Shown piece by piece: positions 1 to 64,000 of a DNA stretch of 64,000 bases (positions within the stretch are counted from its first letter, which is position 1; the number at the start of each line of letters is the position of its first letter). Under the pieces are notes generated by a model. It was given only the letters and a program-made list of their open reading frames with translations, ran no database searches and was not told where the DNA came from. Position numbers and translations under genes: made by a program. This DNA comes from Escherichia phage AV126. The stretch lies in the sequence record OR352956.1. One strand, written 5' to 3'.

Positions 1-414
1 ACTAAGACCTTTATCAATGTGCGCACACGTTTGACCTCCATACTGACTGGAGGCAACAGCTTGAATGATTTGAGTTAGCACTGTAGTAGCTACCCCAATA
101 GATTTTGGTTTTTCTATCTGTGCGGCTCCGATCTTAAAACCATTCTCTAACATATCTTGATAATTAACAAGACAACAGTTTGTAAGAGGAGAGAGCAGAT
201 AATCCAAGTCGTGAATATGCCCAAAACCTTCTGTATGCCATTCTGACAAGTTTTTTGGCAGTATCTGTGTCATTGCCATATGTTTGCTTAAAATCCCCGC
301 CAAGAGATCCCTATGCGTGTTAACGAGGTGGGAAGGTTTGTTTGCATTCTCTCTAGTGTATGTTTCTGAAGTGCGATCTAAAAAAGAAAAAACATCTTGG
401 TACAAATCTTTCAT
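1..414 (-). CDS. nrdD: anaerobic ribonucleoside-triphosphate reductase NrdD, N-terminal fragment (gene continues beyond window start)
   Basis: Minus-strand translation from ATG at 414 gives MKDLYQD..ENANK..RDLLAGILSKH..GHIHDLDY..LTNCCLVN..MLENGFKIGAAQIEKPKSIGVATT..QYGG, colinear with the T4 NrdD N-terminus; AAGGA SD upstream. The ORF-track ORF 284..511(+) is antisense to it. Confidence 0.85.
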   Translation of the reverse strand, partial: MKDLYQDVFSFLDRTSETYTRENANKPSHLVNTHRDLLAGILSKHMAMTQILPKNLSEWHTEGFGHIHDLDYLLSPLTNCCLVNYQDMLENGFKIGAAQIEKPKSIGVATTVLTQIIQAVASSQYGGQTCAHIDKGLS

Positions 415-514
415 TATTAATCCTTATTTTGTGAGTAGAACTATTATTCTACCTCTTCCAACCGAAAAAAGCTTTGAGGAAAATCAAAAAAGGCGCAAAG
501 TGCGCCTTTAAGTT

Positions 515-1864
515 TTATCGTTTGGAGAGGAATTGTCTTCCCATGATCTTACCGTTCTTTACAGCGGTCCCATCATGTCCATTATAATCCCAAGTTCCAT
601 CGATATTACGCAAGAAGCTATCACGAACAGTGTAGGCTTTACCGTTCTCTACTTTACTTTCTTCCACAATGATCGCCATAACAAGCTTATTTTCAATTTC
701 GGTAGTAACCGATTCTTTGATACCTTCTGTAACTTCACGATCATATTGGATATAAACTCGCTCCTCAGTCACTTGCACGTCTACCACATTTTTAAATGTG
801 TAGGTCTGTTGTGTAGTGTAGAGGACACGAACGACACTCTTCTTACCTACTGGCGGCTTCTGACGACGCTTGCGGTAACGTGGAGACGGGTTAAGTTTAA
901 TATAGCCTACAATATCTGATCCATCCCCAGAGTGGCTCCAATAAAGTGTCTCTGCCAACAAACCTTTTCCTTGGTCCCCATTTCGAAAAAGAACATCAAC
1001 AGGACCATCACAAGGGCGTTTACCTCCAATGTGGGCTTGGTATTTTGCTGTTCTTGGGAGAACAAAATATTCTTCAATCTGCCATTCACTATCGTATTTC
1101 TCCCATTCAAAGTGGTTGGCTTTGCATACTTCTAAAACACCATTTTTGTAACGGACTTGAACAAAGTCCTCACAAGGTTGAATACCTGTATTAGGAATAT
1201 AGGTAGGCTCTGTGTCTTCTGGTTCAAAAGTCTCTTTTTGTTGTTCCACATCTTCCACTTTTCTTACATGTTTAGTATAAAACATATCTTTAAACTCCTG
1301 TGCTTCAACCTCGACTGCAAATTCATGTTCTCTGACAGCCGGAGGCACAAGGCTTCCACACTCAAGATGTAGAGCATCCAGACCTGCCATTTTATCGTAA
1401 AAGATAACTTTTCGATACTTCTTACCGTCTTCTGGAATAGCAGGGTCTACTCGTTTAAGACGGGAAGCATCGCTTTTAGTCCAAAAACTCTTCCCTGTTG
1501 TATTATTGAAAGTAGTAATCATTTCTCCAATTTCTTCTTCAGAAAGGTTACTAGTGTCTGTGTAAACATCTTCAATTTTTAGCATTTTAGTTTTCTTAAA
1601 AATTAAATCTAGCATTGCATCTCCTGTAAAACGTAGTTCATTATCTCCTACTGTCGGCTCTCCAGTAAATTCATCGGTCCCGACTGTGTGACAGACGTAT
1701 GGAAAATTTGTGCAACCGTGTAAAAGAGCATATTGTCCTGTAAGTTTAGGATCTGTCTCTTTAGTCCAACCATATGCAATCTCAATAGCTTTGCAAAGCT
1801 TATCGAACAAGCCCCGATTGTTTGCCGCTGTTACCAAATCTTGCTTATGTGCATATACATTCAT
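515..1864 (-). CDS. hypothetical protein (449 aa)
   Basis: Long ORF, GAGGAGG SD, ATGA start/stop overlap with upstream gene; no motif recognised. Confidence 0.6.
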   Translation of the reverse strand: MNVYAHKQDLVTAANNRGLFDKLCKAIEIAYGWTKETDPKLTGQYALLHGCTNFPYVCHTVGTDEFTGEPTVGDNELRFTGDAMLDLIFKKTKMLKIEDVYTDTSNLSEEEIGEMITTFNNTTGKSFWTKSDASRLKRVDPAIPEDGKKYRKVIFYDKMAGLDALHLECGSLVPPAVREHEFAVEVEAQEFKDMFYTKHVRKVEDVEQQKETFEPEDTEPTYIPNTGIQPCEDFVQVRYKNGVLEVCKANHFEWEKYDSEWQIEEYFVLPRTAKYQAHIGGKRPCDGPVDVLFRNGDQGKGLLAETLYWSHSGDGSDIVGYIKLNPSPRYRKRRQKPPVGKKSVVRVLYTTQQTYTFKNVVDVQVTEERVYIQYDREVTEGIKESVTTEIENKLVMAIIVEESKVENGKAYTVRDSFLRNIDGTWDYNGHDGTAVKNGKIMGRQFLSKR

Positions 1865-2415
1865 AATAACCCTCCTCGTTTTATTGCAATAGATGCCCTA
1901 GGCTCTGCGATACCAGTGGCGTATAAATATGGATGACCTTGTGGAGAAGTTCTCATCCCAAACGAACCTAATTCTAACCCATACATATCCTCCACGTCAA
2001 GACCAATATCTGTCTCTATGATTTGAGTTTGAACTTTGTAATACGTCCAAAAGAAATAGCGCATAGTTTCGGCATATTCTTTGACGGACGCTCCTGGATA
2101 AAACTCAATAATTTCCAACTTTAAGAAAATGTTAAAGTGAGCATCATCCAACTCTTCTTCTGTTCGGTAGCAAGGTGTTAGAGCCATATAAGGATGATCT
2201 GTTGAAAATTCAAACCCATCTTTCTCCATCTGGAGGAAAGACTGCTCTGCACTGGCTACGTAGAACTTACCATTAGGATGCCCCAAGGGGCGATCCTCTT
2301 TACCTTCTGGTAATGTATATGCAAGGATATCCGCATCTACAAGATAAGGGACTTCCAACATCTCCGCAAATCGCCCGTAGTAATCAATAGCTTGAGCAAT
2401 AACAGCTACGTTCAT
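1861..2415 (-). CDS. hypothetical protein (184 aa)
   Basis: ORF with AGGAGG SD, translationally coupled to neighbours. Confidence 0.6.
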   Translation of the reverse strand: MNVAVIAQAIDYYGRFAEMLEVPYLVDADILAYTLPEGKEDRPLGHPNGKFYVASAEQSFLQMEKDGFEFSTDHPYMALTPCYRTEEELDDAHFNIFLKLEIIEFYPGASVKEYAETMRYFFWTYYKVQTQIIETDIGLDVEDMYGLELGSFGMRTSPQGHPYLYATGIAEPRASIAIKRGGLL

Positions 2416-2663
2416 GATCTTCCTCCTGTGCGGAAAGCGCGTTTAGTAATGTTGGACATAATGATTAAATCTTGTAAAGTCATATCTGGGAACTGTTGTT
2501 CTAAAACTCCCTCAACAGCCCCTATAATATCTGATAATTCCACAAGTTGCATTATTTTGCAATCCTGTTCAACAGCATCAAAAAGTTCTTCTACTTCCTC
2601 TTTAATCTTTTCTATGCTGCCATAAGGTTGTTTCTTAATGTCTGTTATGTGATACCCCGCCAT
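2412..2663 (-). CDS. hypothetical protein (83 aa)
   Basis: ORF overlapping neighbours by 4 nt (ATGA coupling). Confidence 0.5.
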   Translation of the reverse strand: MAGYHITDIKKQPYGSIEKIKEEVEELFDAVEQDCKIMQLVELSDIIGAVEGVLEQQFPDMTLQDLIIMSNITKRAFRTGGRS

Positions 2664-4256
2664 TTAACGATCCTCTCTGATTTGATTAATCTTACGAGCA
2701 AGGGCAGCTATAAGCTTATCTTCTTCAGATACAGGAGCCGTGCTCTTACCTAAACGATGCATGTCTAAAATCTCTTGAACAGTCCGGTTCCATTGCAGAC
2801 ATTTAATACAACGTGTATGTGCAACATACAGAAGATTTCGTTCTGATTCTTCAAGACCTACCCACTCACCCTTCTTATCATAATTAGAAGGGAAGTCATT
2901 TGCAACAATAACCTGATCCCATTCCAAACCTTTTGATTTGTGGGCTGTAGTTAAAGTAACTTTAGCCGTTGGAGAGTTACGGTGCATACGTAAAGTGTAT
3001 GCAATATTATTAGCTTTACCAGAAACAACGATGTTTAAAAGTCGTTTTGCATCAGGATCTGATTCTGCACACTCTACAAATTCTTCCCAAGAAGTGTAAG
3101 GGAGAACTGTCTCATGCTTAACTTTGTCCAAATCACCTCTACGTAAAGCATTAACACTATCAACCATAGAAATGAAATCTTTGGTATCTACGTTAATAAT
3201 AATCTCTTCTCCGTTAGCGATTCGGTCCATAGCTTCGAGCAACAAAGTCAAATTCTTACGGAAAATAATAGTGTAAGGTTTACTATAATCTACCACATCA
3301 GAATGAAAACTTCCAGTGACAGTATCATAACCTTTGCCTACCAACGGATGCTTCAGAGGTGAGCGATCAGAAAGGATCGCATTAGCAATGTCCGCAACTT
3401 TAGGACCAAAGCGAAAACAAGCTGTCAGAGGCAACTCAACCCCATATGTAGCTGTTTGCTTCATCATGTTCTGGCTTCCACGGAACTGATAAATACTCTG
3501 AAATTCATCACCCACAACAACAATACGTTTAGCCGATTTAGCATTGCGAAGGATAGACAGGAATGCAGGGTTAACATCCTGGAATTCATCTCCAAAAATA
3601 ATATCGTATCCTAAGTCTTCTTTGCTCAATTCAAAGAGTTTCACATAGGTGTCATGAGTCATAATGGTTTCTGATTTAGGATCAATACGCTCACGCCAAA
3701 GTTGCTTCGCATATTTAACAACTTCATTAATAAGTTTTTGTTCGTTGATGTTTTTACGTTTTAAGTCTGACATGTGCACTTTAGGAAAATGTTTATGTCC
3801 GATATGTTCATCGTCAGAAAACTCATATTTAGCTAAAGTTTGTTTTACCATTAACCCGATCATTGCACGAGTCAGTAGCACTTTACCATTCTTATCGATC
3901 AAGTTCTGAATCTTGAATTTCTTGGCAATCTCACTACCAGTGCCAGCTACGTTAACATATTGACCTTCTGGACGAGATAATTTGTGTCGAAGGTTTTGTG
4001 GAAGACGCTGGTAACAGATAGAATGTAGCGTTCGGCACATAACATTGGGCGGCATTTTACGTCGAGCTTCCTCTGCCATACTTTTGTTAAATGCTAAGTA
4101 TAGAATACTATCATTTGTGCCATTAGCCAACATATACAGCGTTGACGTTTTACCTGATCCAGATTTAGCTTGAATTGTAACGAAACGATTTTCTTGATAC
4201 CCACTTTCAATAGCGTATTGTTCATCGGTAGGTGTAAAACTCAATTGTGTAGACAC
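2664..4256 (-). CDS. UvrD/Rep-like superfamily-1 DNA helicase (530 aa)
   Basis: SF1 motifs in order: AKSGSGKT (Walker A), GDEFQD (motif II), VVGDEFQSIYQFRG (III), TAHKSKGLEWD (V), YVAHTR (VI). Confidence 0.75.
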   Translation of the reverse strand: MSTQLSFTPTDEQYAIESGYQENRFVTIQAKSGSGKTSTLYMLANGTNDSILYLAFNKSMAEEARRKMPPNVMCRTLHSICYQRLPQNLRHKLSRPEGQYVNVAGTGSEIAKKFKIQNLIDKNGKVLLTRAMIGLMVKQTLAKYEFSDDEHIGHKHFPKVHMSDLKRKNINEQKLINEVVKYAKQLWRERIDPKSETIMTHDTYVKLFELSKEDLGYDIIFGDEFQDVNPAFLSILRNAKSAKRIVVVGDEFQSIYQFRGSQNMMKQTATYGVELPLTACFRFGPKVADIANAILSDRSPLKHPLVGKGYDTVTGSFHSDVVDYSKPYTIIFRKNLTLLLEAMDRIANGEEIIINVDTKDFISMVDSVNALRRGDLDKVKHETVLPYTSWEEFVECAESDPDAKRLLNIVVSGKANNIAYTLRMHRNSPTAKVTLTTAHKSKGLEWDQVIVANDFPSNYDKKGEWVGLEESERNLLYVAHTRCIKCLQWNRTVQEILDMHRLGKSTAPVSEEDKLIAALARKINQIREDR

Positions 4257-4270
4257 GTATTTCTCCTCTC

Positions 4271-4786
4271 TTAATAAAAACTCTTGACAATCCTCATCAT
4301 TTCCTTAGCTCTGCTGGCGTAAGGTTCTTTTAGATTAGGTGGCAAATGTGCATTAATGTATCCCATTTGTTTTTCCCATGTCCACTTATCTTTAAATCTT
4401 GGCATGGTGTCTCCTGCTAAACTGTTTTCTTTTCGTGTTTGAATAATCCAATTACATGGAAAATGCACACCACCTTTACGGAAGGGAATATAATGTCCCA
4501 ATGTGAATGCCTTATTGTTCTTTAAACGTCCAGCTAAATTAAGATTAACAATAAGACTACGAAACACGTAGTATTGATAAAGATTGTCAACAGTATATAC
4601 AGAGTAGTATGCTCTAAGTGCATTATCTCTACTAAGATTACCAACATCCAAACTGCACCAGTTTAAATTACTTGGATCGTAGTTGTGATTATCAATCCAT
4701 TCTTCTCTTTCCTCAAATTCTGCATTAACAGCAGACTGCCCTGCTGTAGATACAAAAAGAGAATTTGCATCAAAGAACATACTCAC
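4271..4786 (-). CDS. hypothetical protein (171 aa)
   Basis: ORF co-oriented and tightly packed. Confidence 0.55.
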   Translation of the reverse strand: MSMFFDANSLFVSTAGQSAVNAEFEEREEWIDNHNYDPSNLNWCSLDVGNLSRDNALRAYYSVYTVDNLYQYYVFRSLIVNLNLAGRLKNNKAFTLGHYIPFRKGGVHFPCNWIIQTRKENSLAGDTMPRFKDKWTWEKQMGYINAHLPPNLKEPYASRAKEMMRIVKSFY

Positions 4787-4793
4787 TCCCCCT

Positions 4794-5147
4794 TTAGTTT
4801 ACATCGTTTAGAGCATTACCAATCTTTAAGATAATAACATCGTTAAGAGCTTCTTCTCCATTAAGGCCAGAGAAAGCAGGAGTAACGAAAGTTACCATAT
4901 AATAATGGTCTTCTTGTAGGATTGCGATAACGCCGTCTAGTTTAACATCTCCTGTGAAACGAAAAACTTTCAACTTTTGTTCTAAAGGAAGATCTCCTTC
5001 AACATTTAAAACCATATCTCCGACACCAAACTTTTCTGCCCCGATGTAGATGTAAGCTTGGTCCTCTTTTTTATGATAATACAATGTTGCTTGTTTGTCT
5101 TGTAGTGTTGTGATACCAAACACATCTACATCAATAATATTTTTCAA
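4794..5147 (-). CDS. hypothetical protein (117 aa)
   Basis: ORF co-oriented and tightly packed. Confidence 0.55.
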   Translation of the reverse strand: MKNIIDVDVFGITTLQDKQATLYYHKKEDQAYIYIGAEKFGVGDMVLNVEGDLPLEQKLKVFRFTGDVKLDGVIAILQEDHYYMVTFVTPAFSGLNGEEALNDVIILKIGNALNDVN

Positions 5148-5260
5148 AAAATTCTCCTCTTATTTTGTGTTGACCTTATTTCACATTAACCTGTGGGATA
5201 CAGAGTTGCGAGATCTGTTTAGAACCTTACCAATCCCTGCATGACTACACCCTTCACTAT

Positions 5261-5623
5261 TTAACCTAAACACATACGTGCGATCAGACCCTGGATGAGT
5301 TTATCTGCTTCTTCACGATCATAGTCGGTATCTTCTATACCACCATCTTCGTCACGATAAACTTTACCTTCCAGGTACCCAGCATCGATCAAACCAATAA
5401 TCAAATCAAACTGCCAGCAAGAGTTACCGAAAGGGCGTTTTCCACTGAAACTGTCTTCTTCTTCCCAAAGTGTAGAGAGCAGTCGTCTGAAATATTCACG
5501 CACAGTAACAGTTCCAAGATCATCGTCTTCAAAAACAACATCTAAAGCATCTGGTTCAGCTTTCTCTACAACAGGCACATAACGTTGACCATTAATAACA
5601 ACATCTACAATCGTTTCTCTCAT
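5261..5623 (-). CDS. hypothetical protein (120 aa)
   Basis: ORF; 4-nt overlap with downstream gene. Confidence 0.55.
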   Translation of the reverse strand: MRETIVDVVINGQRYVPVVEKAEPDALDVVFEDDDLGTVTVREYFRRLLSTLWEEEDSFSGKRPFGNSCWQFDLIIGLIDAGYLEGKVYRDEDGGIEDTDYDREEADKLIQGLIARMCLG

Positions 5624-5982
5624 TTTTCCTCCTTCTTGTATTCTAAGAACATGTCAACTTCATAAGCTGTCCGTTCATCAAATTTGCTAGGATCTACTAA
5701 AATAAAAAGTTGTTTATTTATATCTTGAAACTCTTTTACTACAATGTAAAGGTGTTTCTTACAAGAGAAGCCTGTTGCTTGATAAGCATCACCCCAATCA
5801 TCCACACCTTTTAATGTTTCTACATACTTACATTTTATTTTATCTTTACCGTCTTGGTAAAGTGCTTCACCTCCGAACCATGTGAAGAATTTAGTGCGAT
5901 CTGCCCCAACCTTAAAGCCGTCACGAGCAAAAACACCAGCAGAGGCTAATAACAGCAAGGCAAACAGCACTTTTCTCATCAC
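5620..5982 (-). CDS. hypothetical secreted protein (120 aa)
   Basis: N-terminal signal-peptide-like MMRKVLFALLLLASAGVFA. Confidence 0.55.
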   Translation of the reverse strand: MMRKVLFALLLLASAGVFARDGFKVGADRTKFFTWFGGEALYQDGKDKIKCKYVETLKGVDDWGDAYQATGFSCKKHLYIVVKEFQDINKQLFILVDPSKFDERTAYEVDMFLEYKKEEK

Positions 5983-6287
5983 ATCTCCTCGTCGGACTTC
6001 AAGGCTTTAGAGAATACTACATTAAACATTTCACCGCAACCATTATTAACATAATACATGATGTAATTATCATCTTCGTCTACAGGCGCACGATACTCCA
6101 GTTCATAACTATACAAATTAGAATTACTTGTGCAACCTTGTGGATACCAAAAGTAAAGTTCACCACAAGATTCTACCCATTTAAGACCAGTCCGATCTTC
6201 AAATACTAATGTAGATGGATTTTCTGAATCTTTTACAGCTTCTTCGTAATACTGGTGCACCGTAACTGCTAATGATAATGTACTCAT
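5979..6287 (-). CDS. hypothetical protein (about 102 aa)
   Basis: ORF; ATG at 6287 preceded by GGAGG (ORF track starts at in-frame GTG 6290). Confidence 0.5.
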   Translation of the reverse strand: MSTLSLAVTVHQYYEEAVKDSENPSTLVFEDRTGLKWVESCGELYFWYPQGCTSNSNLYSYELEYRAPVDEDDNYIMYYVNNGCGEMFNVVFSKALKSDEEM

Positions 6288-6460
6288 CACGCCTCCAAAT
6301 AGTGTTTACAAATGACAAAACGCCATGTTTGTTTGTAGTAGTCTCTTTTTTCAAGAGCCTCTTTGTAAGAGGGTATACGTTGCGACAGAAGCGTCCATTC
6401 ACAATCTGCACCCATTCTTCCATAAAGCGCGTAACGGATGTTACTTTGTTTATCTCCCAT
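6287..6460 (-). CDS. hypothetical small protein (57 aa)
   Basis: ATG at 6460 with AAGGAGG SD 5 nt upstream; TGA overlaps next start; in a gap the ORF track leaves to an overlapping out-of-frame ORF. Confidence 0.35.
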   Translation of the reverse strand: MGDKQSNIRYALYGRMGADCEWTLLSQRIPSYKEALEKRDYYKQTWRFVICKHYLEA

Positions 6461-6503
6461 AAATGCCTCCTTAATCTTGTTTACAAGTATACCCTCTAAT
6501 TAG

Positions 6504-6701
6504 TTACACTTTTTCCCAAGTACCAAAAGCACAGGAAGGGTAGATTCCAACTTGAGGGTTTCCGTTATCATCTTTGAAAGTAAAACTGTTGTTGTCTTTA
6601 TCAAGAACTGTAGAATAAATCTTACCAACAGTAACGCAGTTGGAAGCTTGACCCAGTTCAGTGAGAGTAAGACATTTCATTTTCTGTTTCTTTGTAGCCA
6701 T
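6504..6701 (-). CDS. hypothetical protein (65 aa)
   Basis: ORF in gene-dense minus block. Confidence 0.45.
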   Translation of the reverse strand: MATKKQKMKCLTLTELGQASNCVTVGKIYSTVLDKDNNSFTFKDDNGNPQVGIYPSCAFGTWEKV

Positions 6702-6783
6702 TTATAAAATCTCCTTAGTAAGTGAATCTTTATTCTACACAAAGAGCTTTGCACATGTCAAGTAACTCTTTGTCAGATTAGTC

Positions 6784-7053
6784 TTAATGATTAGTGATGT
6801 TGATGACAATCTTAGTTTCAACCTTAGCCCAACAGTAGTCTGCTTCATTAAAACGACTAGTCACAATGTATTCTCCTGCACGAGAACCTGTTAAGCACAC
6901 TGCACCTGTATCTGTAGCTAAGTAGTAGTCCCGTTCTTGTTCACTTACTTCTGAATCGTAGTAGTAGAAAACAGACATAGGTTCAATTTCATCTAAACGA
7001 TATAATTTTGGAACAGGGGATTTCTCGATAAACTCGATAGAAGTCTTACTCAT
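6784..7053 (-). CDS. hypothetical protein (89 aa)
   Basis: ORF; 4-nt overlap with upstream gene. Confidence 0.5.
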   Translation of the reverse strand: MSKTSIEFIEKSPVPKLYRLDEIEPMSVFYYYDSEVSEQERDYYLATDTGAVCLTGSRAGEYIVTSRFNEADYCWAKVETKIVINITNH

Positions 7054-7286
7054 TTGTTTTCTCCTAGATCTAAACTAATTAAGAAGTCACGAAGGATGAT
7101 CATTTGTTCTGTAGATAATGATAATACACCTTCTCCATAAATATCACCAGACCATTCAGCAGTTAGATCTAGTGTACCAGTACCAGGAAACCAATCAACA
7201 GTGATCTGATTACCATTAGAGTCAGGTAGTATTTCACTGACTAACATAACACACTCTCCTATTATTGTTCTTGATCTTACGATCAT
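7050..7286 (-). CDS. hypothetical protein (78 aa)
   Basis: ORF preceded (minus sense) by repeat element at 7364-7422. Confidence 0.5.
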   Translation of the reverse strand: MIVRSRTIIGECVMLVSEILPDSNGNQITVDWFPGTGTLDLTAEWSGDIYGEGVLSLSTEQMIILRDFLISLDLGENK

Positions 7287-7363
7287 CTACCGATAAGAAC
7301 AAGTACTTAAATCTCTGTTCTTCGAACATCTAACGATAGAGATTAATCTATTACATAATCTAT

Positions 7364-7422
7364 ACTCGCTATCGCTCGACCCTTCGGGGTTAGGGTAGCA
7401 TATTTTTTGAAAAAAAGTCAAC
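7364..7422. repeat. ~58-bp repeated intergenic element, copy 1
   Basis: ACTCGCTATCGCTCG + UUCG-loop hairpin + TTAGGGTAGCATATTTTTTGAAAAAAAGTCAAC; second copy at 41294-41351 in same orientation; minus sense reads TTGACT-N18-TACCCT. Confidence 0.6.
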
Positions 7423-7741
7423 ACTTATTTTTGGTAAGTAGAGAAATCAATTGTTCACCTGCTTCTGGTGCATATAGTGCTTTAGTATCGAAGTCAAAGA
7501 AGTGAGTGACCCCTGTTACTTTGGATGCCTGAATAGATAATCGTGCAAGCTTAAGCAGATTATCCATTTCCGCAATCTTTGCACGAAATACTGCACGTGT
7601 AGCGTCAAAAGCTGCATGTGGCATGTATTTACGATTTAGACTACTACGTTTAAATTTACGATAATCTGCAATGATCTTGTTACGTTCTTTGTTCAAGTGC
7701 TTTACCAGTGCAGTGTATACATGTGGTTCTTTGTTAGCCAT
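7418..7741 (-). CDS. hypothetical protein (107 aa)
   Basis: ATG at 7741 with GAGGAG SD chosen over ORF-track start at 7774. Confidence 0.5.
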   Translation of the reverse strand: MANKEPHVYTALVKHLNKERNKIIADYRKFKRSSLNRKYMPHAAFDATRAVFRAKIAEMDNLLKLARLSIQASKVTGVTHFFDFDTKALYAPEAGEQLISLLTKNKC

Positions 7742-7946
7742 TGTTAATCTCCTCTTCATATGTTGGTAGTGCATGGTATGCGATCACAGGTGCCAAGTCA
7801 AAATAAAAATGACCATTGATAACAGCTATCGTGCCATTGCGTGTTTTGTTAACTTCACAGAATCCTTTCTTGCCGTTTGCCATGATTACAAGCCACTCTC
7901 CGATAGGAACATCCTCGGTACCAGATACTTTAATCCATCCACTCAC
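7734..7946 (-). CDS. hypothetical protein (70 aa)
   Basis: ORF, coupled to neighbours. Confidence 0.5.
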   Translation of the reverse strand: MSGWIKVSGTEDVPIGEWLVIMANGKKGFCEVNKTRNGTIAVINGHFYFDLAPVIAYHALPTYEEEINNG

Positions 7947-8200
7947 TTTACTTCCCCTTTGTAATCGGACACTATACCAGGTCTTACTTTTGCCTTAAGA
8001 TGTTTCAACTCTGCCATAGGAGTTGCCACTTGTATAGGGTTAACTTCAACCTCGTAGATAGTATACTCATAACCCGCATACTTCCCGATGGAATGCAGGT
8101 ATTTGATAGCATGTTCAGGTGAATCTGCTTCAACATACCCCAAATCTTTTGTAGTGCGGCCTTCACAGTCGCCTTCTGTAGTTACGTGATAAAGTGTCAT
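7943..8200 (-). CDS. hypothetical protein (85 aa)
   Basis: ORF, coupled to neighbours. Confidence 0.5.
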   Translation of the reverse strand: MTLYHVTTEGDCEGRTTKDLGYVEADSPEHAIKYLHSIGKYAGYEYTIYEVEVNPIQVATPMAELKHLKAKVRPGIVSDYKGEVK

Positions 8201-8520
8201 AAAACCTCCTTCTTGTTGGCTGCTTCAATCATAGCGTTAAGAGTCTCCATACCGCTTTCAACTGCTTGAGCAATCTCTTGGAACACAGACTTCTTAAAGA
8301 TGTATAAAGACCCTGCCTGTAAGCGTTGCACACAACATAAGATCGCTTGGTGATCCATCAGGAAGTCGCCGTAGGCTGAATCAATCTTACCTGTAATTGG
8401 GTTGTCTCGTGAGCGAGGATCGTATTCTAATGTGATATGCGTTACACCAGGTAAAGTAACAAACTGACAACGGATGTTGACACGTGGTGTAATTGACACG
8501 CTAAACAGGCTGTTTGACAT
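8197..8520 (-). CDS. hypothetical protein (107 aa)
   Basis: ATG at 8520 with GAGGAGG SD. Confidence 0.55.
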   Translation of the reverse strand: MSNSLFSVSITPRVNIRCQFVTLPGVTHITLEYDPRSRDNPITGKIDSAYGDFLMDHQAILCCVQRLQAGSLYIFKKSVFQEIAQAVESGMETLNAMIEAANKKEVL

Positions 8521-8667
8521 TTAAACCTCCTCGTAGTAAGGTAAAGCTTTAATCAATTGTTCTGAAGCGCCATTCTCTATCCATGTAGCCCCGTTGTCAA
8601 GAGAAACATACCCTTTCTTATCGATAAATTTACGGAGACAACCAGTGAACTTGTTTTTGTAGATCAT
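8521..8667 (-). CDS. hypothetical small protein (48 aa)
   Basis: ATG at 8667 overlaps TGA of upstream gene (ATGA); AAGGA SD; fills gap between annotated ORFs. Confidence 0.35.
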   Translation of the reverse strand: MIYKNKFTGCLRKFIDKKGYVSLDNGATWIENGASEQLIKALPYYEEV

Positions 8668-9107
8668 TTCTTCTTTCCTTTCTTTAATTTGTTGTGACCT
8701 TTACCCTTATAAAGCTTGTGATTACGAGCAGACGGGTTATTTTGGTTATCCAGTCGGCTAATAGGTGTCTTCCAAAGATTCCCTGCTACAAAAGAGGCTG
8801 CCACAAGTTCTTCCAGGTATACAAAATCCAAAGCAGGTATCTTTGTTTCCCTTATCTCGCGTTCTACATTAGACAACACGCCTTCTTCCTTACTGTCTTC
8901 TTTTTCAATTACAGACCAACCCTCTTCCTGCCAAGCTTCCCCTCTGAACCAAGTTTCCATGTTATAACCTTGTTCGTCGAGAATAACACCATCTCGCATC
9001 TCAAACCATTCGCCACCACAAAAATGGCGGTGCTCAACACGTCTACCTTCCTTCATTGCTTCTTTAGCTTCGGGCCAAGTCAGTTTGATGTTTTGGATGT
9101 TTTGCAT
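8664..9107 (-). CDS. hypothetical protein (147 aa), lysine-rich C-terminus
   Basis: First gene of leftward block; N-terminus LTWPEAKEAMKEGRRVEHRHF faintly resembles DUF2829-type proteins (see rejected notes). Confidence 0.5.
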   Translation of the reverse strand: MQNIQNIKLTWPEAKEAMKEGRRVEHRHFCGGEWFEMRDGVILDEQGYNMETWFRGEAWQEEGWSVIEKEDSKEEGVLSNVEREIRETKIPALDFVYLEELVAASFVAGNLWKTPISRLDNQNNPSARNHKLYKGKGHNKLKKGKKK

Positions 9108-9221
9108 TTGTTTTCTCCTTTTGTTTGGTAGGAGTTGATCTTAACAAGATTAAAAAGTATGTCAATACTTGATCTGAAATTATTTTCAGGTATCATGTAT
9201 GAACATTAACAAGAGAGGTAG

Positions 9222-9515
9222 ATGATGAACATTACTTTAGCAACTAAGAATATTTCTGAAACAATTAACGGTTTTGGTGTTATTGTAGCCTTGCACGGTA
9301 ACAACGAGAAATGGTTGGCTTCTTTTGAAGAGGATCGTCAACACAACATCATTTTAGACGCTCCTATAAAAGTTATGCATATACTTGGTGAAAACAAAGT
9401 GCTCACTTCCTCCCGTTCAAAGGAACAAATTACAAACGAATTAGTAAAACTGCTTGACAATGTTCTTAACATGTTTGATAATGCACCCATCGATACAAAA
9501 CGTGTCTTAATGTGA
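9222..9515 (+). CDS. hypothetical protein (97 aa)
   Basis: First gene of rightward block after divergent intergenic region. Confidence 0.5.
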   Translation: MMNITLATKNISETINGFGVIVALHGNNEKWLASFEEDRQHNIILDAPIKVMHILGENKVLTSSRSKEQITNELVKLLDNVLNMFDNAPIDTKRVLM

Positions 9516-9527
9516 GAGGAGAACAAA

Positions 9528-9815
9528 ATGTACTATTCACAAGACGAAGCAGCAAACATTAAACTGGCAGTGGGCGATCTTATTGTGTCACCTAACTACC
9601 ATTGGGATAACACAGACTTGGTTGAAGTAGTAACCCATGTTGGAGTTGAAGGTATTGTGCTCTACACACTAGGTGGAGGTGTTGTTGGGGAAATGGAACG
9701 TTATACAACGACCAAGAAACTGGTAAGCTCTTATCGCATGTTTTTACACCAAGGTTCTGAAGAGTATACAGCTTTCTTGTCGAAATTAGATGCAGATCGG
9801 GAGAATGCACGATGA
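9528..9815 (+). CDS. hypothetical protein (95 aa)
   Basis: ATG preceded by GAGAGGA. Confidence 0.5.
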   Translation: MYYSQDEAANIKLAVGDLIVSPNYHWDNTDLVEVVTHVGVEGIVLYTLGGGVVGEMERYTTTKKLVSSYRMFLHQGSEEYTAFLSKLDADRENAR

Positions 9816-10168
9816 AAATTGTACACGATGAAATTCAAATAGAAGAAAGTGACCTGATGGATTTGGATGCAGCTTTGGGGAAGGTAATCTATGCAGGAAT
9901 TAAAGCCTTCCGTGAGAAGGCAAACAATAGCACGTTTGTCATGATCCCCACTAAACTGATGCGTGTTTTGTATCCAAATAGAAGTGCGCCGTATACAGAT
10001 GAAGAAGAGGAGACAGGTAGAAGAGAGTGGTTAAATATTTTAGAAAAGATGGAGAATGCTTTTATTGATAGTGGTAATCCAGAAATCGTGTATGCTGAAG
10101 ATCAAAGGAAGGCACGGTTAGAGGGCCGTCTTTTATTCGCTAGTTATTTTGATAATCTTTGGAGCTAA
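9812..10168 (+). CDS. hypothetical protein (118 aa)
   Basis: ORF, 4-nt overlap with upstream. Confidence 0.5.
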   Translation: MKIVHDEIQIEESDLMDLDAALGKVIYAGIKAFREKANNSTFVMIPTKLMRVLYPNRSAPYTDEEEETGRREWLNILEKMENAFIDSGNPEIVYAEDQRKARLEGRLLFASYFDNLWS

Positions 10169-10170
10169 AT

Positions 10171-10347
10171 ATGTCTGAATTCTTCACAATGGCTTTCTTA
10201 GGGATCTATCTGATTATTAGTGCTGTTGGCTTAATCATGTCTCTAATAGAGGAAATGGGAATTAAGTGGAATTGTGCATTCGGTATAGCTCTTATGCTCA
10301 CTCCAGTTTGGATTTACATTTGCAAATCGGTTGAACTAATTGGTTAA
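10171..10347 (+). CDS. hypothetical small membrane protein (58 aa)
   Basis: ATG at 10171 after GGAGC; hydrophobic stretch FLGIYLIISAVGLIMSLI. Confidence 0.45.
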   Translation: MSEFFTMAFLGIYLIISAVGLIMSLIEEMGIKWNCAFGIALMLTPVWIYICKSVELIG

Positions 10348-10357
10348 TGGAGGTAAT

Positions 10358-10696
10358 ATGTTTAGTAAAGAAATGAGAGAGGTGATCGCTACTCTGGTAG
10401 TTGATCATGGTGTTGAAGTTGAGCGTCACGTTTGGAAAGATGAGCCTCCTTTCTTTGATTTGGCATCACGGGCTAAAAGTCACATGTATCTCCTTGAAGA
10501 TGATAAGGATTTTATTCTGCGTATGCGTTATGATCGAGAGTTTAGAATTCCTCTTGACACAGATCCTGATGATGTAGTATTGTGGTTGGCAGAGCATTTC
10601 GCATTTAACGCTCTACATGGAAGAAGTTTTGGTAATGAACGTTGGGATACCATTTGTCGTAAACATAATATTGAACCAGAATACGGGAGTATGTAA
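10358..10696 (+). CDS. hypothetical protein (112 aa)
   Basis: First ATG at 10358 after GGAGGT (ORF track starts at TTG 10340). Confidence 0.5.
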   Translation: MFSKEMREVIATLVVDHGVEVERHVWKDEPPFFDLASRAKSHMYLLEDDKDFILRMRYDREFRIPLDTDPDDVVLWLAEHFAFNALHGRSFGNERWDTICRKHNIEPEYGSM

Positions 10697-10947
10697 TGTT
10701 AAGCGTTAAGCCTAAGATGATCAGTGAAGACCAGAAAGATTTCATTTACAAGTGTGGACGAATCTGGAGAGAGTATACCAAGGGTAACGAGGTCGTGGTG
10801 GTTACTGAACACCAGATTGAAATCTCTGATCTTTTCGGTGATTATTTGCAAGTGATCAAATTAGGCATTGACAGAGGTTTGGTGCAGGTGTTAACATTAT
10901 CCCAAGTTGAAGCAGAACACTTAGACAAAATCATTGTCGAGTTCTAA
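10696..10947 (+). CDS. hypothetical protein (83 aa)
   Basis: ATG overlaps previous stop. Confidence 0.5.
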   Translation: MLSVKPKMISEDQKDFIYKCGRIWREYTKGNEVVVVTEHQIEISDLFGDYLQVIKLGIDRGLVQVLTLSQVEAEHLDKIIVEF

Positions 10948-10960
10948 GAGGAGAAAGAAT

Positions 10961-11125
10961 ATGATCTCTTTAGAATCAATAGCTTTTAAGAAGGGGTATA
11001 CCGCAGGGTTCAAGTTTGGTATGTTTAATAAAGTAAATCCATATTGTCCAATGACACACAAAAAGGAATTCGAAGAATGGGAAGATGGATTTTCTAAAGG
11101 CTATCAGGCAAAAGGTTGGTTGTAA
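10961..11125 (+). CDS. hypothetical protein (54 aa)
   Basis: ATG at 10961 after GAGGAGAAAG. Confidence 0.45.
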   Translation: MISLESIAFKKGYTAGFKFGMFNKVNPYCPMTHKKEFEEWEDGFSKGYQAKGWL

Positions 11126-11134
11126 GGAGAGAAT

Positions 11135-11299
11135 ATGATTTTAAACTTCATCATCAACTTGTGTTTGACATTGGGATTACTCTGTGCAATAGTATCCCCT
11201 CTGGTTGGTGAATATTGTTCTGAACTGGCGATGTTTATAGTTCTTGGTGCGGCTATTGCTAATATGTTTGTCGCTGCGATTTGTATGTTGTGGGAATAG
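11135..11299 (+). CDS. hypothetical small membrane protein (54 aa)
   Basis: ATG at 11135 after AAGGAGAG; hydrophobic throughout; below ORF-track length cut-off. Confidence 0.4.
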   Translation: MILNFIINLCLTLGLLCAIVSPLVGEYCSELAMFIVLGAAIANMFVAAICMLWE

Positions 11300-11310
11300 G
11301 AGGGAAGTTT

Positions 11311-11667
11311 ATGAAAAAATTAATCTTAGCCACATTGCTGGCTACCGTAAGCTTCACCACTTACGCTCAAAAATTTGTAGCAGTTAAAACGGATATTGGT
11401 AAAGATGTTGTGATCACAGGCAACAAGTTTTACTATACACCTGGGAATGGTGTTCTAGAAGAGTGCAAAGATGTTGAGGCATATACAGGAAAAGAAGATA
11501 ACACGGAACGTCCTTTTTATTCGATTATAGCTACTTGCAAAAATGAAATAGTAGCTATTAAACAATACAAAGATGCCCCTGGAGGAGAATACTTATTAGT
11601 CAAGAATATTAAGAGTGAAAAAACTGCAAAGTTTACAGTAATTATTTTAAAAGGAGAAACGTTCTAA
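11311..11667 (+). CDS. hypothetical secreted protein (118 aa)
   Basis: ATG at 11311 after GGAGGGAAG; signal-peptide-like MKKLILATLLATVSFTTYA. Confidence 0.55.
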   Translation: MKKLILATLLATVSFTTYAQKFVAVKTDIGKDVVITGNKFYYTPGNGVLEECKDVEAYTGKEDNTERPFYSIIATCKNEIVAIKQYKDAPGGEYLLVKNIKSEKTAKFTVIILKGETF

Positions 11668-12806
11668 TGAAATACACTATTTTTGGAGATGTAGCGGTTG
11701 TAAATAAGGAATATGGCGTTGAAGCTAATAAACTTCCTGCTGGAGTTTGGGTTGTCAACTGCGATCCGCACGGTAACTACTCTTTAGTGCGTGGCGAAAG
11801 TTTCTCTCTTCCGAACACTCTTTATGGGGAAACTAAAGACCGCGCCGCACATGTTATTAAAACATTTGCTCGTCGTAGTAAAGAAGGTAAAAATACTGGG
11901 GTGTTACTGACAGGGACAAAAGGCAGTGGTAAGACGATGTTAGCTAAACTGATTAGCATGTCTCTAATGTCCACAGAAGGTTTAGGTATTCCAACCATTT
12001 TGGTTACACAGCCTTACACAGATGCTGGCTTCTTAGAATTTATGAGTAAAATTACAGATCGTGCTGTTGTTTTATTTGACGAATTTGATAAAGTGTACGC
12101 TAAGAAAGAAGATCAGGAAGCACTGTTGACCTTGTTGGATGGAACAGGAAGTGGGAATAAACTTTACATCCTCACTAAAAATAGTGGTTATATCTCGGAA
12201 TATTTTGTAAACCGTCCTAGTCGTATCTACTACAGTTTCAATTACGATAAACTGTCTAGTGAAACTATGTTAGATTACTTGGATAAGAACTTGGTAAATA
12301 AAAAGCACGTAGATAACTTCCAACGTTTATGGGATGTTAGCACAGAGTTGTCTTTCGATGTTATTCAAGGCATTGTAGAAGAATTGAATTTCTATCCAAA
12401 AATGACTTTTAAAGAATGTCTTGAAATGATGGGTATTTCTTTAGGGAACGATGCTAAATGGAATGTGGCTTCTATCGTAGCTAATGGCAAAACCTTGAAG
12501 GTGAATTGGATCAATAACTGGCACGACTTCACCCCTACTAAGTTTTTGTCGGGTGCTTGTTCCCTGAACATCTATCTACAAAGTTTGAAAGATGATGAAG
12601 TGGAAGCAATGGAAACCAACAGTTATGTTATCCTGGATGAAGATGGTGATCCACATATTGATCTATGTGCAACGGCTGATGGTCTAACTTGTGATCTGAT
12701 TGAAGGTGGTAAGATTCTGGTTATGAGCACTACACCAGGAAACACTTTGCGAGTGGTGCTGGAGCCTGTAACACAACGTTCCACTACACTTGGTAGCGTG
12801 TTCTAA
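11667..12806 (+). CDS. P-loop NTPase (AAA-like ATPase, 379 aa)
   Basis: Walker A GTKGSGKTMLAK and Walker B-like VVLFDEFDK. Confidence 0.6.
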   Translation: MKYTIFGDVAVVNKEYGVEANKLPAGVWVVNCDPHGNYSLVRGESFSLPNTLYGETKDRAAHVIKTFARRSKEGKNTGVLLTGTKGSGKTMLAKLISMSLMSTEGLGIPTILVTQPYTDAGFLEFMSKITDRAVVLFDEFDKVYAKKEDQEALLTLLDGTGSGNKLYILTKNSGYISEYFVNRPSRIYYSFNYDKLSSETMLDYLDKNLVNKKHVDNFQRLWDVSTELSFDVIQGIVEELNFYPKMTFKECLEMMGISLGNDAKWNVASIVANGKTLKVNWINNWHDFTPTKFLSGACSLNIYLQSLKDDEVEAMETNSYVILDEDGDPHIDLCATADGLTCDLIEGGKILVMSTTPGNTLRVVLEPVTQRSTTLGSVF

Positions 12807-12812
12807 TAAAGA

Positions 12813-12835
12813 TGCCCCGCAAGGGGCATTTGTTA
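12813..12835 (+). terminator. terminator-like hairpin
   Basis: GATGCCCCGCAAGGGGCATTTGTT after stop of ATPase gene; weak T-tract. Confidence 0.45.
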
Positions 12836-12894
12836 TGGAGGGATTTTAGTTATTCTTTTGTTGTAGGCTCGCACTAATAGCTAAAGGGGGAGGT

Positions 12895-14355
12895 GTGCCA
12901 AAAATAGTCACTTGGGAACAATATAAAACAGATATAAAACAAGCTTATCAAGGTAAGTCTTGGACTGTTGTAGATTATATTGAGCCGTGGAACGGCAATA
13001 AAACTAAACTTAGATGCATCTGTGCTCTGCATGGAGAATGGAAAACAACAAGCATAAATACCGCTAAACTAGGGAGGGGTTGTCCAGAATGCGGTAGGGA
13101 GATTATAAGTAAAGCAGTATCTATAAACAAATCAAAAACCTGGGAGCAATATAAAGAAGAAGTGCAAACCGCTTACAATCAGGCAGGTAAGTTTTGGACT
13201 GTTACAGGATGGCACGGAGAATGGAAAGGATGGAATACTAAACTGGTTTGTTGTTGTGCTTTACATGGGGAGTGGAGGTCTACTTCTATATCTTCTGCGA
13301 AAAACGGGAGTGGATGCAGGAAGTGTATGGGAGAAGCAAACAGAGAAAGAACATCGATTGCATGGGAGAAACATAAAGAAGAAGTAGAAGAAGCTTATAA
13401 AGAAAAACCCTGGATTGTTAGAGGCTATGTGGAACCGTGGAACGGTTCCCGCACTAAGTTGATTTGTGAGTGTAAGGTTCATGGTCAATGGTGCACTACC
13501 ACTGTAAACAGTGCTAAACAAGGGACTGGATGCTACAGTTGTCAAAGAGAAATGACGAAACAAAGGAATACAATGGAGGATAAACAACATGTTGAAGATT
13601 TTATAAAAGCTTGTCCTGATAATGTAGAGCGTAAATATTATCGTAGCGATAGAGTAGATAGATTAGGTCGTCAGGTTTACTGGATTGTAGAATGTCCTAT
13701 ATGTGCAGAGGATGATTATTGTAAAGAAGGCTTATGCGATAATAAATTTGAGATGAAGATGAGTCATTTGAAAAGGGGTGGCCTTCCTTGCCGTTGTTCT
13801 AAATATTATCATTACACTCCTGAACAATGGGCCTACCGTATGACCAAAGCTTGCCAGGAACGAGGGGATCAATTTATAGGATTCATTGATAAGGTAAGCA
13901 ATAACAGCAAGTTTAAATATCTATGTAGGGAGCATGGAGAGCAAACGATCACACCTACCGATTATCTCAATGGGAAAGGTTGTCCAGGCTGTAAGAACAG
14001 AAATATGCAAGAATTTTACATCAATATTATTCTTGATGAGTACGGAGAAGACACGGGAGCTTACAAGTTGGGGATTGCAAAGGACAGTGATATCAGGATC
14101 AAAGGGCAGAATGCAAACAACAATTACTTTATGCGCCGTATAGCATTGTTCGATCTGCCGTCCTACCAAGCTTGCAGGGCGTTAGAGAGTAAGCTAAAGT
14201 CTAAGACTGATCAGATTCTACCGTCTATTGGCTGTGTAGAACGCTTGCACATGAAAGATGGTCATAGTGAAACCTTCCTGCGCGAGGATTTGGCTATCGT
14301 CTTAAGTGCTATCAACCAAGCAGGTGGAATAATGAGAGAGGAGGAAACATGTTAG
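12895..14355 (+). CDS. protein with tandem Cys/His zinc-ribbon-like repeats (486 aa)
   Basis: GTG start after AAAGGGGGAGG; three or more repeats of a ~70-aa module W..YK..AY....W.V..Y.EPWNG..TKL.C.C..HGEW.TTS.N.AK.G.GC..C. Confidence 0.55.
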   Translation: MPKIVTWEQYKTDIKQAYQGKSWTVVDYIEPWNGNKTKLRCICALHGEWKTTSINTAKLGRGCPECGREIISKAVSINKSKTWEQYKEEVQTAYNQAGKFWTVTGWHGEWKGWNTKLVCCCALHGEWRSTSISSAKNGSGCRKCMGEANRERTSIAWEKHKEEVEEAYKEKPWIVRGYVEPWNGSRTKLICECKVHGQWCTTTVNSAKQGTGCYSCQREMTKQRNTMEDKQHVEDFIKACPDNVERKYYRSDRVDRLGRQVYWIVECPICAEDDYCKEGLCDNKFEMKMSHLKRGGLPCRCSKYYHYTPEQWAYRMTKACQERGDQFIGFIDKVSNNSKFKYLCREHGEQTITPTDYLNGKGCPGCKNRNMQEFYINIILDEYGEDTGAYKLGIAKDSDIRIKGQNANNNYFMRRIALFDLPSYQACRALESKLKSKTDQILPSIGCVERLHMKDGHSETFLREDLAIVLSAINQAGGIMREEETC

Positions 14356-14714
14356 TTGACGTTCAAATTATGCGCAACGAAAGAATGGACTTCTTTGAAG
14401 CAGTAGAGAAACATCTGATCCGATGGGACTATGAATTTGTTCCTGCTGGATGTGGACCAGTAGAGCATTTAGCGGAAGACGACGATGTATACATGATCAT
14501 TCGTCAAGTGTACCAGACAGACCAGTGTGAAGAAACTCCCGAACTGATTTTGTTTGAGTGTAAAGATCTTGCAAAATATTTTGACTATGGCGGAAAAGAG
14601 GGTCATAATCTCTCCAGATACAATAAACGTCTACTTATCTTAGACTACATGCGGAACAACAAACACAAACTCATCGACGCAGACGCAGTTTATGGCTACT
14701 GGTGGATGGACTAA
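14349..14714 (+). CDS. hypothetical protein (121 aa)
   Basis: ORF with GAGGAGG SD. Confidence 0.5.
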   Translation: MLVDVQIMRNERMDFFEAVEKHLIRWDYEFVPAGCGPVEHLAEDDDVYMIIRQVYQTDQCEETPELILFECKDLAKYFDYGGKEGHNLSRYNKRLLILDYMRNNKHKLIDADAVYGYWWMD

Positions 14715-14727
14715 CAAAGGAGAAACT

Positions 14728-14907
14728 ATGGCACGTTTAGCAGATCATGAAATCTTTAAACCTATTCTGAACCACTATGATGAACTTAAAGCAGTGTTGG
14801 ATTGTTATAGAGAGGATGAAGAACGTTTGGAAGTCAATCTTAAGATAGTTCTGATGAAAGCTTTTCAAGACGGGCAAGCTAAAGTTTTAGAAGGCATGAA
14901 AAAATGA
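14728..14907 (+). CDS. hypothetical protein (59 aa)
   Basis: ATG at 14728 after AAGGAGAAA. Confidence 0.45.
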   Translation: MARLADHEIFKPILNHYDELKAVLDCYREDEERLEVNLKIVLMKAFQDGQAKVLEGMKK

Positions 14908-15446
14908 GAATAACTGATGAATATGTATTCTTCTTTTCACATAAAGATGTGTTTAGTAATTGGTATATTGCACCCTTTACAGAAACTGAACTAGGTTACA
15001 ATGAGACTTTCTGTTGTGTTGAGCAATATATGATGTGGCGTAAGGCTTTGCTGTTCAAGGATCATGCGATTGCAGCAGCTATCCTTGATCACTCAACTAT
15101 ACGTGACAACGAGAGGAAACAAGCATACTACAAACGTATGGGTCGAGCGGTATCTGGTTTTAATAATGATATGTGGGAAGAGAACCGTGAGCGTATTGTT
15201 ATGCGAGGCTTATGCTTGAAATATGTACAGAATCCAGATTTGTATGCAGACTTACACCTTTACCAATACAAAACGTTTGTTGAAGCAAGCCCCTACGATA
15301 AGGTTTACGGAATTGGAATGGGGATGTATGAACCAGGGGTGCTAAACCCTGCTACCTGGAAAGGGCAGAATCTTTTAGGCAAATATCATAATAAACTGAT
15401 CGAAATACTTTTCCCAGACAAAATACCGCAAAGACGATATTTGTGA
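14904..15446 (+). CDS. NADAR-domain protein (YbiA/DUF1768-like, 180 aa)
   Basis: FFFSHKDVFSNWY..., CVEQYMMWRKALLF, RMGRAV and C-terminal EASPYDKVYGIGMG match the NADAR pattern. Confidence 0.7.
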   Translation: MRITDEYVFFFSHKDVFSNWYIAPFTETELGYNETFCCVEQYMMWRKALLFKDHAIAAAILDHSTIRDNERKQAYYKRMGRAVSGFNNDMWEENRERIVMRGLCLKYVQNPDLYADLHLYQYKTFVEASPYDKVYGIGMGMYEPGVLNPATWKGQNLLGKYHNKLIEILFPDKIPQRRYL

Positions 15447-15501
15447 TATTTTAACTTTTTTCATTTTTAGAACAAAGGTGTCACTTTGTAGCACAGAAAT
15501 A

Positions 15502-15537
15502 AGGCTCCTACAGCACCGTAGAGAGCCTGTTATTTTG
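15502..15537 (+). terminator. rho-independent terminator candidate
   Basis: AGGCTCCTACAGCACCGTAGAGAGCCT hairpin followed by GTTATTTTG, downstream of NADAR gene. Confidence 0.55.
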
Positions 15538-15670
15538 TCCTATACAAACCCTTGTCTTTTTCAGTTTGCATCACTAGGATTCGATCTGAGTGGGTTCCTG
15601 AAGGTCTGCCAATAAGATTAAAGGTTATCTCAAATTCCCACTACCTATTATCTCAAAAATCCCTCAAATT

Positions 15671-15737
15671 ATTTAAACTTTTTAAGAATTTACAAAAGTG
15701 AAAGTTGAAAACCAAAATTTAAAGTTTAGGAAAAATT
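15671..15737. repeat. ~67-bp AT-rich direct repeat, copy 1
   Basis: ATTTAAACTTTTTAAGAATTTACAAAAGTGAAAGTTGAAAACCAAAATTTAAAGTTTAGGAAAAATT; about 80% identical to copy at 15809-15875. Confidence 0.7.
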
Positions 15738-15808
15738 ATCTTAGAATGTTAGATACAAACAAAACTCAAAAGTCAAGGAAAATTTTAAAAATTTTGCGCG
15801 CCCACAGT

Positions 15809-15875
15809 ATTTAAAGTTTTTTTGCTTTTACAAAAATGAAAGTACAAAAGCAAAATTTAAAGTTTACAAAAATTT
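15809..15875. repeat. ~67-bp AT-rich direct repeat, copy 2
   Basis: ATTTAAAGTTTTTTTGCTTTTACAAAAATGAAAGTACAAAAGCAAAATTTAAAGTTTACAAAAATTT. Confidence 0.7.
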
Positions 15876-15908
15876 ATGCAGGTGGGAATGAGAAGAGTTC
15901 TCATGTGG

Positions 15909-15935
15909 AAATGCAAATGATAATGATTCGCATTT
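15909..15935. promoter_or_regulatory. Fur-box-like palindromic operator
   Basis: AAATGCAAATGATAATGATTCGCATTT; core TGATAATgATTcgCA matches the 7-1-7 Fur consensus TGATAATnATTATCA at 12/14. Confidence 0.45.
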
Positions 15936-15951
15936 AAGTTTATAAACGAGA

Positions 15952-15993
15952 TTGATTCTTATTCAATAAGGTAAATGATAATCATTCTCATTT
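15952..15993 (+). promoter_or_regulatory. sigma70-like promoter overlapped by Fur-box-like operator
   Basis: TTGATT -35, 17-nt spacer, ATGATA/GATAAT -10 region; operator AAATGATAATCATTCTCATTT (13/14 to 7-1-7 Fur consensus) overlaps the -10. Confidence 0.5.
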
Positions 15994-16221
15994 AGAGAAT
16001 GACGCGCAGGGGCGGTGTTTGTCTCGCGCTCCCGTGTCCCCTCGCCATGTAATAAGAATAACAGATCCAACCAGGAAAGCAAGCGATTATTTTATCTTTA
16101 CATTTCTTTACAAATATATAGCGCCCAGCCTACCGGCGATCAACCTTCCAACCAGCGCCCCTGGTATGTTAGCCCCGCCTTTACGCCGTGGGGTGGCGCT
16201 TCCTCTTCTGTATGTAAAACA

Positions 16222-16262
16222 GTATAAGCCCGATCCCTGGGCTTGTCAAGATTATTTTTTGT
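16222..16262. terminator. hairpin plus T-run (possible bidirectional terminator)
   Basis: AAGCCCGATCCCTGGGCTT then GTCAAGATTATTTTTTGTTTTC; just beyond stop of minus ORF 16252..16518; minus sense also reads TTGACA-17-TATACT. Confidence 0.4.
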
Positions 16263-16518
16263 TTTCTTGCCAGGATAGGACACCTAACCAAAAATGCATA
16301 TCGCCCCGCGCCGCTGGCGGGATCTTGCTTTCCCCGCCGCCACTGCAAGCCCATAAATAACCATCAGCAAACGGATCAAAATGTTCTATCTCTTCCACTT
16401 TATGATCGCCCAGGTTGAGAACGGTTTCAACCTTTAAGCCCGTTGCGCTTGCTACCTGGTGCACCGTGCCGCCTTGCCAGCCCAATGAGTGCATAAGGTG
16501 TAATGTAGTATTTGTCAT
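16252..16518 (-). CDS. hypothetical protein (88 aa) in GC-rich island
   Basis: Only minus-strand ORF in the plus-oriented region; GC-rich codon usage unlike flanks; GGCGATACC upstream of ATG. Confidence 0.45.
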   Translation of the reverse strand: MTNTTLHLMHSLGWQGGTVHQVASATGLKVETVLNLGDHKVEEIEHFDPFADGYLWACSGGGESKIPPAARGDMHFWLGVLSWQENKK

Positions 16519-16626
16519 GGTATCGCCCTTTCTTTGATGTGCGCCCTGGTTGGCGCGGTAGAAAGATAATAGCCCTTTTCTTTATATATAGCAAGCAAAA
16601 AGAAAATAAAAAAGATTGAAAAATGG

Positions 16627-16686
16627 TTGACGTTAACCAGGCGGCGGCGTAGTATTCATCTTATAGGGCGGCAATGGTGCCGCTCA
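16627..16686 (+). promoter_or_regulatory. PeSL-like cassette 1
   Basis: TTGACG / TAGTAT / hairpin GGGCGGCAATGGTGCCGCTC; ORF at 16705. Confidence 0.55.
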
Positions 16687-16704
16687 CTATTTGGAGTTAA
16701 GATC

Positions 16705-16902
16705 ATGGCAACATTGCACATTGTGGCGAAAGCTGGACAAATCAACGTAGTGGTAAACGGTTTTACTGAGTTCAGTCACCCCCAGGATGATCATGAAACG
16801 GTTTTATCTTTCATTGATTCCCTGTTAGAAATGGGAGTCATTACAGAAGACCAGCACGCTACAAAATGCAAGCGCGTTAATCAAATTGCAGGAATAGAAT
16901 AA
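16705..16902 (+). CDS. hypothetical small protein (65 aa)
   Basis: ATG at 16705 after GGAG, directly downstream of PeSL-like cassette. Confidence 0.5.
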   Translation: MATLHIVAKAGQINVVVNGFTEFSHPQDDHETVLSFIDSLLEMGVITEDQHATKCKRVNQIAGIE

Positions 16903-16908
16903 AAACTA

Positions 16909-16968
16909 TTGACAACAAACAACAACCTGATAAGATGTATCACATAGGGCGGGAAGTGGTTTCCCGCT
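16909..16968 (+). promoter_or_regulatory. PeSL-like cassette 2
   Basis: TTGACA / TGaTAAGAT / hairpin GGGCGGGAAGTGGTTTCCCGC; ORF at 16993. Confidence 0.65.
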
Positions 16969-16992
16969 CGTAACAGAAGAGAGATTATCATC

Positions 16993-17265
16993 ATGGCATC
17001 ATATAGCGCAACAATGATCGTAGCTGGCACAACTGGTAAACCTATGAGCGGTGGCGGATCTTTCGCTAATATCAATATTGACGGGCGTTTATCCCTGGAC
17101 GCAGCGATCGCTATTGCACGGGAAACATTTAAGAAAGAATGTAATTTCAACAAGCAAGATTATCTCGGTTTCGCTATTGAAAAAACCGCGCGCTTTGTTG
17201 ATTATAAAAGCCCGAAAATGGTTGATACTACACTAAAAGCGCAAGATGTAGCGTTTTTGCTTTAA
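16993..17265 (+). CDS. hypothetical protein (90 aa)
   Basis: Downstream of PeSL-like cassette. Confidence 0.55.
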   Translation: MASYSATMIVAGTTGKPMSGGGSFANINIDGRLSLDAAIAIARETFKKECNFNKQDYLGFAIEKTARFVDYKSPKMVDTTLKAQDVAFLL

Positions 17266-17268
17266 GGC

Positions 17269-17325
17269 TTGACATTAACGAATAATTTGTTAATATGTTA
17301 CATAAAGCGGGAATAGTTCCCGCTA
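17269..17325 (+). promoter_or_regulatory. PeSL-like cassette 3
   Basis: TTGACA / TAATAT / hairpin AGCGGGAATAGTTCCCGCT; ORF at 17342. Confidence 0.65.
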
Positions 17326-17341
17326 TTTGTAAGGTGGTAGA

Positions 17342-17599
17342 ATGTTTTACATCAAATTAAAAGGTCACGTGATCGCGTTCAAAGATAACGCTTTTTACAG
17401 ATTAGCAAAATATGCGTTAATACATCCCCACTATGTTTATATAAGGGGGCGTGATGAAATAAATATCTTTGATCAAACAACATGCGAGAACATCGAGATC
17501 CGCAAGGTTGGCGTACGTGATTATCGTACATCTTTCTACCCTTGCAAGGATTCAGCAAGTCTTTTTAAAGTATGCCAATTGTTGAAAAAAGGTGGTTAA
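17342..17599 (+). CDS. hypothetical protein (85 aa)
   Basis: Downstream of PeSL-like cassette. Confidence 0.55.
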   Translation: MFYIKLKGHVIAFKDNAFYRLAKYALIHPHYVYIRGRDEINIFDQTTCENIEIRKVGVRDYRTSFYPCKDSASLFKVCQLLKKGG

Positions 17600-17600
17600 T

Positions 17601-18158
17601 ATGGGCCGCGAATATGTGATCCAGTCTTGGGTAAAACATGAAGCAGATGATCCGCGCATCATTCCCGATCATCTTATCGATGAATCCACGGGATATAGCG
17701 GTGAGCAAATAGGTAACAGATTAGCACGTAGTAACGGCAACGTAAAAGCGCGTTATGTGCGCCCTGGCTGGCTGGCAAATGGTAACGCTGATTTATCCAG
17801 TGCGGAAGATGCAAGCGACGGCGCGAAAGATAATCCTTTGTACAAAATTGATCCGGCTTTTCGTGTCCTGGATGAATACCCCAGCAAGATAGCGGCGCTT
17901 GATGAAGCATTGGAAAGTAAGCGCATCACCTGGACCGCTTACAACATGGCAAAAAACGTACTTGATGGTAAATTGATTCAAGCTGAAAGAAAATTAGCCA
18001 AAATTGCAGCCATAGCCCAGGAGGAAGACGAGGAGACAACGGAAGAGGAAGAGTACGAAGAGATCCCGCCGTTGTTGTGTATTGATGCTTTTCCTGATTA
18101 TCAGCCGACAGAGGAAGAAAAAAGGATCGCACTAGAAAACTTTGAAAATAGTCTTTGA
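17601..18158 (+). CDS. hypothetical acidic protein (185 aa)
   Basis: ATG at 17601 after AAGGTGG; its TGA stop lies inside the next TTGACA -35. Confidence 0.55.
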   Translation: MGREYVIQSWVKHEADDPRIIPDHLIDESTGYSGEQIGNRLARSNGNVKARYVRPGWLANGNADLSSAEDASDGAKDNPLYKIDPAFRVLDEYPSKIAALDEALESKRITWTAYNMAKNVLDGKLIQAERKLAKIAAIAQEEDEETTEEEEYEEIPPLLCIDAFPDYQPTEEEKRIALENFENSL

Positions 18159-18212
18159 CATATCGCCGCCACTGGCATAATATTTACCACGTAGGGCGGC
18201 AATGGTGCCGCT
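18155..18212 (+). promoter_or_regulatory. PeSL-like cassette 4
   Basis: TTGACA (contains TGA stop of upstream ORF) / TAATAT / GGGCGGCAATGGTGCCGCTC; peptide ORF at 18241. Confidence 0.65.
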
Positions 18213-18240
18213 CATAGTGAAATTATACAGGAGGTTTACA

Positions 18241-18336
18241 ATGATTAATAAAGAAAATAGCTTGACGGTTGGAACGATTAACGCTATCATTTTCGCCGTT
18301 CCATTTTGGGTTGTAGTAGCGGCTATTATTTTCTAA
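18241..18336 (+). CDS. hypothetical hydrophobic peptide (31 aa)
   Basis: ATG after AGGAGG, downstream of PeSL-like cassette; predicted single transmembrane segment. Confidence 0.35.
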   Translation: MINKENSLTVGTINAIIFAVPFWVVVAAIIF

Positions 18337-18344
18337 AAAATATT

Positions 18345-18406
18345 CTTGACAACGTTTTTTAATCTGATAAGATGTATCACATAGGGCGGCGGAATACTTC
18401 CCCGCC
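18345..18406 (+). promoter_or_regulatory. PeSL-like cassette 5
   Basis: TTGACA / TGaTAAGAT / hairpin; ORF at 18428. Confidence 0.65.
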
Positions 18407-18427
18407 AAAACAAAAAAGGGTAACACA

Positions 18428-18790
18428 ATGAGCAAGCAAATCAATACTATCATGTTTAATCTGGTATCTTTCCGCGATGATATGAAAAATTTACCACGTG
18501 AAACGGTTGATATTCATGTTTCAGCTTATCGCGCCCTTATTGATATGTTACCGCTAAAACGTGATCAACATGCCGCTAATATGATGCTTAATGCTATGCT
18601 TAAAAAGATGATTCAAACGGATCTTACTCTGGCATATGAGTATCAAGGGCGCTTATATGCTACTTACAACAAAGCGGTACCTGGTCTGGGAAGTACCGAA
18701 GAGTTGCACGGCTTAAACCTGGATCAGAACACTTGGGATAGTATGCGCCGCGTTATGGTATGGGCCGAAAGCGGTAAAATTTACGAATAA
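18428..18790 (+). CDS. hypothetical protein (120 aa)
   Basis: Downstream of PeSL-like cassette. Confidence 0.55.
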   Translation: MSKQINTIMFNLVSFRDDMKNLPRETVDIHVSAYRALIDMLPLKRDQHAANMMLNAMLKKMIQTDLTLAYEYQGRLYATYNKAVPGLGSTEELHGLNLDQNTWDSMRRVMVWAESGKIYE

Positions 18791-18796
18791 AAACGG

Positions 18797-18856
18797 TTGA
18801 CACTGTTTAAAATGCTGGTATAGTTTATCACATAGGGCGGGAAGTGGTTTCCCGCC
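18797..18856 (+). promoter_or_regulatory. PeSL-like cassette 6
   Basis: TTGACA / TATAGT / GGGCGGGAAGTGGTTTCCCGCC; ORF at 18879. Confidence 0.65.
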
Positions 18857-18878
18857 AACAATGAAAAAGGTTATCATC

Positions 18879-19244
18879 ATGGCTATTAATATTAATGTTT
18901 CCGCTTATGCTACCCTGGCTAACACGGCTAAAATTGAATTATCCAGCATTGAGGCGGTGCATATTAGCGCCCGTCGCTGGTTTCAACAGTCCTACGGTAA
19001 CACGTATTTTTCTTTAATGGTTGACGTTGAGATCGGCGGTAAACTGATCGAGGTGGTTAACGTTCCGTTTCAATATGGCTATGGTGATCATTTTGATACC
19101 GTCGCCCTGGAAGAATTTAGCAAGGTTATCAACCTTGAGGGCAAGGAATTTTCACGCGGCGCGTATCTTTCCCGTTTTTGCCGTGACAATGGGATCACTG
19201 TATACAGTCATGCAAGCGATGTTAAACGTAAAAAAGATCTATAA
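18879..19244 (+). CDS. hypothetical protein (about 121 aa)
   Basis: Downstream of PeSL-like cassette; ATG 18879 preferred over 18861. Confidence 0.5.
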   Translation: MAININVSAYATLANTAKIELSSIEAVHISARRWFQQSYGNTYFSLMVDVEIGGKLIEVVNVPFQYGYGDHFDTVALEEFSKVINLEGKEFSRGAYLSRFCRDNGITVYSHASDVKRKKDL

Positions 19245-19250
19245 AAAGCA

Positions 19251-19310
19251 TTGACAGCACGAATAAAAAGAGTAAACTGTATTACATAGAGAGCGGGAAC
19301 ACTTCCCGCC
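19251..19310 (+). promoter_or_regulatory. PeSL-like cassette 7
   Basis: TTGACA / TAAACT / GAGCGGGAACACTTCCCGCC; ORF at 19334. Confidence 0.65.
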
Positions 19311-19333
19311 TCACTGAAAAAGAGAGAAAAATC

Positions 19334-19573
19334 ATGGCTAAATCTAAAATGTACAACGGTCACAAAAACAAAACTCATTGGAATGTAAGCCTGTGGATTA
19401 ATAACGATGAGGGATTGTATCGGTTTGCATTGGGATTGATCAATGAGTGCGGTAATAAAGATCAGGCGGCTGATTTAATGTGCTACCGTTTGAAACAGGA
19501 TGGAATCACTACAACGCCAGACGGCTTTAAGTATAGTAAAACTGCAATCCGCGCCGCTATGGTTGGAATGTAA
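19334..19573 (+). CDS. hypothetical protein (79 aa)
   Basis: Downstream of PeSL-like cassette. Confidence 0.55.
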   Translation: MAKSKMYNGHKNKTHWNVSLWINNDEGLYRFALGLINECGNKDQAADLMCYRLKQDGITTTPDGFKYSKTAIRAAMVGM

Positions 19574-19582
19574 TAAAAACAG

Positions 19583-19642
19583 TTGACAACGTTTAAAATT
19601 AGTGTAAGATGTATCACATAGGGCGGGAAGTGGTTTCCCGCC
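19583..19642 (+). promoter_or_regulatory. PeSL-like cassette 8
   Basis: TTGACA / TGTAAGAT / GGGCGGGAAGTGGTTTCCCGCC; ORF at 19665. Confidence 0.65.
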
Positions 19643-19664
19643 AACAACAGAGAGATTAAAGATT

Positions 19665-19892
19665 ATGGCTATCAATATTGTTCGTGTATCCGGCACCGTT
19701 GGCAGTTCCCAGGTTGTAGCAGTTGTAACAAACAAAAAGATTAATGATGTATGTGAGATCTTGAATAAGTGGGCTATTGCTAATTTTGGGGAATATGCAA
19801 GCGTTGAGTACATCGAATCCTACCAGGTGCCGACCATCAGCCTAACCGATCTCAACGTTGATCGCCTGTTATGCCTGGATGAATTAATCTGA
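19665..19892 (+). CDS. hypothetical protein (75 aa)
   Basis: Downstream of PeSL-like cassette. Confidence 0.55.
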   Translation: MAINIVRVSGTVGSSQVVAVVTNKKINDVCEILNKWAIANFGEYASVEYIESYQVPTISLTDLNVDRLLCLDELI

Positions 19893-19901
19893 AAAAGATT
19901 G

Positions 19902-19959
19902 TTGACACGGGAAAGAAAAAGAGTAAACTGTATTACGTAGGGCGGCAATAGTGCCGCTC
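19902..19959 (+). promoter_or_regulatory. PeSL-like cassette 9
   Basis: TTGACA / TAAACT / GGGCGGCAATAGTGCCGCTC; ORF at 19983. Confidence 0.65.
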
Positions 19960-19982
19960 ACAACAGAAGAGAGATTATCACG

Positions 19983-20198
19983 ATGGCTAATATCCGTACA
20001 CTGTTAAAAAATGCAAGTCAAGTTTTATTTTCAGATGACGAGTATTTCAACAAAGACATTACAGGCGTGAAAAATTTAAAAGACGTGAAGGATGTTATCG
20101 GTATCCGTGGATCTTTACGTAAAGGTGATATATACGGTAACAAGGTGCAATATAAACTGTCAAAAGATTATGATTTTACTTTGACAATTATTTCATAA
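19983..20198 (+). CDS. hypothetical protein (71 aa)
   Basis: Downstream of PeSL-like cassette. Confidence 0.55.
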   Translation: MANIRTLLKNASQVLFSDDEYFNKDITGVKNLKDVKDVIGIRGSLRKGDIYGNKVQYKLSKDYDFTLTIIS

Positions 20199-20204
20199 AA
20201 CCGC

Positions 20205-20266
20205 TTGCAATCTTAATAAAATAAAGTAAACTGTATTACATCAAGGCGGCGGAATGGTCCACCGCC
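20205..20266 (+). promoter_or_regulatory. PeSL-like cassette 10
   Basis: TTGCAA / TAAACT / AGGCGGCGGAATGGTCCACCGCCT; ORF at 20291. Confidence 0.55.
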
Positions 20267-20290
20267 TAACAAAGAGAAGAGGAAAATATT

Positions 20291-20458
20291 ATGATCACTT
20301 TCGCTACCCGTGAAGCCGCTCGCAACGTTGCCCGTAAAGTTAACGCCGCCAACCTGGGCGCTACACTTAAAGCCCCGGTAAAAGATGCATCAGGCGCGTG
20401 GATCTTCCCTGGTCTGCGTCACGCTGATAAGCTAGGCACTTTAAGCCTTAAAAAATAA
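20291..20458 (+). CDS. hypothetical small basic protein (55 aa)
   Basis: ATG after GAGGAAAA downstream of PeSL-like cassette; shares MITFA start with next ORF. Confidence 0.4.
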   Translation: MITFATREAARNVARKVNAANLGATLKAPVKDASGAWIFPGLRHADKLGTLSLKK

Positions 20459-20461
20459 TCG

Positions 20462-20500
20462 TTGACTTTTCGTTATAGCGCCTTATAATGGGCGCTATAG
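20462..20500 (+). promoter_or_regulatory. promoter cassette 11 (variant; hairpin overlaps -10)
   Basis: TTGACT / TATAAT flanked by inverted repeat ATAGCGCC...GGCGCTAT; ORF at 20533. Confidence 0.55.
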
Positions 20501-20532
20501 AGAAGAGAAACCACTACTAACAAGGAAACATC

Positions 20533-20754
20533 ATGATCACTTTCGCTATTGTCGCCGTTGTCGCTGGTCAGGTTTACGTAAACGAGACATTTACTACAGA
20601 AGACAAGGCCGCAGGAGATATAACCGCCGTTTACAACGAGTGCAAGGCAGTAGAAAGGATGTTAGCGCCTTGTATGCTAATGAGTGAACGCCAGGACGGG
20701 ATAACAGTATTTACTAACATTGAAACAGGGTACCAAATGGTAGTAACAAAATAA
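20533..20754 (+). CDS. hypothetical protein (73 aa)
   Basis: Downstream of variant promoter cassette. Confidence 0.5.
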   Translation: MITFAIVAVVAGQVYVNETFTTEDKAAGDITAVYNECKAVERMLAPCMLMSERQDGITVFTNIETGYQMVVTK

Positions 20755-20757
20755 AGC

Positions 20758-20814
20758 TTGACACGGATTTAATTTTCAGTAAACTGTTACACGTAGGGCG
20801 GGAATAGTTCCCGC
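20758..20814 (+). promoter_or_regulatory. PeSL-like cassette 12
   Basis: TTGACA / TAAACT / GGGCGGGAATAGTTCCCGCTC; ORF at 20834. Confidence 0.65.
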
Positions 20815-20833
20815 TCAAAAAGAGAGAAAGACT

Positions 20834-21187
20834 ATGAAAGCACAAAATGCAATTAAAGAGTACATCCTTGCCGCTATCGATTTTAATGATTACGGTATTA
20901 CAACCGAAAAAGAGAAGATCGCGGAATTGATGCGCCGTTTTAATTCCGAGTACTGGTACCCTGATAACCAATCACGTTTTAATTATAGTATTGTTAAAGC
21001 ACTTGCATCATGGTTACAAGGTTTGCCATCAGATATCAATATCGCTTTCGAATATTGGGAAATTGATCGCCTGTTAACATCCTGGGGATACATTAAAGAG
21101 AATAGCCGCGATGATAAAATCCAACGAGAAAGGGAAAATTATTGGCTTTATATTGCAGGCGTGATCCTTGCTTGCTCTTATGAATGA
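20834..21187 (+). CDS. hypothetical protein (117 aa)
   Basis: Downstream of PeSL-like cassette. Confidence 0.55.
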   Translation: MKAQNAIKEYILAAIDFNDYGITTEKEKIAELMRRFNSEYWYPDNQSRFNYSIVKALASWLQGLPSDINIAFEYWEIDRLLTSWGYIKENSRDDKIQRERENYWLYIAGVILACSYE

Positions 21188-21193
21188 TAAACC

Positions 21194-21249
21194 TTGACAA
21201 TTTTACAAAACAGTTTAAATTAACAATATAGCGGCAATGGTGCCGCTCA
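21194..21249 (+). promoter_or_regulatory. PeSL-like cassette 13
   Basis: TTGACA / TTTAAAT / AGCGGCAATGGTGCCGCTC; ORF at 21267. Confidence 0.55.
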
Positions 21250-21266
21250 TATGAAGAGGAAACAAA

Positions 21267-21413
21267 ATGAATACATCTAATCGCGCAGAAAAAATTCAAT
21301 CTTCCAAGATCCGCAAGGCCTGGAACGAGGAAGTGATCCGCAAAGGCGACAAGCGTAATAAAACAAAGCGCGGGAAGAGTGACAAATATAATTGGATGGA
21401 TTTAGAGGATTAA
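21267..21413 (+). CDS. hypothetical small basic protein (48 aa)
   Basis: ATG after GAGGAAAC downstream of PeSL-like cassette; followed by terminator at 21421. Confidence 0.4.
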   Translation: MNTSNRAEKIQSSKIRKAWNEEVIRKGDKRNKTKRGKSDKYNWMDLED

Positions 21414-21420
21414 CATAACA

Positions 21421-21448
21421 AGGGCGCACCAAGCGCCCTTTCTTTTTA
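21421..21448 (+). terminator. rho-independent terminator
   Basis: AGGGCGCACCAAGCGCCCT + TTCTTTTT. Confidence 0.8.
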
Positions 21449-21468
21449 CATGTAGAGGATAAACAAAA

Positions 21469-21654
21469 ATGACTTTAAACGAGCTTAAAACAGCGTACAG
21501 CGCAACATTAAAAATAGCCGTGCGTTACCGTGACGAATACGGTTTTATTGCGCAGGGCGTGATCCTGGGCTTTTCTGACGATGGTTTGATCTATGTTGAT
21601 GCACATTATAACAAGGTTAAACCGGAAAACGTTATTAGCATAAAATATCTTTAA
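21469..21654 (+). CDS. hypothetical protein (61 aa)
   Basis: ORF after terminator; GAGGATAAACA upstream. Confidence 0.45.
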   Translation: MTLNELKTAYSATLKIAVRYRDEYGFIAQGVILGFSDDGLIYVDAHYNKVKPENVISIKYL

Positions 21655-21660
21655 AAACGG

Positions 21661-21720
21661 TTGACACCATAACCGGACCTGTTAAACTGTATTACATCAG
21701 GCGGGGAATAGTTCCCCACC
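21661..21720 (+). promoter_or_regulatory. PeSL-like cassette 14
   Basis: TTGACA / TAAACT / GGCGGGGAATAGTTCCCCACC; ORF at 21740. Confidence 0.65.
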
Positions 21721-21739
21721 ATACAAAAAGGTAAATATT

Positions 21740-21946
21740 ATGATCACCGCAAAACAAGAAAAAATCATTATCGACGTTGCAGCCGTTGCCGCTATCGCTA
21801 TTATTGGATCTTATTATGATACCCGTTTCCCGTCGGCTATGCATGAGGTCGCCGCCGTTGCATCAGTTGGCGTACTGTTTTACGTTGGTAAACGCTATTT
21901 ATCACCAATGATTAACAAGCTGACACCGTGGAAAAATAAAGGTTGA
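21740..21946 (+). CDS. hypothetical membrane protein (68 aa)
   Basis: Downstream of PeSL-like cassette; hydrophobic AAVAAIAIIGSYY. Confidence 0.5.
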   Translation: MITAKQEKIIIDVAAVAAIAIIGSYYDTRFPSAMHEVAAVASVGVLFYVGKRYLSPMINKLTPWKNKG

Positions 21947-21998
21947 TCCTGTTTTACATTGTGTTATAGTTATCGTGTAGGGCGGCAATGGTGCCGCG
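21943..21998 (+). promoter_or_regulatory. PeSL-like cassette 15
   Basis: TTGATC / TGtTATAGT / GGGCGGCAATGGTGCCGC; ORF at 22018. Confidence 0.55.
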
Positions 21999-22017
21999 CC
22001 CCTTTGAGGATGCAATC

Positions 22018-22302
22018 ATGAGTAAAGCTAACACCGTGCTAATGTTTTCCCTGATTAATGATCTCGCTTACTTGTCCAACATGACGCAGGAGGGTAACAC
22101 ATTAACGGCAACATTCACCAATAAGCTTGACCGAGTGATCATCGTCTCACTGAAAACAGTTAGTAAAGGCTTTTACTCGTTAGCTTATCATTGTATCACT
22201 GACACCGACGAGACAAGCCAGGACTATAGCGCCCCTTTCCCTGAATCAATGGCACGGGAGATCATCGCCGCCGTTGTAAATGATGGTTTGTTTACTGCAT
22301 AA
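22018..22302 (+). CDS. hypothetical protein (94 aa)
   Basis: ATG at 22018 after GAGGATG; ORF-track start at 21988 lies inside the cassette hairpin. Confidence 0.5.
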   Translation: MSKANTVLMFSLINDLAYLSNMTQEGNTLTATFTNKLDRVIIVSLKTVSKGFYSLAYHCITDTDETSQDYSAPFPESMAREIIAAVVNDGLFTA

Positions 22303-22319
22303 ATAATTTAGAAAAAGGC

Positions 22320-22376
22320 TTGCAATCATTTTGAGATAGTGTATATTTAATTCATAGGGCGGCGGGAATAGTTCCC
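22320..22376 (+). promoter_or_regulatory. PeSL-like cassette 16
   Basis: TTGCAA / TATATT / GGGCGGCGGGAATAGTTCCC; peptide ORF at 22400. Confidence 0.5.
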
Positions 22377-22399
22377 AAAGCAAACGAGAGGATTACACG

Positions 22400-22519
22400 A
22401 TGAGCAAGTACACAGTAGAATACACGGTAGAGAATCCGGCAGTATCCGAAGGTAAAAAGATGACATTTGCCATCAGTATAATCGCTTTCGTTGTCACTAT
22501 CTTATCAATCATCTTATAA
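22400..22519 (+). CDS. hypothetical hydrophobic peptide (39 aa)
   Basis: Downstream of PeSL-like cassette; C-terminal TM-like segment. Confidence 0.35.
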   Translation: MSKYTVEYTVENPAVSEGKKMTFAISIIAFVVTILSIIL

Positions 22520-22529
22520 GGTACACACC

Positions 22530-22691
22530 ATGAAAATAGCAGACATTATCAAAGAGATCGCCCTTGCCACTGGTATCGAGATCGAGGAAGTGATCGCGCT
22601 CAATCTTACAGAAAACGATTTGCGCAACTATGAAGCGGAAAGCGTGAAAGCAAGTGGCGCGGTCCTGGCATATAATCCGGCTAACAAATAG
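22530..22691 (+). CDS. hypothetical small protein (53 aa)
   Basis: First ATG of ORF-track ORF 22491..22691. Confidence 0.4.
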   Translation: MKIADIIKEIALATGIEIEEVIALNLTENDLRNYEAESVKASGAVLAYNPANK

Positions 22692-22692
22692 T

Positions 22693-22750
22693 TTGACAAG
22701 CTGAATCAACCTGATAAGATGTATGACATAGGGGCGACAAGCGCCCCGCC
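22693..22750 (+). promoter_or_regulatory. PeSL-like cassette 17
   Basis: TTGACA / TGaTAAGAT / GGGGCGACAAGCGCCCCGCC; ORF at 22772. Confidence 0.65.
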
Positions 22751-22771
22751 TAACAGAAGAGAGAAAAAATC

Positions 22772-23050
22772 ATGACCATCACCAAATTATCTACCGAAGA
22801 GATCACCAACATTCTGACTACTAATCTGCAAGATTGGAAGCGTGAAGCCGATTTGCAAGCGGTTTGCAAGCTGAATGTAGAGTTAACAGAAAGCGACATT
22901 GACGCCATTATTAACCCTGATTTCTATGATGCTATTCATGATGATTCTATTATCCTTGAAACACTATTAGATAATACTTGGATCAATCCCGATTTGGCAG
23001 CTTATGACCGTAGCGCCTTTATCACTATCCACAATATCTATAACCGTTAA
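22772..23050 (+). CDS. hypothetical protein (92 aa)
   Basis: Downstream of PeSL-like cassette. Confidence 0.55.
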   Translation: MTITKLSTEEITNILTTNLQDWKREADLQAVCKLNVELTESDIDAIINPDFYDAIHDDSIILETLLDNTWINPDLAAYDRSAFITIHNIYNR

Positions 23051-23172
23051 GGGGCGTAGCATGAATCCGAGAGATATGCAATCATGGAAAGGGTGCGACG
23101 ATCTAAGCGCCTTGCGCAATAAGTCAAGCCGTAACCTTAGACGGTTGGAAGCAAAGAAAAAGAAAAAATAGT

Positions 23173-23230
23173 TTGACAAGTCGGCTTAGTCTGGTAATAT
23201 GTATCTTGTAGGGCGGCAATGGTGCCGCTC
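23173..23230 (+). promoter_or_regulatory. PeSL-like cassette 18
   Basis: TTGACA / TGgTAATAT / GGGCGGCAATGGTGCCGCTC; ORF at 23250. Confidence 0.65.
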
Positions 23231-23249
23231 ACAAGAAGAGAGAAAAATC

Positions 23250-23534
23250 ATGGAAATCACAAAAAGCCTAACTAATTATGCAGCACGTCGCGGATTATGT
23301 TTAACCGTTGAAAACTTAGGGAAAGAAGACTTTTTGTGTTTTTGGGAGCTTGAAAATGATTGCGAGTGGATGTTTTCCTATTCTATCTGCGAAGATCAAA
23401 ACGGTTGTTTGTTAACCTGGCGCGGTAATATCTATTTACCGGAAGAAATTAAAGAAGAGTTACCAGGTACAATCATGACAGAGAGACAGCTTAAGGAAGT
23501 GATCAATTTTGTAGGGCAAAACATTAAAAAATAA
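23250..23534 (+). CDS. hypothetical protein (94 aa)
   Basis: ATG at 23250 after GAGAGAAAAA downstream of cassette. Confidence 0.5.
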   Translation: MEITKSLTNYAARRGLCLTVENLGKEDFLCFWELENDCEWMFSYSICEDQNGCLLTWRGNIYLPEEIKEELPGTIMTERQLKEVINFVGQNIKK

Positions 23535-23535
23535 T

Positions 23536-23597
23536 TTGACAGCACGCAAACAACGTAGTAAAGTTTACCACATAGGGCGGCGGAATGGTCCACCGCT
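23536..23597 (+). promoter_or_regulatory. PeSL-like cassette 19
   Basis: TTGACA / TAAAGT / GGGCGGCGGAATGGTCCACCGCTC; ORF at 23620. Confidence 0.65.
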
Positions 23598-23619
23598 CAC
23601 AACAGAAGAGAAACAAATC

Positions 23620-23790
23620 ATGATCCCGACTATGTTTTATGTATCGCGCAAAGGTCACAATATTTTTTGGTCTGAAGATTTAAATGAAGCCATGACGTTT
23701 GCCCGTGATCGTGTTGCTATCGGTGGCGTTAACATCACCGTAACCGATGAAAATGGCATTGAATACTATAACGGCGACGATGAAGAGTAA
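23620..23790 (+). CDS. hypothetical small protein (56 aa)
   Basis: ATG at 23620 downstream of cassette. Confidence 0.45.
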   Translation: MIPTMFYVSRKGHNIFWSEDLNEAMTFARDRVAIGGVNITVTDENGIEYYNGDDEE

Positions 23791-23856
23791 TTAATAAGGC
23801 GGGGAATACTTCCCGCCACGCAGTGAATTTTCCGTTTGGGAAGTAAAAAATAAATC

Positions 23857-23917
23857 TTGACGATAATTTGTTATCTGATAGAATGTATTTCGTAGGGCGG
23901 GGCAATAAGGCAACGCC
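23857..23917 (+). promoter_or_regulatory. PeSL-like cassette 20
   Basis: TTGACG / TGaTAGAAT / GGGCGGGGCAATAAGGCAACGCCC; peptide ORF at 23937. Confidence 0.55.
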
Positions 23918-23936
23918 CATTAATGAGGGTAGAATC

Positions 23937-24041
23937 ATGTTAGAGAAAATTTTCACGGTTGCAGTAGTTGGCCTGGCGTTATCGGTTGGAGTGGTTGCAA
24001 CTATGGCTAATATGATCCTATCTTCCCACGGTATCGGCTAA
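23937..24041 (+). CDS. hypothetical hydrophobic peptide (34 aa)
   Basis: Downstream of PeSL-like cassette; TM-like AVVGLALSVGVVATMANMIL. Confidence 0.35.
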   Translation: MLEKIFTVAVVGLALSVGVVATMANMILSSHGIG

Positions 24042-24051
24042 GGTGAAACAA

Positions 24052-24267
24052 ATGATCACGAATAAGACAGGTAAAACGGAATTTTTACGCGGCTTGCAAG
24101 TTGGTAAACCTGAGATCTGGCATTGTACTAAATCCGCGCATAATGAAATGAAAGATTTTACCGCTACTTTACAACGTGTTAAAATATCTATCACACAGAA
24201 AAAAGCCTTGTTAGTAGTAGAAAACGAGATCCCGCAAACTATTATTATTGTCGAGCGTACAGCATGA
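24052..24267 (+). CDS. hypothetical protein (71 aa)
   Basis: ATG 24052 after AAGGTG (ORF track starts at GTG 24043). Confidence 0.5.
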   Translation: MITNKTGKTEFLRGLQVGKPEIWHCTKSAHNEMKDFTATLQRVKISITQKKALLVVENEIPQTIIIVERTA

Positions 24268-24650
24268 AAACAGAAATCATTATTGAAATCATCAACGGTT
24301 ATAAAGAAGCCTTTATTTTTGCTGAATCAGCAAGGGATCATGAAGGTAATTTTATTGAAAACTTAGACGATTATGATTTTTCTCCTAGCGCGGACGAACG
24401 GATCGCCCAGGATGTAACAGCCTTTATTAATGCTAATCTTGCCGCTATCTCTGAGGCAATGAGCGACGGCGCAACAGCCAACCAGATCGGGAATGATTTA
24501 CATTTTACCCGTAACGGTCACGGCGTAGGCTTTTGGGATCGCCCTGAAATATACACCACTAACACGGCGAACCGCCTAACCAATGCAGCTAAGTTTATGC
24601 CGAACGTGTCGGCTTACATTGGTGAAGATAATTTGATTTATATTGAATAA
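24264..24650 (+). CDS. hypothetical protein (128 aa)
   Basis: ORF overlapping previous stop by 4 nt. Confidence 0.55.
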   Translation: MKTEIIIEIINGYKEAFIFAESARDHEGNFIENLDDYDFSPSADERIAQDVTAFINANLAAISEAMSDGATANQIGNDLHFTRNGHGVGFWDRPEIYTTNTANRLTNAAKFMPNVSAYIGEDNLIYIE

Positions 24651-24656
24651 AAAGTA

Positions 24657-24712
24657 TTGACACAGATCGCCAGTGTGCTAATATTTACCACGTAGGGCGG
24701 CAATGGTGCCGC
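24657..24712 (+). promoter_or_regulatory. PeSL-like cassette 21
   Basis: TTGACA / TGcTAATAT / GGGCGGCAATGGTGCCGCC; ORF at 24732. Confidence 0.65.
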
Positions 24713-24731
24713 CGATAATGAGGAAAGTAAA

Positions 24732-25031
24732 ATGGAAACTATCGCTATTGTTACCGTAGAAAAACTGGTTGTTGGTGATGTATTCGCGTTAATGGTGCCT
24801 AACAGCAGCAAGCTGGGCGCTTATGAAGTAATGGATCATAAAAATGAATCATTTGGCGACGGTTGCACAATGGCGGTAAAATCTTTAAAGGATGGAATCA
24901 TCCGCCAGGCTAACTGGCACAAAGGGAATCAAGTCGGTTTAATATCAGCTAATTTCTTGCCAGAAGAGCAAACGTTAGACCAACTATCAGGCGGTAAGAC
25001 GTTAGCCGAACTACTGGAAACAGCGATCTAA
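24732..25031 (+). CDS. hypothetical protein (99 aa)
   Basis: Downstream of PeSL-like cassette. Confidence 0.55.
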   Translation: METIAIVTVEKLVVGDVFALMVPNSSKLGAYEVMDHKNESFGDGCTMAVKSLKDGIIRQANWHKGNQVGLISANFLPEEQTLDQLSGGKTLAELLETAI

Positions 25032-25075
25032 TCAACAAAGGGGCGGCAACGCCCCACATCAGAAAGGAAAAGATT

Positions 25076-25312
25076 ATGAGTATTGCAACAGTATTAAACG
25101 CCGTTAAAACCGCTGAATCATCCGGCTTGCATGTTGAGCTTATAGATCAACCAGGTGGCGATCTCCTTGTCCAGGTTTACCCGCCGAAAGTAGGGGATGA
25201 TTATTATTGGGCTTATTCTGATACGTTCGAACAAGTAGACACGAAAGCGATCACGGCTTTTATTTTAAAAGCTATTGAAGAAAATAACTTTCATCATAAC
25301 ATCAATCAATAA
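25076..25312 (+). CDS. hypothetical protein (78 aa)
   Basis: ORF preceded by GC hairpin and AGGAAAAG. Confidence 0.5.
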   Translation: MSIATVLNAVKTAESSGLHVELIDQPGGDLLVQVYPPKVGDDYYWAYSDTFEQVDTKAITAFILKAIEENNFHHNINQ

Positions 25313-25366
25313 ACCATAAGCGGGGCGGTAACGCCCCATTAAACGCAATAGGAAGAGGATAGACGC

Positions 25367-25657
25367 ATGAAAAAGATGATCGCAGTAGTTGCCCTGGTTG
25401 TTGGTATTAACGCGCCTGTACTGGCTAATGAGTTGCCAGAATCCATCACGCTAACCGATATCAACGCAATAAACCGGATCGGCGTTAATTATCGCCTATG
25501 CCTTGCCGCTAAAACTTTCCAGGACGGCACGACAGAATACCACGGATTCGAGGGTATCCGCTGCGGTGAGCTTGCACGCGACCTTAAGGAAGATCCAGAC
25601 CTTGAGGCCATACCGATGACCGTAAACGGTAAAGCTTACGTAAACCGCCAACAATGA
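25367..25657 (+). CDS. hypothetical secreted protein (96 aa)
   Basis: Signal-peptide-like MKKMIAVVALVVGINAPVLA. Confidence 0.5.
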   Translation: MKKMIAVVALVVGINAPVLANELPESITLTDINAINRIGVNYRLCLAAKTFQDGTTEYHGFEGIRCGELARDLKEDPDLEAIPMTVNGKAYVNRQQ

Positions 25658-25788
25658 GAAAGATAATCATCACAATGGGGATCGTAGTAGCAACGCTGGC
25701 GCTTATCCCCTTCATGGTTGAACATGTGCTGATCAGTGTTGTCCTTGTAGTCAGTGACCTATTGGAAACGGTTGGCAACTGGTTTTAA
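25654..25788 (+). CDS. hypothetical hydrophobic peptide (44 aa)
   Basis: ATG overlapping previous stop; two TM-like segments. Confidence 0.35.
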   Translation: MRKIIITMGIVVATLALIPFMVEHVLISVVLVVSDLLETVGNWF

Positions 25789-25963
25789 GATAAATAAACA
25801 GGGCTTGTTTTTGTCCTGTTTTTTGTTATACTTATTGAACGGGCGGCACTTGGGAGCAGGTGAAGATAATCACCGGAAGATCCCGCTATATATCGATAGC
25901 TAATACCTATCAAACAACAAAACATCAAAGAGATAAACTATCAAATCTTTACAATCCTACCTA

Positions 25964-26020
25964 TTGACACCGGATCACGCTTACATTATTATTTATCACG
26001 TAGGGCGAGCAATACAGCAA
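25964..26020 (+). promoter_or_regulatory. promoter cassette 22 (degenerate hairpin)
   Basis: TTGACA / TACATT-TATTAT / GGGCGAGCAATACAGCAAGCCC; ORF at 26042. Confidence 0.5.
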
Positions 26021-26041
26021 GCCCACAAAGAGGAAAAGAAG

Positions 26042-26410
26042 ATGAGCAAATCAGCAATTAAAGCAGTTGAAAAAGCGCAAGAAGTGATCGCAACGTCAAC
26101 CACTGGCGCAAAGGTTAATCTCGTTGGTTATCTGACAGATGAAGCTATCCGTAAAAATTGGCGTAATGCTGATTTACTGGCTTGCTTATTGATTAATAGT
26201 GTCGCTAATGCTTTCCAGTGTGAAACAGCCGAGAGCCTGGAGGAAAACTTGTTTGATAATATGGATCAAGCCATTGAAACCTATATACAATCAAACCTGG
26301 ATAGCTGGAACAGTAAGACATGGCCTGACAGCTTACGCGATACAACTGATCAACTGATCCGCCTTGCCCTGATGGTTGAACGCGATAACGTTCACAACCG
26401 CACAAAGTAA
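26042..26410 (+). CDS. hypothetical protein (about 123 aa)
   Basis: First ATG after AGAGGAAAAGAAG; ORF-track TTG start at 25964 is the -35 hexamer. Confidence 0.5.
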   Translation: MSKSAIKAVEKAQEVIATSTTGAKVNLVGYLTDEAIRKNWRNADLLACLLINSVANAFQCETAESLEENLFDNMDQAIETYIQSNLDSWNSKTWPDSLRDTTDQLIRLALMVERDNVHNRTK

Positions 26411-26476
26411 GATTATACAAGGGGCGCACTAAGCGCCCTTTAACGTAAAGAAATGTAAATAATGCGCTATCCCCTA

Positions 26477-26510
26477 TTGACAGGGGATCGGCGTTATATT
26501 ATATTTAACT
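26477..26510 (+). promoter_or_regulatory. sigma70-like promoter
   Basis: TTGACA (inside palindrome CCCCTATTGACAGGGG) / TATATT; ORF at 26551. Confidence 0.5.
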
Positions 26511-26550
26511 CACTGGCAGCAAACAACGAAACGAAACAAAGGACAACACC

Positions 26551-26970
26551 ATGAACATTAAATCAAATAATCCAGCTTACTCCTTCGATAACGCTTTTTG
26601 TCACGGTAGCGCCGCCAAAGGCTTCGAAATCGATGGTAAATTGGTTATCGTGAACGTTGACGGGGAAGAGGTTGCAGTGTATCCGGTAAACGATGTTAAA
26701 AGCCGTTTACAATGCCGCATGGATGTTACCGCATATCAGCTTGATCCGGTCCGTGTAGTTGCCCTGGTATTAGAGGAAGAGATCAAAGCAATGCATCACA
26801 GTAATAAGTTTATTGGTGACGCGCAGGATAATATGAACGTTTGCCGCCATAAAGTTAATGAAGCATTGAAAGAATATGGTTTTAAGGATCTGATGATCAA
26901 ACGTGATGAAAAATTCCGCTTTCGTAATGACCTGGCAAACCGGATCTACTCAATCTATGAAGCGTTATAA
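26551..26970 (+). CDS. hypothetical protein (139 aa)
   Basis: ORF with own TTGACA promoter, followed by strong terminator. Confidence 0.55.
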   Translation: MNIKSNNPAYSFDNAFCHGSAAKGFEIDGKLVIVNVDGEEVAVYPVNDVKSRLQCRMDVTAYQLDPVRVVALVLEEEIKAMHHSNKFIGDAQDNMNVCRHKVNEALKEYGFKDLMIKRDEKFRFRNDLANRIYSIYEAL

Positions 26971-26983
26971 TCGACAACAAAAC

Positions 26984-27012
26984 AAGGGGCGCACCAAGCG
27001 CCCTTTCTTTTT
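26984..27012 (+). terminator. rho-independent terminator
   Basis: AAGGGGCGCACCAAGCGCCCTTT + CTTTTTG; ends the PeSL island. Confidence 0.8.
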
Positions 27013-27218
27013 GCCTGAACAATGTTGATAGCTTTCGCCTATGAAAAACCGACACAGAACAAAACTGAATAAATCGCGGTATCGAGCTAATCAACCATCA
27101 AACGAATAACCATACATCCCAGGGCAACAGGCTGTTAGAGAGCTATTTAGAGCGGTTAAAATCGATCTACAACCAACAACAAACCATCAAAAACACCCTT
27201 TTACCTCCTTTCTAGTGC

Positions 27219-27237
27219 AATGATAACCATTATCATC
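27219..27237. promoter_or_regulatory. Fur-box-like palindrome
   Basis: AATGATAACCATTATCATC; 13/14 match to TGATAATnATTATCA. Confidence 0.5.
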
Positions 27238-27580
27238 TACCCATGATTATCTATGCAATATAAGCGCATAATTATAATGTTGATAATAGTTCGCAACAAC
27301 TAACCAACAAACAACATAAAACAATAAGCAAACTAATCATAATCAAAGGAATAATAGCAAGATGATTGATAACGACAAACAATCAAACCATGATGAATAC
27401 TAAGCAAGATAACGATAACACGACAAAACAACCAACTAACGAACAATAACAAACGAAACCATTAAAAGATCAACTATTAGCAAAATAGTGTCTATTGCCA
27501 TAATAGTGACTGAATGAAATCATTACAAAACGAATCATTCCAAGGATCATCATTAGCACGCTACGCCGGACACGTAGCGA

Positions 27581-27708
27581 GCTAATAATAAGCCAACTAC
27601 ACCCCAACAATCATAACCATCGGTGACGGTTATTTCTTGTTACTGCGTAGCTTGCAATAATTGCAAGCGTAATGACGCTTACACTTATTGCGCTGGCTTA
27701 TTATTAGC
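27581..27708. repeat. 14-bp perfect inverted repeat pair flanking ~100 bp rich in palindromes
   Basis: GCTAATAATAAGCC at 27581-27594 and its reverse complement GGCTTATTATTAGC at 27695-27708; internal palindrome CTTGCAATAATTGCAAG (27651-27668); adjacent hairpin GCTACGCCGGACACGTAGC. Confidence 0.55.
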
Positions 27709-27990
27709 ATTATATGTAATTACCAAGATCATAACATTAGCGCAATAACAATAATCATTACAATAATTACATAAGGAAACAATTAGCATAGCAATAATTA
27801 TGGGGGCAATGGGAGGATGATTATCATCATTCCGATACATTGCACACTATGCACATAATAAGATAAAAAGCAATAATCTTGGGGGCGAAATGTTACCGCC
27901 ACAGGCGGGAATGTTGAGCATCTTCTCTTAAACGTAAATAAAATCAGAAAATTCTTGATTTATTTTAGTTTTTATGTTAATAAACGTTTA

Positions 27991-28008
27991 AATAATAATC
28001 ATTCTCAT
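27991..28008. promoter_or_regulatory. Fur-box-like site
   Basis: AATAATAATCATTCTCAT; shares the 14-mer ATAATCATTCTCAT with the site at 15973-15993. Confidence 0.45.
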
Positions 28009-28148
28009 ATAAATAATAGTCTGCTTGTCATGAGCGGGATTAGTTGACATTGTTCCGTCATATGATGAAGTTGCCAAGCCATTGATAAATAAGTGTTTGT
28101 GTGATTTATAATCAAGTGGCCCACCTTGTCGCTACGTTGGCATGAGCC

Positions 28149-28190
28149 TTGCATAAGTCATTGAATACGAATGATAATTATTCTCATTCG
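28149..28190 (+). promoter_or_regulatory. sigma70-like promoter overlapped by Fur-box-like palindrome
   Basis: TTGCAT -35, ~18-nt spacer, GATAAT -10; 21-bp near-palindrome GAATGATAATTATTCTCATTC (13/14 to 7-1-7 Fur consensus) over the -10. Confidence 0.5.
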
Positions 28191-28529
28191 CATGATATTT
28201 GGGAATTGTCGCTGCGTGGACCTGACGGCCCGAAAATTCGCGTTAAGCACTTCTTACGTATGCGCCATGATTTTTGCCATATCATATTGATTCTATTAGA
28301 TATTCTTGCCATGATTGCCATGAAACAGGGTGTCCCGAAATAATCTCTCCCCGTAGATATTTTGGGTTACTTTTTATACAAGAGTGGGGTGTCAAAAATA
28401 ATCGGTATATATGGGATAATTGATAGGAATCCCCTATGATAATTCGATTGTAATTCCCTAAGATTGATCGTATGATGTTGGTGATTGATGATTGCCATGA
28501 AAGATGGCTAACGATGAGAGGAGATTATC

Positions 28530-28898
28530 ATGCAAGAGAGTAAAAATATTCCGTTGAGCAGTGCAGCATTGATTCAATTCTACAAAGCATGGATGGCTGA
28601 TCACTACAGCATGGATCGCACGGAGAATGGACTGTGTTTATGTATTCATCATTTTGTGCGATCTCATCTTATGAAAGATGTGGAGAATCCCCGATGGTAT
28701 GCCGACATAATAGATAGCTTGTTGTTTGAGATGCGTGCTCAGTTCAAAGACGCTGGCATTGATACGTGCGCACCCTTCAACACTGGATATGCGGATTACT
28801 TGATTGAAGTGGAAGATAAAATGTGTCACCTGAATCCACTTCGCATTCAGTGGGTGAAAGATCGCATTGAAGATGCAAATAATGCTTGCATTGAATAA
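28530..28898 (+). CDS. paralogous family A protein, copy 1 (122 aa)
   Basis: GAGAGGAG SD; shares FY..W..GLC..PF..H.N..R..WVKDR pattern with ORFs at 31968, 35294, 38592, 39897. Confidence 0.6.
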   Translation: MQESKNIPLSSAALIQFYKAWMADHYSMDRTENGLCLCIHHFVRSHLMKDVENPRWYADIIDSLLFEMRAQFKDAGIDTCAPFNTGYADYLIEVEDKMCHLNPLRIQWVKDRIEDANNACIE

Positions 28899-28968
28899 AA
28901 ATGTCTGTATGATGTTTGTATAAGATATGCAATACCGCGCATAACAAACAGCTAATGAGGAGATTGGA

Positions 28969-29199
28969 ATGCATAGCATGAAACGCATGAAAATTCGTAT
29001 TGAGAATGATGGTGGTTATAAAGGATTGGCACATGCAAAATTTCCACTTGTGCTGGAAGCTACGGTGGAATACAGTGGGCTTGCTCATGTGCGATTCTCG
29101 AAGATGATGGAAGTGCAGGAATGGTTTTGGGACGAGATAGATGCACGAGAAGGAGAAGATTATGTTTTCTTTCCTCACGAATATGAAATTATCTATTAA
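28969..29199 (+). CDS. paralogous family B protein, copy 1 (76 aa)
   Basis: Shares E.W.W.E....EG.DYVFF motif with ORF 32678..32899. Confidence 0.5.
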   Translation: MHSMKRMKIRIENDGGYKGLAHAKFPLVLEATVEYSGLAHVRFSKMMEVQEWFWDEIDAREGEDYVFFPHEYEIIY

Positions 29200-29211
29200 G
29201 GGTTGTGTGCA

Positions 29212-29451
29212 ATGATCACACCACAACAGAATGAAGCAGCAATGGATCTTCTTGATAGTTTGTATTTCGATAATTGGTACTCTGAATGTGAATGGATGAA
29301 TGTGCAAACTCTGAAAGAGAAGACAAAAGCGTTGATTACAGTAGATCAATTTCTTGCAGAGACGGAAAGAATGAATTATGATATGGCATCTCGCGCACGA
29401 CGCGTTTCCATTTTCAATAAAATGTTAGCATTATGGGGAGGTAGAAAATGA
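29212..29451 (+). CDS. hypothetical protein (79 aa)
   Basis: First ATG of ORF-track ORF 29203 (TTG). Confidence 0.45.
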   Translation: MITPQQNEAAMDLLDSLYFDNWYSECEWMNVQTLKEKTKALITVDQFLAETERMNYDMASRARRVSIFNKMLALWGGRK

Positions 29452-29909
29452 GACAACCATCTATACTGGAAGCGCATGTGCAGTGTGTTGTAGATTATGT
29501 CAAAGAACACTCAAGTTTATTAAATGTAACCTGTGCAGTGCAAAATGATGTAGGTATTGTCTGTGTGCAACATATCTTATCTGAAACTCGTTATGAAGTG
29601 TTTCGTGCCACGTTGTTTGGATGTGATCGGGTGCATGTAAACTTCCTGGACTCCAATTATCGTTATGCTTTAGAAAATATTGATGACTATCTTCCTTGCT
29701 CTCCGACAGGATATGTAATGGTAACAGCAAACGAAGTAACACCGAGCAACAGTGAACGGGAAGCTTTGTTACGGAAGAAAATACGCCAACTGCAAGTGTT
29801 GAATGAAATGCAAGAAGAGATTGAAAAAGAACTAAAAGAAGATTTTGGTATACTTCCAAAAGACGCTTTGAAATGGTATGATGAACTAGGAGGAGAAAGT
29901 TATGAATAA
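29448..29909 (+). CDS. hypothetical protein (153 aa)
   Basis: GGGAGG SD. Confidence 0.55.
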   Translation: MRQPSILEAHVQCVVDYVKEHSSLLNVTCAVQNDVGIVCVQHILSETRYEVFRATLFGCDRVHVNFLDSNYRYALENIDDYLPCSPTGYVMVTANEVTPSNSEREALLRKKIRQLQVLNEMQEEIEKELKEDFGILPKDALKWYDELGGESYE

Positions 29910-30096
29910 AGGAACCACTGTATATTTAGTGACTAAGAACACCCCATGTTGGAATCAGTGCACAACGACTCCATATAAAATCTGTGCAACACTGGAACTA
30001 GCACAACGTGCAGAAGCAGAAGTTGACGCTATGCATTACAGTTATGGGGAGATCATTCCTTTCACTCTGGAACAAGAAGGAGCATACAATGTTTAA
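29902..30096 (+). CDS. hypothetical protein (64 aa)
   Basis: AGGAGGAGAAAG SD. Confidence 0.5.
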   Translation: MNKGTTVYLVTKNTPCWNQCTTTPYKICATLELAQRAEAEVDAMHYSYGEIIPFTLEQEGAYNV

Positions 30097-30547
30097 AGAA
30101 GGCCATGTCTACCGTTTCCAGGATGAGGATTATATGCGACTGTATTCTACCTTTGATAAAGGTATTGCGACTATCATTGGAGAGAATTTTTTCGAGGTGT
30201 TGAGCACTGATACGAATGGTAATATCTTGTCAATGGTTGTAATAGGTATGAGAGATGGTATTATCACTGCTGGTGATGGGGATCGTTACATAATCAATTC
30301 TGCTCATATAGATTATTTTGTTGACGGTGGTGTTCGTGGTGGTCGTGGAAAACCCCAAGAAGAACCTGTTGATACAACAAAAGAAGAGTGGTATGTTGTA
30401 ATGACTGATGACACATGTATTTCTGGATTTGAAAGTTATGAAGAAGCTTTGAAAGAAGCAGCAGAGCATAAAATGGCTAATCCTACAGAAGAGGTTGAAG
30501 TTTATAAACGTTTGGTTGTTGCTACCATCGGCGTATCTTTTGTTTAA
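30089..30547 (+). CDS. hypothetical protein (152 aa)
   Basis: ATG 30089 after GAAGGAG, overlapping previous stop. Confidence 0.5.
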   Translation: MFKEGHVYRFQDEDYMRLYSTFDKGIATIIGENFFEVLSTDTNGNILSMVVIGMRDGIITAGDGDRYIINSAHIDYFVDGGVRGGRGKPQEEPVDTTKEEWYVVMTDDTCISGFESYEEALKEAAEHKMANPTEEVEVYKRLVVATIGVSFV

Positions 30548-30559
30548 AAGGAGAATGTT

Positions 30560-30997
30560 ATGTTTAAAGTTAATGCTGTTTACTGTTTCAAAAGTAAAGC
30601 TGCATGTGAAGCTTTCTCTATGATCTCTGATGAAAATTTCAAAATGGCAGCTTTGATTGAAGGGTCTTGTTTCCGCGTCGAAGATGTTAGTGAATCAGGG
30701 TCTGTTTGCTCATTGACTTTATTGGACAGCGGGGATATTATTGAAGCTGGACAGTATCCGTTCAGAAGTTGGGAGATATTGTTAGCTCGCGGAGAGCGTA
30801 ACTTTTTTATGTGCGTGTCTGCGGGGGAAGTTGTGAAAGAAACTAAGGATGTTTCTGTTTACAATTCTGAATTTATAAGTTATAGTGAGTATCAACATCT
30901 GGAAGGCATTGTTGGTCACTTGTTATCTCTGATTGACATTGAATGTGACTTGCCTGAATCATTGAAAGAAGAGTTGAAAGCATTAGATCTGTTATAA
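30560..30997 (+). CDS. hypothetical protein (145 aa)
   Basis: AAAGGAGAA SD. Confidence 0.55.
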   Translation: MFKVNAVYCFKSKAACEAFSMISDENFKMAALIEGSCFRVEDVSESGSVCSLTLLDSGDIIEAGQYPFRSWEILLARGERNFFMCVSAGEVVKETKDVSVYNSEFISYSEYQHLEGIVGHLLSLIDIECDLPESLKEELKALDLL

Positions 30998-31024
30998 TGT
31001 TTCGCACAACGAAAGGAGAATAAG

Positions 31025-31324
31025 ATGAATCTGACCGAACAGTTACGCCGTATTGCAAAAGAAGCTTCCTTCAACTTCCCTGTTGAAGAAGTGATCGAGA
31101 CATGTTTTGCTGAAGCACGAGCGGGAAACTCTTCAAGAAATTTCACGCCATCTGATTTTGGTCTGGATAACTCCCCTACCCACCCAGGGGAGATCTACAA
31201 TCAGGTGAAGTGGATGGATGAAGCAGTAGCAATTCTTCGTGAGCGTGGGCTTATTGTTTATAAAGAAATGGATCTGAACGGGGCATACGAGTGGATCACT
31301 ATTGATTGGTCGGAGGTGAAATAA
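31025..31324 (+). CDS. hypothetical protein (99 aa)
   Basis: AAAGGAGAA SD. Confidence 0.55.
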   Translation: MNLTEQLRRIAKEASFNFPVEEVIETCFAEARAGNSSRNFTPSDFGLDNSPTHPGEIYNQVKWMDEAVAILRERGLIVYKEMDLNGAYEWITIDWSEVK

Positions 31325-31533
31325 TGGTTACTATCACATTGACAGTTACACAAGAGCAAGCAGAAGAATTACGTGATGCACTGGCATATATGGGACGCGC
31401 TTATTATATGCCTCATAAATCTCAAGATGTTTTTGCTACAGCCGTTGAGAAAGCTTTAAACAAATACCGAGAAACTCATGCCGTTCCTAAAGTATCAGCA
31501 GAAGAGTTTGGCACTTGGCACGAAGTTCACTGA
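31324..31533 (+). CDS. hypothetical protein (69 aa)
   Basis: ATG 31324 after GGAGGTG. Confidence 0.45.
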   Translation: MVTITLTVTQEQAEELRDALAYMGRAYYMPHKSQDVFATAVEKALNKYRETHAVPKVSAEEFGTWHEVH

Positions 31534-31543
31534 GGAGGTTTCG

Positions 31544-31777
31544 ATGAAAGGTAACAAGATGAAAGTTAGTCAAGTGCCGAGCGCATACACTTTGTGGCTT
31601 GCGCGAGCGTTACACCAGACGATCAAAAACCCTAAGAAGCCAATGAAGAGCGGGAAGAAGTTTATGTCTAAGGGCAAAACAACCTTTGGCTTCACTCGTA
31701 TGTCTGTTAAGATGAAAAGACTGGGATACAAGCCAAACTACGCTCGTTACCCTTCCGAATACAACTGGTTTGACTAA
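31544..31777 (+). CDS. hypothetical basic protein (77 aa)
   Basis: ATG 31544 after GAGGAGG; Lys/Arg-rich. Confidence 0.45.
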   Translation: MKGNKMKVSQVPSAYTLWLARALHQTIKNPKKPMKSGKKFMSKGKTTFGFTRMSVKMKRLGYKPNYARYPSEYNWFD

Positions 31778-31790
31778 AAGGAGAAAGATT

Positions 31791-31967
31791 ATGGCTACTT
31801 TTCAACAATTGAAAGATGTTTCACGTTTAGTAAGAAAAATCCGAGAAGCAGACGCTGCTGTGCGGAATGCACTAACACCAGCAGAGCGTGAAGATCTTGA
31901 AGAGGAGGTGAAAACAGCCGAGAATGCTTTTGCTGCGTATCTTTCAACACTGTACACAGGAGGTTAA
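31791..31967 (+). CDS. hypothetical protein (58 aa)
   Basis: ATG after AAAGGAGAAAG. Confidence 0.45.
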   Translation: MATFQQLKDVSRLVRKIREADAAVRNALTPAEREDLEEEVKTAENAFAAYLSTLYTGG

Positions 31968-32282
31968 ATGTCAGAAGAACTTAAAGAATTTTATCAGGCA
32001 TATCATAACTGGCTGTTAGCTGGTGCTCCAGATAATAATCCTTTCTGGCATGATAAAGGGTTATGTAGTTGCCTCTATCTTTGGTCTGGTGGTTATGATG
32101 ACCTAAATTATGAAATGCAAATGCAATTCCGCGAAGCAGGTTTGTCTGAAGAATACCCGTTTGATGATGGGGATTGGTTTAAATATGATTTTGCACAAAG
32201 AAACGGGCTGCTACATTTAAATGCTGCCCGTATAAAATGGGTAAAAGATCATGCTACACAGGAGGATGTGCAATGCCTATAG
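31968..32282 (+). CDS. paralogous family A protein, copy 2 (104 aa)
   Basis: AGGAGG SD; family A motif. Confidence 0.6.
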   Translation: MSEELKEFYQAYHNWLLAGAPDNNPFWHDKGLCSCLYLWSGGYDDLNYEMQMQFREAGLSEEYPFDDGDWFKYDFAQRNGLLHLNAARIKWVKDHATQEDVQCL

Positions 32283-32473
32283 TGTTTGTTTTCTTGGCAA
32301 TTGTTATGGTTGTTCTTTTCGCCGCATGGCTTTGGGATTTTGACCCAGGAGCCGCGCAGCAAAGAGCTACAGACTTGAAAGAACAATGTATTGTGCTCAA
32401 ACATGAACGAAATGCGGAGAAATTTCTTGACCTGGAGTGTGATCGCCTTGTAAGATACAAGCAAGATAAATAA
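32273..32473 (+). CDS. hypothetical membrane-anchored protein (66 aa)
   Basis: ATG 32273 after AGGAGG; N-terminal TM-like IVFVFLAIVMVVLFAAWLW. Confidence 0.45.
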   Translation: MPIVFVFLAIVMVVLFAAWLWDFDPGAAQQRATDLKEQCIVLKHERNAEKFLDLECDRLVRYKQDK

Positions 32474-32487
32474 CTTTTAGGTGCAAA

Positions 32488-32676
32488 ATGGTAATTGAGA
32501 TTAAACTTGAATATGCTGGGGCTGTTGCCTTGATCGCACAAATGCTTGGAGCAAAGATTGAAGAAGTGTATATCAACGCCTGGAGCGTAGAGATTGATGT
32601 TCCTATGGACAACATTGCTAATCGCTTGCTGGTGGCAGAGTGTGAACGCACCAACATAATCTACAAAGGAGCATAA
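32488..32676 (+). CDS. hypothetical protein (62 aa)
   Basis: ORF in co-oriented block. Confidence 0.45.
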   Translation: MVIEIKLEYAGAVALIAQMLGAKIEEVYINAWSVEIDVPMDNIANRLLVAECERTNIIYKGA

Positions 32677-32677
32677 T

Positions 32678-32899
32678 ATGAAAATTAGAGTTTGTGATGT
32701 ATTGGGTTATGTTGGTTTTGAGAATGTTCAGATTCCTTTTGTTGTTGAAGCACATCTTGTTAGTGAGGATATGACAACATTCTTTGTTACGATAGAAGAA
32801 ATGTCCAAAGTTGAGGGATGGGAGTGGTTTGAAGAAGATGTTTGGGAAGGTTGTGATTACGTATTCTTCTCTGACGAAGTGAATGTTCTTGCGGAGTAG
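32678..32899 (+). CDS. paralogous family B protein, copy 2 (73 aa)
   Basis: Family B motif. Confidence 0.5.
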   Translation: MKIRVCDVLGYVGFENVQIPFVVEAHLVSEDMTTFFVTIEEMSKVEGWEWFEEDVWEGCDYVFFSDEVNVLAE

Positions 32900-32901
32900 G
32901 T

Positions 32902-33108
32902 ATGTCTTGTTTTACAAAAGCAGTGTCCATATGTAAGAAACAGTATGAAAGTGATTACGGAATATTTAATATTCCAGTAGATCATACAGTGTATTGTTCA
33001 TGTGGTGGCAGAATGAAGAAAACAGTGATTTATGCGGATAATGGAGATGAACTTGTTCCAGTTATGGTTTGCAAAGCTTGTCATTCTGTTAAAACATTAA
33101 AAGCGTAA
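32902..33108 (+). CDS. hypothetical Cys-rich protein (68 aa)
   Basis: CxC...CxxC arrangement (CSCGG...CKAC). Confidence 0.45.
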   Translation: MSCFTKAVSICKKQYESDYGIFNIPVDHTVYCSCGGRMKKTVIYADNGDELVPVMVCKACHSVKTLKA

Positions 33109-33204
33109 GGAGTCGGGACACCCGACGATTGGAGCTAAAAATTTTGCGTACAACCCTTTCCGCCCAACAGGGGGCGCATCGGGTAAACAAAGAGGAGAGT
33201 TTAT

Positions 33205-33603
33205 ATGAAAAAGATTATCGTAGGTTTATTGTTACTCATTGCATCTCTTGGAACAGCAAATGCATCTCAAGTTTATGAGTGTGTATCAGACGTAGTTGTT
33301 AAAAATCTGAAAGGTGAAGTGATTTCTGGCCCTAAGAAAATGGCTTCTGTTGTCATTAATAAAGACAACTCCTTTATCCTTAAAAATTCGGGTGGTGCTT
33401 TGATGAGCGGTATTCTTCAAAACACAGGAGGAAAGAGTAAAGATGGAAGTTCTATGTACGGTTCACAGCAGTTTATTGGCACTACCGAAGTTGTGATGAT
33501 GCGCACAGAGTATCGAGATACTTTAGCTTGGTTTGCATTTCTAAAAAATGATAAAACAATAACGAATGTTCTTACTCTAGAAGCTGATTGTACGCAACGA
33601 TAA
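33205..33603 (+). CDS. hypothetical secreted protein (132 aa)
   Basis: Signal-peptide-like MKKIIVGLLLLIASLGTANA; GAGGAGAG SD. Confidence 0.55.
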   Translation: MKKIIVGLLLLIASLGTANASQVYECVSDVVVKNLKGEVISGPKKMASVVINKDNSFILKNSGGALMSGILQNTGGKSKDGSSMYGSQQFIGTTEVVMMRTEYRDTLAWFAFLKNDKTITNVLTLEADCTQR

Positions 33604-33612
33604 GGGGGATTT

Positions 33613-34059
33613 ATGACTAAAGTGAGGCATTACGCTGTAAACTGCAACGATGCTTGGCGTTTGTGTCCTGATGATCCTACAGAAGGGACATTTGTAAGAT
33701 ATGAGGATTATAAAGAGTTATCGGATGCTGTGATCGCATTGTTAACTGATATCCGTTCACGTTATCCAGGACAAGATTTCACTTGCCCTCACATCAAACT
33801 TCTTGCTTGTCTGGTAGAAGGTGAGAAAGAAGTGGAAGATGGCTTCAAGCGTGTAGAGTATCAAGGTGAAACTTTAGATGTTCCTGAGTTTGTTAATTAT
33901 ATTGCAACAGATTCGAGTGGCGAGCGTTATGGCTACAGCCATAAGCCAGAGATTCCTGATTGGATTCCCGCTTGGAGATATTCCGTTAGTACCGGAGACT
34001 ATATCTTCCTTGGTGTAGGTAGTAGTAAGGATTGGCGTTTCTCTTTGACAGAGGTTTAA
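33613..34059 (+). CDS. hypothetical protein (148 aa)
   Basis: AAGGGGG SD. Confidence 0.55.
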   Translation: MTKVRHYAVNCNDAWRLCPDDPTEGTFVRYEDYKELSDAVIALLTDIRSRYPGQDFTCPHIKLLACLVEGEKEVEDGFKRVEYQGETLDVPEFVNYIATDSSGERYGYSHKPEIPDWIPAWRYSVSTGDYIFLGVGSSKDWRFSLTEV

Positions 34060-34063
34060 TAAT

Positions 34064-34327
34064 ATGGAAGAAACATTACCAGCAGCATATCGTTTGAATG
34101 ATGAGCGTATTTGGGAGTGGACCGACGTTTCTTGTTTTTACCCTGAAATAGTTCAGTATTGGCGAGCGAAAGGGTGTATTGTGGTTATCAACCCTTGTGG
34201 ACCAGTGGATGAAGATTGCTTGTATCTCGATGGAAAGTGGCACAGTTATTGTCGCTGGCCTTTTGAGTGGATGTGTAAAGAAGATCTCCCAGAGGGTTGG
34301 GAGTATCCAAAAGCAAATAGGAGATAA
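34064..34327 (+). CDS. hypothetical protein (87 aa)
   Basis: ORF in co-oriented block. Confidence 0.5.
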   Translation: MEETLPAAYRLNDERIWEWTDVSCFYPEIVQYWRAKGCIVVINPCGPVDEDCLYLDGKWHSYCRWPFEWMCKEDLPEGWEYPKANRR

Positions 34328-34328
34328 T

Positions 34329-34691
34329 ATGTCTAAAGATTTTGTTGAAGTGTTTGTCAAAGATGAAGAAACTGGTTTAGGCACGGGTTTCATTTGTGAA
34401 GAAACTTTTAAACGTGAACAAGAAAAAGCTATCCTTATGCGAAACTATGATCATGCATTAGAACAATGGAAAAATGCAGAACAAAAATGCAAAAACCTTT
34501 ATGCAGAAAATAGAAAACTACAAGATCAAATGGAGTTGTTAGCTATCAGTTTACGATCTCTCATTTTGGCTGTAGAAGACGGTTTTAAAAATCCAGATGG
34601 TTTTCCTGTGAGCGATATTGAACATGATTTGTATCTTGCTCGTGGTGCTTACTTTTATGTTAAACAGAAGTCTGTAGAAGGAGAGAAGTGA
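34329..34691 (+). CDS. hypothetical protein (120 aa), coiled-coil-like
   Basis: ATG 34329 after AGGAGA (ORF-track start 34179 overlaps previous gene). Confidence 0.5.
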   Translation: MSKDFVEVFVKDEETGLGTGFICEETFKREQEKAILMRNYDHALEQWKNAEQKCKNLYAENRKLQDQMELLAISLRSLILAVEDGFKNPDGFPVSDIEHDLYLARGAYFYVKQKSVEGEK

Positions 34692-34888
34692 TGGAAGAAA
34701 AACTGGAACGTATTATCGAGTTAGCCATGTCTATTGGCTACGACGATTGTTTTCTCCAAACTATTGGAGAAACACAGAACGATTACGACTCTTGGGTGAA
34801 AGAGTTGGAAGAACTCAAAACTTCCTTGATTGCTGACTTTGCTGAAGCAGAGGATAGAGCGGATCGTTACAACTATCTGTGTCGATAA
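34691..34888 (+). CDS. hypothetical protein (65 aa)
   Basis: ATG 34691 after GGAGAGAAG. Confidence 0.45.
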   Translation: MEEKLERIIELAMSIGYDDCFLQTIGETQNDYDSWVKELEELKTSLIADFAEAEDRADRYNYLCR

Positions 34889-34949
34889 ACCTTGACATTT
34901 CTTTTATGTATGGTATACATACATTATCAACACAGATAAGGAGAGAAAA

Positions 34950-35294
34950 ATGATTAAACTTTTATGTGCAGAGTCTTCTGTCGAGTTCCTTAAAGAGGGT
35001 AAGCAGTATCTAGCTTCCCAAGTTATAGATAATCCAGGTTTGTTTTATATTACAGACGAAGAAGGGGATACCCTGTGTATCTCTTTGATTATGGATTGTG
35101 GTCGGTTTCATGTAATTGAGGATGACACTATTCGTCTCTTTGAGGTTTCCTACACAAAAGACAATGGTCCTGTCCGTAAATATCAAATTCCCGCAAAATC
35201 CGCCTTTAACGCATGTGTACGATTAGGTCAAATCTACGGGGACGATAAAGATTGTCGTGAAGACGTGTTTATCAATGTGATCGAGGTAAAATAA
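34950..35294 (+). CDS. hypothetical protein (114 aa)
   Basis: AAGGAGAGAAAA SD. Confidence 0.55.
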   Translation: MIKLLCAESSVEFLKEGKQYLASQVIDNPGLFYITDEEGDTLCISLIMDCGRFHVIEDDTIRLFEVSYTKDNGPVRKYQIPAKSAFNACVRLGQIYGDDKDCREDVFINVIEVK

Positions 35295-35620
35295 TGAAAA
35301 CAAGTAAAGATTTGATGGAGTTTTATAAAATTTATCTAGCATGGATTGATGTTGGTGCTCCTGATGGTAAACCTTTTCGGCGGGATTGTGGTTTGTGTGC
35401 CAACTTGTTCGATTATGTGCACAGAGGTAATTACAACCCCATTATAACAACCTTATCAGATGAAATGCACGCACAGTTTTACCATAAAAGGTTGAATCAA
35501 GGACTCCCTTTCAATGAGAACTACGATGCATATGTCTTAGAGTCAGATGCAGATGCCTGTCACCTGAACGTGGACAGAATTAATTGGGTAAGAGATCGTA
35601 TTGCAGAGGAGGATGAATAA
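35294..35620 (+). CDS. paralogous family A protein, copy 3 (108 aa)
   Basis: Family A motif. Confidence 0.6.
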   Translation: MKTSKDLMEFYKIYLAWIDVGAPDGKPFRRDCGLCANLFDYVHRGNYNPIITTLSDEMHAQFYHKRLNQGLPFNENYDAYVLESDADACHLNVDRINWVRDRIAEEDE

Positions 35621-35847
35621 TGTCGGATTATAACTGGTATGAACTTGAAGCTGTTTGTCAGTTTTATGATTCAATAGTTCTGCGTGATCCAATCTGTCAA
35701 GAATTGAGTCGCCGTGCAAGTGCATTGGCAATCCGTGTTAAAATAAATGGTTGGAACCCAGACTTGGAAAAAGAGTTGGAATTTCTCTTAGAAACAACAC
35801 GTGTCTTCCACAAAGTGTTCCCTGAATGGTTCGAGATGGAAGAATGA
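35620..35847 (+). CDS. hypothetical protein (75 aa)
   Basis: GAGGAGG SD. Confidence 0.5.
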   Translation: MSDYNWYELEAVCQFYDSIVLRDPICQELSRRASALAIRVKINGWNPDLEKELEFLLETTRVFHKVFPEWFEMEE

Positions 35848-36065
35848 TCATGTGGATTGTACGTCTTAAATATGATGGCCCTGATCCTTGGGTGCATAAC
35901 GTTTGCGGTTGTGATTCCGAACAAGCAGCACATAAAGCAGGAAGAGCAGTAAGTGCCTTCTATAATGACAAACCTCTTTGTTTAGAAATGGCAGGTGTGG
36001 TTTGTATGAGTATGTTCGAATACTACTCTTATGAAATCAAAGAACACCAAGGGGAATGGAAATAA
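35844..36065 (+). CDS. hypothetical protein (about 73 aa)
   Basis: ORF; start 35826/35844/35850 ambiguous. Confidence 0.45.
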   Translation: MIMWIVRLKYDGPDPWVHNVCGCDSEQAAHKAGRAVSAFYNDKPLCLEMAGVVCMSMFEYYSYEIKEHQGEWK

Positions 36066-36127
36066 ATCGTTGACAGAAGGATCTGTCTTTGTCATAATCA
36101 TCTCATCGAAACAAAGAGGAGAAAATC

Positions 36128-36541
36128 ATGAAAAAGTTTATTTGCACCCGTTCCACTAACAGTGATATCCTTGTAGGTAAGGTTATCAAAGGAGAACTCT
36201 TCCATGCAAATGGTAAGAAATATATCCTGCTGAAAGATTCTTTCAACGGGGAATATCCGCGCTGCACTTTCTTCAATTACAACACTCCATTTGCTTTAGA
36301 AGGAGATGCTTGGGAATGGGCTGAACTCAATCCTTGTTGTGAGGAAGAAGAATCTATGTTCTTAGGTTTAAACGTTTACCGTGTAGATTACACCATGTGC
36401 GGAGCGGAACATTCTGTTCGCGTAGAAGCCGAATCCAAACTACAAGCACCTTTCAAGGCGGGGTTGACTTTGGGTCATTGTTTGGCAAACATTGAAGATG
36501 TTGTGATCCAAAGAGTTGTTTTAGAGAAAGAGGCTATTTGA
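36128..36541 (+). CDS. hypothetical protein (137 aa)
   Basis: AGAGGAGAAAA SD. Confidence 0.55.
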   Translation: MKKFICTRSTNSDILVGKVIKGELFHANGKKYILLKDSFNGEYPRCTFFNYNTPFALEGDAWEWAELNPCCEEEESMFLGLNVYRVDYTMCGAEHSVRVEAESKLQAPFKAGLTLGHCLANIEDVVIQRVVLEKEAI

Positions 36542-36594
36542 TAGAAGACGGTGCAATATTTAAAATATAAAAATTAACCACAAAGGAGATAGAT

Positions 36595-36894
36595 ATGCAA
36601 GTTGAAGACCTGATCAACATTCTGAATAAAGCCAAAGAGAAAGGGGCTATTAAGGACTGGAAACGTGAAACAAGTGAAGACCTATCTCACTGTTGCCGAG
36701 AATTTTACATCGAAGGTATTGCTGACGATCATTATATTATCGAATGGTATATCAACTTAATGACTCTTAAGCACGGTTCGTTTGAGGTTTGGTTTGATGA
36801 CATTGATGTAAATGGTTTTCATCCTGGCTATAAAATTGCTATGCAGTTATCTTATCGTAGAGAAGTTGTAGCACATTTGGGTTTACATAACTAA
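36595..36894 (+). CDS. hypothetical protein (99 aa)
   Basis: AAAGGAGATAG SD. Confidence 0.55.
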   Translation: MQVEDLINILNKAKEKGAIKDWKRETSEDLSHCCREFYIEGIADDHYIIEWYINLMTLKHGSFEVWFDDIDVNGFHPGYKIAMQLSYRREVVAHLGLHN

Positions 36895-36904
36895 GGAGAA
36901 AAGA

Positions 36905-37228
36905 ATGCAAGCAGTTGTTAACGAAGCTATTATGAACTTATCCTTCTTGTTAGCTGGTTTAGGAGGTGTTCTCATAGGTTTGGCTCTTATCTGGTGTATT
37001 CGTCGATTAATCGGGTACCGACAAAAAGGTGTTTCATGTTTTGTATCTTACAATTTTACAACTGCTTACAGCAATGAGGTTGGATCTGGTAATGCTCAAG
37101 CATTTTTACCAACATATCCTCCTACAGTAGAAGATATTCGAAACTTGGAAGTAGAACTTATGGGACTAGGTGATAACTATACATCTCTAGTTATTCAAAA
37201 TATTTTTCGACTAAAACAGGAGGCGTGA
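36905..37228 (+). CDS. hypothetical membrane protein (107 aa)
   Basis: TM-like LSFLLAGLGGVLIGLALIWCI. Confidence 0.5.
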   Translation: MQAVVNEAIMNLSFLLAGLGGVLIGLALIWCIRRLIGYRQKGVSCFVSYNFTTAYSNEVGSGNAQAFLPTYPPTVEDIRNLEVELMGLGDNYTSLVIQNIFRLKQEA

Positions 37229-37441
37229 ATGAAGGTACATTACCCTCATCCCTTTGATCCTAAAAACAAAGCCGTAATTCTTCGTCAGTGGCAACGGGTT
37301 TGCCGTACTAAATGTCCAATCAATAGCCCACACAATGTAGACAAGGACTATCTTGGGACATTTATTGAATACACTTACATAGACAAAAACAAGCGTAAAC
37401 AACATGTCGAGGAATACTGCTTAAGAGTAGAATGGCTGTAA
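37229..37441 (+). CDS. hypothetical protein (70 aa)
   Basis: AGGAGG SD. Confidence 0.5.
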   Translation: MKVHYPHPFDPKNKAVILRQWQRVCRTKCPINSPHNVDKDYLGTFIEYTYIDKNKRKQHVEEYCLRVEWL

Positions 37442-37454
37442 ATAATAAATACCT

Positions 37455-37482
37455 TGACAAGTGTTTATTCGTTTTGTAAAGT
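37455..37482 (+). promoter_or_regulatory. sigma70-like promoter for serine recombinase
   Basis: TTGACA - 16 nt - TAAAGT, ~30 nt upstream of ATG 37512. Confidence 0.55.
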
Positions 37483-37511
37483 GAGAATACAGCAATGGTT
37501 TAGGAGTGGTT

Positions 37512-38183
37512 ATGAAAAAGTTTGTTGTTTACAGTCGTCTTTCTAAACAGAAAAAAGGTGAGGCACAATATGGTATGGAGAGCCAAGAGAATGATATCCG
37601 TTACTTCTTAGACTCTGTGCCTGATGCGGAAGTTATTGGTCAATTTTCTGAATACTATTCGGGTAAGGGTGATTGGAAGCAACGTAAGGAACTGGTTAAA
37701 GCGGTTGAAATGTGTAAAGCTACCGGAGCAACTTTATTGGTAGCTAAAGTTGACCGCTTGGGTCGTAACAACGCCTCCGTAGCAACTCTTCTAGAAATGA
37801 TCGATGTTAAGATAGCCATCATGCCAGACGCAGATAAAATGGTTATACAGCTTCTGTCTGTTCTGGCTGAACAAGAAGTTAGAGGTATTGCTGATCGTAT
37901 TAAAAAGGGTCTTGCTGTAGCAAAAAGCAAAGGTGTTTTATTAGGCAGTGCTAATCCTAAAACTGCCGCTGCACGTAGAAAAGGAAAAATGGAATACAAC
38001 TCTGTTAAAGCAGACGCTTTTGCAGAGACATTCCGTGAACGCTTGGAGATCCTTAGAGATTTAAATACACCTTACAAAACTATTGCTGAAAAATTCAATA
38101 GTAAGAAAATAGCAACAGCACGTGGTGGTAAATGGGATGCTAAAACTGTTTCTCGTTTGTGTGCCAGACTGAACATTAAATAG
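37512..38183 (+). CDS. serine recombinase (resolvase/invertase family, 223 aa)
   Basis: N-terminal VYSRLSKQ (YxRVS catalytic-Ser motif), VAKVDRLGRN (DRLGR motif), C-terminal HTH-like; own promoter at 37455-37482. Confidence 0.7.
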   Translation: MKKFVVYSRLSKQKKGEAQYGMESQENDIRYFLDSVPDAEVIGQFSEYYSGKGDWKQRKELVKAVEMCKATGATLLVAKVDRLGRNNASVATLLEMIDVKIAIMPDADKMVIQLLSVLAEQEVRGIADRIKKGLAVAKSKGVLLGSANPKTAAARRKGKMEYNSVKADAFAETFRERLEILRDLNTPYKTIAEKFNSKKIATARGGKWDAKTVSRLCARLNIK

Positions 38184-38191
38184 GAGAGGAT

Positions 38192-38614
38192 ATGAAACAA
38201 GAAAATGAATCTGTAGATCACTTAATCATGCTGTCAGCCCTTTTTGCCGGATGGAACGTATTTTTTGAAAATTTGTTCAATTCTGCTACAGATGGTTCCG
38301 ATTTTATGCGCCAGTTTAAACGACGAACTGTTGAGGACTATGCTTTCTATTCAGGTCGGATTGAAAAAGGTTACGAAGATACAAATACAACACTCACCAT
38401 TAAAGTTTTAGATGTGATGTTTAGTGTTATAGATGCTATCGACGAAAGTCTTCCGATCCTAGACAATTGTAATACGAAAGCCTATGTTTACAAAATAGCT
38501 CGTGCTTATGTGTCTGCAAACAGTTGTCTTCTTTCCGCCCAGATTGCCGTGAACAATCTTGCCAACTTGTTCGATGAAGGAGAAACTTTTTATGACAATC
38601 GATTTGAAGTGTAA
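38192..38614 (+). CDS. hypothetical protein (140 aa)
   Basis: AGGAGAGGA SD. Confidence 0.5.
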   Translation: MKQENESVDHLIMLSALFAGWNVFFENLFNSATDGSDFMRQFKRRTVEDYAFYSGRIEKGYEDTNTTLTIKVLDVMFSVIDAIDESLPILDNCNTKAYVYKIARAYVSANSCLLSAQIAVNNLANLFDEGETFYDNRFEV

Positions 38615-38957
38615 GAGGATTCTTTTAGATTTCTATAATAATTGGTTAGAACACCTCCGTCTCTTTCCAAGAGAAAGTGGTTACGCTGATGTTGGCTTAT
38701 GCCGAGGTCTACGTATGTATATAAGTGATGAATTTCGGGCCGAGCATTCTTTAGCATATTCTGTTTATGGTATGCAATTAGCCAGTTTTGAAAACGCTGG
38801 CTTAGATACAACTTTCCCATTTAACACAGCAAAATCTTTTGAGCAAGAGTGTAAGGAAAAACGTTGCATGTTTAATGAAAAACGTGTACAGTGGGTTAAG
38901 GATCGAGTTAAACAACTGGAACAAGAGTTGGATTTCTTCTATGATGAGGCAGAATAA
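38592..38957 (+). CDS. paralogous family A protein, copy 4 (121 aa)
   Basis: ATG 38592 after GAAGGAG; family A motif. Confidence 0.55.
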   Translation: MTIDLKCKRILLDFYNNWLEHLRLFPRESGYADVGLCRGLRMYISDEFRAEHSLAYSVYGMQLASFENAGLDTTFPFNTAKSFEQECKEKRCMFNEKRVQWVKDRVKQLEQELDFFYDEAE

Positions 38958-39229
38958 TGGATAGACAAACCTTAAAAACAATGGCAGATGCCACTAATTC
39001 CCCGTACTTTGAAAAAGTAAGTAAATTGGTAGCTCAAGCCGCAGAGGAAGGATATTATAACATAAACATCCACAACCCAAGTCTTATACTAGAAATGCCA
39101 AGTGATAAGAAGATACAAGAGAGTATCTGTGAAGGTATTGTTAGTTACTGGCGCGAGCGTGGGTGTGGTGCAAACATGGCTTTAGACAGTGCAAACATTG
39201 TAAGATATATAAATATTTCTTGGGGGTGA
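38957..39229 (+). CDS. hypothetical protein (90 aa)
   Basis: ORF, overlapping start/stop. Confidence 0.5.
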   Translation: MDRQTLKTMADATNSPYFEKVSKLVAQAAEEGYYNINIHNPSLILEMPSDKKIQESICEGIVSYWRERGCGANMALDSANIVRYINISWG

Positions 39230-39233
39230 TTTT

Positions 39234-39845
39234 ATGATTCAATGCACTCATATCCAAATTACTTGGAGAGATGAACTTTACCATTTGGGACAATTTACTG
39301 TAGGGGAAACATACCCTATCATTAAACATAATCCTAACATCGCAAACTTTGACAGGATGGTTCTTGTTGAGGACGATCTAGGTCAAACTTATTCTTTAGA
39401 TCTAAAATATCCGTTTTCTTACGGCTACGATTGGATCGTTACTTTTGAAGACGTGGAGGAAAATAAAACAATGAACGAAAAAAATTCTTGGTATTATCGT
39501 TGTGAACTGCCACCAGTAGGTGAAAAGGTTATCTTTGTCCCTGATTTGGAAAGATATTCTTGGGACAGTTCTTATTCTGTTCCTAAAGAAGGCACCGAAG
39601 TTGAAGTTATTGCACATCGCACAACTTCGCATGGTAACGATGTAGCAGTTGTTTTCTGGGATGATGAAGGCGCTGCTTGTGCAGGTGGCTTTGTTGCAGG
39701 TAATTTTGAACCCCTGCCAGATCCTTTGAAGGAGGCAATTTTAGGCGTAGCTTCTTTTGGACTCTCTTACACATCTGCACAAGAGATCGTAGAAGGTATT
39801 TTAAACGGTACCGTTCCAAACGAAATTTTTAAACAGATTAAATAA
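39234..39845 (+). CDS. hypothetical protein (203 aa)
   Basis: ORF followed by terminator-like hairpin at 39851. Confidence 0.55.
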   Translation: MIQCTHIQITWRDELYHLGQFTVGETYPIIKHNPNIANFDRMVLVEDDLGQTYSLDLKYPFSYGYDWIVTFEDVEENKTMNEKNSWYYRCELPPVGEKVIFVPDLERYSWDSSYSVPKEGTEVEVIAHRTTSHGNDVAVVFWDDEGAACAGGFVAGNFEPLPDPLKEAILGVASFGLSYTSAQEIVEGILNGTVPNEIFKQIK

Positions 39846-39850
39846 TAGTT

Positions 39851-39880
39851 GCACCCCGTTCTGCGGGGTGTTATTGTATA
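39851..39880 (+). terminator. terminator-like hairpin
   Basis: CACCCCGTTCTGCGGGGTG + TTATTGTAT. Confidence 0.55.
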
Positions 39881-39896
39881 TGTAAAGGAGGCGCTA

Positions 39897-40235
39897 ATGT
39901 ATTACACTGAAGACTACATATTGTATAACTTTTTTAAAGGTTGGTTGAAATGGGCGGAACAAGCTCCTGTCGGAGATTGTGTTTTTCCTTGGGATTCTCG
40001 TCAAGGCTTGTGTCGTTGTTTGGAAGATTGGCTTATAACCACAAACTACAATTCAGAAACTAAGAAATCTACATCAAACAGATTAAAAATGTTATTTGAA
40101 GAAGATGGTTTAGATCCAATTTATCCTTTCGGTGCTGAAAGCTTCCACAATGGTCTTTTTCTTGGCACTCAACATTATGACAAAGATCGCGTAGATTGGG
40201 TAAAAGAAAAGGTAGCACAGTATGAATGGGGCTAA
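39897..40235 (+). CDS. paralogous family A protein, copy 5 (112 aa)
   Basis: ATG 39897 after AAGGAGG; family A motif. Confidence 0.55.
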   Translation: MYYTEDYILYNFFKGWLKWAEQAPVGDCVFPWDSRQGLCRCLEDWLITTNYNSETKKSTSNRLKMLFEEDGLDPIYPFGAESFHNGLFLGTQHYDKDRVDWVKEKVAQYEWG

Positions 40236-40425
40236 GACTTATCATCGTTGGTTAGAAAGTTATATTAAGAAATGTGAACTTGGTGTTCCAGGTTATACTT
40301 ACGACACGGACGAGATTCTTGATGAGATGGAAGTTTGGTTTAAAGAGCCTCGTGAACTATTGTCAAATATTCTAATGGCTTGGGATGGTACAGCACAAAG
40401 CATCGGAGGAGGTAGAAATGAGTAA
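40222..40425 (+). CDS. hypothetical protein (67 aa)
   Basis: ORF in co-oriented block. Confidence 0.45.
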   Translation: MNGAKTYHRWLESYIKKCELGVPGYTYDTDEILDEMEVWFKEPRELLSNILMAWDGTAQSIGGGRNE

Positions 40426-40569
40426 GAAATTGTTTAATATTCGTGAGAACCGTGATGGATCGTTCTCTGTAGTTAATGAGTTTAACGTTTCGGTTGGGAC
40501 TTTTATTACTAAACGTCAAGCAGAACAAGTAAGAGATACTTTAAACAAGTAAGTTTTTAAGGGGGACTT

Positions 40570-40989
40570 ATGTTAGGTAAGATCAAAGCTTTTTTCAAAC
40601 GTATTATTGAAGGAAGTCCAACAGAAGGTGCATTAGGAAGATCTCTAACAGGAGAACCACTTTCCATAATTTCTATCAGTCGGTATGGTGGATATTCAAT
40701 TCGACAAACACCTTTAGGTATAGAAGGTAGTATGCTTTCTTGGACAATATCTCAAGTTGGTGATAACAGACTTGCAGCTATAGCGTTACTTCGTGGGGAG
40801 TATGACCACTGTTTATCAGCATCTTGTAAAAAGCACCTCATAGAGCACATTAGAGACAGAGTAGAAAGAGAAGGCGGATACTTCTTCGAAACTAAGAGAA
40901 ACGAACAAGGAACTCTTGACTTCACTAAGGTTTACTGGGACAATCATACTCGTCAAACTGTTGAACAACTTCTGGAGGAAAGATGTTAA
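40570..40989 (+). CDS. hypothetical protein (139 aa)
   Basis: AAGGGGGA SD. Confidence 0.5.
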   Translation: MLGKIKAFFKRIIEGSPTEGALGRSLTGEPLSIISISRYGGYSIRQTPLGIEGSMLSWTISQVGDNRLAAIALLRGEYDHCLSASCKKHLIEHIRDRVEREGGYFFETKRNEQGTLDFTKVYWDNHTRQTVEQLLEERC

Positions 40990-41192
40990 AAGCTTTTGCT
41001 ATATACTCTACTGTAGGATTCTTTTATTGGATTATAGTTATTGTCGGATGTTGGTTAGGTTCTTGTGTTGTGATGGGAGAATGGTTAACATACAATGTAT
41101 TCGAATGGGATGTAGTTTGTAGATCATTACTTGTTATATGGACTGCTATTGTTTGTTGGATAACTGTTAGTCTAACATTAGATCTATATTGA
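40983..41192 (+). CDS. hypothetical membrane protein (69 aa)
   Basis: Two TM-like segments. Confidence 0.45.
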   Translation: MLKAFAIYSTVGFFYWIIVIVGCWLGSCVVMGEWLTYNVFEWDVVCRSLLVIWTAIVCWITVSLTLDLY

Positions 41193-41293
41193 TTAATAGA
41201 TGGTAGATAGATGATCATAGTTTATCTACCTTCACTTACGTTTCATACCTCACTATCGTGAGTAACATGAAACATTATTATATAGAAATCTAC

Positions 41294-41351
41294 TACTCGC
41301 TATCGCTCGTAAACATATGTTTAGGGTACCATACTTTTTTGAAAAAGTCAA
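41294..41351. repeat. ~58-bp repeated intergenic element, copy 2
   Basis: ACTCGCTATCGCTCG + palindrome TAAACATATGTTTA + TTAGGGTACCATACTTTTTTGAAAAAGTCAA. Confidence 0.6.
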
Positions 41352-41485
41352 TGGTGACTCACCTATCAATTATCTGTTTAAGATAAGTCTTACCTATCAA
41401 TCTAACTCTTAACTAGTATTGCACCTATAGTAAGACTATTCCTATAGTTATTAACCCTCTTCTTCTGTAGAATGTAATTAGATCC

Positions 41486-41514
41486 TTGACAAACTCACAA
41501 AACTTGTGTTACAT
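41486..41514 (+). promoter_or_regulatory. sigma70-like promoter
   Basis: TTGACA - 17 nt - TTACAT, upstream of ORF 41553. Confidence 0.55.
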
Positions 41515-41552
41515 TGTGTCTCACAGGTGAATAATACCGAACAGGAGGAAGA

Positions 41553-41768
41553 ATGAGTTCCAATTTTCTATACAAAGCAAAAGATTCACGAGATGGAGAG
41601 AACCATTGGTGGTTGATCACAGAAGATGGTGTTATCATCCTACCGTGGGACGGAGAGACGAAAGTTCAAATATTAGAGAAAGTAAAAGGTGTTAGTTTTA
41701 ATGTTAGTCATGATATAACAACTTTCAAAGCTTTTGCTATGAATCCTAATCTTGTTGCTGAATGGTAA
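41553..41768 (+). CDS. hypothetical protein (71 aa)
   Basis: AGGAGGAAG SD; promoter at 41486-41514. Confidence 0.55.
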   Translation: MSSNFLYKAKDSRDGENHWWLITEDGVIILPWDGETKVQILEKVKGVSFNVSHDITTFKAFAMNPNLVAEW

Positions 41769-41781
41769 TCCAGGAGAAAAT

Positions 41782-42000
41782 ATGACTAAAATGTATGCAG
41801 CCGTTGATAAGCTGGATGGGTCTGATTCTGTTTTTATTTTGAATAAAATGGGTGTCTTAGTTTATGCCCGAACTTCTCAAAACATAGAACACCAAGTGGA
41901 AGCAGCACAAATTTTAGAGCAAATAACCCCTCCATACCTATACTCAAATGTTGAGCGTTTTAACGATGCACTTGGTTTGACGTTAATAGCGGAATGGTAG
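41782..42000 (+). CDS. hypothetical protein (72 aa)
   Basis: ATG 41782 after AGGAGAAAA. Confidence 0.5.
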   Translation: MTKMYAAVDKLDGSDSVFILNKMGVLVYARTSQNIEHQVEAAQILEQITPPYLYSNVERFNDALGLTLIAEW

Positions 42001-42002
42001 TA

Positions 42003-42200
42003 ATGGCGAAAATGTTGGAAATTGATAATGTCGTAACAATCACTACGTCCATACCTTGTCCTCCTATGCCTTGCCCCTATTGTGGTGGTGCAGGATATGT
42101 TATGGCGGACGTAGGTCAAATTTACGAGTGCAACCCGTGCAAAACCACAGGTTATATCCAAATAGAATCAGAGGAGAAACACTATGAGCCAAAACGCTAA
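42003..42200 (+). CDS. hypothetical Cys-rich protein (about 65 aa)
   Basis: CPPMPCPYCGG...CNPC zinc-ribbon-like. Confidence 0.45.
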   Translation: MAKMLEIDNVVTITTSIPCPPMPCPYCGGAGYVMADVGQIYECNPCKTTGYIQIESEEKHYEPKR

Positions 42201-42633
42201 AGAAAAAGAAGTAATCACGGTAATCCGTCAGATGGAAGGTGCCGAAAACAATGCTTTTGTTACTAAGATTCTTCTTAATATCTTTGAAGATGTTATTTTA
42301 AACAACCCTGGTCATAAAGATTATCAGTATGATGTTATGATGGGTGCTTTGCTTGAGATTAACAAAAACACTTTTGCTGAATATGAGCAACACATGCTTT
42401 TACCAGAGGAAGATCAGGATTATTTGTTATCTGGTGCTTTAAGTGCACAAGAAAATTTCTACCACGTTCTTAATATGGCTTATGCAGATGAACTTGCTGT
42501 TTCCCTTGAAGAGCGTATTCAAATGGTTCGTGATGTGATGAATGAACAAATCCAAGAAGTTGAAGACTTGGTAGCAGAACCTTTAGCAGAAATTCGTGCA
42601 GCTATTGAAAAACAAAAAGGAACTCAATCATGA
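42184..42633 (+). CDS. hypothetical protein (149 aa)
   Basis: ORF in co-oriented block. Confidence 0.5.
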   Translation: MSQNAKEKEVITVIRQMEGAENNAFVTKILLNIFEDVILNNPGHKDYQYDVMMGALLEINKNTFAEYEQHMLLPEEDQDYLLSGALSAQENFYHVLNMAYADELAVSLEERIQMVRDVMNEQIQEVEDLVAEPLAEIRAAIEKQKGTQS

Positions 42634-42797
42634 TGCAAGTAGGTGATGTGGTTTGCCTTAAAGGTGCAAACAAACAAATGACAGTAATAGAAAGTTATGG
42701 TGAATCTTGTAAAGTAACTTGGTTCGATGAAAACGGGGAATTGCAACACGCCATATTCGATCAAAAAGCTTTGAGGAAGGTTGAAGAAAAAGAATGA
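42630..42797 (+). CDS. hypothetical small protein (55 aa)
   Basis: ATGA overlap with both neighbours; below ORF-track cut-off. Confidence 0.4.
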   Translation: MMQVGDVVCLKGANKQMTVIESYGESCKVTWFDENGELQHAIFDQKALRKVEEKE

Positions 42798-43057
42798 GCC
42801 ATCCGTCAATATTTTTCTGTTTTGTAGATCTTGAAAACGAGTCTTTAATCGTTGATAGTGAGGGTTACTTCACTTATTGGGAATCCGAGCACGAAACTAT
42901 AAGTGTAGTGAAAGAAATTATGCAAACCAATCCAAGCCTACCAGCGCATAAGTACGGTATTGCAAAAGTGTTTGTTACTAAAACAGAGTACACAAAAGAG
43001 CGAAGCACTTTGTACCATAATATTGAAGTGATTCACTATTTCAAAGATGTTATTTAG
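42794..43057 (+). CDS. hypothetical protein (87 aa)
   Basis: ORF in co-oriented block. Confidence 0.5.
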   Translation: MSHPSIFFCFVDLENESLIVDSEGYFTYWESEHETISVVKEIMQTNPSLPAHKYGIAKVFVTKTEYTKERSTLYHNIEVIHYFKDVI

Positions 43058-43065
43058 GAGGTTAT

Positions 43066-43674
43066 ATGGAAGAGAAGATTTGGGATGGTAAAGATCCTTT
43101 AGAAGTTGGACACGTAGCGCGTGTCAAAAAATCTACTACAGGTCCTGGTTTTTCTGGTTTGTATCATATACCAGAAGAAGGTCAGCACGTTACAATTTTG
43201 GCTCGTGACAAACAAAACGGAGCAACGCCTGTGTGGATTGTTCGTTGGTATGACAAAGATCTTAACATTTGCTTGTCACCTATTATGGCTCATTTGCTGG
43301 AAGCCCCTTGCTCTGAAGAAGCTCTAATTTTTGTTTCGGCTTTTCAGAAAGCCACAGGTTTAACATTAGATGCAAAAGATGTGCAAAAAGCATTTGACAT
43401 TATTCAGGAAGACAACGATACTACATCTAACGACGAACTGGTTGAAGTTACAATCTTATCTTCAGCAGATATCCGAGAGATTGATAATTGTGATTTTCCA
43501 ATCACATTTAAAATGTCGCAGAAAGACATGCAGTCATCTGGAAGTTGTTTTGGTATACCTCGTTGGTTTTTTGATTCTATCAAAAATTCTACTACAGAGG
43601 GATCAGACTATGATCAAGATGACGTGCTTTGGTTCTTAAAAAACCGAGAGATTGTTCTCTCACCACTTAAATAA
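43066..43674 (+). CDS. hypothetical protein (202 aa)
   Basis: AGGAGG SD. Confidence 0.55.
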   Translation: MEEKIWDGKDPLEVGHVARVKKSTTGPGFSGLYHIPEEGQHVTILARDKQNGATPVWIVRWYDKDLNICLSPIMAHLLEAPCSEEALIFVSAFQKATGLTLDAKDVQKAFDIIQEDNDTTSNDELVEVTILSSADIREIDNCDFPITFKMSQKDMQSSGSCFGIPRWFFDSIKNSTTEGSDYDQDDVLWFLKNREIVLSPLK

Positions 43675-43837
43675 GGAGAAATAATGGTTTCATTTATCGT
43701 AGGTGTAGTTGTAGGCTATCTTATTAACAAATATCAAGACGTTATCACGGCAAAAGTAAAAGACATTTTAGACTCATCTAAATAATCTATCAAAGCTGCA
43801 TCTTCAATAGGTGCAGCCTTTTAAAAGGAGATATGGC

Positions 43838-44011
43838 ATGACTAAACGCACTGATTTTAAATGTATGCATTGTGGGAAATCTTTTGGGGATCATCAAGCT
43901 CGCACATTCAACTGTCCACGTAAAGGTCGCGGAAATTTTAAAGGTTTTAATCCCGCACATGTTTATTCTCCAGATTACGATAAGCCAGAAGAAGAAAAAT
44001 TTGTTATTTAA
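43838..44011 (+). CDS. hypothetical basic Cys-containing protein (57 aa)
   Basis: ATG 43838 after AAAGGAG; CMHCG....CPRKG. Confidence 0.4.
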   Translation: MTKRTDFKCMHCGKSFGDHQARTFNCPRKGRGNFKGFNPAHVYSPDYDKPEEEKFVI

Positions 44012-44023
44012 TAAGGAGGTCAT

Positions 44024-44305
44024 ATGGAACTCGTTCAAGAATTGTATAATGCTTTAGGAGCAAAAGGAAAGGATTGGCCCGAACATGCGCTTATCGCTAT
44101 AAGAGACTCCGATGGTGAGATTAAGTTCTCTAGTGTAAGTAAAGAACACATCGTAGAAAATGAGTTTGGTATTTACATGCGTGGAACTTATTGCTTATTC
44201 AACACCAGAATGGTAGAAGCCCCTGTTATTGAGTGTGGAACAAAAGATTGCCCCACAATCGTAACAAAATCTGAATATGAGAAGTTTTTCTACGCTAAAG
44301 CTTGA
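44024..44305 (+). CDS. hypothetical protein (93 aa)
   Basis: AAGGAGG SD; followed by terminator at 44350. Confidence 0.55.
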   Translation: MELVQELYNALGAKGKDWPEHALIAIRDSDGEIKFSSVSKEHIVENEFGIYMRGTYCLFNTRMVEAPVIECGTKDCPTIVTKSEYEKFFYAKA

Positions 44306-44349
44306 CACAGAAACAATACTATAGGATAGTGATTCTATCGTAGCAATAG

Positions 44350-44372
44350 AACCCGCTTCGGCGGGTTTTTTC
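44350..44372 (+). terminator. rho-independent terminator
   Basis: AACCCGCTTCGGCGGGTT + TTTTT. Confidence 0.85.
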
Positions 44373-44396
44373 ATATCTGTAGCAATAGGAGGTCGT

Positions 44397-44627
44397 GTGT
44401 TAAATAAAATCGAAGAAGGTTGTATGGCATTTTTGGTAGATAACCCGTTTCCGTTTATGGTTAAGATCCATGTAGGAGAGTATTTAGGTAATGACGAATG
44501 GGATTGTAGTATCAATAGCGAAATGCACTACTACCAACCAACAATACTTAAGACGGATCAAATGGCGCGTATCACAGTAGAGGATGAATTGATCATTGAG
44601 TTATACGAGAGAGCACTGCACAAGTAA
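44397..44627 (+). CDS. hypothetical protein (76 aa)
   Basis: GTG start after AGGAGG (or ATG 44424); last plus-strand gene before convergent terminator. Confidence 0.45.
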   Translation: MLNKIEEGCMAFLVDNPFPFMVKIHVGEYLGNDEWDCSINSEMHYYQPTILKTDQMARITVEDELIIELYERALHK

Positions 44628-44670
44628 GCTAGAACCCACCTAAATCGAACAGAGACGCTCTAAAATAGAA

Positions 44671-44698
44671 AAGGCACCCACTTGGGTGCCTTTGTTTT
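44671..44698. terminator. bidirectional rho-independent terminator at convergence point
   Basis: AAGGCACCCACTTGGGTGCCTT flanked by A-run upstream and T-run downstream; between last plus gene and last minus gene. Confidence 0.75.
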
Positions 44699-44969
44699 AT
44701 TCTTCGTTAGATTGCGTTTCAGATGCGTTAAATTCGGTTTCAGTACAACTTGCTAGGTAACTTATATTTTGCATCACTACAACTACAGGTGTTTGAAGTT
44801 TATCTTCTAGCCCCGCAGCCACTTGAGCCAAGGCATTATCAATATTTGATTTCCTAACACCTGTTCCATGTCCTGTTGCCAAGTAAAGATTACCTTCCCC
44901 TTTTTGTGTAGCATTAGCAAAGTAGTAAACGTAATGTGCAAGGTAGTAATCACGGATTTCTTCAGTCAT
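44697..44969 (-). CDS. hypothetical protein (90 aa)
   Basis: Last gene of leftward block; AGGAGAA SD. Confidence 0.5.
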   Translation of the reverse strand: MTEEIRDYYLAHYVYYFANATQKGEGNLYLATGHGTGVRKSNIDNALAQVAAGLEDKLQTPVVVVMQNISYLASCTETEFNASETQSNEE

Positions 44970-44986
44970 TTTATTCTCCTGATAAG

Positions 44987-45006
44987 AAAGGGGCCGAAGC
45001 CCCTTG
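44987..45006 (-). terminator. intercistronic GC hairpin with UUCG loop (minus strand)
   Basis: Minus sense AAGGGGCUUCGGCCCCUUU after Sir2 stop, then SD and ATG of next gene. Confidence 0.45.
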
Positions 45007-45012
45007 AGTGGT

Positions 45013-45813
45013 TTATTTGTTTAAATGGTCTTCAACCATTTTGATAAAGCCTTCATCACTGAAGACTGTTCCTGCTTTCTCTCGGTAGACAAGCACTCCA
45101 CGTTCTTCGTAGAGAGTTTGTTCTACAAAATTCAAACCTGGGTTAACTACTACCATCTTAACCCCAATATTCAGGGCAGGGAAGAGTTCCCAGTTGAAGT
45201 TGATTACTTGGTTAGAGCAGCCTACAACGATAACCATATCTTGTGATGTTAGTTGATCCAGTTTGTGATACATGTCTGTGTAGAGTGGTGCATTCTCACC
45301 AAAAAACACCACATTAGGCTTCACATATTTGTAATCGTCTACATCAATAGCTGCGTAACCCACATCTTTGATAATTTTGTTATCAACAACAACTTCTGGC
45401 AAGAAGCCATGAACGTGCAATATTTCTTCTCTATCGATTCCAGCGCGTTCTAATAGATCGTCAACGTTAGTAGTAATGTTAATAATCCTTTCTGCACCGT
45501 ATTTTTCGAACCATTCTCCAATCTGAAGATGTGCTGGATTCGGGTCAACTTTCTCTAATTCCACGCGACGTTTATTGTAGAAGTCGTGAGTTTTACGGTA
45601 GAGGTTATATCCTTCCACATCTAAGCCACCCATAGCATCAGGAATACCCTGTTCTTGCTGATAACCGTCACGGAAGTTGAAAATGTCACAGACTTCTGTT
45701 AAATCGTATTCATCCCATAATGCCTTTCCAGAATCTGTTTCTGTGCGAAATGTTTGGATTCCGCTGTCAGCACTTAGTCCCGCACCACTAATAAAATATA
45801 CACGTCTTGGCAT
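45013..45813 (-). CDS. Sir2-family NAD-dependent protein (sirtuin-like, 266 aa)
   Basis: GAGLSADSGIQTFR (Rossmann NAD motif), TTNVDDLLERAG...HVHG (catalytic His), PNVVFFGE, IVVGCSNQV; no CxxC zinc-ribbon pairs. Confidence 0.75.
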   Translation of the reverse strand: MPRRVYFISGAGLSADSGIQTFRTETDSGKALWDEYDLTEVCDIFNFRDGYQQEQGIPDAMGGLDVEGYNLYRKTHDFYNKRRVELEKVDPNPAHLQIGEWFEKYGAERIINITTNVDDLLERAGIDREEILHVHGFLPEVVVDNKIIKDVGYAAIDVDDYKYVKPNVVFFGENAPLYTDMYHKLDQLTSQDMVIVVGCSNQVINFNWELFPALNIGVKMVVVNPGLNFVEQTLYEERGVLVYREKAGTVFSDEGFIKMVEDHLNK

Positions 45814-46286
45814 TATTCGTCCTCCTCAAATGGATCATAAGAATCATATTCGTAAGTATCATCTTCTGAAAATTCTACTTCGAAATAAATATCAAACTCT
45901 GCAAACAGACGTAGGATGTTAGACATGCTATAATAATTATCGTAGGCAGATTCAGCTTCATAGTAAACATAAAGCAAATGGTTAGCCTTATCATCTTCCA
46001 AATATTTCCCGTCTGCATACGCATAGTCTGCATATGCTTTACCTGCATCTTCTACAAGAGAACGATCAAGCAGAGTAGGAAATGGTTTCTCTTTTTCTTT
46101 TAGTTTGCTCACCAACCAATGTGCAATATCATTCCATTCTGCATCCATACCACTAAAGCAACTTGCTTCTTCTCCAAAAGAAGCTTCTCCTAAATCGCCA
46201 CTAATACGAACAACATTAGATGAATTATAGCCACACGTTTCACAATCAGAGTAACTATTATGCACATTGACATTTACTTGAAACAT
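45813..46286 (-). CDS. hypothetical acidic protein (157 aa)
   Basis: ORF; start overlaps Sir2 stop. Confidence 0.5.
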   Translation of the reverse strand: MFQVNVNVHNSYSDCETCGYNSSNVVRISGDLGEASFGEEASCFSGMDAEWNDIAHWLVSKLKEKEKPFPTLLDRSLVEDAGKAYADYAYADGKYLEDDKANHLLYVYYEAESAYDNYYSMSNILRLFAEFDIYFEVEFSEDDTYEYDSYDPFEEDE

Positions 46287-46344
46287 ATTCCCTCCTATAA
46301 AAGAAAAGCCCCCTGAAACAGGAGGCTTTGTTCAGATGTTGGCA

Positions 46345-46998
46345 CTATACCAGACTTTGTAGGTATTTGTCAAGGGCTTCTTGATCACCTTGGCAAACAT
46401 AGCAACGGAAGTCTTGAGCCGAAGGTTGTTTATTTTCATCCCAATCCCAATAAACGTTACCTTTATAACGTGAACCAGGGAACTCAAAAGAGGCTGTATG
46501 TGTAATGTACCCTGGGCCACCAGTGAAATCACAGAATGAAAATTGAGGGTATGCCGCCTTTACTGCCTCAATAAACCAAGCTTTACGATCTAAGGCTTCA
46601 TTGATGCTATATGCATGTCTCTCCATTTCTTCCCAAGTTTTCCAGACGCTTCTCTCATCAGGAGAGAAGACAAGCCATTCTGGAAGGTAGAGAGTGTCAT
46701 AGTAATCATCATATTCGATCTCGGATGCGCACGAAGCTGACTCCTCCAACTTTGAGTAGTCAAAAGCGGAATATACCCACCAACCATCTTCCAGCAAGGC
46801 TTTGATAGGGACAAAACCTTTATCTGCATATTGATCAAATTGTTTGACACGGTGGCTTGTGCAGTCTTCAAACTCACATTCTAAACGATATGCACCTTTT
46901 CGACGAGCCTCAAGACCGTGTGTACTGAAAATAACAACACTTCCTTCACCATCATTACGATCTACTTGATAAGCAACTACTGGTTTTGAATTTGACAT
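46345..46998 (-). CDS. hypothetical protein (217 aa)
   Basis: ORF in co-oriented block. Confidence 0.5.
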   Translation of the reverse strand: MSNSKPVVAYQVDRNDGEGSVVIFSTHGLEARRKGAYRLECEFEDCTSHRVKQFDQYADKGFVPIKALLEDGWWVYSAFDYSKLEESASCASEIEYDDYYDTLYLPEWLVFSPDERSVWKTWEEMERHAYSINEALDRKAWFIEAVKAAYPQFSFCDFTGGPGYITHTASFEFPGSRYKGNVYWDWDENKQPSAQDFRCYVCQGDQEALDKYLQSLV

Positions 46999-47681
46999 TA
47001 TTTCTCCTTATCTAGAAGATTGTTAGACAAAAACACTGCACGAGCAAAACCACGTGCGGTTAGTGATCTAAGTTGTTTTGTTTTTGCACTGGCTCCGCCT
47101 AAGCTTTTCCAACCCCAGAAGCAGCCTATATGATCTACTGGTTTCTTCACTGGTTGAACAAAACCATTGCCGTGCCAAATACAAGTTTTCTTTGTATACC
47201 CATCACGGGTAGGCATTTTAGGATGAAAGCTTCCTTCCTCTTCAAACAAATACCCACCATACTCATAAGGATCAAAGTAAAAATCGGGTTTACGCCATAA
47301 GGTTGAAAGTTTACCTACTGGGTTTTCAATCATCCAAGGAACATTATATTTGTTACCCAAAGCTTCCACTACACGAATATTAGCTAAAGCTTCGTCTAAT
47401 TCCTCTGTGCTGCGTTCGTGTTTGCTACCACTACCTGCTAACATAGTGCAAGGTGGAAATCCAAAAATAATATCGGGTTTAGGTATTCCATGATCTTCAG
47501 GGTTGAATGTAGAATCTATCCAAGCATTCACATAGGTTATGTTTGGGTGTTCCATCCTAACCTCGTATTTACCGTGGTCCCCTTCATCAGCGTTTACACA
47601 AAAACACTTGTGACCTGCTTCGGCATAACGTAACACCATGATCCCAGATCCGTCAAACATAGACAAAACTGTTTTACTCAT
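46998..47681 (-). CDS. C5-methyltransferase-fold protein (about 227 aa)
   Basis: ATG 47681 after GGAGGGG; FDGSG (motif I-like), GFPPCT (motif IV-like Pro-Cys), ENPVGK (ENV-like); no obvious target-recognition domain. Confidence 0.45.
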   Translation of the reverse strand: MSKTVLSMFDGSGIMVLRYAEAGHKCFCVNADEGDHGKYEVRMEHPNITYVNAWIDSTFNPEDHGIPKPDIIFGFPPCTMLAGSGSKHERSTEELDEALANIRVVEALGNKYNVPWMIENPVGKLSTLWRKPDFYFDPYEYGGYLFEEEGSFHPKMPTRDGYTKKTCIWHGNGFVQPVKKPVDHIGCFWGWKSLGGASAKTKQLRSLTARGFARAVFLSNNLLDKEK

Positions 47682-48087
47682 TACCCCTCCATTCAAGACA
47701 AGCCATAACTTTACGCCAATCACTTTCTGTAAGAAAAATCTCGTTTGCTTTCTTCCACAAATCTAGATCGTGAAGGGTTGGAATACGATATGTTAGTTCA
47801 CAGAATCTATGTTCTTCTTCTGTAATATAACCAAAATGCAAAGCCACATCGTGAAACCAACACCAACCATGCATCTCTCGAACAACATGATCATGTTGAG
47901 ACATTGTTTTATGACGTAAACCTAACCAACAAGGAACAGATACTTTAGTAGTCTTTAATCTGTGATCAACAGTATTAGAGTATTCAATAATAGCTATCAA
48001 TTTCAATCGTGCTTTTTCTAAATCCTCATGCGGCACTTTGAAATAACTTTCTGAAAGATATCCACACATATTAATAACCTCCTTCAA
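47674..48087 (-). CDS. hypothetical protein (137 aa)
   Basis: ORF overlapping neighbours. Confidence 0.5.
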   Translation of the reverse strand: MKEVINMCGYLSESYFKVPHEDLEKARLKLIAIIEYSNTVDHRLKTTKVSVPCWLGLRHKTMSQHDHVVREMHGWCWFHDVALHFGYITEEEHRFCELTYRIPTLHDLDLWKKANEIFLTESDWRKVMACLEWRGNE

Positions 48088-49012
48088 AAGGCTTAACTAC
48101 ATGTTGATTAGCTTTAAAACGTTCAACATAGTCGTTTTCACCCATGTTTTCATATAGCTTAGTAACAACATAAAAGTTCTCCCAAGCATATTCCCTAAAC
48201 CAACCACTAGTGATAGATGTGCAAACTTTAGATAAAGCCATCATAAAACTTTGCTTAGGGGTTGGACCTCCGATCTCTTCACCGAAAGGAATTTGTGAAC
48301 GTTCCAAAGCCAAAACACACGCTTCTTCATAAACACCTAACAGGCGCACATGTTTTGGTTGAGCAAAAAACTTTTCTTTGCTGGTCATAACTTCACTTCC
48401 ATCTTTCATATAAGATTTATATGCTGGAGCATCCATTACTGCGATTGCTTCATGAATAGAGTCATGATCATAAACATACGGAACCTCATCACCTTTAAAG
48501 AAGTCTTTACTTCTCACGTTTAAGTTTGGATGAGAGTAAGTATATGTTTCTTTCTCACGCAACTCATAAATACTCTTAAGATTTTCTGGGATCTTTGCGC
48601 CTAGTGATCGCATGAAATGAATATCTTTCATAGTTTTAAAGAAGTAAGGACTATCCTTTTTAAAACGATGACTCATTTTAAGAAGGTAGAGCACATCTAA
48701 AGGAGCAACAACGTGTCCAGCGTAAGTTCGACGAATATCATCACAGTCTTCACAATAACTAATCAAAGCTTCTGTGCTATTTCCTTGAGAAGCAATATCG
48801 TATTCCAAATGTGCACCCGCTATCATTTTGACATGGCCCTTGTTCCCTTTACGCTCTACAAGTTCAACAAACTCATCTTGAGAGAACATTTTTGATAATT
48901 CTTCCCACTCTTGTTCTGTACAGAGATAATCTAAATCTACACAAGGGCGATACAAGTCTTTTCCCATGTCCATAGCATGAATTTGTAATGCACGGCTACC
49001 AATTAACACCAT
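48071..49012 (-). CDS. hypothetical protein (313 aa)
   Basis: ORF with upstream promoter (TTGACA-17-TAAACT) at 49043-49071; weak nucleotidyltransferase-like GS...DLD pattern. Confidence 0.5.
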   Translation of the reverse strand: MVLIGSRALQIHAMDMGKDLYRPCVDLDYLCTEQEWEELSKMFSQDEFVELVERKGNKGHVKMIAGAHLEYDIASQGNSTEALISYCEDCDDIRRTYAGHVVAPLDVLYLLKMSHRFKKDSPYFFKTMKDIHFMRSLGAKIPENLKSIYELREKETYTYSHPNLNVRSKDFFKGDEVPYVYDHDSIHEAIAVMDAPAYKSYMKDGSEVMTSKEKFFAQPKHVRLLGVYEEACVLALERSQIPFGEEIGGPTPKQSFMMALSKVCTSITSGWFREYAWENFYVVTKLYENMGENDYVERFKANQHVVKPFEGGY

Positions 49013-49042
49013 AATATTTCTCCTCTATTGGTTGATAGGTTA

Positions 49043-49071
49043 AGTTTATCAAGCTTCCAGATTTCTGTCAA
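49043..49071 (-). promoter_or_regulatory. sigma70-like promoter (minus strand)
   Basis: Minus sense TTGACA - 17 nt - TAAACT, directly after terminator 49072-49095 and upstream of ORF 48071..49012. Confidence 0.55.
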
Positions 49072-49095
49072 TAAAAAACCCGCCGAAGCGGGTTA
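49072..49095 (-). terminator. rho-independent terminator (minus strand)
   Basis: Minus sense AACCCGCTTCGGCGGGTT + TTTTTT immediately after stop of ORF 49103..49375. Confidence 0.85.
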
Positions 49096-49102
49096 TTATT
49101 TA

Positions 49103-49375
49103 CTAACACATTGAGGAAGAAGAGATCCAAACACCTCTTGTGGTTAAACCATTTTCATCCAACTCTACACCATAATCTTCACAAATGAAATCAATATAGT
49201 GATCTGCGGCTGGCGTTCCTGTAGGGTAATAAGTTTCTCCGTTGCCGTAGTCACCTATCCAAGCTTGTTCCTGAAACTGTTCACAAAGTTCTTCGATTTC
49301 CTTACGAAACTTTCTTTGTGCTTGTTCCATCTCTTTAACTTTCTTTTTTATCAGCAGTTCGCCTTCAGACTCCAC
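49103..49375 (-). CDS. small acidic protein, W-x-SSS-C family copy 1 (90 aa)
   Basis: C-terminal ...GVWISSSSMC; followed by strong terminator. Confidence 0.5.
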   Translation of the reverse strand: MESEGELLIKKKVKEMEQAQRKFRKEIEELCEQFQEQAWIGDYGNGETYYPTGTPAADHYIDFICEDYGVELDENGLTTRGVWISSSSMC

Positions 49376-49384
49376 AATCTCTCC

Positions 49385-49603
49385 TTAACAGCTACTACTG
49401 TGCCAAACGCCTTGAGAATTAACGACGAAACCATCATCACCTTCACCATAACAAGAAGAGGATTGCCAATCTTCAAAACAGATTGCGTTATCTTCTAAAC
49501 TAAGACCAAAACCAGCATCTTCAGCTTCTTTTGTAAGTTCGTCCACTAAAGCCATAATAGCTTGGGCTTTTTCAGTTAATTCTTCAACATTACGATCACT
49601 CAT
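49385..49603 (-). CDS. small acidic protein, W-x-SSS-C family copy 2 (about 72 aa)
   Basis: ATG 49603 after GGAGG; internal EDWQSSSC and C-terminal GVWHSSSC. Confidence 0.5.
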   Translation of the reverse strand: MSDRNVEELTEKAQAIMALVDELTKEAEDAGFGLSLEDNAICFEDWQSSSCYGEGDDGFVVNSQGVWHSSSC

Positions 49604-49917
49604 TAGTATTTCTCCTCCGGTTGGAAAACTGAACGACAAGCCCACATACTAGCTTCTTTTAAATGTTTAATAGCACAACGGATTTGATCAATACGCTCGT
49701 ATGCAACATCTAATTCTTTTTCTGTGCCGTCAAAAGACCCATGATATGCTTCACAATACTCTTCCTCTAAAGCTTTGAAGATTAAACCTAAACGCTCTTC
49801 TGCATCTTTAATAGCGTTAACCTTGCCAATCTTATCGTCGGTATGCGCCTTATAACCTTTGATATCTTCGATTCCCACTTTACCTCCTATTAACAACTTA
49901 AAGAAGATGGATGCCAA
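49603..49917 (-). CDS. hypothetical protein (104 aa)
   Basis: ORF; TAATG overlap with downstream. Confidence 0.5.
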   Translation of the reverse strand: MASIFFKLLIGGKVGIEDIKGYKAHTDDKIGKVNAIKDAEERLGLIFKALEEEYCEAYHGSFDGTEKELDVAYERIDQIRCAIKHLKEASMWACRSVFQPEEKY

Positions 49918-50087
49918 TTTGTCCCAGTATTCTCATTTTCATCTTCTGGATCATAATAACCACCCATCCCATATTCAGGGGAGAAATGGAAACCTTCTCC
50001 AGTCTCGTCTGCTAACTGCTCTGCTTCCGCTAAAGCATCATAAGCTGCTTTTACGGCTTCTTCTACTGTTTTAAACTTGGTCGTCAT
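49890..50087 (-). CDS. small acidic protein, W-x-SS-C family copy 3 (65 aa)
   Basis: C-terminal ...TNWHPSSLSC. Confidence 0.45.
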   Translation of the reverse strand: MTTKFKTVEEAVKAAYDALAEAEQLADETGEGFHFSPEYGMGGYYDPEDENENTGTNWHPSSLSC

Positions 50088-50361
50088 AAAATTTCTCCTC
50101 TCCTAAAGACATGGTGACATGAAATGCACGATATGTAAATTCGTTGTCCGTTGTATTTGAATAAAACTCAAATTGAACAACACCGTCTTGAGAAGACAAA
50201 TACATGCCAATTTGAACTGTACCTTCTGGTACTAGGTAAGCATACTCTGGGCGTAGTGTTACATTGTAAAAATAAAGTTCACCAACACCCATTTCATCCC
50301 AAGCTTCCCAAGCGGTAACGAAGTTACTTTCAAAACTTGTTACTGATCCGAACTCTGCCAT
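50071..50361 (-). CDS. hypothetical protein (96 aa)
   Basis: ORF in co-oriented block. Confidence 0.5.
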   Translation of the reverse strand: MAEFGSVTSFESNFVTAWEAWDEMGVGELYFYNVTLRPEYAYLVPEGTVQIGMYLSSQDGVVQFEFYSNTTDNEFTYRAFHVTMSLGEEKFYDDQV

Positions 50362-50852
50362 AAAACCTCCTCAATTTTGTAGTTTGACTCCATCTCCAAC
50401 ACATTTCCACGAACGTCTCTCCGAAGAAAGGCATAAGCTTTATTAGGTATTGTAGACTCATATTTAACCATATCTGGCACAGCAAAAGATACTACTACTC
50501 CTTCTGGGCTTCTGTCAAGAGCCTTATTAATATTTCTAAGGATATCGTTAGCCAAGATTTCTGCCAATTCTCCAAGAACAGTTTCGGTTATATCTTTATA
50601 CCCCATTAAATATTTGTTAATATCTTTCATCTCTGCATTGTTCAGAGTATAGTCTAAAGGATAGAAATTCAAAGCGGAGTCACTTTTATGTGTCCACATG
50701 AAATGTACCCGATCCGAGCAGAATCGTAACCCTCTACGAAGAATGTCTTCTACAACAGGGAGAATTTCTTTTGTCACATCATTAACCATGTTGTAATCTA
50801 AGATTTCTGCCAAGTTTGTTCTTTGTTCACCACGTTTACGTTTAGGAATCAC
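50340..50852 (-). CDS. hypothetical protein (170 aa)
   Basis: ORF in co-oriented block. Confidence 0.5.
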   Translation of the reverse strand: MIPKRKRGEQRTNLAEILDYNMVNDVTKEILPVVEDILRRGLRFCSDRVHFMWTHKSDSALNFYPLDYTLNNAEMKDINKYLMGYKDITETVLGELAEILANDILRNINKALDRSPEGVVVSFAVPDMVKYESTIPNKAYAFLRRDVRGNVLEMESNYKIEEVLWQSSDQ

Positions 50853-51423
50853 TTGTTATTGCCCTCATTACCAAAGGTCGTAGAAAATCATAAATCTCTT
50901 GTTTTGTTTTCCCACGAATGTTTAAACAAGGAACATTATTTGCTTTAGCTATCTTCCAAGCCGTAGCTGTTCCGCCTTTTGCATCTCCGTGTTTATCAGT
51001 ATCGGCACAAGCCAACAAGAAACATGATGGAGCAGGATTCTCCAAATCTTTACCTAACACCTGATGCACATTACGTTGGTGCAATTTTCTAGCGCCCTGC
51101 TTAAGCTTTTCATAAGCTGGGTGAACATCTTTGATCCATTGCACAGAGATAGCATAGTTCATTGTATCTGGTTTTGCAAGAACAATAACATCACCTGGAA
51201 TCTGATTACCTTTGAAATTTTCCCAAGGTACATAAATCTCCTTGTTAGTAGGATTTTCAGACTCTTGGACACCTGTTTCAAAAGCAGAATCACTACCCTC
51301 TGCCTTCCCAGACCTTAATTTAAACCCAAGGTTTGAAAGCCATTTCCCTATGCCTACCATCAAAGCCCACTCTTCTTCAGATATGTCTCTACTTCCAACT
51401 CCCGTATAGAACAGTTCTGCCAT
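50842..51423 (-). CDS. SLOG/DprA-like Rossmann-fold protein (about 193 aa)
   Basis: ATG 51423 after GAGGTGAT; TGVGSRDIS...RSGKAEGSDSAFETG resembles GxGSR / SGGAxGxD motifs of DprA/LOG-like folds. Confidence 0.45.
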   Translation of the reverse strand: MAELFYTGVGSRDISEEEWALMVGIGKWLSNLGFKLRSGKAEGSDSAFETGVQESENPTNKEIYVPWENFKGNQIPGDVIVLAKPDTMNYAISVQWIKDVHPAYEKLKQGARKLHQRNVHQVLGKDLENPAPSCFLLACADTDKHGDAKGGTATAWKIAKANNVPCLNIRGKTKQEIYDFLRPLVMRAITSDS

Positions 51424-51430
51424 AATCACC

Positions 51431-51739
51431 TCAACAAGTAATTTCAAAAGGTGTATAGGGTTCCGTATTTCTCATGATCCAAGGACTGCTAGGATTGCTC
51501 GGATCATAAGGACCAAAAGGTTTTATGGTAGGTTGTGTCTCTTTCTTCTGAATCTCTTCAAAAATACGACGAAGTTCAGAATATTCTTGATCCACCATAA
51601 GATTCGGTGCATCTGATTCTACAGCTTGCAGGTTATCTTCCTTAAAAATAATCTCTCGAACAAGATTAACATCTTCTGTTTCTAAGATAACTTCTTTACG
51701 GATATTACCTACACTTTGAATAATTGTAATCTTATACAT
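51431..51739 (-). CDS. hypothetical protein (102 aa)
   Basis: ORF; ATGA-type coupling. Confidence 0.5.
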   Translation of the reverse strand: MYKITIIQSVGNIRKEVILETEDVNLVREIIFKEDNLQAVESDAPNLMVDQEYSELRRIFEEIQKKETQPTIKPFGPYDPSNPSSPWIMRNTEPYTPFEITC

Positions 51740-52482
51740 TAATCCTCCTCAAGAGTTGAATAAAATTGAAGACCACCGTCCATATCGAAATAAGCAAATG
51801 TTAAGTTATTATTGAACACAGATCCAGTATCCATATAAACACGATTCGCATTGATAATAGGTGTTTTTACATAAGAGTGTCCATGAAACACATAGTCCAC
51901 ACCCATCACAACAGGAAGTTTCATTCCCTCTTTAGCACAGTCCACCATATCTCTGTCCCACATAAGTGCTTCAGCAAAACGGTTTTCCTGTGTTTTTGTC
52001 ATCTTCAAAGTGTATTCTGGAATATCTGTTACAGGGAGATATTCCAAAGAAGATGGATACCCACCATGAATAAACGCAAGTTTCATGCCTCTGTAGTTAA
52101 CAATGAGAACAACAGGTAAATCTTCTGTCATCATTGCTAAGGCTGTAGCTCCTTCTTCACCACATTCTTCAAGGACTGTATATCCTCCATTTTGATACCA
52201 ACACTCGAAGTAGCTACGATCTCCTTCCAGCATACCTTTAATCATCATGTCTTCATGATTTCCACGAATAGCATAGCGGTTGTGTTTACGAGTAAATTCT
52301 AAAACACAACGAAAGTTTTGCTTTCCACGGTCAGTAAGATCTCCTAAAGATACAACTACATCTGTATCTCGGATACCTAACTTTGCCTTTCCTTTTTCAT
52401 ACAAATTATAACAACCGTGTAGATCTCCAATTATAAAAAGATCTTGATCGCTTTTAACAGTAATTTCTCTATGTATGATCAC
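51739..52482 (-). CDS. Ser/Thr protein phosphatase (calcineurin-like metallophosphoesterase, 247 aa)
   Basis: IIGDLHGC, GDLTDRG, RGNHE metallophosphatase motifs. Confidence 0.8.
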   Translation of the reverse strand: MIIHREITVKSDQDLFIIGDLHGCYNLYEKGKAKLGIRDTDVVVSLGDLTDRGKQNFRCVLEFTRKHNRYAIRGNHEDMMIKGMLEGDRSYFECWYQNGGYTVLEECGEEGATALAMMTEDLPVVLIVNYRGMKLAFIHGGYPSSLEYLPVTDIPEYTLKMTKTQENRFAEALMWDRDMVDCAKEGMKLPVVMGVDYVFHGHSYVKTPIINANRVYMDTGSVFNNNLTFAYFDMDGGLQFYSTLEED

Positions 52483-52808
52483 TTATCCTCCTCAAAATCT
52501 AAGAAAATAAAAATATTCACCTTTCCTTCAATCTCTTGTTCTAAAACAAGATCGGCAAATTCTGCATAAGCTTTCTCTTCAACTTTTTCAATATGCTCTG
52601 CGGCATCTTTAAAAGGTGTATCCCCATCCACCTTTACTAATAAGAAAAGAGATCGCATTTCGACGCTTTTACTGTTACGAGGAAGGAAATCTACAGCTTC
52701 AACAATTCTCCAACCCAAATAGCCAGGAGTTTTATGAATCTCCCCTAAATGCTTTTCTAAGATTTTACGACCCTCGTCGATAAGGGCTTGTTCTGTAGTA
52801 ATTTCCAT
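52479..52808 (-). CDS. hypothetical protein (109 aa)
   Basis: ORF; GAGGAGG SD. Confidence 0.5.
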   Translation of the reverse strand: MEITTEQALIDEGRKILEKHLGEIHKTPGYLGWRIVEAVDFLPRNSKSVEMRSLFLLVKVDGDTPFKDAAEHIEKVEEKAYAEFADLVLEQEIEGKVNIFIFLDFEEDK

Positions 52809-52818
52809 TCCTTCCTCC

Positions 52819-53409
52819 TCAAATTATTAACGAAACCGCATGACTAAATTTTGGTTCAGATATAACCTCTGCTACAGTCACATATGTATCGTGCAGCCAA
52901 AAAGATTCTACTCTACAAACACAAATACCGTTGATAATGAAATCTACACAGGCTTTATTATTTTCGCACACTTGTTGACTATAAACAACCCCTAAAGAGT
53001 CATAAAGTGATCTAACTGTTGCTACCATTTCATCTGTTTCATCTTCGTGCGAAACAAAGAAAACGAATACAGACAAGTTGTTAGCGAAAGTACTGCTATT
53101 CTCTACTTCAACCGACTTACAAGGTAAAAAGGAGTAATATTTACCGTTAGGTATCAATTTCGCCTCAACCTGGTTAAGTATGCTTTGAGATGGTTTTGTT
53201 ACATAAAAAAGATTTTCTGTTGGGTTTTCAACATTACTCCTTACTATGCAACGAGTGGGGTTCGAAGGATCAAAAACATGATCAAAATCGACACACACAG
53301 GTAGGTTAACAACTTTAAACTTTTTGCTAAGAATGCTTACTGCTGTAAAAATCAAACCAGCATTTATTTTGCCAGTGAAAGTTGAACGCATAACTACTCC
53401 TCGGATCAT
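52819..53409 (-). CDS. hypothetical protein (196 aa)
   Basis: ORF in co-oriented block. Confidence 0.5.
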   Translation of the reverse strand: MIRGVVMRSTFTGKINAGLIFTAVSILSKKFKVVNLPVCVDFDHVFDPSNPTRCIVRSNVENPTENLFYVTKPSQSILNQVEAKLIPNGKYYSFLPCKSVEVENSSTFANNLSVFVFFVSHEDETDEMVATVRSLYDSLGVVYSQQVCENNKACVDFIINGICVCRVESFWLHDTYVTVAEVISEPKFSHAVSLII

Positions 53410-53600
53410 TCTACCAAAGAGAATTCCGCCTCTTCCAGGTAGATTACAGACCTTGTTGCATGATATTTAACGCTCCAGAAATTACCTTCGCGCCGTAAAA
53501 GTATCTCATTCACATCAAGATTGCTTAGAAAAACCATATAACTTAAAGCTTGTTGACGCGTTGAGAATTGTTTCTCTAAAAGTTCTTCTCCGCTCTGCAT
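53406..53600 (-). CDS. hypothetical protein (64 aa)
   Basis: ORF; AGGAGGGA SD. Confidence 0.45.
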   Translation of the reverse strand: MQSGEELLEKQFSTRQQALSYMVFLSNLDVNEILLRREGNFWSVKYHATRSVIYLEEAEFSLVE

Positions 53601-53646
53601 AATCCCTCCTTAAAAATACTCCCTCCGAGAAGGGAGTATAAGTATA

Positions 53647-53850
53647 TCACGTAGTTGTTATGTTGCCTTCTTGGATACTAGAATCCACTTCTGCAAACAT
53701 ATCTTCTGCACTGTAATTATTTCCAGTCCAGCGTGATAAAAGGATAGCACCAATCTCTTTTGCATGAGATTCAGACTCCGCATAAACGTTAGTCCCAGTG
53801 TCACCTTTCTTCTTTTCATGTGCATAAATGCAGTAATAATTGTAAGCCAT
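53647..53850 (-). CDS. hypothetical protein (67 aa)
   Basis: ORF in co-oriented block. Confidence 0.45.
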   Translation of the reverse strand: MAYNYYCIYAHEKKKGDTGTNVYAESESHAKEIGAILLSRWTGNNYSAEDMFAEVDSSIQEGNITTT

Positions 53851-54086
53851 TAGTCTTCCCAGTCATTGTCCTCGGTAGAGTGAACCAAAGCTCGCACGAT
53901 ACCACCGTAATCTACTGCCTGATTTGCAGCATGTTCGGCATAAACTTCAATGGCTTTTTTGAAGAAAAGAGCAGTAGCTGCTTCAATATTATCCATTTCG
54001 CCGTCTACATCAGTAGAAAGTGAAAGGTTGAGGCTTTCATCTACTTCATCAAAATCAATAGCCACTGTCATAATTAGTTTACCCAT
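53850..54086 (-). CDS. hypothetical acidic protein (78 aa)
   Basis: ORF; AAGGAGTG SD. Confidence 0.5.
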   Translation of the reverse strand: MGKLIMTVAIDFDEVDESLNLSLSTDVDGEMDNIEAATALFFKKAIEVYAEHAANQAVDYGGIVRALVHSTEDNDWED

Positions 54087-54098
54087 AGTTCACACTCC

Positions 54099-54608
54099 TT
54101 AAACAAAATAAAATGGTTGAGAGAGGCCCAAACGATTCTTTGGGTCGTATACATACCAAGCGTATGCTGTCTTATCTGTTCCACCTGCAACAAACGAAGG
54201 CCGTTCTGAAAGAACTATAAGGTTTGTCGGTGGATTCTTTTGATGGAACTCTCGTCGTTTCTTTGACTCCAAGAAGCCCAACCGAAGAAGATAAATACAA
54301 ACATCCGCCTCTTTTAAGCTCTTTTCCAAGAACTCCATTGCTAACTTAAATGGAGGGTTTGTGATTATAATGTCGGGACGATTTTCCCACTCGTGACTAA
54401 AATAATCCTTACCTTCTTCAAGTTCACAATATTCTGAACCTTCAGGAAAATGGCGATAAATCGCTTCAGCTTCACCTCTGCAAGGTTCTGCAAAAACCCA
54501 ACCTTCTTCCTTTAGATTTTTGAAATCTATAACACTAAACAAACTGTTGATTGCTTTTTGCGGTGTCGGATAATAATCGCTCGTTGGGCGATCATAATCT
54601 AATGCCAT
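54099..54608 (-). CDS. small methyltransferase-like protein with NPPF motif (169 aa)
   Basis: DIIITNPPF matches motif IV (N/D-PP-F/Y) of amino-methyltransferases; short. Confidence 0.45.
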   Translation of the reverse strand: MALDYDRPTSDYYPTPQKAINSLFSVIDFKNLKEEGWVFAEPCRGEAEAIYRHFPEGSEYCELEEGKDYFSHEWENRPDIIITNPPFKLAMEFLEKSLKEADVCIYLLRLGFLESKKRREFHQKNPPTNLIVLSERPSFVAGGTDKTAYAWYVYDPKNRLGLSQPFYFV

Positions 54609-55026
54609 CTAAAATCTCCTCTTTTGTAATATTATCCAACTCTTTAAAGGATGAAATCTCGTTTAATAATCCTATTTGATCAGCCTCTAGAGGATAAGTG
54701 TTTTTATCTGTTTTTCTAGACAGAATATCTTCAACAAACTTATCAATAGCCAAAGAAGAATCATAAAATTTTAAAAGTTGGTAATCCATAGGAGATATTT
54801 TGTCATCTCTTAGAAATATTTCTAACATGTTTTCAGGAGTATCGTGGTTTAGTTTATGTTCACCAAAAATATTAACTTCGTAAACATCTTTGCCAAACCA
54901 ACGTTTTTTCTTTTCAACAGTATAGGTTTTTGCCACCAGACCATCTAAACAGTTTCTTGCCCTCTTACATGTTTGACGGTAAGAGTGGATAGCGCCTTCA
55001 ACAAACTTAGCAGGAACTTGTAACAT
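54592..55026 (-). CDS. hypothetical protein (144 aa)
   Basis: ORF preceded by hairpin and AGGAGA SD. Confidence 0.5.
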   Translation of the reverse strand: MLQVPAKFVEGAIHSYRQTCKRARNCLDGLVAKTYTVEKKKRWFGKDVYEVNIFGEHKLNHDTPENMLEIFLRDDKISPMDYQLLKFYDSSLAIDKFVEDILSRKTDKNTYPLEADQIGLLNEISSFKELDNITKEEILDGIRL

Positions 55027-55046
55027 TATTAATCTCCTATGTTTAA

Positions 55047-55068
55047 GAAATGCCCCCGAAGGGGCAGT
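55047..55068 (-). terminator. intercistronic GC hairpin with UUCG loop (minus strand)
   Basis: Minus sense CUGCCCCUUCGGGGGCAUUUCUU between HslV-like gene and next ORF. Confidence 0.4.
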
Positions 55069-55071
55069 TTG

Positions 55072-55764
55072 TTAAATAGCGGTTCCTTCGAAATCCGCCA
55101 CATTTACGAGATTAATATTTTCAGATTTAGAAGTCAAGTTGTTTTCTGCAACAGATTTTTCTTCAGTATCCGCCTCGTTACCTGCCACGTTACGAGGTTC
55201 TTCTTCACCGTAGGGATTACCGAATTTCAAAAGATTGATCAATTCTTCTTTGGAGAAGTTTTCTAAATCATCGTCTGTTAATTCAATAATCTCATCTTGT
55301 TCTTCAACAAATGTTTCACCACCAGAAAAAGCATCTCGCTTTTTAGCTACTTCCATAGCCTGTTCTGGTGTTGCCCCTGCATCAAGAGCAGCTAAAGCAA
55401 AGTCTGACCCGCTTCCTACCGCATAATATTCTTCATCAATCGGATATGCACGTGTTGGGTTGTTACCTTCGTGCAGGAAAATACGTCCGTCAGGATGAAC
55501 AACAAGTGCAATAAACTCTTCATCTTCTTTATCTGGATCAGAGTGAATCATCAAACCAGGGACAGCATCACGTGCTGCTTCGCACTGTAGGTTTTGTTCA
55601 AACCATTGAAAGAAAGAAAGCACGGAGGTCAGACGACCAGCACCACCTACAAGGTAATCTCCAATTTTTCGGACCTTTTTGAAATTAATAGAATCTACAC
55701 GTCCGCCAAAAGTTACCTTACCATCACTCAAAATCTTATTCTTGGTTGCAATAATTGTCGTCAC
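55072..55764 (-). CDS. HslV-like Ntn-hydrolase peptidase with acidic C-terminal extension (230 aa)
   Basis: MTTIIATKN (Thr after Met as in HslV TTIVSV), KKVRKIGDYLVGGAG, YYAVGSGSDFALAAL align with E. coli HslV blocks; ~60-aa Glu/Asp-rich tail. Confidence 0.65.
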   Translation of the reverse strand: MTTIIATKNKILSDGKVTFGGRVDSINFKKVRKIGDYLVGGAGRLTSVLSFFQWFEQNLQCEAARDAVPGLMIHSDPDKEDEEFIALVVHPDGRIFLHEGNNPTRAYPIDEEYYAVGSGSDFALAALDAGATPEQAMEVAKKRDAFSGGETFVEEQDEIIELTDDDLENFSKEELINLLKFGNPYGEEEPRNVAGNEADTEEKSVAENNLTSKSENINLVNVADFEGTAI

Positions 55765-56267
55765 TATTCTTCCTCCTCTGTTAATGTTTTAAGAACCGCT
55801 TTCCCGCCATTCACATATTTGCAGATGTATTCTATCGCACGTAGTGTCTCTTTGTCAACAAAAATTTGATCAGACGTTGCGAGCGGGTTATTAAGAAGAT
55901 CACTGCAATCACGAACAAGCAGTGCTTTCTTATTAAACAAATTACTTAAGAACAGTAACTTCGCCTCTTCTTCTGTTATGTGCAGAAGGCTAGGATCGGA
56001 GCCAGCTATTCCTATTATACAATCAAACAAGCTTTCTTTACTATCAGAAAGTTCTTGAAAATGGTTTAAAAGCCAATCTTCTCCTAGACACCAACATTTA
56101 AACATTTCCAGTTTATCTCGGAGGGTCATATTCTCTAAAGTAAGAGCAATCTCTTTTTCAATATGGTTTACACAAATTTGACGAAATTCGTTAGGTTTTA
56201 CGAGTCCCGTTTGATAGCACTCATCTATACCGCTTCTTCCGATAGCTATTGTTGCTACACCCATCAA
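55764..56267 (-). CDS. hypothetical protein (167 aa)
   Basis: ORF; AGGAGGATTG SD. Confidence 0.5.
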   Translation of the reverse strand: MMGVATIAIGRSGIDECYQTGLVKPNEFRQICVNHIEKEIALTLENMTLRDKLEMFKCWCLGEDWLLNHFQELSDSKESLFDCIIGIAGSDPSLLHITEEEAKLLFLSNLFNKKALLVRDCSDLLNNPLATSDQIFVDKETLRAIEYICKYVNGGKAVLKTLTEEEE

Positions 56268-56299
56268 TCCTCCTTATAAATGGCTTCCCTGCCACGTTA

Positions 56300-57058
56300 T
56301 TAAATAAACACTTCAGTAATCAGTTTAGACAAACGTCCACGTTTATTATCGTCCGTTGTCAGTTCAACATATCCAATAAAATCTACAATTGGCTCACGAA
56401 CACCTTCTTCATTTTCTGGATATAAAAGTTCCAAAATTTGATGCAGACCATTGCTACGTTTTTTAATTGCATATGTCTGGCGAACATCACCTAATACAAT
56501 AACATGCGTATTAATACCTGCACGTTCAATAAGAAGTTTAAGTGTTTCTGTTGACATAAGTTGTGCTTCGTCAATAATGACAATTGTATTATCCAGGGTA
56601 GCTCCCAACAAATAGTTAGGAATATTCAATTCGATCTTACCTGATCCAATATCGTTTTCCAATTTGTTGGCTGTCATGAATTGCTGGAAAATACGTTTTG
56701 TAGATTCATAGTGTGCTGCTAGTTTATCTGTTTTATCCCCAGACAAGAAACCAATCTGGTCATCTCCGACTTCAGTAGGGTTTTTGATAAAAAGTAGTTT
56801 ACGGAAGTCTCCTGAACGAAGCATCTGCAAAGCTTTCCATAAAGCAACAGAGGTTTTACCAGTCCCTGCCGGAGCATTTACAACAGTCAGATCATTCCAA
56901 ATCATGCTTTGAACAATCTTATTTTGGTCCCCTTCAGGCATAAATTCATCTAAACGGTAATCGTCATTACCTACCGCTTTTGCTGCATAACGGCTTTCAA
57001 TCTTTGCTGAATTAGCCAGTTTCTGCCGTTGTGTTTTAGCTGCGGTTTTATTTCCCAT
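56300..57058 (-). CDS. phoH: PhoH-like ATPase (about 252 aa)
   Basis: ATG 57058 after AAGGAG; VNAPAGTGKTSVAL (Walker A), VIIDEAQLMS (Walker B). Confidence 0.8.
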   Translation of the reverse strand: MGNKTAAKTQRQKLANSAKIESRYAAKAVGNDDYRLDEFMPEGDQNKIVQSMIWNDLTVVNAPAGTGKTSVALWKALQMLRSGDFRKLLFIKNPTEVGDDQIGFLSGDKTDKLAAHYESTKRIFQQFMTANKLENDIGSGKIELNIPNYLLGATLDNTIVIIDEAQLMSTETLKLLIERAGINTHVIVLGDVRQTYAIKKRSNGLHQILELLYPENEEGVREPIVDFIGYVELTTDDNKRGRLSKLITEVFI

Positions 57059-57065
57059 AGTAGCA

Positions 57066-57090
57066 CTCCTTTTAGAAGGGGCCGAAGCCC
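57066..57090 (-). terminator. intercistronic GC hairpin with UUCG loop (minus strand)
   Basis: Minus sense AAAGGGGCUUCGGCCCCUUCU between lysozyme stop and phoH SD. Confidence 0.4.
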
Positions 57091-57095
57091 CTTTA

Positions 57096-57596
57096 TTAGT
57101 TGTAAGCATCTAAAGTTCCAGAAGTCAGAACTTTAATTACTCGTTCAGCACGGTTTGGCGTCTGGCTATACCATCGGCTTTTACGCATGTTTTTACCTGC
57201 TTGAGTATAATATGCATTGCTGATTAAAGTCAAGCTATTTTGAAACCCTTCAGCACCTTTTAACCCCAACTGGAAAACCATGTTGATTATTCCCAATTTA
57301 CGAGTATCACTCACCTTATCATAGATTGGTGATAAGATAGCACTGTTTTTTATGTCTCTCTTCACTTTTGCAACATCGTCAGCAAAGATTTGACGGGCTT
57401 CTTTTTCTGTGATAACTCCATTGGTCTTACGACCAAGGAGATTATCTAAGATTTGAATAGCCTTTGCTTTATCTTTTATTTTAGTCAGAAGGTGTCCTAT
57501 GCCGACTGTCCAATAACCAAGATGGTCTTGATAAACAGTAAGCTTCAGTCCTTCATCGACTCGTAGCATATCAAACTCATCTACTACTTTAGCCAT
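57096..57596 (-). CDS. e: T4-type lysozyme (endolysin, 166 aa)
   Basis: Colinear with T4 lysozyme: ...RVDEGLKLTVYQDHLGYWTVGIGHLLTK...GVITEKEA...INMVFQLG...SRWYSQTPNRAERVIKVL..GTLDAYN. Confidence 0.9.
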   Translation of the reverse strand: MAKVVDEFDMLRVDEGLKLTVYQDHLGYWTVGIGHLLTKIKDKAKAIQILDNLLGRKTNGVITEKEARQIFADDVAKVKRDIKNSAILSPIYDKVSDTRKLGIINMVFQLGLKGAEGFQNSLTLISNAYYTQAGKNMRKSRWYSQTPNRAERVIKVLTSGTLDAYN

Positions 57597-57603
57597 TTAC
57601 TTC

Positions 57604-57753
57604 CTATTCGTCGTCTCCTACTCCGTGATCCAACTCGTTAAACAATAGATGTTCTGGAGAAGTTTCACGTTTTGGTTTCGTTTTCTTTATGTTGGACTTC
57701 AGCTCATTTGCCAAAGCACGAGAAAAGATCTTACGTTTCTGTTTACTTTTCAT
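57604..57753 (-). CDS. hypothetical small basic protein (49 aa)
   Basis: ATG 57753 after GGAG; fills gap between glutaredoxin and lysozyme; below ORF-track cut-off. Confidence 0.35.
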   Translation of the reverse strand: MKSKQKRKIFSRALANELKSNIKKTKPKRETSPEHLLFNELDHGVGDDE

Positions 57754-57758
57754 AATTG

Positions 57759-58019
57759 TTACTCCGCAATTTGAGCCATGAGATCACGCAGTTCGGTAAA
57801 ACCGCCTACGTATGTTACCTCCCCGTTCACTTCAGACAGAATTTGTGGAAATGTGCGTGGAGGAACTCCGGTAAGATCAACAACTGTTTTAGTCATTGAT
57901 TCTAAATCGTAGTCTTGGTCAAGACTTAAATATTCAAACTGTTTATTGCGCATGGTTAATAGTTGTTTTGACATTTCACAAAATTGACAGTTAGGTTTAC
58001 CAAAAATTACAAATTCCAT
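57759..58019 (-). CDS. glutaredoxin-like thioredoxin (NrdC/NrdH-like, 86 aa)
   Basis: N-terminal active site GKPNCQFC (CxxC) in glutaredoxin-fold-sized protein; GGAG SD. Confidence 0.7.
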   Translation of the reverse strand: MEFVIFGKPNCQFCEMSKQLLTMRNKQFEYLSLDQDYDLESMTKTVVDLTGVPPRTFPQILSEVNGEVTYVGGFTELRDLMAQIAE

Positions 58020-58861
58020 TACCTCTCCTTATTAAGTAATACTGCTAAAGACTGTTCAATACCTTTATTTAAATCTGATTTTGTAAGATAGTGACTGGTT
58101 ACTAGTTGTGACTTCACCGGACGTGCTGCTGGAGCATTATAGGTTGAAGCTGATACCGCCGATATCTTAACAGGTTCTGGCATCTGTGTCAAGATCTTTT
58201 CCGCAAACTCCGCCCAAGAAATAAGATGGCTTCCTGCAAAATGGTAAGTCTTAACAGATCTTGACCAACCTGTTTTTAATACTTCAAAAATAGCTTCTGC
58301 TAAATCTGGGGCATATGTTGGACAAGAGAACTGATCAGCAACAATAATAAAATCACGTTGTCCATCATTATAGCGAGACAACATGGTTTTTAGAAAGTTA
58401 TTTCCAAATTCGCTATATACCGAGGCTGTTCGAATAATATATGCATTTGGGTTAACTCCTCGCACCATTTTTTCACCAAGTTCTTTCGTATACCCATAAT
58501 TGTTTATTGGGTTAGGTGTAGTATCTTCAAAAATAGGATGAGAATAATTAAAAATATAGTCTGTAGAAATATGCACAAAATCAATTTTAAGTTTGCTGCA
58601 CACTGCCGCAATATTTGCAGGTCCATACGCATTAACAGCCAAAGCAGTAGCAAATTCATGTTCTGCTTTATCTACCGCCGTATAAGCGGCGCAATTAATA
58701 ACACCATCTACATAATCTTCAACAATAGCGTTTCGCACAGCTTCAAAATTTGTAATATCTACACGTTCTTTAGGATAAATTAAAGATACATTTGCAGGGG
58801 CAACTTTACGTAAAGCTTGTCCCAGTTGTCCATTACCACCCAATACCAAATATGTTAGCAT
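58019..58861 (-). CDS. rmlD: dTDP-4-dehydrorhamnose reductase (RmlD, 280 aa)
   Basis: N-terminal Rossmann LVLGGNGQLGQAL; size and operon position after rmlC. Confidence 0.75.
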   Translation of the reverse strand: MLTYLVLGGNGQLGQALRKVAPANVSLIYPKERVDITNFEAVRNAIVEDYVDGVINCAAYTAVDKAEHEFATALAVNAYGPANIAAVCSKLKIDFVHISTDYIFNYSHPIFEDTTPNPINNYGYTKELGEKMVRGVNPNAYIIRTASVYSEFGNNFLKTMLSRYNDGQRDFIIVADQFSCPTYAPDLAEAIFEVLKTGWSRSVKTYHFAGSHLISWAEFAEKILTQMPEPVKISAVSASTYNAPAARPVKSQLVTSHYLTKSDLNKGIEQSLAVLLNKER

Positions 58862-59421
58862 ACACCCTCGCTACGTAACTGTTGAAAAGATTTAGCCATT
58901 GCATCTTTTGTTGATAGGATAGGTTTAAAACCTTCATCAAAAATCATATCGAAGCCCCAATCGATCCCTATATCAGGATCATCCCAACGTAAACTTTGTT
59001 CACTAGAAGAGTCGTATGGAGTTGTGCATTTGTATTCAAAGATAGCATCCATACTCAAAACTATAAAACCATGTGCCAAACCAGGTGGAAGCCAAAACTG
59101 CGTATGGTGTCGTGCACGAAGAACAACACCGTCCCAAGCACCGTAAGTAGGACTATCTTTACGTAAGTCTACAGCGAAATCCAATACTTCACCACTTACA
59201 CAACGAACAAGCTTACCTTGCGGATTATTTGTTTGAAAGTGCATTCCTCGCAAAACACCGAAGTTTGATTTAGACATGTTATCTTGAACGAAAGTTTGTC
59301 TACCAATAATATCTTCGTATTTTTGTTCATTATATGTTTCTAAAAAGAAACCACGGTCATCTTTATAAACGTCTGGTTTGATAATTACCGCACCTTCAAT
59401 TTTTGTCTTTTCTACTTTCAT
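58855..59421 (-). CDS. rmlC: dTDP-4-dehydrorhamnose 3,5-epimerase (RmlC, about 188 aa)
   Basis: ATG 59421 after GGAGAGAAA; cupin-type RmlC sequence (GVLRGMHFQ...); ORF-track 5' extension overlaps rmlA. Confidence 0.75.
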
Positions 59422-60296
59422 TTTCTCTCCGCTAATTTGAGTAGGTATTGCCCGTACTCTGTTTTCTTCAGTGAGTTTCCATGATATACCAAAGTCTCTA
59501 AAGAAATCCACCCTTTTTTGAAAGCAATTTCTTCCAGGCACGCAATCTTCAACCCTTGACGGTTCTCAATAGTCTGCACGAATTGACCAGCTTCCATCAG
59601 ACTGGCGTGTGTTCCTGTGTCAAGCCAAGTAAATCCTCGTCCGAGAACTTCCACTTGTAACTTCCTGTCTTCGAGGTAGCTGCGATTGATATCTGTGATC
59701 TCCAGTTCTCCCCGCGCGGAAGGGGTTACTTCTAATGCACGTTCAACAACAGAGTTATCATAGAAATACAAACCTGTGACAGCATAATCTGATTTAGGAT
59801 TTTCAGGTTTCTCTTCAATAGAAATAGCTTGACGATTACTCCCAAATTCAACCACACCGAATCGTTCAGGATCTTTCACCAAATACCCGAAGATACAAGC
59901 TCCGCCACAAACATCTACCATCTCACTGGCGTTAATCAGTAGTTTACCAAAGCTTTGTCCGAAGAATAGGTTGTCACCTAAAATAAGAGCAACAGAGTCT
60001 TCTCCGATAAAATCTTTACCGATGATGAAAGCGTCCGCAAGACCTCGTGGCTCGGATTGGATTGCGTAAGTGAGTTTTATCCCAAACATAGACCCATCTC
60101 CGAGAAGATACTCAAAGTCTTCCTGATCGCCTGGTGTGGTGATGATTAAGATATCCTTAATGTCAGCCAACATCAATACCGATAAAGGGTAGTAGATCAT
60201 GGGTTTGTCATACACAGGGAGCAATTGCTTGCTCACACTGCGTGTTACCGGATGAAGGCGGGTTCCACTTCCTCCCGCCAAAATAATACCTTTCAT
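59418..60296 (-). CDS. rmlA: glucose-1-phosphate thymidylyltransferase (RmlA, about 292 aa)
   Basis: ATG 60296 after GGAG; [18 protein letters not shown]...VEFGSN...VTGLYFYD typical of RmlA. Confidence 0.85.
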
Positions 60297-60304
60297 AGCC
60301 CTCC

Positions 60305-61297
60305 TTAAATCTTCCCACTCCACCATTGAGGGTTGTTTAAGTACCATTCAATCGTTGAGTAGAGATCTTGTTCAAATGTAGAGTTTGCACTCCAACCCAG
60401 TTCAGACTCTATTTTAGAAGGATTGATTTCATAACGCAAGTCATGTCCTTTACGATCTTCAACAAAAGTTATCAAGTTGGAAGAAGGGTAGGTTCCTGCT
60501 TCTGGATGTACAGCATCCATGTAGTCACAAACCATATAGATGATCTCCATATTGGTTTTGGGATTACGTGTTCCAACATTATACGTTTGACCTGGTTCTC
60601 CACCTGTTGCCACTTGAAGAATAGCTCGCGCATGATCCTCAACAAAAAGCCAGTCTCGCACCTGATCGCCTTTACCATACACCGGAATCTCTTTATTCGT
60701 CAAGATACTTGTGATGATTTTTGGGATCAGCTTTTCTGGATGTTGATAAGGTCCAAAGTTATTGGAGCAGTTGGTTATCACAACAGGTAAACCGTAGGTA
60801 CGGTACCAAGCTTTCACAAGATGGTCAGATGCTGCCTTAGACGCACTGTACGGGCTTGAAGGGGCATAAGCTGTCTCTTCGGTAAAGGGAACGCCAGAGT
60901 CTGCCATATCGCCGTACACTTCGTCTGTGGAGACGTGTACGAACATCTTCAGTTTATTTTTTGGGAGGAGCCTTGCAGCTTCCAATAAATTGTATGTGCC
61001 AATAATATTGGAGTCGATGAAAACTCGTGGATTCTTGATAGAATTATCCACATGACTCTCTGCCGCTAAGTGAATGATGAAATCGGGATTGCACTCTACT
61101 ACTAAACTTTTGACCTGGGTTTCGTTTGCCAAATCTGTTATGCTTAGTTTAACGTGAGTGATATCGCCTACATTCTCAATATCTGCTGCATAGCCCATCT
61201 TATCAACGACAAAAACTTCGTTATTGGGATCTTGACAAAGAGAGCGCACCACGGCACTCCCAATAAAACCAAGACCACCTGTTACCAGATAGCGCAT
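60305..61297 (-). CDS. rmlB: dTDP-glucose 4,6-dehydratase (RmlB, 330 aa)
   Basis: [16 protein letters not shown], ...HLAAESHVD..., YSASKAA (YxxxK) SDR motifs. Confidence 0.85.
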
Positions 61298-61306
61298 CAG
61301 TTCTCC

Positions 61307-61633
61307 TTACCAGACATGTTGAGAAATAATAGTTTCCGTTTTAATGTTATATTTTTCAAGTAGCTTTGCATAGGCTTCTTTTGCATTCTCATTCAATTGC
61401 TCAAGATCTACAGCTATGCTTCCTTCTCCGCCTTCTAAATCAAGGCCATATATGCAATAAGACTCATCCGCATCGTAGAAAGGAGAGATGCGGCTTAAGT
61501 CAAGACCTTCTTGTAAGAACCAGTTAAAATCTCCGTCAAATTCTTCTTCAATTCTAGGATCTTCTCCTACAGCCTCTTCCCACTTATTAAAAGGTGCACC
61601 CTGTAACATACGCCATTCGATATCAATACCCAT
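61307..61633 (-). CDS. hypothetical acidic protein (108 aa)
   Basis: ORF in co-oriented block. Confidence 0.5.
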   Translation of the reverse strand: MGIDIEWRMLQGAPFNKWEEAVGEDPRIEEEFDGDFNWFLQEGLDLSRISPFYDADESYCIYGLDLEGGEGSIAVDLEQLNENAKEAYAKLLEKYNIKTETIISQHVW

Positions 61634-61928
61634 TTTTCATCTCCTCCTCTTCTTGAGCAGCTTTAATAATTGCTTCATAAATATCGTAAGCAATGCCTCC
61701 ACAACATCTAGCTTCGAAAGCTATTGCTTCTGCAATGTGATCTGTTAATTCTCGTGGAATGCGAACATACTCTTTTTCACTCTCCATCTTCTACCTCCAA
61801 CCCTTCTTTTTCAAAGACTACTACTCGTCCCTCACCATGACAATTCAGGCAAGGAAATGTTACCATAATTTCCACTTCCATCTGTCCCGTCCCACCGCAC
61901 ACAGGACAAAAAATAAGTTTTTCAGCCA

Positions 61929-62138
61929 CTATTCCTCCTTAATTATTTCAAATTTGGCAACACCATTTACAATAATATGACCACAAGACATAACTCCTAG
62001 CCAAGGATCGCCGTTTTTCTTCAGGCGTTTACCGAATACATCACAAAAACCATTCTTCATTTCAGAGGCTTCATAAGAAGCCCCTTTATCAAAAACGTCT
62101 TTGAATGTGTCGATTATACCAACACATTTCAAAATCAT
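61929..62138 (-). CDS. hypothetical protein (69 aa)
   Basis: ORF; start overlaps nrdB stop. Confidence 0.45.
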   Translation of the reverse strand: MILKCVGIIDTFKDVFDKGASYEASEMKNGFCDVFGKRLKKNGDPWLGVMSCGHIIVNGVAKFEIIKEE

Positions 62139-63223
62139 TCGAAGTCAAGCTCCTCATCATCAGAGAGATCTTTGTTAGCTGAATTCAATTTGTAATTAGT
62201 TAACTGAATCTCTTGGGCTGCTGACTGAATCAAATCAGGATTCAACCATTTTTCCATCCAAGCTAAAGGACTGTGTTTAGGTGCTTTAAACTTGGCTTTC
62301 ATTTTCAATCGACGATAAATAGGAGCAGCATTGAAATAAACCCACTGTTTAGACAATTCGGCGTTAAGACCTACAATAAAACGACCTTCACTAAACAGGT
62401 AGTCACACCACTGTTCCTCTTGTTCAACAACAGTGTCGAGGATCAAAGTCAACTCTTCAATATTGTCTTCGTAAATTTTACGCCAAATTGGGTCATGCAT
62501 CAATGCATCAATTACAGCATAATCCATCTTAACATGCAAGATTTCATCTAGCATAATTTTCTGGATCAGTTTACAAGCTCCAACAAACAGTTGTTGTTCT
62601 GCCATAGCAAAAGTAGCAGAGAAGGAAGATATAAACTGGATACCTTCTAACCCAATCAGGGCTACCATCCCTTTAAGAATCAGCAATCGAAGTTCATCGT
62701 TAGCTTCAATCAATCCTAGAGCATACTTATGACCAGCTTCTTCCAACTGACCCATGATATCAGCAATGATACCCATACGATTGAAAATTTTATCATTAAC
62801 CATAATCTGATTGATGACTTCAATTGGATCTGGAGTACATTGACGGATTATTTCAGAATACGTTAACGCATGGAGAACTTCCATTTCACTCTGCTTCATC
62901 ATCATAGCACAGGCTTCATTGTTACTCAAGAATGGAGAGAACAAAGTGATGATTGATTTTGCAAGAGAATCATTTTCCCATTGGAACGATAAGTTTTTAA
63001 TCATAACATCATAGTTGTTTTTAGAACAAGCTACGAAATCTTTACGTGTCTGATCTAGATTAACTTCGTTTTCATCCCAATCTTGTGCTTTTTGAAGTTT
63101 GTAGAGTTTGTGCATTTCTGGATAAGTTACGTTAACAGAATCAAAGATCCCTAATTGCTCCCCCAAAAATACTGGATATTTTCCTGTTTTGTAAACTTCA
63201 TTGTGTAAATTAATTGCTGCCAT
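62135..63223 (-). CDS. nrdB: ribonucleotide reductase small subunit (NrdB, 362 aa)
   Basis: Ferritin-like diiron protein; C-terminal ...WMEKWLNPDLIQSAAQEIQLTNY resembles T4 NrdB C-terminus; adjacent to nrdA. Confidence 0.85.
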   Translation of the reverse strand: MAAINLHNEVYKTGKYPVFLGEQLGIFDSVNVTYPEMHKLYKLQKAQDWDENEVNLDQTRKDFVACSKNNYDVMIKNLSFQWENDSLAKSIITLFSPFLSNNEACAMMMKQSEMEVLHALTYSEIIRQCTPDPIEVINQIMVNDKIFNRMGIIADIMGQLEEAGHKYALGLIEANDELRLLILKGMVALIGLEGIQFISSFSATFAMAEQQLFVGACKLIQKIMLDEILHVKMDYAVIDALMHDPIWRKIYEDNIEELTLILDTVVEQEEQWCDYLFSEGRFIVGLNAELSKQWVYFNAAPIYRRLKMKAKFKAPKHSPLAWMEKWLNPDLIQSAAQEIQLTNYKLNSANKDLSDDEELDFE

Positions 63224-63240
63224 TTAAAATTCTCCTCAAT

Positions 63241-63262
63241 AAAAGGGGGCCGAAGCCCCTTT
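63241..63262 (-). terminator. intercistronic GC hairpin with UUCG loop (minus strand)
   Basis: Minus sense AAAGGGGCUUCGGCCCCCUUUUAUU between homing-endonuclease-like ORF and nrdB SD. Confidence 0.45.
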
Positions 63263-63266
63263 ATAT

Positions 63267-63923
63267 TTAGCCTCGAAATACTGTTTTTGTTTCCGCCAGG
63301 TGCCAATAGAAATCAGCTTTGTTTACAAGAGTGTTGTACACCTCTGGATAAAAATGTTCTTCCTCTTTGTAACGATCTGCTGTTTCCCTGATTGACTTAG
63401 CTTTATCCTTTAGCCAAGCGAAGTGTGCCTCTTCCTCTGTAGAGAAGTAGCCTAAATGCTTTCCTTTACTCCCAGAAGCTTTGGCATAAATCTTACCATC
63501 TTTCCTAACATGTGCTCCTAGTAAGTATTTTCTTTCATACCTCTTAGCATAACTTAAGAGTGTATTTATATAAGGAGGAACAAACCTACAATATTCAGGA
63601 CAATAAACAGTATTTCCTTCAAGAACAAGATCTTTATCTAAAACAAAGCCTTCCACATTGTGTTCTTGATACTAGTTATCAAAGTTTGAAAAGGTGAACC
63701 AAGCATCACACACAGTAACATCTTTATAACCTGGTCTAATGTTTTCCATACGATATGCACGATTAAACATGCCTTTCCAAGCTGCATAGGAAGGGTCTAT
63801 GAATGTATTAACCCTTTTCCCATTGATAACACCACCTTCCCACAATCTACGTTCAACATCCACAATCAAGGGGATTTCTCCCCTCTCTGTGAGAACGGTA
63901 ACTTTACGTTTACCCTTCTTCAT
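63267..63923 (-). mobile_element. homing-endonuclease-like ORF (AP2-domain family) interrupted by an in-frame TAG at 63672-63674; possible pseudogene
   Basis: ORF-track ORFs 63672..63923 and 63267..63656 are in the same frame 5 codons apart; upstream part W.GMFNRAY...YKDVTVCDAWFTFSNF and downstream GKIYAKASGSKGKHLGYFSTEEEAHFAW (AP2-like); sits between nrdA and nrdB as T4 mobE does. Confidence 0.5.
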
Positions 63924-63934
63924 CTGTTCTCCTA

Positions 63935-64000
63935 CTACATTTTACAGGCACTACACCCTTCGTCTTCAGAATCTTCTTGTGCTAAAGAATCTGCTGATTT
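63935..64000 (-). CDS. nrdA: ribonucleotide reductase large subunit NrdA, C-terminal fragment (gene starts beyond window end)
   Basis: Minus-strand translation of the last ~65 nt ends ...EDSEDEGCSACKM-stop, the conserved Cys-pair tail of class Ia NrdA; coordinates uncertain by 1 nt. Confidence 0.7.
   Translation of the reverse strand, partial: KSADSLAQEDSEDEGCSACKM

Follow-up and report, generated by a model that had tools for sequence, protein, structure and literature searches.

The 486-aa open reading frame (ORF) at 12895..14355 (+) is probably a free-standing homing endonuclease gene of Phapecoctavirus. We base this reading on the combination of a DNA-binding array with a nuclease, the location in an intergenic cassette, the existence of empty sites, and the replacement of the allele by strongly diverged ones, which are the signatures that also mark the free-standing homing endonuclease genes of T4 (PMC2988022). 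All positions are those of the window, the whole stretch of 64,000 nt of Escherichia phage AV126 (OR352956.1) that was analysed, which belongs to a phAPEC8/ESCO13-like E. coli myovirus of ~150 kb (Phapecoctavirus, Stephanstirmvirinae); its bases 11000-16000 share 99.3% identity with ESCO13 and with many other records. In the proposed mechanism, five zinc-stabilised CapR modules would jointly recognise a long DNA target, close to which the C-terminal GIY-YIG-type (T5orf172-like) domain would cut. During mixed infection the break in the genome of a phage lacking the allele would then be repaired from the genome carrying it, and through this repair a copy of the cassette would reach the intergenic position 3′ of the ATPase gene. 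Our analysis shows the repeats, the identity of the domains, the predicted nuclease fold with its conserved residues, purifying selection, the edges of the cassette, the empty site and the polymorphism of the alleles, while binding of zinc and DNA, cleavage and homing are what we infer. Features of the locus are collected in Table 1.

Table 1. Features of the endonuclease locus and its flanks, with positions in the window
Feature	Position	Strand	Remarks
AAA-ATPase gene, upstream conserved neighbour	11667..12806	+	Pfam AAA E = 8.7e-7; PHROG 2376
Terminator-like hairpin, ATGCCCC-GCAA-GGGGCAT then TTTGTTAT	12812..12829	+	3′ of the AAA-ATPase gene
Variable cassette (own leader and endonuclease ORF)	12838..14338	+	Flanked by the terminator and by the ribosome-binding site of the PHROG 24465 gene
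CapR module R1	12895..13128	+	aa 1-78; Pfam E = 8.2e-6; z = 30-34 vs R2 and R3; candidate ligands C41, C43, H46, C63, C66
CapR module R2	13129..13362	+	aa 79-156; Pfam E = 1.4e-4; z = 27-30; candidate ligands C119-C121, H124, C141, C144
CapR module R3	13363..13596	+	aa 157-234; C193, C213, C216 invariant in family
CapR module R4, diverged	13597..13809	+	aa 235-305; Pfam E = 1.6e-10
CapR module R5	13810..14004	+	aa 306-370; Pfam E = 2.4e-9; AF2 pLDDT ~90
GIY-YIG-fold (T5orf172-like) nuclease domain (predicted)	14005..14352	+	aa 371-486
Shared 3′ end, GAGGAAACATG	14339..14351	+	Contains the start signals (ribosome-binding site, ATG at 14349) of the PHROG 24465 gene
Downstream conserved neighbour, 121-aa protein, function not assigned	14349..14714	+	PHROG 24465

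CapR modules and the C-terminal domain

The ORF described in an earlier note on this DNA is present; it starts with GTG, encodes 28 Cys residues, and has the N-terminus MPKIVTWE in common with its homologs. Local alignment of R1, R2 and R3 with each other gave scores of 191-216, compared to 28-30 ± 6 for shuffled sequences (n=1000), and none of the 1000 shuffles scored as well (z = 27-34), which places the repeats far above chance. The three modules share 44-52% pairwise identity as protein and 57-61% as DNA, with the DNA direct repeats beginning at 12913, 13141 and 13363. This spacing of 228 and 222 nt, together with the unit boundaries, gives a period of 74-78 aa, and not of ~70 aa as given in the earlier note. 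The consensus proposed from the sequence, W..YK..AY...W.V..Y.EPWNG..TKL.C.C..HGEW.TTS.N.AK.G.GC..C, agrees with the R1-R3 alignment, and the "further CxxC pairs" noted behind it turned out to be R4 and R5, two extra members of this module family that have diverged.

The whole protein matched the Pfam CapR homology domain (PF21817) in five stretches, with 100.2 bits and E = 7.4e-29. When the modules were searched as separate fragments, R1 (26.4 bits), R4 (41.4 bits) and R5 (37.7 bits) were above the PF21817 gathering cut-off of 24.2 bits, and R2 (22.5 bits) and R3 (22.6 bits) were slightly under it. Module R4 is related to CapR by the Pfam profile only and not by alignment with R1-R3, while a relationship of R5 with R1-R3 was still detectable (z = 4-10). 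The candidate zinc ligands of R1-R3 follow the pattern C-x-C-x2-H, 16-19 residues, C-x2-C, with C191 and H196 of R3 varying within the family. In R4 they are arranged as C267-x2-C270, 28 residues, C299-x-C301, and in R5 as C344-x2-H347, 15 residues, C363-x2-C366; all four Cys of R4, as well as C344, H347, C363 and C366 of R5, are invariant in the family alignment of 25 sequences. The modules have the two conserved pairs of candidate ligands that are expected of the CapR domain, for which a spacing of ~20-28 residues is given. CapR itself is a small repressor from a Vibrio phage satellite with the ligand pattern CxxC...CxC, in which the four Cys (two pairs) are required for DNA binding, which is lost on their mutation from Cys to Ser; in the putative homing endonucleases of phage ICP1, homologs of CapR form the DNA-binding parts (PMC8096241).

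Relatives of the protein also match DUF723 and DUF4379, the latter being described in Pfam as a "probable treble clef zinc finger". In the AlphaFold model each module consists of a helix, three strands, a short helix and a helix starting at the CxxC; the first ligands lie in the hairpin of strands 2-3, and the CxxC opens the last helix (H64-79, H142-152, H214-225), all in a model without zinc. The predicted zinc site is probably treble-clef-like and not a classical zinc ribbon, in which a beta-hairpin contributes each of the two zinc knuckles, and the fold label "zinc-ribbon-like" of the earlier note is probably wrong. The low-confidence linker at residues 70-79 and the overall pTM of 0.46 of the full-length model indicate modules which are predicted to fold independently, as beads on a string.

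The C-terminal 116 residues (aa 371-486) are outside the repeats, and were absent from the earlier description. Modelled together with R5, this domain reached a pLDDT of 90.6 and showed the elements of the GIY-YIG fold, a sheet of three strands plus helices, arranged as beta-beta-alpha-beta-alpha-alpha. The Pfam T5orf172 profile (PF10544) gave 12.8 bits (E = 0.17), which is below its cut-off of 20, and weak matches to the same profile were consistently found in relatives (11/22 and 22/35, best E = 1.1e-4), as were weak matches to MUG113 (8/22 and 14/35); we therefore describe the domain as a predicted GIY-YIG-fold, T5orf172-like nuclease, and not as a certified member of T5orf172. The PHROG 681 profile ("endonuclease") matched the whole protein at E = 8.5e-83 and covered the nuclease domain at E = 5e-17. 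In the 25-sequence alignment Y375-I-N377, K391, G393, I394, R401, Q405, N406, E431, D455, G456, E459 and T460 are invariant, and nine of these, among them K391, G393, R401, E431, D455, G456, E459 and T460, are still so across 35 distant relatives, in which Y375 is ≥90% conserved. Residues Y375, R401 and E431 are located in the fold elements of the model where the GIY-YIG Tyr (strand 1), Arg (helix 1) and catalytic Glu (helix 2) are expected, and K391, G393, R401 and E431 align by BLAST with the corresponding residues of ICP1 Gp165. Judged by fold order and BLAST alignment, R401 and E431 are the putative catalytic residues.

The sub-lineage of this nuclease domain is small and diverged: in a search of 1.84 billion representatives, no more than 36 clusters matched at E ≤ 1e-3. 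Comparison of the family profiles with the PDB for solved relatives gave matches at chance level only (ribosomal L31 zinc motif at E = 0.035, NrfH, Cas6), and a Foldseek search of the PDB with the full-length model gave nothing at E ≤ 0.001, although global matches mean little for a multi-domain model with a pTM of 0.46. One structural neighbour carries the label "Hef-like". The structure-specific GIY-YIG nucleases SLX1 and HIGLE share just 9-14% identity with the domain; they act in eukaryotic DNA repair and carry a RING or PHD partner domain, the resemblance being one of fold only. An assignment as HNH endonuclease (PHROG 559) was rejected, as this match is restricted to the zinc modules (aa 8-248) and no HNH family was found in Pfam. 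The protein had no match in NCBIfam, and hence no curated prokaryotic family, and none in PADLOC, which gives no link with known defence systems.

The intergenic cassette and its alleles

The gene is located between two conserved genes, for an AAA-ATPase and for the PHROG 24465 protein. Similarity to phages with other alleles ends abruptly at 12809-12836, just past the stop codon of the ATPase gene or its terminator hairpin, and returns at 14337-14339, 10 nt before the next ATG. The hairpin forms the upstream edge of the variable cassette; ukendt and phiWec190, the latter with an empty site, have kept it, while tuntematon and UP17 have a different hairpin instead. At the other edge, the final codons of the endonuclease ORF contain the ribosome-binding site of the downstream gene. 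Where the site is empty, the gene for the 121-aa protein adjoins the ATPase gene.

No sigma-70-like promoter was found in the 88-nt leader of the endonuclease gene, and the GGAGG is positioned only ~1 nt upstream of the GTG, which together suggest that expression may be weak. As the gene also lies 3′ of the terminator hairpin (window 12807-12897), it is probably expressed at a low level and by read-through, like several free-standing endonucleases of T4. A structured leader masking the start codon was not detected, since the predicted fold was no better than those of shuffles (z = -1.1), and Rfam and tRNA scans around the locus gave nothing. There were no paralogs within the window, the protein matching only itself and its internal repeats.

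A query in which both flanks were joined retrieved 70 related phage records, of which 67 had the flanks separated by an occupied site. About 22 of these records carry the 486-aa allele, and most others have strongly diverged alleles at the same spot, with 31-37% identity and 3-4 modules. A clean empty site was present in 2/70 records, phiWec188 and phiWec190, where the terminator is directly followed by the ribosome-binding site and ATG within a gap of 45 nt between the genes; the flanks of these two phages are just 79% identical to those of the window, and this is not a near-isogenic comparison. The record of EP57 (L003, OR544956) was rejected as an empty site, and has instead a deletion of 1540 bp (12797-14336), which joins the ATPase and downstream ORFs in one reading frame (CDS of 1506 nt). 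Several more deletions are found close by in this record, whose length is 20 kb below that of related phages; EP57 may be a true deletion mutant, or its assembly may be faulty. Some of the Phapecoctavirus records, 95-98% identical, were deposited as Campylobacter, Acinetobacter and Pseudomonas phages (B15, ABPW7 and PsgM04F), and these host labels are doubtful.

The flanks are 95-99% identical in ~65 records, with phages carrying another allele reaching up to 99.0% flank identity with the window and phages with the same allele going down to 96.3%. The allele type is independent of backbone similarity, a distribution that departs from the backbone as in horizontal exchange. Other alleles encode proteins of 402 aa (ukendt), 400 aa (UP17), 332 aa (tuntematon) and 337 aa (phiWec179), and mostly three modules are found in the wider family, sometimes four, and five in the window protein. 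Two nuclease lineages could be distinguished, one comprising the window protein and phiWec179 (90% identity in the nuclease domain), the other comprising ukendt, tuntematon and UP17 (~90% mutual identity), with 31-37% identity between the two. Within each lineage the zinc modules are far more diverged (38-69% identity). The phiWec179 allele (L006) lacks R1 and R2, and has 80% DNA identity to window 13363-14355. The dN/dS ratios were 0.16-0.26 over all domains, with 0.16 for the nuclease domain, and purifying selection acts on every domain. Between window 13363-14352 and phiWec179 (L006, 1693-2703), dS fell along the gene from 2.3 in R3 to 1.8 in R4, 0.77 in R5 and 0.44 in the nuclease domain, which suggests intragenic recombination or a quicker turnover at the DNA-binding end. 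A gradient of co-converted SNPs beside the cassette was not seen. In a 22 kb metagenome contig, a 669-aa protein (P0002) has two complete endonucleases, each with CapR modules and nuclease, fused head-to-tail in a single ORF, which may represent two adjacent cassettes joined via the loss of a stop codon.

Proposed homing and alternative explanations

Alternatively, the gene may be a domesticated or weaponised relative which no longer homes, its DNA-binding array and nuclease serving the phage, for example by keeping out rival Phapecoctaviruses or satellites, as Odn of ICP1 does, or by repression of a promoter (like CapR, or I-TevI as an autorepressor). Such roles have precedents in Odn (PMC8263062) and CapR (PMC8096241), and an occupied site in 67/70 records with only two empty ones looks closer to near-fixation than to a spreading element; purifying selection in all domains, and a 3′ end which holds the ribosome-binding site of the next gene and so favours retention, point in the same direction. 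We nevertheless consider this explanation fairly unlikely, as lineages with 31-37% identity and differing numbers of modules swap at one site in near-identical backbones, which is the pattern of competing selfish cassettes, and as the lack of a PADLOC match also speaks against it. The two explanations overlap in part, since the exclusion of rival genomes is a normal consequence of homing.

Homing endonuclease genes often degenerate once they are fixed (PMC10448857), and the weak translation signals and a T5orf172 score below threshold would fit a decaying, catalytically dead remnant, kept because its deletion would harm the expression of the neighbouring genes. This is very unlikely given an intact frame of 486 codons, the dN/dS of 0.16 in the nuclease domain, a high-confidence model of that domain, and motif residues which are invariant in 25 family members, nine of them across the 35 distant relatives. 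Least probable of all, to the point of being hardly credible, is a non-enzymatic form of the zinc-ribbon-like scaffold for binding of nucleic acid or protein that the earlier note had suggested. The five tandem zinc modules do make up 76% of the protein, and the five CapR homology domains support the modular, nucleic-acid-binding part of that suggestion, but a scaffold only is at odds with the conserved GIY-YIG-fold domain at the C-terminus with its invariant Arg and Glu.

Points that weigh against a homing endonuclease are the T5orf172 score under the cut-off, the lack of a solved structure matching by sequence, the small number of empty sites (two, in phages with distant flanks), the absence of a co-conversion gradient, and the weak expression signals. 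The free-standing homing endonuclease is still the reading we prefer, and it agrees with the survey of Barth, Dunham and Seed, who found 87% of T5orf172 endonucleases to have CapR, DUF723 or DUF4379 zinc fingers (PMC10448857), with these zinc fingers often being repeated and domains being exchanged (PMC10448857; Barth et al. 2023). We found no experimental homing in the literature for any T5orf172 endonuclease with CapR modules. An additive recognition code, in which the number and order of the modules (3, 4 or 5) would matter and each module of ~78 aa would read its own sub-site, is an idea we regard as unlikely; if it were true, the gain of R1 and R2 would have lengthened or redirected the target, and series of alleles such as this one could serve as a source of programmable scaffolds for DNA binding. 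A related idea, which we place at the same low level, is that the module is a dsRBD-like fold, stabilised by zinc, that has been adapted to DNA.

Known relatives and neighbouring sequences

This kind of gene is already known and annotated in databases, and its architecture was described in 2023. The window protein shares 99% identity with P0001 and with its ESCO13 counterpart, which is an "endonuclease" in RefSeq and a "CapR homology domain-containing protein" in a viral structure library. With tblastn the architecture was found in 416 phage records, which, together with the PHROG 681 match and the repeats described in PMC10448857, contradicts the earlier view that it is uncommon. Phage ICP1 contains the T5orf172 putative homing endonucleases Gp165, Gp174, Gp121, Gp53 and Gp130, with CapR homology domains (PMC8096241, PMC10448857), and these share with the window protein an architecture in which repeated CapR modules precede a T5orf172-type nuclease at the C-terminus. 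Gp165 shows direct homology over aa 182-479 (E = 1e-29), has four CapR stretches, and its T5orf172 score of 18 bits is likewise slightly under the cut-off. Both the ICP1 endonucleases and the window gene are variably present among close relatives; ICP1 is a vibriophage, whereas the window protein is from a coliphage of the Stephanstirmvirinae and has five modules.

The CapR of PLE, which represses the ICP1 capsid operon, belongs to the same module family (PF21817) and has two conserved ligand pairs (PMC8096241), but differs from the window protein in being a repressor of 15.5 kDa with a single module and without a nuclease domain. In ICP1 Odn (Gp88), Arg and Glu are conserved in a catalytic domain of the T5orf172/GIY-YIG type, and a separate N-terminal DNA-binding domain sets the specificity (PMC8263062). 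Odn cleaves DNA, for which the Glu aligned with the catalytic Glu of I-TevI is needed (PMC8263062); it is likened to the window protein by domain type, but has a RepA_N domain and targets the replication origins of satellites. The nuclease of the T4 Seg proteins and I-TevI is N-terminal, the reverse of the order in the window protein (PMC2988022), their DNA-binding modules are NUMOD and helix-turn-helix and not CapR, and sequence similarity to the window protein is not detectable.

The literature found does not discuss this Phapecoctavirus locus, so that the series of alleles adds a minor new detail to a kind of gene already known. It forms a clean natural series at one intergenic site in ~70 near-identical coliphage genomes, with two nuclease lineages, 3, 4 or 5 zinc modules and empty sites, and is handy material for testing the homing of T5orf172/CapR endonucleases, and the number of modules against target specificity.

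Further downstream, the ORF at 14904-15446 encodes a NADAR-domain protein (Pfam E = 3.9e-35), and the label "GTP cyclohydrolase II" for this ORF in several GenBank records is probably a mis-annotation. The non-coding stretch behind it (~15447-16600) contains a direct repeat of 75 nt, AT-rich, at 15665-15739 and 15803-15877 (81% identity), copies of which recur in related phages. Within the same stretch, 15887-15994 has 3-4 palindromic units of ~19 nt, 29 nt apart, which may form a cluster of candidate sites for Fur or another repressor. The unit at 15971-15989 (GTAAATGATAATCATTCTC) fits the consensus of the E. coli Fur box (GATAATGATAATCATTATC) at 16/19 positions, compared to an expectation of 0.02 per window.

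Follow-up and report, generated by a model that had tools for sequence, protein, structure and literature searches.

The analysed window is a 64,000-nucleotide stretch of the Escherichia phage AV126 genome (sequence record OR352956.1) and contains a single NADAR-domain gene. This gene is the last member of a short operon on the plus strand, which consists of a CapR-repeat gene, two small genes and the NADAR gene itself (Table 1). The CapR-repeat gene, annotated as an 'endonuclease', heads the operon and follows the terminator of an ATPase gene. The stop codon of the 59-aa gene and the start codon of the NADAR gene overlap (ATGA, positions 14904-14907), and because of this overlap the two genes are probably translationally coupled within one operon. 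The overlap and the Shine-Dalgarno-like sequence GAAGG that precedes the ATG place the NADAR gene at the end of the operon. On the strand opposite the NADAR reading frame, many stop codons close the frames. The hairpin and T-run downstream of the gene (-19.6 kcal/mol, z = -5.5 by strand folding) probably constitute an intrinsic terminator that closes the operon; a simple terminator scan does not pick up this hairpin, and in a sigma-70 promoter scan the number of sites is not above the shuffled expectation. Around the NADAR gene lie an AAA ATPase gene, the CapR-repeat gene and small ORFs without an assigned function, and none of them matches an ART-like or PADLOC toxin.

Table 1. Features of the NADAR operon and of the region downstream of it in the AV126 window
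Feature	Coordinates	Strand	Description
CapR-repeat protein gene	12895..14355	+	486 aa; PF21817 in five stretches (five CapR homology domains); PHROG_681
Operon gene	14349..14714	+	Between the CapR-repeat gene and the 59-aa gene
59-aa gene	14728..14907	+	Unknown function; PHROG_22330; annotated in relatives; directly 5' of the NADAR gene
NADAR-domain gene	14904..15446	+	180 aa plus stop; ATG start (ORF listing and translation)
E-x6-K motif 'EQYMMWRK'	15021..15044	+	Catalytic/phosphate-binding motif; E40 = 15021-15023, K47 = 15042-15044
'EASPYD' motif	15282..15299	+	E127 to D132; third catalytic acid (equivalent of PnNADAR E125) and equivalent of D130
Hairpin followed by T-run	15503..15540	+	9 bp, one bulge, 6-nt loop; 56 nt past the NADAR stop
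88-aa ORF	16252..16518	-	Within the GC-rich block; 95% identical to bas60_0113

A sequence-only reading of this DNA had assigned the gene product to the NADAR (DUF1768) family on the basis of three motifs. Translation confirms both the reading frame and the motifs, which are located at residues 9-21 (FFFSHKDVFSNWY), 78-83 (RMGRAV) and 127-140 (EASPYDKVYGIGMG). The profile search that had been proposed as a check returns a strong match to PF08719 (NADAR/DUF1768; E-value: 3.9e-35) that reaches 121.9 bits, where the gathering score is 35.1, and spans positions 3-154 of the 163-position profile. NADAR is the only Pfam domain on the 180-aa protein, covering residues 11-161. The protein also matches PHROG_1017 ('unknown function'; E-value: 3.9e-51) and the PDB entry 8BAU ('NADAR domain-containing protein'; E-value: 1.5e-12). 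These scores are far beyond chance, and the protein belongs to the NADAR superfamily. When a profile of its clade is compared with the PDB, 8BAU (124.6 bits) and E. coli YbiA (2B3W, 64 bits) are the only structures found by sequence. The AlphaFold2 model, built with 83 homologs (pLDDT 95.2, pTM 0.89), has the YbiA-like alpha-helical core flanked by small beta-sheets, and a Foldseek search of the PDB with this model gives significant matches to 8BAU (TM 0.78) and 2B3W (TM 0.66) only.

The active site is intact. Residues were mapped by HMMER alignment to 8BAU (in which the chain numbering is that of the paper plus 2) and by multiple alignment. In the Phytophthora nicotianae protein PnNADAR, ADP-ribose is contacted by E43, K50, K75, R79, Y84, D86, W89, R93, E125, D130 and W133 (Schuller et al. 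2023, PMC11543638); the corresponding residues of the AV126 protein are E40, K47, K77, R81, F86, N88, W91, R95, E127, D132 and Y135, respectively. Every contact residue is conserved or conservatively replaced relative to 8BAU, with K77, R81, F86, W91, R95 and D132 among those scored as conserved. E40 and K47 also align with E88 and K95 of E. coli C7 DarG1 and with E36 and K43 of AdfN^T4, and E40, K47, G80, W91, E127, S129, P130 and D132 are invariant in the 83 homologs. In E. coli C7 DarG1, mutagenesis has shown that both the removal of ADP-ribose from guanine and the antitoxin function depend on the equivalents of PnNADAR E43, K50 and E125 (PMC11543638), and AdfN^T4 mutants of the corresponding residues lose activity or antitoxin function (PMC11825919). 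Absence of the catalytic residues had been named as grounds for abandoning the NADAR call; E40, K47 and E127 are all present when the protein is aligned with these solved and mutagenised NADARs.

Over the 4 kb around the NADAR gene, identity to many Phapecoctavirus genomes (phAPEC8-like; subfamily Stephanstirmvirinae) is 98-99%; in these genomes the same gene is named 'hypothetical protein / DUF1768' or 'GTP cyclohydrolase II'. The subfamily also includes Bas60 (phage PaulScherrer, MZ501100.1), a phi92-like Justusliebigvirus. Bas60 has exactly one NADAR, bas60_0111, as determined by tblastn and a six-frame HMM search of bases 1-150000 of 150425. Because it is the sole NADAR of this genome, bas60_0111 is equated with AdfN^Bas60, the NADAR encoded by BASEL phages Bas60-62 (Johannesman et al., Nat Commun 2025, PMC11825919). 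The AV126 protein and bas60_0111 (QXV83846.1) are 55% identical over 172 aa (E-value: 3e-66), a level of similarity that does not guarantee equal specificity in vivo. Their upstream neighbours are homologous as well (CapR-repeat protein and bas60_0110, 35% identity). The CapR-repeat gene is the conserved upstream neighbour of NADAR in Phapecoctavirus and Justusliebigvirus, and both genera have the gene order AAA ATPase, CapR-repeat protein, NADAR and then a conserved intergenic block. The single-NADAR identification, the sequence match and the conserved synteny indicate that the AV126 gene is the positional ortholog of a validated anti-DarTG1 factor. The two proteins are alike in length (183 aa in Bas60, 180 aa in AV126), in their MRITD...FFFS N-terminus, in their E/K/E active site, in an insertion at residues ~62-75 and in a long loop at residues 137-155. 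They differ at 45% of residues; in the Bas60 NADAR, 7 extra residues are inserted after residue 27, and in AV126, unlike Bas60, two additional small genes (encoding 121 aa and 59 aa) separate the CapR-repeat gene from NADAR.

In uninfected E. coli, AdfN^Bas60 neutralises the DarT1 toxin. On DarTG1 hosts it allows RB69, T5 and Bas25 to plate again, but it is ineffective against DarTG2; it has been placed with the non-YbiA bacterial NADARs (PMC11825919). Two of the features by which members of the AdfN class are recognized, a phage-borne NADAR without an adjacent DarT/ART toxin gene and orthology to a validated AdfN, are found in AV126. Given the NADAR family and fold, the intact active site, the syntenic ortholog AdfN^Bas60 and the lack of a neighbouring toxin, the AV126 protein is probably an orphan, antitoxin-like guanine-ADP-ribose glycohydrolase of the AdfN class that serves as a counter-defence factor. 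By analogy with its ortholog and with the biochemistry of other NADARs, its substrate would be G-ADPr on DNA and its role would be directed against DarTG1. Counter-defence was already the candidate function in the sequence-only reading, and it gains strength from a syntenic ortholog with DarT1-neutralising activity (PMC11825919).

The predicted reaction is as follows. In E. coli that carry DarTG1, DarT1 would ADP-ribosylate guanines of the phage DNA at their N2 amino group and so block replication. The NADAR enzyme is predicted to bind the ADP-ribose with K47, K77, R81, W91 and R95 on the phosphates, F86 in a stack with the adenine, and the distal ribose held by E40 and E127. Hydrolysis of the N-glycosidic bond between ribose and guanine would then restore unmodified DNA, and replication could proceed. 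G-ADPr is hydrolysed in vitro by every NADAR family tested (PMC12945103). E. coli YbiA and T4 gp30.3 hydrolyse it in vitro yet fail to rescue uninfected cells from DarT1 toxicity; protection in vivo is lineage-specific although G-ADPr activity in vitro is common to all NADAR families. Two properties of the AV126 protein count against an anti-DarT1 role. It does not have the N-terminal extension that is proposed to bind DNA in DarG1, and it passes the cutoff of the riboflavin-related model TIGR02464, though AdfN^Bas60 and PnNADAR pass equally.

The best solved match by both sequence and fold is 8BAU, the ADP-ribose complex of PnNADAR, which is a member of the general NADAR family and hydrolyses G-ADPr (PMC11543638). 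PnNADAR is about 26-32% identical to the AV126 protein and, unlike it, is eukaryotic and has N-terminal and internal extensions of its own. The sequence-only reading had described the protein as YbiA-like. This description holds for the fold and for the Glu-type active site, which E. coli YbiA (2B3W) shares, but not for closeness: identity to YbiA is 29% over 96 aa, the clade profile scores YbiA at little more than half the bits of 8BAU, and the protein groups with the non-YbiA, non-DarG1 NADARs. YbiA itself has a housekeeping riboflavin role and lies in a LexA-controlled operon.

Glu at the third catalytic position (E127) excludes both the DarG1 type, which has Asp, and the T4-phage type, which has His. 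AdfN^T4 (T4 gp30.3) resembles the AV126 protein in being a phage orphan with an E-x6-K motif, and its anti-DarTG1 function is proven; in addition to the His replacement, it requires a T-even-specific factor (PMC11825919) and is unable to remove C-ADPr (PMC12945103). BLASTP of the AV126 NADAR against gp30.3 is not significant (E-value: 1.6), and phmmer with gp30.3 as the query finds nothing in the 64-kb window. The T4 type was therefore ruled out, given the lack of sequence similarity and Glu rather than His at position 127. DarG1 (BC4488 subfamily), the antitoxin associated with DarT1, shares the superfamily and presumably the chemistry of G(N2)-ADPr hydrolysis. Its third catalytic residue is Asp, its N-terminus is extended by beta1-beta2-alpha1, and darT1 lies next to its gene. 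AV126 shows none of these three features, and its NADAR starts directly at core strand beta1. As the clade profile also finds no DarG1 structure at an E-value of 1 or lower, membership in DarG1 was ruled out as well. The closest cellular relatives (40-48% identity) are prophage-borne or stand-alone NADARs. Those of Burkholderia are located among phage-like genes, and no toxin neighbour was found for the bacterial relatives, the Kofleriaceae copy included.

The natural substrate of the AV126 enzyme could also be something other than DarT1-modified guanine in DNA. Candidates include cytidine-ADPr, guanosine-ADPr in RNA and the products of further defence-associated ADP-ribosyltransferases, for instance YarT-like or pierisin-like toxins. 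This reading, which does not exclude the anti-DarTG1 role, is unlikely as a description of the main substrate. The grouping with the general NADAR family and the best PDB match to 8BAU point in its direction, as general-family NADARs, unlike DarG1 and the T4 NADAR, can strip C-ADPr from DNA and RNA as well (PMC12945103). The PADLOC candidate-system component PDC-M42C is matched at 120 bits, and broader targets were suggested by Johannesman et al. themselves (PMC11825919). Against it, the only functional data for the lineage, those for AdfN^Bas60, concern DarTG1 reversal, and in the E. coli hosts of these phages no other ART defence that targets G or C is known.

Allelic variation bears on the same question. 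At the nucleotide level, the NADAR gene shares 88.8% identity with its counterpart in Phapecoctavirus tuntematon, whereas the flanking ORFs share about 98%. The two proteins differ at 17 residues, all of them between positions 30 and 90; their C-terminal halves do not differ, and dN/dS is 0.16. Among close relatives the gene is a local divergence hotspot, and the allele is a recombinant mosaic that evolves under purifying selection. Frequent exchange of NADAR would suit a gene involved in host interaction, without being diagnostic. The clustering of the variation next to the adenine/phosphate-binding loop can be taken in favour of other substrates. A wider proposal is that the protein goes beyond a DarTG1-specific copy of AdfN^Bas60 and is a de-ADP-ribosylase of G-ADPr and C-ADPr in DNA and RNA, whose exchanged residues 30-90 would track the ART defences of E. 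coli and Klebsiella, some of them undiscovered; this is speculative and quite improbable.

A third possibility is that the protein is a YbiA-type housekeeping N-glycosidase which destroys reactive intermediates of riboflavin biosynthesis (5-amino-6-ribosylamino-uracil derivatives) in the infected cell. It would account for the match to TIGR02464 ('riboflavin biosynthesis intermediates N-glycosidase'), where the 114.8 bits exceed the cutoff of 73.7, for the Glu-type third catalytic residue typical of the YbiA subfamily and for the riboflavin-related name 'COG3236 / GTP cyclohydrolase II' in many GenBank records. However, TIGR02464 does not discriminate: AdfN^Bas60 (109.4 bits) and PnNADAR (117.6 bits) also pass, true YbiA scores 169.5, and the match was rejected as evidence for a riboflavin role. 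The name 'GTP cyclohydrolase II' derives from a fusion-protein annotation ('COG3236 / GTP cyclohydrolase II') and is an annotation artefact here, because the protein is all NADAR and has no RibA domain. With the distance from YbiA described above, no riboflavin genes among the proteins scanned in the 64-kb window and a demonstrated defence-related function in the ortholog AdfN^Bas60, a housekeeping role is very unlikely.

Equally far-fetched is a non-enzymatic ADP-ribose binder that blocks an NAD+-hydrolysing defence, in the manner of the phage NADAR that inhibits Retron-Eco1. The Retron-Eco1 inhibitor is reportedly U56, which is said to bind ADP-ribose. The ADP-ribose pocket is fully conserved in the AV126 protein, as such binding would require, but the invariance of E40, K47 and E127 in the 83 homologs argues for selection on catalysis. 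In addition, the ortholog acts on DarT1 toxicity, for which AdfN^T4 needs hydrolysis (PMC11825919). Johannesman et al. cite Carabias et al. 2024 for the action of another phage NADAR on Retron-Eco1.

The candidate counter-defence call for the AV126 protein, a probable anti-DarTG1 glycohydrolase, is correct yet not new, since its sister-genus relative AdfN^Bas60 has a proven function; it opens no new question because both the mechanism and the counter-defence role in phages were published in 2023-2025. A literature search for the Phapecoctavirus NADAR itself found no paper. The assignment extends the AdfN^Bas60 lineage to the sister genus Phapecoctavirus and, via more distant homologs, the lineage reaches hundreds of large myoviruses of Staphylococcus, Listeria, Enterococcus, Bacillus and Klebsiella. 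It also corrects the widespread mis-annotation as 'GTP cyclohydrolase II'. Phapecoctaviruses are broad-host-range phages of E. coli and Klebsiella that are often proposed for therapy (for example 536_P1, ZCKP1 and the ESCO phages), and a probable anti-DarTG1 enzyme helps to predict how far their host range extends among DarTG1-carrying strains.

The 1.18-kb stretch past the NADAR gene (15447-16626) is unusual. An AT-rich part (~15600-15990; 26% GC) contains one pair of 75-nt direct repeats and three units, with a period of 29 nt, of AATGAGAATCATT-like palindromes. It is followed by a GC-rich block (~15985-16640) with 92-98% nucleotide identity across both genera of the Stephanstirmvirinae, whereas the flanking proteins are 35-55% identical. 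Within the block, about 680 nt 3' of the NADAR gene, is a non-coding core of ~90 nt (~16125-16215) which hardly varies across two phage subfamilies. This core recurs in 226 phage records. Among the phages that carry it are Vequintavirinae of Klebsiella, Salmonella, Cronobacter, Pectobacterium, Enterobacter and Serratia, and in one case it is embedded in a cluster of tRNA genes.

A tRNA reading of the core was rejected, as ARAGORN and Rfam find nothing in 16125-16215, and so was host mimicry, as this segment has no match in E. coli. A closing stem seen by eye (GCUACC/GGUGGC) was rejected, since a one-sided change in phiTE and POP17 breaks it, and the single-sequence folding energies of the core are not better than those of shuffled sequences. 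Among 14 diverse copies, the tract CUACCGGCGAU is nearly invariant (one substitution in three copies) and the tract GUUAGCCCCGCC...CGCCGUGGGG is invariant except for one loop position. Between the tracts is a variable hairpin whose pairing is maintained by compensatory changes, with A:U at its base in 7/14 copies and G:C in 7/14, and RNAalifold gives an alternative, long-range stem for the core. Candidate natures of the core are a small RNA, an origin or a protein-binding site.

The NADAR gene, which encodes a predicted ADP-ribosyl-guanine glycohydrolase, is a local hotspot of divergence between AV126 and its Phapecoctavirus relative tuntematon. The two alleles (AV126 14904-15446; tuntematon locus L008, 1417-1959) share 88.8% nucleotide identity, while the adjacent ORFs are approximately 98% identical. 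All 17 of the 17 amino acid changes between the two proteins fall within residues 30-90, and the dN/dS of the gene is 0.16. Together, these observations indicate that the allele is mosaic or recombinant. In many GenBank records of Phapecoctavirus, the gene is called "GTP cyclohydrolase II". This name is rejected here because the protein has no RibA domain; the label is an artefact of the fusion annotation "COG3236 / GTP cyclohydrolase II". The NADAR-bearing phage encodes another NAD+-linked enzyme, a SIR2-family protein (45013-45813, minus strand; Pfam PF02146, 74.5 bits). Bas60 (phage PaulScherrer, MZ501100.1, of the sister genus Justusliebigvirus) encodes a sirtuin and a macrodomain protein and also carries NAMPT/PRPP-synthetase genes.

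Two of the proteins encoded upstream of NADAR are also kept in Justusliebigvirus. The homology domains of the CapR-repeat protein are Zn-ribbon-like CxxC...C repeats. This protein is retained upstream of NADAR in both Phapecoctavirus and Justusliebigvirus and has 35% identity to the Bas60 protein bas60_0110. The AAA+ ATPase weakly matches STAND-type NTPase models as well as PADLOC mad8. Bas60 encodes it too, under the annotation "FtsH-like protease".

Features surrounding the NADAR gene of AV126
Feature	Position	Strand	Remarks
AAA+ ATPase, 379 aa	11667-12806	+	PHROG_2376; directly upstream of the NADAR operon
CapR-repeat protein, 486 aa	12895-14355	+	Five tandem CapR homology domains; PHROG "endonuclease" match
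AT-rich stretch	15600-15994		26% GC
GC-rich block	15985-16640		48-55% GC vs approximately 40% nearby
Non-coding core, ~90 nt	16125-16215 (flanks 16095-16262)	+	Conservation among phages
ORF, 88 aa	16252-16518	-	PHROG_19316 (unknown function)

Downstream of NADAR, the AT-rich stretch contains a pair of 75-nt direct repeats (15665-15739 and 15803-15877, 81% identical), each copy of which carries a promoter-like site, TTTACA-N18-CAAAAT. The pair is followed at 15887-15994 by three units, with a 29-nt period, of AATGAGAATCATT-like palindromes, labelled "repeat_region" in the tuntematon record. Possible roles for this stretch are those of an origin or of a regulatory array.

Between Phapecoctavirus and Justusliebigvirus, the GC-rich block has 92-98% nucleotide identity, whereas the genes flanking it share only 35-55% protein identity. 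The 88-aa ORF, which several GenBank annotations omit, is 95% identical to bas60_0113 of Bas60. It is convergent with the ~90-nt core, and the two share a bidirectional-looking hairpin at 16226-16244. The core was found in 226 phage records, from the Stephanstirmvirinae and several Vequintavirinae genera, with the hosts Escherichia, Klebsiella, Salmonella, Cronobacter, Pectobacterium, Enterobacter and Serratia; these records usually leave it unannotated. When 14 diverse copies were compared, the tracts CTACCGGCGAT and GTTAGCCCCGCCTTTACGCCGTGGGGTGGCG were invariant or nearly so, and compensatory changes preserved the pairing of a variable hairpin. The core had no match in Rfam, in a tRNA search or in E. 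coli, and one Mydovirus copy lies within a tRNA gene cluster. Candidate identities for this element are a small RNA and a protein-binding site.

[quoted passage not shown]

Follow-up and report, generated by a model that had tools for sequence, protein, structure and literature searches.

Genomic setting of the repeats

The window analysed here is a stretch of 64,000 nucleotides from Escherichia phage AV126 (OR352956.1), a phAPEC8-like Phapecoctavirus of the Stephanstirmvirinae, that is, a myovirus with a genome of about 150 kb. The region of interest is 97-98% identical to that of phAPEC8, DE16, ESCO5 and many other phages. It contains direct repeats which sit in an ORF-poor gap of approximately 1.2 kb (15447-16627). 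On the left, the gap is bordered by a plus-strand operon whose last gene, a NADAR-domain gene, ends at 15446 and is followed by an annotated terminator. On the right begins a long series of small early genes, each provided with a sigma-70 promoter and then a 5' stem-loop. Annotations inside the gap conflict among database records, one of which requires 'frameshifts'; the exception is an 88-aa minus-strand gene (16518-16252, phrog_19316), which is truly conserved.

The repeats form part of a composite non-coding module (approximately 15435-16250), found with a length of 0.8-1.1 kb in rV5-like phages (Stephanstirmvirinae and Vequintavirinae). Read from left to right on the plus strand, it comprises GATATTT repeats, a terminator hairpin, TTATCTCAAA motifs, a triplet of repeat units, Fur-like palindromes and a GC-rich block. 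The whole module is located exactly between two transcription blocks and adjoins a bidirectional terminator. Its neighbours encode the NADAR-domain protein, a CapR-domain endonuclease-like protein, an AAA ATPase and the 88-aa protein, while a PIF1/RecD-like helicase gene and genes of nucleotide metabolism are found within 12 kb.

Homologues of the module were absent from all 5,426 E. coli genomes searched and the only plasmid match is probably a phage genome, which rules out a host origin of the units. A few GenBank records mark just 'repeat_region' at the repeat locus. In the literature searched, we found no description of the triplet or the module; nor did a transcriptome, a mapped origin or a report of Fur boxes in these phages turn up.

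The repeat units

Two AT-rich repeats had been noticed in the gap by a first-pass annotation, made from the sequence alone, and they are real. A repeat finder returned 15665-15739 against 15803-15877 (75 nt, 81% identity, spacing 138), and the best ungapped segment pair, 15670-15739 against 15808-15877, is identical at 58 of 70 positions with a score of 34. In 200 dinucleotide shuffles of 15540-15999 this score had a mean of 9.9 (sd 1.4) and a maximum of 17, so the pair is far above chance. Each repeat had been described as starting with TTTAAA(C/G)TTT and ending with ATTTAAAGTTTA. Both landmarks were placed correctly to within a base or two, but ATTTAAAGTTTA, whose copies end at 15728 and 15866, stops about 10 nt before the repeats as first delimited.

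The number of units had to be revised from two to three. When 15662-15880 was aligned as three pieces with the units of phi92 and phiWec179, a degenerate middle unit was revealed, aligning with the outer two as well as with the three units of phi92. On this alignment, the array is composed of three tandem units of about 70 bp, in which the pair noticed earlier represents the outer two and the middle one is decayed:

15665-15731, plus strand: U1, first repeat of the original pair, with Box 1 (ATTATTTAAACTTTTT) and Box 2 (TTGAAAACCAAAATTTAAAGTTT); 77-80% identical to U1 of phiWec188/179
15732-15802, plus strand: U2, degenerate middle unit (AAATTATCTTAGAATG...CAAAACTCAAAAGTCAAGG...) with an A/T tract and GCGCGC at its end; 57-60% identical to phiWec
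15803-15877, plus strand: U3, second repeat of the original pair, with Box 1 (GTATTTAAAGTTTTTTT) and Box 2 (ACAAAAGCAAAATTTAAAGTTT); 78-79% identical to U3 of phiWec

Spacings between units within the window are 66-72 bp. U2 is homologous to phi92 unit 2, the phi92 match beginning at window position 15783, and U3 corresponds to phi92 unit 3. The unit motifs are specific to this locus. With one mismatch allowed, ATTTAAAGTTT is found at 15671 (where it has one mismatch) and again at 15717, 15809 and 15855. The rest of the 64 kb is free of exact copies; within the same 64 kb, TTTACAAAARTGAAAGT is confined to the two outer units.

The stretch had been called AT-rich and free of ORFs, which agrees with our results: its GC content is 0.26 over 15600-15900 and the ORFs found there are just 20-49 aa long and unconserved. 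By a nearest-neighbour estimate, distinct from a calculation of supercoil-induced destabilisation, no 200-bp duplex in the 64 kb is less stable than segment 15666-15865 (dG -228.0, z = 3.3, GC 0.22), and other regions of the window are nearly as unstable.

DNA curvature, suggested by the first-pass annotation as a check, gave no significant signal. The top power of A-tract periodicity, at 12.5 bp (0.92), was lower than the mean of shuffled maxima (0.96; 95th percentile 1.59), and a phased A-tract bend was rejected, as the units show no significant 10-11 bp AA/TT periodicity. IHF consensus sites are absent from the module. The DnaA consensus TTWTNCACA is absent from 15400-16650 and has five matches in the whole window, against 10.1 expected.

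Conservation of the triplet among relatives

Conservation in related phages, the other check that we ran, was found without exception. A triplet is located at the same place in every relative examined, namely phiWec179/188, phi92, alia, Klebsiella phi1_175008, rV5, CR9 and KpS8 (eight other phage records, with unit spacings of 63-78 bp):

Window: first-to-third span 138 bp
phiWec: first-to-third span 139 bp
phi92, alia (Justusliebigvirus) and Klebsiella phi1_175008: spacings 67+75 bp
Vequintavirinae: spacings 65+74 bp in rV5, 78+63 bp in CR9 and 74+67 bp in KpS8

Across all phages checked, the distance from first to third unit stays within 138-142 bp, for TTATTTAAAG-type and CTCGATCG-type units alike. 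The unit sequence itself is specific to each of the two subfamilies, units of the Vequintavirinae (CTCGATCG-ACTTTTCGTTTTC...) differing from the window type, whereas the architecture is conserved.

Comparison with phiWec179/188, which are diverged relatives, separates the units from their surroundings. The outer units retain 77-80% identity, in contrast to 46-49% in the left spacer and 57-60% between the units. The outer units are conserved islands under purifying selection. Moreover, they agree in their lineage-specific state: both read AAAATTTAAAG in the window and both read AAATTCTAAAG in phiWec. Such parallel change suggests that the two copies are held to one sequence, through gene conversion or a common binding partner. 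Similarity between Stephan-type and Vequinta-type units is limited to a 17-mer, TTTTGAAAAYGAAAAGT, in opposite orientation; its score of 29 compares with a maximum of 25 in 500 shuffles, a null uncorrected for about 40 comparisons, and the likeness is suggestive only.

Conserved islands, a fixed triplet architecture and span, and motifs limited to the locus show that the units are functional cis-elements, and these three traits fit a protein-binding array.

Elements flanking the units

Four features accompany the triplet on the left and right before the GC-rich block is reached:

15435-15456, plus strand: left boundary motif GATATTT in two copies, read by eye, overlapping the stop codon of the NADAR-domain gene
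15502-15537, no strand assigned: GC-rich hairpin flanked on both strands by T-rich tails, a terminator according to the phAPEC8 and ASO2A annotations; 79-82% identical to phiWec
15625-15657, plus strand: two exact TTATCTCAAA motifs, 23 bp apart, the sole exact copies in 64 kb
15887-15994, no strand assigned: three Fur-like palindromes of the TGATAAT-N-ATTCTCA type with a 29-bp period

Judged by eye, the module's left edge likewise shows two to six GATATTT copies in phi92, rV5, CR9, phiTE and Mydovirus-like loci. The hairpin at 15502-15537 terminates the upstream plus-strand operon and is likely to act as a stop for leftward transcripts. At 15736 there is a third, degenerate copy of TTATCTCAAA (TTATCTTAGA), which phiWec has in perfect form, and three copies of related (T/A)TATCTCAAA motifs lie upstream of the repeat array in Mydovirus-like loci.

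Fur-like boxes had been reported downstream of the repeats, and a palindrome array indeed occupies this position, three to five copies being held by the relatives. The site at 15971-15989 matches the 19-bp E. coli Fur operator GATAATGATAATCATTATC at 16 of 19 positions, and the 7-1-7 Fur motif TGATAATNATTATCA has eight sites with one or two mismatches against 0.69 expected. Fur-like palindromes occur again beside the terminal repeat of the genome.

To the right of the palindromes, the GC-rich block (15995-16250) is conserved as DNA in 347 phage records, ranging from Phapecoctavirus to rV5-, CR3-, phiTE-, KpS8- and 4MG-like phages. It can be divided into these parts:

15995-16054, minus strand: GC-rich segment, the first that would be transcribed from P2, with G clusters and a bulged hairpin AUG-GCG-AGGGG / CCCCU-CGC-CAU
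16055-16082, minus strand: P2, putative leftward promoter; -35 TTGCTT (16082-16077), 16-nt spacer, -10 TATTCT (16060-16055)
16097-16111, minus strand: direct repeat GTAAA-GAAAT-GTAAA (TTTAC-N5-TTTAC on the plus strand), 14 nt upstream of the P2 -35 hexamer
16120-16214, minus strand: near-invariant block between P1 and the GTAAA box, about 95 nt long and containing two hairpins
16221-16249, minus strand: P1, putative leftward promoter; TTGACA-N17-TATACT, 11 of 12 consensus matches

An alignment of eight lineages shows both P1 hexamers in each of them, with variation in the hairpin-forming spacer. The counterpart of P2 in CR9, phiTE and KpS8 is TTGCAA-N17-TATATT, again with conserved hexamers and a variable spacer. 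As conserved consensus matches, P1 and P2 are probably leftward sigma-70 promoters. Within the GTAAA box, the pentamers are invariant over 18 sequences and the spacer varies. An identical copy of the 15-mer stands at 26445, where an early promoter (TTGACA-N17-TATATT) follows after 17 nt. We take the GTAAA-N5-GTAAA box to match the consensus of CpxR-type regulators (OmpR/PhoB family) and regard it as a lead.

The plus strand is C-rich at 16000-16500, hence a leftward RNA would be G-rich. Conserved ORFs of at least 20 aa are absent downstream of the leftward promoters. The closing helix of the 15995-16054 hairpin, which was read by eye and is recovered only in part by RNAalifold, is ATAGCGGG/CCCGCTAT in CR9 and phiTE. 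In the near-invariant block, an ACCAG/CTGGT hairpin has variable loops and one clear covariation, from A-T to G-C, at its base. The block is a candidate small RNA transcribed from P1 or, alternatively, a candidate DNA recognition element. For the GC-rich block as a whole the RNAalifold signal is weak (-17 for the plus and -23 for the minus strand over 280 columns; column shuffles -5.5 and -7.0). Rfam covariance models gave no match at E<=1 in 13000-19000, and a tRNA/tmRNA scan of the window found none. In Raoultella phage Ro1 (L026), a homing HNH gene is inserted in the segment of about 95 nt, and an HNH endonuclease is also listed under the match to the block in a Klebsiella phage record; such insertion fits a highly constrained target sequence.

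A possible transcription-activated origin

We tentatively propose that the triplet is the iteron-like binding array and unwinding zone of a transcription-activated phage replication origin, and assign this reading a probability of about 0.37. Non-coding, G-rich transcripts would begin at P1 and at P2, the latter bearing the response-regulator-type box upstream, and run leftward. They would traverse the Fur-like palindromes and then enter the triplet, the least stable duplex of the region. The duplex might be opened by a lineage-specific phage protein on the units, by transcriptional activation, by an R-loop primer, or by a combination of these; the opened DNA would serve the phage primase-helicase, and host Fur on the palindromes could gate origin firing.

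The first-pass annotation had offered two functions for the repeats, an origin or a binding array for regulators. The features that we found fit both. In favour of an origin, three direct repeats of common sequence are present at regular spacing, and they overlap the AT-rich, easily unwound element at 15666-15865. The helicase and nucleotide-metabolism genes within 12 kb point the same way, as does the case of rV5, whose origin skew analysis could not locate and whose genome map contains an unexplained 'non-coding' box (PMC3606486). The units look like targets of a factor whose specificity has diverged between the subfamilies while the geometry has remained fixed. Diverged specificity with fixed geometry is typical of iteron-initiator systems. 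It is this pattern, together with the least stable duplex and the two conserved promoters upstream, whose transcripts would be non-coding and G-rich, that leads us to favour a transcription-activated origin.

Several results speak against it. At about 70 bp the units are longer, and at three they are fewer, than classical 17-22-bp iterons. DnaA and IHF consensus sites are absent from the module and the A-tracts are not helically phased. No initiator gene was recognised among the module neighbours. The 88-aa protein was considered as the unit-binding factor and set aside, having no Pfam or PDB match and being unlinked to the module in CR9 and KpS8, where its gene is not adjacent to it. P1 (16249->16221) and P2 (16082->16055) do point at the units, with possible terminator hairpins in between: a GC hairpin follows P2, and a Fur palindrome is flagged as a terminator (16003->15981). 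Because these hairpins precede the units, transcription may never reach the repeats. The cumulative GC-skew curve has its minimum at about 9 kb and its maximum at about 45 kb, with no turning point at the module. The skew tracks gene orientation and is therefore uninformative for the origin.

A broader possibility, which we consider unlikely, is that the triplet works together with the Fur-like palindromes, the response-regulator-type box and the invariant block as a hitherto undescribed control point for genome replication or entry, gated by host signals. Iron status would be sensed via Fur, and envelope stress via a regulator of CpxR/OmpR type. If true, this design would be common to rV5-like and, in part, to T5-like phages, and would explain Repeat Region 3 of T5.

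Alternative explanations

The same units might also be a regulatory or architectural array without any role in replication, bound by a regulator of the phage or by nucleoid or response-regulator proteins of the host. Such an array would govern or insulate transcription where the upstream operon gives way to the early genes, or tune the Fur-gated non-coding RNAs of the module. Conserved, locus-specific repeats speak for this explanation, and they adjoin a Fur-like operator array precisely where two transcription blocks meet beside a bidirectional terminator. The response-regulator-type box lies nearby and recurs upstream of the early promoter at 26445. In addition, the GTAAA box shares its position with a third, degenerate copy of the unit's first half (ATTATTTTATCTTTACATTTCTTTACAAA, 72%), an overlap which hints that one factor could bind both. 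On the other hand, the leftward promoters have no downstream gene to regulate, a convincing rightward promoter is missing in or beside the units, and sigma-70-like matches inside the units are weak (9/12) and not conserved in phi92. The constant span of 138-142 bp, maintained despite differing units, points to a larger nucleoprotein structure and not to a simple operator. We regard this explanation as possible but doubtful.

A function in DNA entry is suggested by phage T5, whose untranslated Repeat Region 3 is a proposed injection stop signal (Davison, bioRxiv 10.1101/866236). By analogy, the module would be a pause or anchor that holds the genome after the first segment, with early host-takeover genes, has entered the cell. 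Repeat Region 3 of T5-like phages contains the same Fur-like palindromes (matches of 27-30 nt, 85-97% identity), adjoining direct-repeat arrays of its own in a 1.2-kb untranslated region. In a BLAST comparison with the module, the region of T5-like phage HASG4 gave a 30-nt match of 96.7% and a 55-nt match of 85%. In the window, likewise, a palindrome array of the T5 type (AAATGCGAAT...ATTCGCATTT) lies beside direct repeats in a large untranslated region. About 12 kb separate the module from the terminal repeat, which was located through homology to Schickermooser, a distance of about 8% of the genome; the interval is full of small early genes, each with its own promoter, and Fur-like palindromes stand at its other end too, beside the terminal repeat. 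Daunorubicin hypersensitivity is also common to Vequintavirinae and T5-like phages (PMC13250531).

However, similarity to T5 is limited to the palindromes. The paired DnaA boxes in inverted repeats, proposed to be central to the T5 signal, have no equivalent in 15400-16650, where TTWTNCACA does not occur. Instead of being included in a long terminal repeat at the end transferred in the first step, the module lies 12 kb away from the terminal repeat, and the early genes are directed away from the module. rV5-like phages have not been reported to inject their DNA in two steps, and the function assigned to the T5 region is likewise a proposal. Altogether, an entry stop appears quite improbable.

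Three further functions, those of a packaging (pac/terminase recognition) site, a promoter set and small-peptide genes, are very unlikely even when taken together. Pac sites typically have repeated motifs, but the 329-bp terminal repeat of Schickermooser (PMC6563267) has its homologue at 27917-28245 of the window, 12 kb from the module, which rules out a genome end or packaging site here. The start of the ETEC-TG record at window position 15618 was discarded as a physical end, since that record was circularised and its start is arbitrary. Each outer unit opens a small ORF (MKVENQNLKF... and MKVQKQNLKF..., 33 and 38 aa). Coding units were nevertheless rejected: these ORFs are unconserved, lack a Shine-Dalgarno sequence or other ribosome-binding site, collapse to 6-10 codons in phi92 and have accumulated mostly non-synonymous changes relative to phiWec. 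Each outer unit also has a weak minus-strand match resembling TTGTAA-N16-AATAAT. Sigma-70 promoters inside the units were rejected as well, for such matches are weak and missing in phi92, and motifs unique to one locus do not make a general promoter class.

The least credible explanation is a neutral local tandem duplication without function of its own: slippage duplications readily arise in AT-rich intergenic DNA and the middle unit has decayed, but triplet and span are kept over two subfamilies despite different unit sequences, and the conservation of the units exceeds that of adjacent spacers by 20-30 percentage points.

Implications

rV5-like phages of the Vequintavirinae and Stephanstirmvirinae are common therapeutic candidates. 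Our analysis delimits in them a conserved cis module of 0.8-1.1 kb with discrete parts, among which the three units are the most lineage-specific element. Repeat arrays in putative origins are already known; what is new is the combination of a triplet of fixed span with a Fur-like array and a response-regulator-type box. If the module is an origin, it would provide an engineering handle, for example for phage-dependent replicons or copy-number markers, and a way to study how host iron and stress signals may gate phage replication. The Fur-like palindromes also tie the module to the unexplained injection-stop region of T5.

Comparison with known systems

The likeness to the E. coli Fur operator is a property of the neighbouring palindrome array, not of the repeat units. 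The phage array has the consensus TGAGAAT-N-ATTCTCA and its members are putative Fur sites.

T5 Repeat Region 3 resembles the module in general layout. Both are conserved non-coding regions (about 1.2 kb in T5) with direct repeats and palindromes, located about 8% from an end and bordering early genes. Paired DnaA boxes are found in the T5 region, along with nine DRD repeats and 66-bp DRE repeats of unrelated sequence; the region lies inside a 10-kb terminal repeat, whereas the terminal repeat of the window measures only 329 bp and is located elsewhere.

Origins activated by transcription offer a second comparison. The primary origin of T7 and the T4 origins oriF(uvsY) and oriG(34) combine a promoter with an AT-rich DNA unwinding element, and RNA II of ColE1 is a precedent of the same kind. 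Judged by its sequence, the window would share with them promoters facing an AT-rich, easily melted non-coding stretch between gene modules, and a transcript that is non-coding and G-rich near its start. The T7, T4 and ColE1 origins differ in that they are not known to carry three long conserved repeats, a Fur-like array or a response-regulator-type box.

Repeat-based origins are the third group. P4 crr contains two 120-bp direct repeats. Iterons of classical origins measure 17-22 bp, whereas the window units measure about 70 bp, are only three in number and themselves constitute the AT-rich zone. With lambda ori, T4 oriE and P4 ori/crr, the window has in common multiple lineage-specific direct repeats, conserved spacing and adjoining AT-rich DNA; and, as in iteron origins, its repeat copies appear to evolve in concert.

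A conserved GC-rich block and its disruption

Next to the palindrome array of the non-coding control module, positions 15995-16250 form a GC-rich, non-coding block, which retains 68-85% DNA identity across 347 phage records from Stephanstirmvirinae and Vequintavirinae; among our comparison sequences, copies are also present in L007, L009-L018 and L020-L027. Inside it, a segment of ~95 nt (16120-16214) is nearly invariant; it contains two hairpins and shows one A-T to G-C covariation. No Rfam match to the block was found in a scan of 13000-19000 (E<=1). The block with this near-invariant segment may encode a novel small RNA or serve as a DNA recognition element.

In Raoultella phage Ro1 (L026, IMG/VR copy), a gene that probably encodes a homing HNH endonuclease has inserted into the block, interrupting it after CCGGCGAT. 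In the left block copy of Ro1, the right half is divergent yet similarly hairpinned, and this copy carries its own promoter resembling P1, one of the two putative leftward sigma-70 promoters of the module. In Klebsiella record OY757067.1, the feature underlying the block match is annotated as 'HNH endonuclease'. Together, the Ro1 insertion and this annotation suggest that the conserved block serves as a homing target.

Other elements of the window

Features of the window, with equivalents in comparison sequences
15435-15456: GATATTT repeats (also L007 ~1645-1665, L013 ~950-1040, and upstream regions of L016 and L021)
16252-16518, minus strand: conserved 88-aa gene, phrog_19316
~16650 onward: PHIRE-annotated stem-loops (phAPEC8, L001 numbering, 5265-5284, 5904-5923, 6793-6812 and others)
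27219-27236, 27991-28009, 28170-28188: Fur-like palindromes within 27150-28530

In every lineage, 2-6 copies of the GATATTT heptamer mark the module's left edge, independently of the upstream gene. The phrog_19316 gene is the sole leftward gene within a long plus-strand block. Its product has a LGWQGGTVHQVA..TGL motif at the N-terminus and homologues in phi92, phiWec, Klebsiella phi1_175008 and phiTE; Pfam and PDB gave no match for it. Sites annotated in phAPEC8 as 'PHIRE phage promoters' are GC-rich stem-loops of the GGGCGGCAATGGTGCCGC type; they lie directly downstream of sigma-70 promoters, where early transcripts have their 5' ends. The same sites carry terminator annotation in other records.

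The 15-mer GTAAAGAAATGTAAA is found in identical copies at 16097-16111 (minus strand) and 26445-26459 (plus strand). Each copy lies ahead of a different predicted promoter, with 14-17 nt between it and the -35 hexamer. The 15-mer fits the CpxR-type direct repeat GTAAA-N5-GTAAA, and may be bound by a host response regulator or act as an UP-like element.

The second large non-coding region of the window, 27150-28530, encloses the 329-bp terminal repeat; homology to Schickermooser places this repeat at 27917-28245. Of all 100-bp duplexes in the window, the least stable (27920-28019, GC 0.17) also falls within this region.

Related sequences in databases and in T5-like phages

Near-identical genomes have been deposited under Campylobacter, Acinetobacter, Pseudomonas and 'Dompiswa' phage names, and the host labels of such deposits are therefore doubtful. 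The Fur-like array region is matched by CP057073.1, a 137.6-kb E. coli 'plasmid' which is probably an rV5-like phage genome.

The palindromes AAATGCGAATCATTATCATTCGCATTT and AAATGAGAATCATTCTCATTT are common to the module and to the untranslated Repeat Region 3 of T5-like phages (HASG4, L028, record 9.2-10.9 kb, compared with window 15905-16000), with matches 27-30 nt long and identity of up to 97%. Repeat Region 3 has been proposed to act as an injection stop signal. Davison (bioRxiv 10.1101/866236) does not describe the palindromes of T5 Repeat Region 3 as Fur boxes. By their sequence, those of the T5-like region look like Fur boxes.
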